Shown here in pieces: positions 1 to 8,720 of a stretch of 8,720 nt of DNA. The stretch's first letter is position 1. Each line of letters begins with the position of its first letter. Source of the DNA: Prasinococcaceae sp. CCMP 1430 (Eukaryota > Plantae > Prasinodermophyta); NCBI GenBank assembly GCA_013416795.1, contig RQSC01000757.1, positions 14,790-23,509 of the forward strand, read 5' to 3'. The notes below the pieces were generated by a model. The model had not been told where the DNA came from. It saw only the letters and a program-made list of their open reading frames with translations, and did no database searches. Position numbers and translations under genes: made by a program.

Positions 1-80
1 CGCGCGCGCGGGCGCCCGCCCGCGCGCCGGGCTGCGCTCCAGCGCGCTGACGCGCTCGCGCACGCCCCTGTCGCTCGCAG
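1..80 (+). other. 3' part of a spliceosomal intron of the CRAL-TRIO gene (branch-like CTGAC 47-51, acceptor CAG 78-80)
   Basis: CG-rich low-complexity sequence ending CTGAC...GCCCCTG...CGCAG; coding-like codons with a recognisable domain begin immediately at 81. Confidence 0.75.
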
Positions 81-348
81 GCGTCAAGGCCTGCAAGATC
101 CTCGCCAAGTATTACTGCGAGCGGCTGGGCCTCGGCGTGATCGTGGAGGCGCCCAAGCTGTTCAGCGGTCTGTGGCGCGTGATGGAGCCCATGCTGGACC
201 CGGTGACGAAGGCCAAGGTGGCGTTCGCGCCCGGGCCCGACCGTAAGGGCCAGCCGGGAAAGAAGTCGGCCCGCCTCCTCCAGACGCTGCAGAGGTTCTT
301 CGACGACGAGATGTGCGACTGGGTCATGGAGGAGATGCGGCAAAACAG
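81..348 (+). CDS. Internal exon of a CRAL-TRIO (Sec14-like) lipid-binding/transfer protein; upstream exons lie outside the window
   Basis: Translates as (G)VKACKILAKYYCERLGLGVIVEAPKLFSGLWRVMEPMLDPVTKAKVAF...FFDDEMCDWVMEEMRQN(R), matching the CRAL-TRIO pattern YPERL...IVNAP..F...W...KP.LDP.T..K. It ends at a donor-like CAG|GTACGC (349). The ORF-track extension to 760 is the antisense shadow of RABL6. Confidence 0.85.
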
Positions 349-355
349 GTACGCG

Positions 356-376
356 CCCTCCCCTCCCCTCCCTCCT
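356..376 (+). repeat. Imperfect (CCCT/CCCCT)n pyrimidine microsatellite just inside the intron 5' end
   Basis: ccctcccctcccctccctcc read directly from the sequence. Confidence 0.8.
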
Positions 377-387
377 TCGGCACGCGG

Positions 388-2235
388 TCAGAAGTCGCAG
401 CTGTATCCCTCGGGGGGGCTGTGCACCTGCGCCCCCGCCGCTCCCGACCCTTGCGCCGCCCCAGTGTCCCTCTCCCGCCTTCGCCGCTCCCGCCGCTCCT
501 TGCGCTGCCTCCGCTCCTCAGGGGTCGCCTCCTCGGCGCTCTTGCGGGGCCTGTGGCTCCCGCGCCTCCTCCTGTCCCTCTTGTCCCGTCGCGGCGAGGT
601 GGGCGACGCAGGCGGGCCGGCGGCGATCGCCGCCTCCATGTCCGCCACTCCCGCCGCCAGCATCGCCGCAACGTCGACGCGGGCGCCAGCCTCACTTCCC
701 TCGGGCCCCGCGCCGGCCGCCTCCTCCGTCTCGCGGTCCGAAGATGCGGCTCCGGCGTGAAACGGCCCGTCCGCCGCCGGTGGCGTGCCGGCGTCGCCGG
801 CGTCCACCACCCCGTCCTCAGCGCGGCCGCCCGTGCCACCCCCTGCTGCGGCGTCCCCGGTCTCCTCGCCATCCGTCGTCGGCTCTTTCGGATCGCCCCG
901 ATTGGTCTGCGGAGCTGCGGGCCGCGCATCGGCGTCGGCCCCCTCCCCGCTCGCCGCACTGCCGCCGGCGGGAGCAGCGGCCGCAGCGGCGGCCGCAGCG
1001 GCCGCAGGCACGGTGTCGTCGCCCTCGCTGTCGCTGTAGAAGCCCGCGACGGCCGCCTTTGCGTCGGCGTCGTCCCCGAGCGCGATGGCCGCCGCCGCGG
1101 CGGCGGCGAGCGCCCCGACGGGCTGGGATCCCGCGCGTATCGCCGCTTTGTGGTCGACGAACGTTCCGGCGAGATCGCGCTCCGGCGAGCTGCCAAGCCC
1201 GCGCGTGCGCGCGGCGATCGCGTGCTCGGGCGGCGGCGCGAGCGGGGGGGAGGCGGATGCGGGAGACGCGGTGGCATGCCTCGTCCTGGGCACGTACACC
1301 GCGACCACGCACTCGTCGAGCTCCGCACGTGCGCGCGCCGCGCGCTCGGAGGCAGCACGCGCCTCCTCCTCAGCGCGCCGTCGGCGCTGCTCCTCGGCGT
1401 GCACCCGCAGAGCGGCGTGCACGCCCTTCAGGCCGAAGCAATCGCCGGCGCTCACCTCTAGTACCACCGTCGCGTGCAGCGCGCCGCGGGTGGAGTCGGC
1501 CACCTCGGCCGCGGTGCGCGCGCGCGCGGCGAGCGCGCCGGCGTCCGCCGGCGGCCACGCGTCGCGCATCGAGGCGATGAGGTAGCACCGCGCGCTCGCG
1601 GACATTCGGGAGAGCTCGCCGCGCGCGAAGGAGACGCTCGTCGGCTCTCGGGGATCGCACAGCATCACGACAGCGTCGCATGAGGCGTAGGTCGCGTCGC
1701 GAGCCAGCTCGGGCGGGATGCGCGGCCCCCGGCCGGCCTTCTTGGGGTCGACGCGGGTGCCGGCGTCGTGCGCGGGGACCTCCAGCAGCTGCACGCAGGT
1801 CAGCACGGCGCCGCCCGAGCTCGACGCGCCCGCCGCCGCCTCACCTCCGGCGACCGCGCTCGAGCGCAGCGTGATGACGTGGCTCTGCACCTGCTCGGTC
1901 GGCGCGTATCGCGCGGGCGGGTCGGGGACGCGCCCGCACAGGCGCGCGAGCAGCGCCGACTTGCCGGTGCGCGCGGCGCCGCCGATGGCCACGCGAACCT
2001 CGGGAACCATCGCATGCCGCGCGCGCGCGTCCTGCGAAGGCGGCGGCGGCACCGCCGCCGCCGTCGGATGGCCGCGCAGCTGCCTGGGCTGCTGGTGCTG
2101 GTACTGTTGCTGTTGCTGTTGCTGTTGCTGCTGTTGTTGCTGCTTCTGCTGCTGCTGCTTCTGCTGCGCGTTGGCCGGCCGCTGGTGCTGCTGCGGCGCG
2201 CCGCTGAAGACGCCGCGTCCGAGGGCGCTCTTCAT
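388..2235 (-). CDS. RABL6: Rab-like GTPase of the RABL6 (RBEL1/PARF/C9orf86) type, ~615 aa, apparently intronless
   Basis: ATG at 2235 (MKSALGR, cf. human MFSALKK). Colinear blocks resemble recalled human RABL6: GGAARTGKSALLARLCG/RGDRNTGKTALWHRLQG, YAPTEQVQ/YIPTQEIQ, YASCDAVVMLCD/YKNCNGVVMMFD, LIASMRD/VLGNYRD, DCFGLKGVH/NSFGLKYLH. These are followed by a coiled coil, VAGFYSD/VAGFQDD, an acidic low-complexity region and a basic ERRRRRE tail. Stop TGA at 388-390. Confidence 0.85.
   Translation of the reverse strand: MKSALGRGVFSGAPQQHQRPANAQQKQQQQKQQQQQQQQQQQQQYQHQQPRQLRGHPTAAAVPPPPSQDARARHAMVPEVRVAIGGAARTGKSALLARLCGRVPDPPARYAPTEQVQSHVITLRSSAVAGGEAAAGASSSGGAVLTCVQLLEVPAHDAGTRVDPKKAGRGPRIPPELARDATYASCDAVVMLCDPREPTSVSFARGELSRMSASARCYLIASMRDAWPPADAGALAARARTAAEVADSTRGALHATVVLEVSAGDCFGLKGVHAALRVHAEEQRRRRAEEEARAASERAARARAELDECVVAVYVPRTRHATASPASASPPLAPPPEHAIAARTRGLGSSPERDLAGTFVDHKAAIRAGSQPVGALAAAAAAAIALGDDADAKAAVAGFYSDSEGDDTVPAAAAAAAAAAAPAGGSAASGEGADADARPAAPQTNRGDPKEPTTDGEETGDAAAGGGTGGRAEDGVVDAGDAGTPPAADGPFHAGAASSDRETEEAAGAGPEGSEAGARVDVAAMLAAGVADMEAAIAAGPPASPTSPRRDKRDRRRRGSHRPRKSAEEATPEERRQRKERRERRRRERDTGAAQGSGAAGAQVHSPPEGYSCDF
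2104..2166 (-). repeat. CAG/CAA polyglutamine tract (~19 Gln with 2 Lys) in the RABL6 N-terminal extension
   Basis: Plus strand shows ctgttg/ctgctg/cttctg arrays, translating as QQKQQQQKQQQQQQQQQQQQQ. Confidence 0.9.
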
Positions 2236-2399
2236 CCCGGGCGCCGGCCGCCGGCGCGGGCTCGACTCCGCGGGGCAGACAGGGGAAAGGGGGGGGGGGG
2301 CACAGCAGCGCGCGCGCCGCGCGCGCGCGCGCGCTCTGTGGCGCCGCCGTGCGCTCGCGCTCCCCCTGCTGACCTCGTCGCTCGACCCCCTCCTCGCAC

Positions 2400-2540
2400 A
2401 CAAAACGCTGAAAAGTTTAACCCTGATTGTAAGACCCTAAACCATCGTACCACTTTTCGTTTGATTTTCAATCATTTTTAATGTGTACGGTCACCTGTAA
2501 CCCTAATCACTTGCATATGCGACCATACGTGGGATATTTC
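2400..2540. promoter_or_regulatory. AT-rich island, probable divergent promoter (RABL6 leftward, SRI-like gene rightward), with telomere-like (telo-box) motifs
   Basis: Sharp drop in GC upstream of the RABL6 ATG; TAACCCT 2418-2424, CCCTAAA 2435-2441, TAACCCTAA 2498-2506. Confidence 0.55.
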
Positions 2541-2878
2541 CCTGCGGCGCGCGCGGATCGGGCGCTGAGCTGGCAGATTTGACGCGCGCGCGCCGCCGTC
2601 GCCACTGCGCCGTAGCGACGGGCCCGCGCCGAGGAGCATCCGCCAGCGCGCGGCGCACAGCACCTGTGGCACGCGAGGCCTGCGCGCGAGCGCTGCGCCC
2701 CCACGCACGAGCGTGCGTGCGCTTTCGGCTGAGCCTCGCCATCAAATCGCATCAACCGCGTGTGTCAAGCATTGCGAGCACACGCACAGCACTCGCCCGC
2801 GCACCATCGGCGGCGGCGGCTGGGCTGCGGCGGCAGCGAGCCCGCGGCACATAGGCGGGGGGCACTCGGCGCGCACAG

Positions 2879-3283
2879 CGCGCGCGGGGCGCGACGGCCG
2901 CCGCGGCCGCCGCGGCCGCCGCCGAGCCTGCGCGCCCGCCTGGCTCGTTCGCCGACCCCTTCAGCGAGGACTTCCGCTTCGCCGTGCGCACGCTGGTGAA
3001 GGAGCGCTTGCACATCTTCATGAAGGACCCCGGGCGCGCGCACGTGAGCCGCCGCGAGTACGAAAAGGTGAAGGAGAAGTTCTCGTCGTCGTTCATCGAG
3101 CGCGAGAAACAGCGCCACGCGAAGGAGCGCACGCACGGCGAGGCGTCGCTCATCACGAAGGAGCGCCTGCAGCGACGCGTCAAGGAGTTCGTGGAGAGGT
3201 GCGTCTACAAGATGAAGGGCATCAAGGAGCAGCCCAGGGCGCCCGCGCCGGTGCGGCCCGCGACGAACCTCGAGTGGGACTGA
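2879..3283 (+). CDS. Small SRI-like (Set2-Rpb1-interacting) domain coding segment; 5' end unresolved
   Basis: EDFRFAVRTLVKERLHIFMKDPGRAHVSRREYEKVKEKFSSSFIEREKQR...LQRRVKEFVERCVYKM has strong GC3 bias and fits the three-helix SRI pattern (F...V...L..Y / I.S.EDYK...RK.T..I.EKE / K.K.K.YV). In-frame TAG at 2852-2854; candidate acceptor CAG at 2876-2878; first in-frame ATG only at 3020; stop TGA 3281-3283. Confidence 0.55.
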   Translation, partial: RARGATAAAAAAAAAEPARPPGSFADPFSEDFRFAVRTLVKERLHIFMKDPGRAHVSRREYEKVKEKFSSSFIEREKQRHAKERTHGEASLITKERLQRRVKEFVERCVYKMKGIKEQPRAPAPVRPATNLEWD

Positions 3284-3819
3284 CGAGCGAGCACGCCCGA
3301 GCGCGGCGGGGAGAGAAAGCGAAAGCGGCGGGCGTTGAGCGGGGCGGAGGGAGCCGCCCGGCGCCCGGCCCGCGCGCGCGCGACCAGCCGAGCGCCGCGC
3401 GGCTCGATGTATCATATATGGCATAACGCCACGCAGGTTTGTACAGCCGCACGAGCGCCGCCACGCCGCGGAGGGGAGGAGGAGGTCGGGGCGCAGCGCG
3501 CGGCGCCCCCTCACTGCTGTCCGCCAGCGCCTGACGCTGGGGTTGGGGTTGGGAATGCTTAGACTACTGTGTGTGTGTTTGCCGCGAGGGAGCGCTCTGC
3601 GAGCGGGCGCCCCCGCGACCGGCTGGCCGTAACAGAAAACTGAAAACGGTGGCGCCCGCCCGGCCGGCGCACCCGCGCGCCCCGACGGACCGCCACGCGT
3701 GGGACCCTCCGAGGTGGTGGAGTGGTGGGGCGGTGGTGCAGTTCGAGGCCGGCGCCAGGGAGGGCCGCGGCGCCAGAGCGCGCCTCGGAGGCGGGGAGGG
3801 GTCTGCAAGGGGGTGGGGT

Positions 3820-3859
3820 GCGGTGGCGGTGGCGGTGGCGGTGGCGGTGGCGGTGGCGG
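3820..3859 (+). repeat. (GCGGTG)6 hexamer microsatellite at the left edge of the gap
   Basis: Six exact units at 3820-3855 plus a partial unit. Confidence 0.9.
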
Positions 3860-3892
3860 GGGTCGCGTCGCTCGCGCGCGCTCGCGCGACGC

Positions 3893-4796
3893 NNNNNNNN
3901 NNNNNNNNNNNNNNNNNNNNNNNNNNNNNNNNNNNNNNNNNNNNNNNNNNNNNNNNNNNNNNNNNNNNNNNNNNNNNNNNNNNNNNNNNNNNNNNNNNNN
4001 NNNNNNNNNNNNNNNNNNNNNNNNNNNNNNNNNNNNNNNNNNNNNNNNNNNNNNNNNNNNNNNNNNNNNNNNNNNNNNNNNNNNNNNNNNNNNNNNNNNN
4101 NNNNNNNNNNNNNNNNNNNNNNNNNNNNNNNNNNNNNNNNNNNNNNNNNNNNNNNNNNNNNNNNNNNNNNNNNNNNNNNNNNNNNNNNNNNNNNNNNNNN
4201 NNNNNNNNNNNNNNNNNNNNNNNNNNNNNNNNNNNNNNNNNNNNNNNNNNNNNNNNNNNNNNNNNNNNNNNNNNNNNNNNNNNNNNNNNNNNNNNNNNNN
4301 NNNNNNNNNNNNNNNNNNNNNNNNNNNNNNNNNNNNNNNNNNNNNNNNNNNNNNNNNNNNNNNNNNNNNNNNNNNNNNNNNNNNNNNNNNNNNNNNNNNN
4401 NNNNNNNNNNNNNNNNNNNNNNNNNNNNNNNNNNNNNNNNNNNNNNNNNNNNNNNNNNNNNNNNNNNNNNNNNNNNNNNNNNNNNNNNNNNNNNNNNNNN
4501 NNNNNNNNNNNNNNNNNNNNNNNNNNNNNNNNNNNNNNNNNNNNNNNNNNNNNNNNNNNNNNNNNNNNNNNNNNNNNNNNNNNNNNNNNNNNNNNNNNNN
4601 NNNNNNNNNNNNNNNNNNNNNNNNNNNNNNNNNNNNNNNNNNNNNNNNNNNNNNNNNNNNNNNNNNNNNNNNNNNNNNNNNNNNNNNNNNNNNNNNNNNN
4701 NNNNNNNNNNNNNNNNNNNNNNNNNNNNNNNNNNNNNNNNNNNNNNNNNNNNNNNNNNNNNNNNNNNNNNNNNNNNNNNNNNNNNNNNNNNNNNNN
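3893..4796. other. Assembly gap (904 N)
   Basis: Run of N read directly; the true size is unknown. Confidence 1.
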
Positions 4797-4819
4797 TCCC
4801 TCCCTCCCTCCCTCCCTCC
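4797..4819 (+). repeat. (TCCC)n microsatellite at the right edge of the gap
   Basis: tccctccctccctccctccctcc, truncated by the gap. Confidence 0.9.
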
Positions 4820-4866
4820 GCCGCGCGTCTGACGCGCGCGCGGCGCGCCCCTGCCGACGTGGCAAG

Positions 4867-5197
4867 GCTCAAGGGCAAGGACGTCGACGACAAGTGCTGG
4901 CAGTGGGCGGACGCGTGGGCCGGGGGCACCCTGCGAGCGTGCGAGTCCACGCGCGACATCGGCGGGCGGTGGCAGCGCGGCACGCCCGGCTACTTTTCGG
5001 GGTCCCTGCCGCCCAGCTGGAGCACGCGTGGGACGCCCGGGCCCATGCACGGCGAGCCGCACGACGTCCGGGGGCCGCCTAGCTTCGTGCGCGGCCTGAA
5101 GCGCGGGGTGTGCGACGTCGCGCCGTTGTACTGCCACCGGCTCGCGGCGTGGCAAGACGAGGTCTTCTACGACGCGCGCGCTGAGCTGGACGAGTGA
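4867..5197 (+). CDS. Terminal exon, most likely the C-terminus of the CRAL-TRIO protein, ending in an FFAT-like motif
   Basis: Preceded by CTGAC and an AAG acceptor; GC3-biased frame LKGKDVDDKCWQWADAW...HGEPHDVRGPPSFVRGL...DEVFYDARAELDE*. Its phase complements the donor at 349. HDVRGPPSFV resembles the HDPRGCPSYV motif I recall following F-D-D-E-x-x-x-W-L-x-E-E-x-R-x-N in one CRAL-TRIO subfamily (recall only, not searched). Confidence 0.65.
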
Positions 5198-5465
5198 CGC
5201 GCGCGCGCTCCCGCCCATGCTGGCGCGGGCGCCTCCTCACTCCGGCGTCGCCCGCCCCCCGCGCCGCATCGTACAATAGCACGCATTCAACGCATTCGCA
5301 AGAGAGGACGCCGACGGCGCGCGCGGCAGCCGCCGCGACCGTCGTCGTTCACTCACGGACAGCGTCCTCGTCGTTATTAGCGCGCGGCGCCGCAGGCGCC
5401 GCGCGCGCGCGCGCGCCCCGCCCGGCGGCGCTCGATCGGGGTCCTCCGCCTCGCGAGCGACTCGC

Positions 5466-5858
5466 TCACTCCTCGGCGTCCTTCTCCATCGGGTGGACCC
5501 CGAACCACGTCCTGCCGCGCCTGCGCGGGTGCGGCCGGTCGGGCTCGGCCCTGTAGTTCCACACCGGGTCACGGCATTGGCGCATGGGTATGCCGAGCGC
5601 GTTGGCCAGCGCCTGCGAGTGCGCGTCCGCCCTCGCGCGCGCGGCGACCAGCTGTGCCTCGATGTAGTCGTCGGCCTCCTGCGATATCAGGTTGGGCACG
5701 GGCGGGTCGAGGCGCAGGCCCAGCGTGTAGTCGGCGTCCTCGTCGCCGACCACGTGCGCGGGAGGCAGCGCCGCGGCGTCCACGCGCGCCCCCAGCAGCG
5801 CCTCGACCGGCGTGCGGCCTCCGCCGCACGCTCCTTCGCCCACCCCGGGCGCACCCCG
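5466..5858 (-). CDS. Hypothetical protein coding block of unknown function; no in-frame ATG at its 5' end, so probably a downstream exon
   Basis: Strong GC3 bias in PVEALLGARVDAAALPPAHVVGDEDADYTLGLRLDPPVPNLISQEADDYIEAQL...RGRTWFGVHPMEKDAEE*. Stop TGA 5466-5468; in-frame upstream TGA near 5877-5879; candidate CAG acceptors at 5859-5861 and 5864-5866. Confidence 0.6.
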   Translation of the reverse strand, partial: RGAPGVGEGACGGGRTPVEALLGARVDAAALPPAHVVGDEDADYTLGLRLDPPVPNLISQEADDYIEAQLVAARARADAHSQALANALGIPMRQCRDPVWNYRAEPDRPHPRRRGRTWFGVHPMEKDAEE

Positions 5859-5879
5859 CTGGTCTGCGCGGCCGTTTCA

Positions 5880-6137
5880 CCCCAAGTTTTGGCGGGAAGA
5901 TCCAAACCTCAACCTCGCGCGCCGCTCGGCGCACGCCTTCGACACTAATGACAAAAAAAATAAAAGCGGCGTTTTTCGGTGGCTGGATCTCATATCAATT
6001 CGAATGCGCGCAGCCGCATTTTCTCCCGCATTTTCTCCCAAACAATTCCGAGTTAAATCACTTTTTCACATGAGCTTTGATCTAGCTTAAGGCATAGTGT
6101 TCGAGAGGCGATTTCAAACCCTACAAAGTGACTCCAN
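5880..6137. promoter_or_regulatory. AT-rich island with E2F-like, CHR-like and telo-box-like motifs
   Basis: TTTTGGCGGGAA 5887-5898 (fits WTTSSCSS); (CCGCATTTTCTC)2 6014-6037; TTCAAA 6113-6118 overlapping AAACCCTA 6116-6123. Confidence 0.45.
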
Positions 6138-6749
6138 GAGTATGGCGGTCGCGACACTGTTTTGGTACAGCACGCGCTCCATGCCCGTCGTCGCCGCCGC
6201 CGCCGCCTGGATCGCCTCCCCGACGGCCCTGGCGGCGGCGTGCGCGTGCGCCTCCCGCACGGCCGCCGCGCGGGCGTCCCTCTCGAACGCCCGGTCCCTC
6301 TCCCAGCTGCCGAAGAACTCCCGCTCCCACGCGCGCTCGCGCGCCTTGGTCAGGGAGCTGTGGTGCCCGTCGCCGCCCTCGCGCCTGGCGCGCGCGTCGG
6401 CCATGGCGACGATCGTCGAGTCCCAGTGCGCCCAGTACTGCTCCTCGCGCCAGTCCTCCCCGAAGAGCTCGGCGGCCTCGCCCTCCGTGATGACCTCGCC
6501 TTCGTCGCCGGGGAAGCGCACGCGCCGCCCGTTGATAACGAAGGGCAGCTTCTGCGGGTCGGTGGGCTCGCCGGTGCCGAAGAAGCGCGCGCGCTCCGCG
6601 GGCGTGCGCGCGCCGTCGCCGGGCAGCCACAGGCCGAAGCGCTCGTGGGGGCCCAGCTCGCCGGCGAGCTCGCGCTCGAAGGCGGCCAGCGCGTCCGCCG
6701 AGGTCATGGTGCCCTCGGGGCCGTACGCGCCGGGCAGCGGGTCGAGCAT
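6114..6749 (-). CDS. Hypothetical protein of unknown function, head-to-head with ORC2; both ends uncertain (coding-like up to ~6834; may splice to 5466-5858)
   Basis: GC3-biased, natural-looking frame MLDPLPGAYGPEG...PFVINGRRVRFPGDEGEVITEGEAAELFGEDWREEQYWAHWD...AWEREFFGSWERDRAFERDA. Nearest ATG at 6749; stop TGA 6114-6116 lies beyond the N at 6137. Confidence 0.65.
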   Translation of the reverse strand: MLDPLPGAYGPEGTMTSADALAAFERELAGELGPHERFGLWLPGDGARTPAERARFFGTGEPTDPQKLPFVINGRRVRFPGDEGEVITEGEAAELFGEDWREEQYWAHWDSTIVAMADARARREGGDGHHSSLTKARERAWEREFFGSWERDRAFERDARAAAVREAHAHAAARAVGEAIQAAAAATTGMERVLYQNSVATAILXESLCRV

Positions 6750-6893
6750 CAGGCGGTGGCGCGGCGGCGTCGGGACGTACTCGGGCGGCCGCGGCGCGGC
6801 GGAGAGCAGCGCGCGCTCGCGCGCGGCCGCGGGCNGGCCGCCGCGCCCGCGGAGCCGAACGAGAGTGCTGGCAGGGGCGTGGACGCAAGCGCG

Positions 6894-8219
6894 ATGGAAA
6901 GGGGCACCGGCACGGCGTGTGCACCTGGCACCGACGAAGCCGAACAGGAGGAGGAGGAGGAGGAGGGTGGGAATGGCCGCGCGTACATCGAAGCCACGCG
7001 CAAGCAGGGCGCGTCCGGCAGCACGGCCAAGGGAAGCAAGGGCGCCAAGGGCGCCAAGGGCGCCGCGCGCACCAAGACGAACAACCGCGCCGCGAGCGCC
7101 CCACTGAATGAGTCGTTGCTGGCGGACGACGCGGCGGTGGCAGCAGCGCTCGCGACGCTTCCCGACAAGCACGCGGCCGCGCGCGCAGAGCTTTTCGAGG
7201 TGTACGAGCACGAGTCGGCGCAATGGGCACTGCGGCTGCGCGCAGGGAGCTCGCTGCTCTTCCACGGTTTCGGCTCCAAGCGCAAGCTTCTGGATGAGTT
7301 CGTCGCGCGCTCGTGCTCTGACGGCAGCGTGCTGGAAGTCGACGGCTTCGAGCAGGCGCTCACGGCGCGTGACGTGCTGCGCGCGGCCGCCACGATCGCG
7401 CGCGAGCACGCGGCGGCGGTGGCCAACGCCAACGCCGCCACGGGCTCGGCTGTAGACGCCGAGGGCGTGGCCGTGGGCGCGGCGATTAGTGGGATGTCCA
7501 ATGCGGAGCTCTGCGCGGTGGTGCGCGCCGCCATGCATCTGCCGGGAGTCGATCCGCGCGCCGAGGAGAGCGGGTCCTCGGTGCCCATGCCTCCCCTGTA
7601 CCTGGTGGTGCACTCGATCGACGGCCCCAGCCTGCGGAGCGCCGAGGCGCAAGCGCAGTTGGCCGAACTTGCCGCATGCACGCACGTGCGCGTGGTGGCC
7701 AGTGTCGACCACCTGAATGCCGCGCTGCTGTGGGATCGCGAGGCGCTCGGGCGCTTTCGCTGGAGCTGGATCGAGGCGCCCACGTGGGCTCCATATACCT
7801 CCGAGGCGCGCAGCTTCGCGCCGCTGGTGGCGCCCCGCGCCGAGGGTCGCCGCGCGCAGGGTGCACTGCAGGTGCTGCAGTCGCTCACGCCCAACGCGCG
7901 GGGCATCTTCCGCATGCTCATCGACCGCTGCAACGCGCAGGCCCAGGCGGCCGCAGCGGCAGGCGGCCGCGGCGGCGGCGCCATTGGCATCAGCTTCCAC
8001 GCGCTCTACGAGGCCTGCCGCGAGCGCTTCCTGTGCTCGAGCCAGGCCACGCTCAAGAGTGTGCTCACCGAGTTCGCCGACCACGAGCTGGTGCGCGAAC
8101 GGCGCACAGCAGGCACGGGCGAGCGCACCGGGGGCGAGCGCGGCGGCGGTGACCTCATCCAGGTGGCGTTGCCCAAGGCGGCGCTCAGCTCGGTGCTTGA
8201 GGCCATGGACGCTGCCTGA
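6894..8219 (+). CDS. ORC2: Origin recognition complex subunit 2, ~441 aa, apparently intronless
   Basis: ORC2 motifs QW...L..G.SLLFHGFGSKRKLLDEF, LYLVVHSIDGPSLR, VRVVASVDHLNAALLWD, RFRWSWIEAPTWAPY..E, VLQSLTPNARGIF and the winged-helix F..LY..CRERFL.SS..TL...LTEF.DHELV. First suitable ATG at 6894; stop TGA 8217-8219. Confidence 0.95.
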   Translation: MERGTGTACAPGTDEAEQEEEEEEGGNGRAYIEATRKQGASGSTAKGSKGAKGAKGAARTKTNNRAASAPLNESLLADDAAVAAALATLPDKHAAARAELFEVYEHESAQWALRLRAGSSLLFHGFGSKRKLLDEFVARSCSDGSVLEVDGFEQALTARDVLRAAATIAREHAAAVANANAATGSAVDAEGVAVGAAISGMSNAELCAVVRAAMHLPGVDPRAEESGSSVPMPPLYLVVHSIDGPSLRSAEAQAQLAELAACTHVRVVASVDHLNAALLWDREALGRFRWSWIEAPTWAPYTSEARSFAPLVAPRAEGRRAQGALQVLQSLTPNARGIFRMLIDRCNAQAQAAAAAGGRGGGAIGISFHALYEACRERFLCSSQATLKSVLTEFADHELVRERRTAGTGERTGGERGGGDLIQVALPKAALSSVLEAMDAA

Positions 8220-8248
8220 GCGCGTGCGCGCGTAAGAACCTCGCTCTA

Positions 8249-8254
8249 AATAAA
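8249..8254 (+). terminator. Candidate polyadenylation signal (AATAAA) for ORC2
   Basis: AATAAA 30 nt after the ORC2 stop, in a short AT-rich patch. Confidence 0.45.
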
Positions 8255-8376
8255 GCACATGGCACGCGGCGTCTCCGCGCTGCCCGCGCACGCAGGCCTG
8301 GCAGAACACTGTGCTTATACGCACTTCGTCAGAATCGGGGCGCGCGCGCGCGCCAGCGCGCGAATCGAAGCGCGCG

Positions 8377-8642
8377 TTTCCCGCCCCCCGACGCCGACGC
8401 CGACGCACGAATCGAAACGCACTGGAAGTGACGTAGGCATCGCACACGAGTGGACGCGCGCCATTGGTTGGGGTGAGTGAGACCCGATCTGTATCAAAAC
8501 ACAACAAACGAGTTTTTTTATTCAATGGACAGGGCGAGCGATGGTGAATGCGCGCGCCCTCGGGACCGGCGGTGGGCGCGCGGTCGGCAGCGCGAGGTTT
8601 GGGTTTGGGTTTTGGGTATTTGATCGAGGGCTTTGAAATCGC
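8377..8642. promoter_or_regulatory. Probable promoter region for a neighbouring gene
   Basis: TTTCCCGC (canonical E2F) 8377-8384, GGAAGTGACGT ~8424-8434, ATTGG (reverse CCAAT) 8463-8467, an AT-rich patch at ~8490-8525, a GGTTTGGG telomere-like array 8596-8616 and TTTGAA 8632-8637. Confidence 0.35.
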
Positions 8643-8720
8643 GGGGCGGCCGGCGGGCGCACGCAGCAGCCGCGGCCACCTCGCGCACCCGCCGGCCCAG
8701 CCGCCGGAGCGGAGCGCACG

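Follow-up and report, generated by a model that had tools for sequence, protein, structure and literature searches.

Exons and product of the CRAL-TRIO gene

The window, the whole stretch of 8,720 nucleotides of Prasinococcaceae sp. CCMP 1430 DNA analysed here, carries two separated exons of a CRAL-TRIO gene on its plus strand, between which are written a small-GTPase-like gene on the minus strand, the last part of a Set2-type coding sequence on the plus strand and an assembly gap. Positions 1-80 (+) form the 3' part of intron 1, which ends in ..TCGCAG and equals 4096-4175 of the metagenome contig L006. Exon 2 (81-348, +), supported by Pfam and by RNA contigs, encodes the C-terminal half of the CRAL_TRIO domain; searched alone, it matches profile positions 85-133 of 153 of PF00650 (E 1.8e-10, 41.2 bits) and thus belongs to the family by its gathering cut-off of 22.6 bits. 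Exon 1, as found in L006, scores 21.4 bits alone, slightly below this cut-off, and the homologue P0002 scores 78.7 bits.

Exon 2 ends at AG|GTACGC, as the initial annotation had proposed, and is followed by the 5' end of the last intron (349-375, +) with its GT donor and a CCCT tract. The 3' part of this intron (4797-4866, +) contains (TCCC)n at 4797-4819, CTGAC at 4829-4833 and the acceptor AG at 4865-4866. As also proposed, the frame is picked up again at 4867, after ..GGCAAG, by the last exon (4867-5197, +), which encodes a conserved C-terminal extension, ends with the stop codon at 5195-5197 and is supported by RNA contigs and by homology to P0002. The joined reading, ..EEMRQNR|LKGKDVDDKCWQW.., holds in the sequence; the protein end, placed directly after ..DEVFYDA, had to be corrected to ..DEVFYDARAELDE followed by the stop.

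The splice between 348 and 4867, which had been suggested as a check, is carried by contigs of two transcriptome runs (X1 record 2 and X2 record 8). The contigs read as 346|4865, which equals 348|4867 because AG recurs on both sides of the junction. Another RNA contig (X1 record 1) displays an exon further upstream, spliced at 80/81. A single continuous hit over the junction, the other check named in advance, was obtained with P0002, a 379-aa homologue that spans both halves. The spliced protein can be aligned to it over its whole length, and the tail exon matches its residues 279-373 with an E of 1.1e-14. With RNA contigs at the exact proposed junction and both halves present in one homologue, 81-348 and 4867-5197 are parts of one spliced CRAL-TRIO gene. 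The gene of P0002, from a related organism, is devoid of introns.

The extension comprises ~110 aa with the pattern ..KCWQW..HD[VP]RGPPSFV..VF[YH]DA. A Pfam search of the tail exon found no family, and a search of 1.84 billion representatives at E<1e-10 returned two clusters only, one of which (P0001) is the tail of the window called alone. The extension appears to be lineage-restricted, a conserved tail of rare occurrence.

Genes written between the exons

Segment 376-2894 (-), which comprises the small-GTPase-like gene and its upstream region, belongs to another locus, as evident from metagenome contigs L007 and L010 and from record 17 of the DNA run X6. Its coding sequence (388-2235, -) is a complete ORF of 615 aa that has a visible P-loop, GxxxxGKS, and a lengthy tail of low complexity. 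Pfam returned no family for this ORF, and a PDB sequence search with the G-domain region gave nothing usable. Its closest protein-atlas neighbours are all Ras/Arf/Roc proteins, with scores of 0.85-0.91 that serve as a lead only, and the Ras/Arf-like reading taken from these features is likewise a lead.

L007 and L010 match the window from 2603 to 356 and then continue into a 3' UTR of their own (..GGGGGTAATAAATCG..) and a convergent gene, with no CRAL exon; the small-GTPase-like gene thus has its own AT-rich 3' end on these contigs. The Tara samples which yielded them also give the CRAL contigs L009 and L006. X6 record 17, a contig of the organism's own DNA almost identical to the window, covers 356-2081 followed by 262 unlike letters; its extent is the same as that of L007, and it has the same break and the other 3' neighbour. 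The initial annotation had described this gene as RABL6-like and had taken it for an antisense gene nested in the CRAL-TRIO intron, a position contradicted by the other 3' neighbour that two independent contigs and the organism's DNA contig give it. Position 2603 was considered as a breakpoint and rejected, as it is simply where L007 and L010 stop; their final stretch seems homologous apart from indels. The X6 contigs of the small-GTPase-like locus are ~5 times shallower than its supposed neighbours, a depth that was rejected as a copy-number measure at this locus for being too noisy.

The second gene, formerly described as an SRI-like segment nested on the same strand, is the last part of an AWS+SET (Set2-type) coding sequence (2895-3283, +; stop codon 3281-3283). 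It begins with a (GCC)n tract (2895-2924, +) encoding poly-Ala. The 917-aa ORF of L006 bears SET (E 1.1e-25) and AWS (E 1e-13) and ends at the very stop of the window; P0015 and P0016 combine precomputed SET and AWS with the C-terminus of the window segment, which in P0016 (EukProt PRCOL_00006742) is identical to that of the window. PRCOL_00006742 suggests that the window comes from Prasinoderma coloniale, of which strain CCMP 1413 has a long-read chromosome assembly (PMC7455551), or from a very near species. AWS and SET are found outside the window, in all three proteins, and a separate same-strand SRI-like gene was rejected. RNA contigs cover 2911-3363. The 3' UTR and spacer (3284-3892, +), with (GGTGGC)n at 3812-3859 at its end, are colinear with L006 and L009, both of which show the Set2-type gene in its true place, upstream of the CRAL-TRIO gene; only its last part has entered the supposed intron. 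A single-sequence structure model of the segment has three helices. No SRI domain was matched in Pfam, the PDB sequence search or Foldseek, the latter giving only E>4 for the three-helix model against the PDB.

As written, the window does place a complete minus-strand ORF and a plus-strand ORF with its end at 3283 between the CRAL-TRIO exons; what does not follow is that 349-4866 is one continuous intron.

Order of the locus and origin of the long intron

The order of the locus was compared with four metagenome contigs (L006, L009, L011 and L012) from four Tara samples, with 98-99% identity to the window. These contigs represent other strains (1-3% divergent) and short-read assemblies which may themselves be chimeric at repeats. 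In all four, window 1/3-375 stands immediately ahead of window 4797/8-5874, and the intron between exon 2 and the tail exon is 88-97 nt long, with GT..AG ends and a (CCCT)n tract. This short distance speaks against the earlier model of a 4.5-kb intron with two nested genes. In three 456-aa ORFs (P0007, P0010 and P0013), the frame stays open from exon 2 across the short intron and on into the tail. In L006 and L009, the Set2-type 3' end (window 2895-3892) is followed by ~0.75 kb, in which CRAL-TRIO exon 1 and the first part of intron 1 lie, and then by window 1-375. The join 375/376 is absent from every other data set examined; JGI metagenome contigs displayed neither the join of exon 2 to the GTPase flank nor the short intron, and they are uninformative either way, the species being absent there.

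The assembly gap (3893-4796, 904 N) has the same flanks in L006 and L009, (GGTGGC)n on one side and (TCCC)n on the other, which are separated by 1120 nt in L006 (3342-4461) and 1138 nt in L009 (993-2131). The gap is expected to contain ~1.12 kb, namely the promoter, the first two CRAL-TRIO exons with intron 1 between them, and the first part of the last intron. The ~1.12 kb found at this place in the other assemblies includes a copy of window 1-375, so the RNA junction is expected whether the intron is long or short. The initial annotation had named other true neighbours and a further CRAL-TRIO copy inside the gap as evidence against its own model; the independent assemblies show both.

The X6 contigs differ from the window by 0-3 mismatches; the observations on them rest on contigs among the matches listed. 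Record 16 (1121 nt) is the piece expected in the gap: it carries window 1-375 with 736 nt upstream and 10 unlike letters after it. The X6 contigs depart from the window order at 356-375. Records 16, 20 and 22 are alike in depth (144, 154 and 130 for window 1-375, 2895-3807 and the tail exon, respectively), so there is no sign of a doubled window 1-375. The window leaves the independent order at two tracts, CCCT (356-375), inside which lies a tandem repeat (356-372), and (GCC)n (2895-2924). No inverted repeats and no target-site duplication were found at 5875-6183.

These observations make it very probable that the 4.5-kb gene-filled intron is an assembly misjoin and that only a short intron separates the two CRAL-TRIO exons, which lie ~90 bases apart in the independent assemblies. 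The order in the window is not biologically coherent, as it costs the small-GTPase-like gene the AT-rich 3' end that other genes here have, and the Set2 C-terminus its AWS+SET part. We infer that the strain of the window has the contig order of the other assemblies, which would make its present order an error and not a real rearrangement. The real gene is predicted to be compact, with three exons and a Sec14/CRAL-TRIO lipid-binding product of ~389 aa. Its last intron would be a short one with a (CCCT)n microsatellite; that of wild relatives has 88-97 nt, and the one in the window's strain is probably a little longer. A microsatellite-bounded piece of ~1.1 kb, made up of exons 1 and 2 and the intron between them, would belong in the gap at 3893-4796, but its CCCT end was probably misjoined to C/T-rich sequence flanking the 3' end of the small-GTPase-like gene, which is unrelated. 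On its other side, this gene was probably misjoined via (GCC)n to the Set2-type 3' end. RNA joining exon 2 to the tail would therefore map across 4.5 kb, giving an apparent intron with two apparent nested genes. Two points against the misjoin are the length of the tract common to both loci, which at ~20 nt is little for a read-overlap assembler to be misled by, and the low depth of the X6 contigs of the small-GTPase-like locus.

A real structural variant, in which the Set2 3' end to CRAL exons 1-2 was duplicated and the small-GTPase-like gene captured between the copies, is unlikely. Exon 2 of the gap would then be spliced over the short intron, leaving window 81-348 a dead duplicate. The window order is indeed a circular permutation of the natural block plus an insert, as given by tandem duplication, and the short tracts at its joins would suit a microhomology-mediated rearrangement; however, the near-identical X6 has equal depth over the three parts and quits the window order at the CCCT tract, and the small-GTPase-like gene would be left without a normal 3' end.

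It is very improbable that the last intron is truly 4.5 kb long, with an antisense small-GTPase-like gene and a small same-strand gene inside and no exon copy in the gap, as initially annotated. The joining of 348|4867 in RNA contigs is compatible with it, but is expected equally from an exon copy in the gap; likewise, the window has no N between 348 and 3892 and RNA covers part of the same-strand segment, but the latter is a Set2-type C-terminus, which would be cut off from its AWS+SET part. The short intron in four independent contigs, the fit of the gap size to exons 1-2 and the failure of X6 to follow the join also oppose this model. Scarcely to be expected is a rearranged haplotype in which >3.5 kb, with the small-GTPase-like gene and a second Set2 3' end, was inserted in (CCCT)n of the last CRAL-TRIO intron. 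The spliceosome of an alga with otherwise short introns would then have to remove a 4.5-kb intron that includes an antisense gene and a polyadenylation region on the sense strand.

The locus thus adds nothing new to gene nesting; what is flagged is a local misassembly that would yield false interleaved models for three genes. A spliced RNA junction over an assembly gap is no evidence of a long intron if the exon may lie in the gap as well.

Comparison with known systems

The SRI domain of Set2 sits at the extreme C-terminus of the protein. As in Set2/SETD2 H3K36 methyltransferases, AWS-SET is accompanied here by the window segment at the extreme C-terminus, the place of SRI, and the three-helix model would suit that domain as well. 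Compared to misjoins at microsatellites and low-complexity tracts, both departures of the window lie at such tracts, CCCT and (GCC)n, and independent short-read contigs stop at the same tracts.

The real gene is of mild interest: its Sec14-like product has a conserved tail, seldom found, with a possible VAP-binding motif at the end. The domain of Sec14/CRAL-TRIO proteins (PF00650) is common to exon 2 and P0002; the window protein differs from this family in carrying the C-terminal extension. FFAT motifs (EFFDAxE) of lipid-transfer proteins bind VAP (PMC8306308), and the CRAL-TRIO protein is likewise a putative lipid-transfer protein. By eye, against the consensus named there, the tail has QDEVFYDARAE in the window and DDDEDVFHDALEA in P0002; it ends in an acidic stretch followed by VFYDA or VFHDA, respectively, whose placement fits F2-x3-D4-A5; position 1, however, is V in these two sequences and E in the consensus. 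The tail may have an FFAT-like, VAP-binding role.

Intronic host/nested gene pairs have been catalogued in mammals (PMC11694760), and the window as written looks alike, with one antisense and one sense gene in an intron. The flanking exons are joined in RNA here, as a host gene would require, a join that an exon copy in the gap explains equally; the nested gene, in contrast, does not lie wholly inside a real intron, as the independent assemblies show an empty intron of 88-97 nt. Of the 'nested' genes, one is a neighbour and the other comes from a different locus.

Splicing and homology of the CRAL-TRIO gene

The G+C content of the window is ~72-78%. This very high value, together with the database name PRCOL_00006742 of a protein discussed below (P0016), suggests Prasinoderma coloniale or something closely related; P. 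coloniale itself has 69.8% G+C in a 25.3-Mb assembly built from long reads (PMC7455551), and the window, given its 904-N gap, probably stems from a different one. The plus strand of 81-348 codes for ..VKACKILAKYYCERLGLG..EEMRQN, which Pfam matches to CRAL_TRIO over the C-terminal half of this domain (PF00650, E 1.8e-10), and its 3' border reads AG|GTACGC. The reading frame from 4867, after ..GGCAAG, gives (R)LKGKDVDDKCWQW..HDVRGPPSFV..DEVFYDARAELDE*; its stop codon occupies 5195-5197 (+). The initial annotation had given this peptide correctly except for its last seven residues, the protein ending in DEVFYDARAELDE*. The 348|4867 junction proposed there is confirmed by RNA contigs: one of 336 nt in run X1 (transcriptome-like, organism A) passes from 119-346 directly to 4865-4969, and one of 339 nt in X2 from 113-346 to 4865-4969. 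As AG is present at both 347-348 and 4865-4866, this 346|4865 join is the same as 348|4867. An X1 record also has an upstream exon spliced on at 80/81, and contigs of the DNA-like run X6 cross both splice sites unspliced. The splice is real.

The tail exon (4867-5197) has only two real relatives among 1.84 billion representatives. One, P0001, is the CRAL-TRIO tail by itself; the other, P0002 (379 aa), combines CRAL_TRIO (residues 105-223) with the tail (residues 279-373), and its coding sequence occurs without introns on five metagenome contigs. The spliced protein (389 aa) derived from L006, the 6.3-kb Tara metagenome scaffold encoding P0001, aligns with P0002 over both junctions in a single alignment (E 2e-112, 49% identity). 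The assignment of both halves to one gene is therefore upheld, as evident from their occurrence in P0002 and from this continuous alignment, and the pairing of 81-348 with 4867-5197 is right. P0002 comes from a related organism (L001-L005) as a single uninterrupted ORF, 49-52% identical, and the CRAL-TRIO gene here has two introns; introns have therefore been gained or lost between the lineages.

Gene order in independent contigs

The comparison contigs outside the window are short-read assemblies of other strains. L006 matches the window in the order 2895-3892 (L006 2368-3341), 1-375 (4096-4472), 4797-5874 (4462-5539) and 6186-6834 (5584-6232). Exon 1 begins with ATG at L006 3489-4059, intron 1 lies at 4060-4175, exon 2 equals window 81-348, and a last intron of 88 nt follows, GTACGCG(CCCT-rich)..CTGAC..GGCAAG. 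L009, L011 and L012, from three other samples, are colinear with L006 and have a last intron of 97 nt, and the 456-aa ORFs P0007, P0010 and P0013 remain open from exon 2 across the short intron to the tail exon. A gene-filled last intron of 4.5 kb is thus contradicted by 88-97 nt in all four contigs. The two lengths differ through (CCCT)n changes; wild strains show length variation in both introns, and in some of them the reading frame continues through intron 1 (L006 versus P0007/P0013).

The equivalents of 3892 and 4797 are 1120 nt (L006) and 1138 nt (L009) apart, as against 904 N in the window (3893-4796). From their place and spacing in these contigs, exon 1, intron 1 and exon 2 naturally belong in the gap. 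X6 record 16 (1121 nt, including 736 nt upstream) covers 1-375, followed by 10 unlike letters, and is the piece fitting the gap.

The minus-strand gene (CDS 388-2235, 615 aa), proposed as a RABL6-like gene nested in the intron, encodes a GTPase-like protein with a P-loop and a long low-complexity tail. It has no match in Pfam or PDB sequence searches; the proteins closest to it in the protein atlas are without exception of Ras/Arf/Roc type, no more than a lead. Two proteins closely related to it, P0006 and P0008, are encoded on the Tara scaffolds L007 and L010, which match 2603-356 and then, instead of reaching the CRAL exon, continue for ~260 nt into ..GGGGGTAATAAATCGATTGTACTGTAC.. and a convergent gene. 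X6 record 17, the organism's own DNA (3 mismatches), covers 2347-356 and likewise leaves the window at 356, with 262 letters unlike it. This continuation into other sequence speaks against nesting. Other genes in the window carry an AT-rich patch 3' of the stop codon, of the kind in ..GGGGGTAATAAATCGATTGTACTGTAC..; the window copy of this gene is without it, and the CRAL exon begins 40 nt past its stop. X6 contigs over 356-2603 have depths of 23-29, ~5 times shallower than others, for which G+C bias offers no clear explanation.

The SRI-like segment, taken earlier for a separate same-strand nested gene, turns out to be the C-terminal end of a Set2-type gene: in L006 it closes a 917-aa ORF with AWS (E 1e-13) and SET (E 1.1e-25), whose stop codon is that of the segment in the window. 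SET and AWS with the same C-terminus are also found in P0015 (667 aa, four contigs) and P0016 (595 aa, EukProt PRCOL_00006742), the shared part of the latter being identical to the window. Upstream of 2895, within (GCC)n, window and L006 are unrelated. No SRI domain was matched in the segment by Pfam, PDB sequence search or Foldseek; a single-sequence model gives three helices. The P0016 model joins ..FFPRP to DFRFAV.. (acceptor ~2968), leaving out a Gln/Ala-rich low-complexity stretch (~2895-2968) that P0015 and L006 keep in frame; the omission reflects either a genuine intron or an artefact of modelling at the repeat. In the spacer downstream (3489-3643; no ORF of note), a contig of the seawater metatranscriptome X3 aligns with 5 differences and 1 gap.

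At 5875-6183, ~310 nt of ~50% G+C replace ~45 nt found in all four Tara contigs. They contain an N (6137) and a 12-nt tandem duplication (6014-6037), and break a minus-strand ORF continuous in L006 (5131-6315, 394 aa). A search for inverted repeats in this segment found none, and no frame-keeping GT..AG is obvious; an insertion, an intron specific to this strain and a further flaw of the assembly are all conceivable. An intronless ORC2 gene (6894-8219, +) follows, with RecA-like ORC2 (E 2.8e-57) and ORC2 winged-helix domains.

Origin of the window order

Two low-complexity tracts, CCCT (356-375) and (GCC)n (2895-2924), mark the points where the window leaves the outside order. Two others, (GGTGGC)n (3812-3859) and (TCCC)n (4797-4819), border the gap, and it is at exactly these tracts that short-read contigs from several data sets stop. 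The tract common to the two loci is only ~20 nt. The simplest reading, and quite probably the right one, is a misassembly, in which the ~1.1-kb exon 1-2 piece would have been attached to the wrong C/T-rich end and the GTPase-like piece to the 3' end of the Set2-type gene via (GCC)n, both misattachments leaving the gap behind. A genuine duplication, in which the gap would hold the working exon, is unlikely, as X6 depths are equal (144, 154 and 130 over 1-375, 2895-3807 and 4829-5400, among the X6 contigs listed). The nested locus as first modelled is highly improbable. Its RNA junction is equally expected if the exon 2 copy sits in the gap; transcripts with exon 2 spliced to the tail would map to 81-348 wherever the true copy sits, and the junction lends no support to a long intron. 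We prefer an assembly error to a true insertion as the explanation and do not regard the nested locus as a real feature.

The CRAL-TRIO product and its C-terminal end

The gene product is predicted to be a lipid-binding protein of the Sec14-like type, with a rare conserved tail whose end consists of an acidic stretch followed by VF[YH]DA. Judged from two sequences, this end resembles the FFAT motif, EFFDAxE, with which lipid-transfer proteins attach to VAP at the endoplasmic reticulum (PMC8306308), and is a candidate FFAT-like motif.
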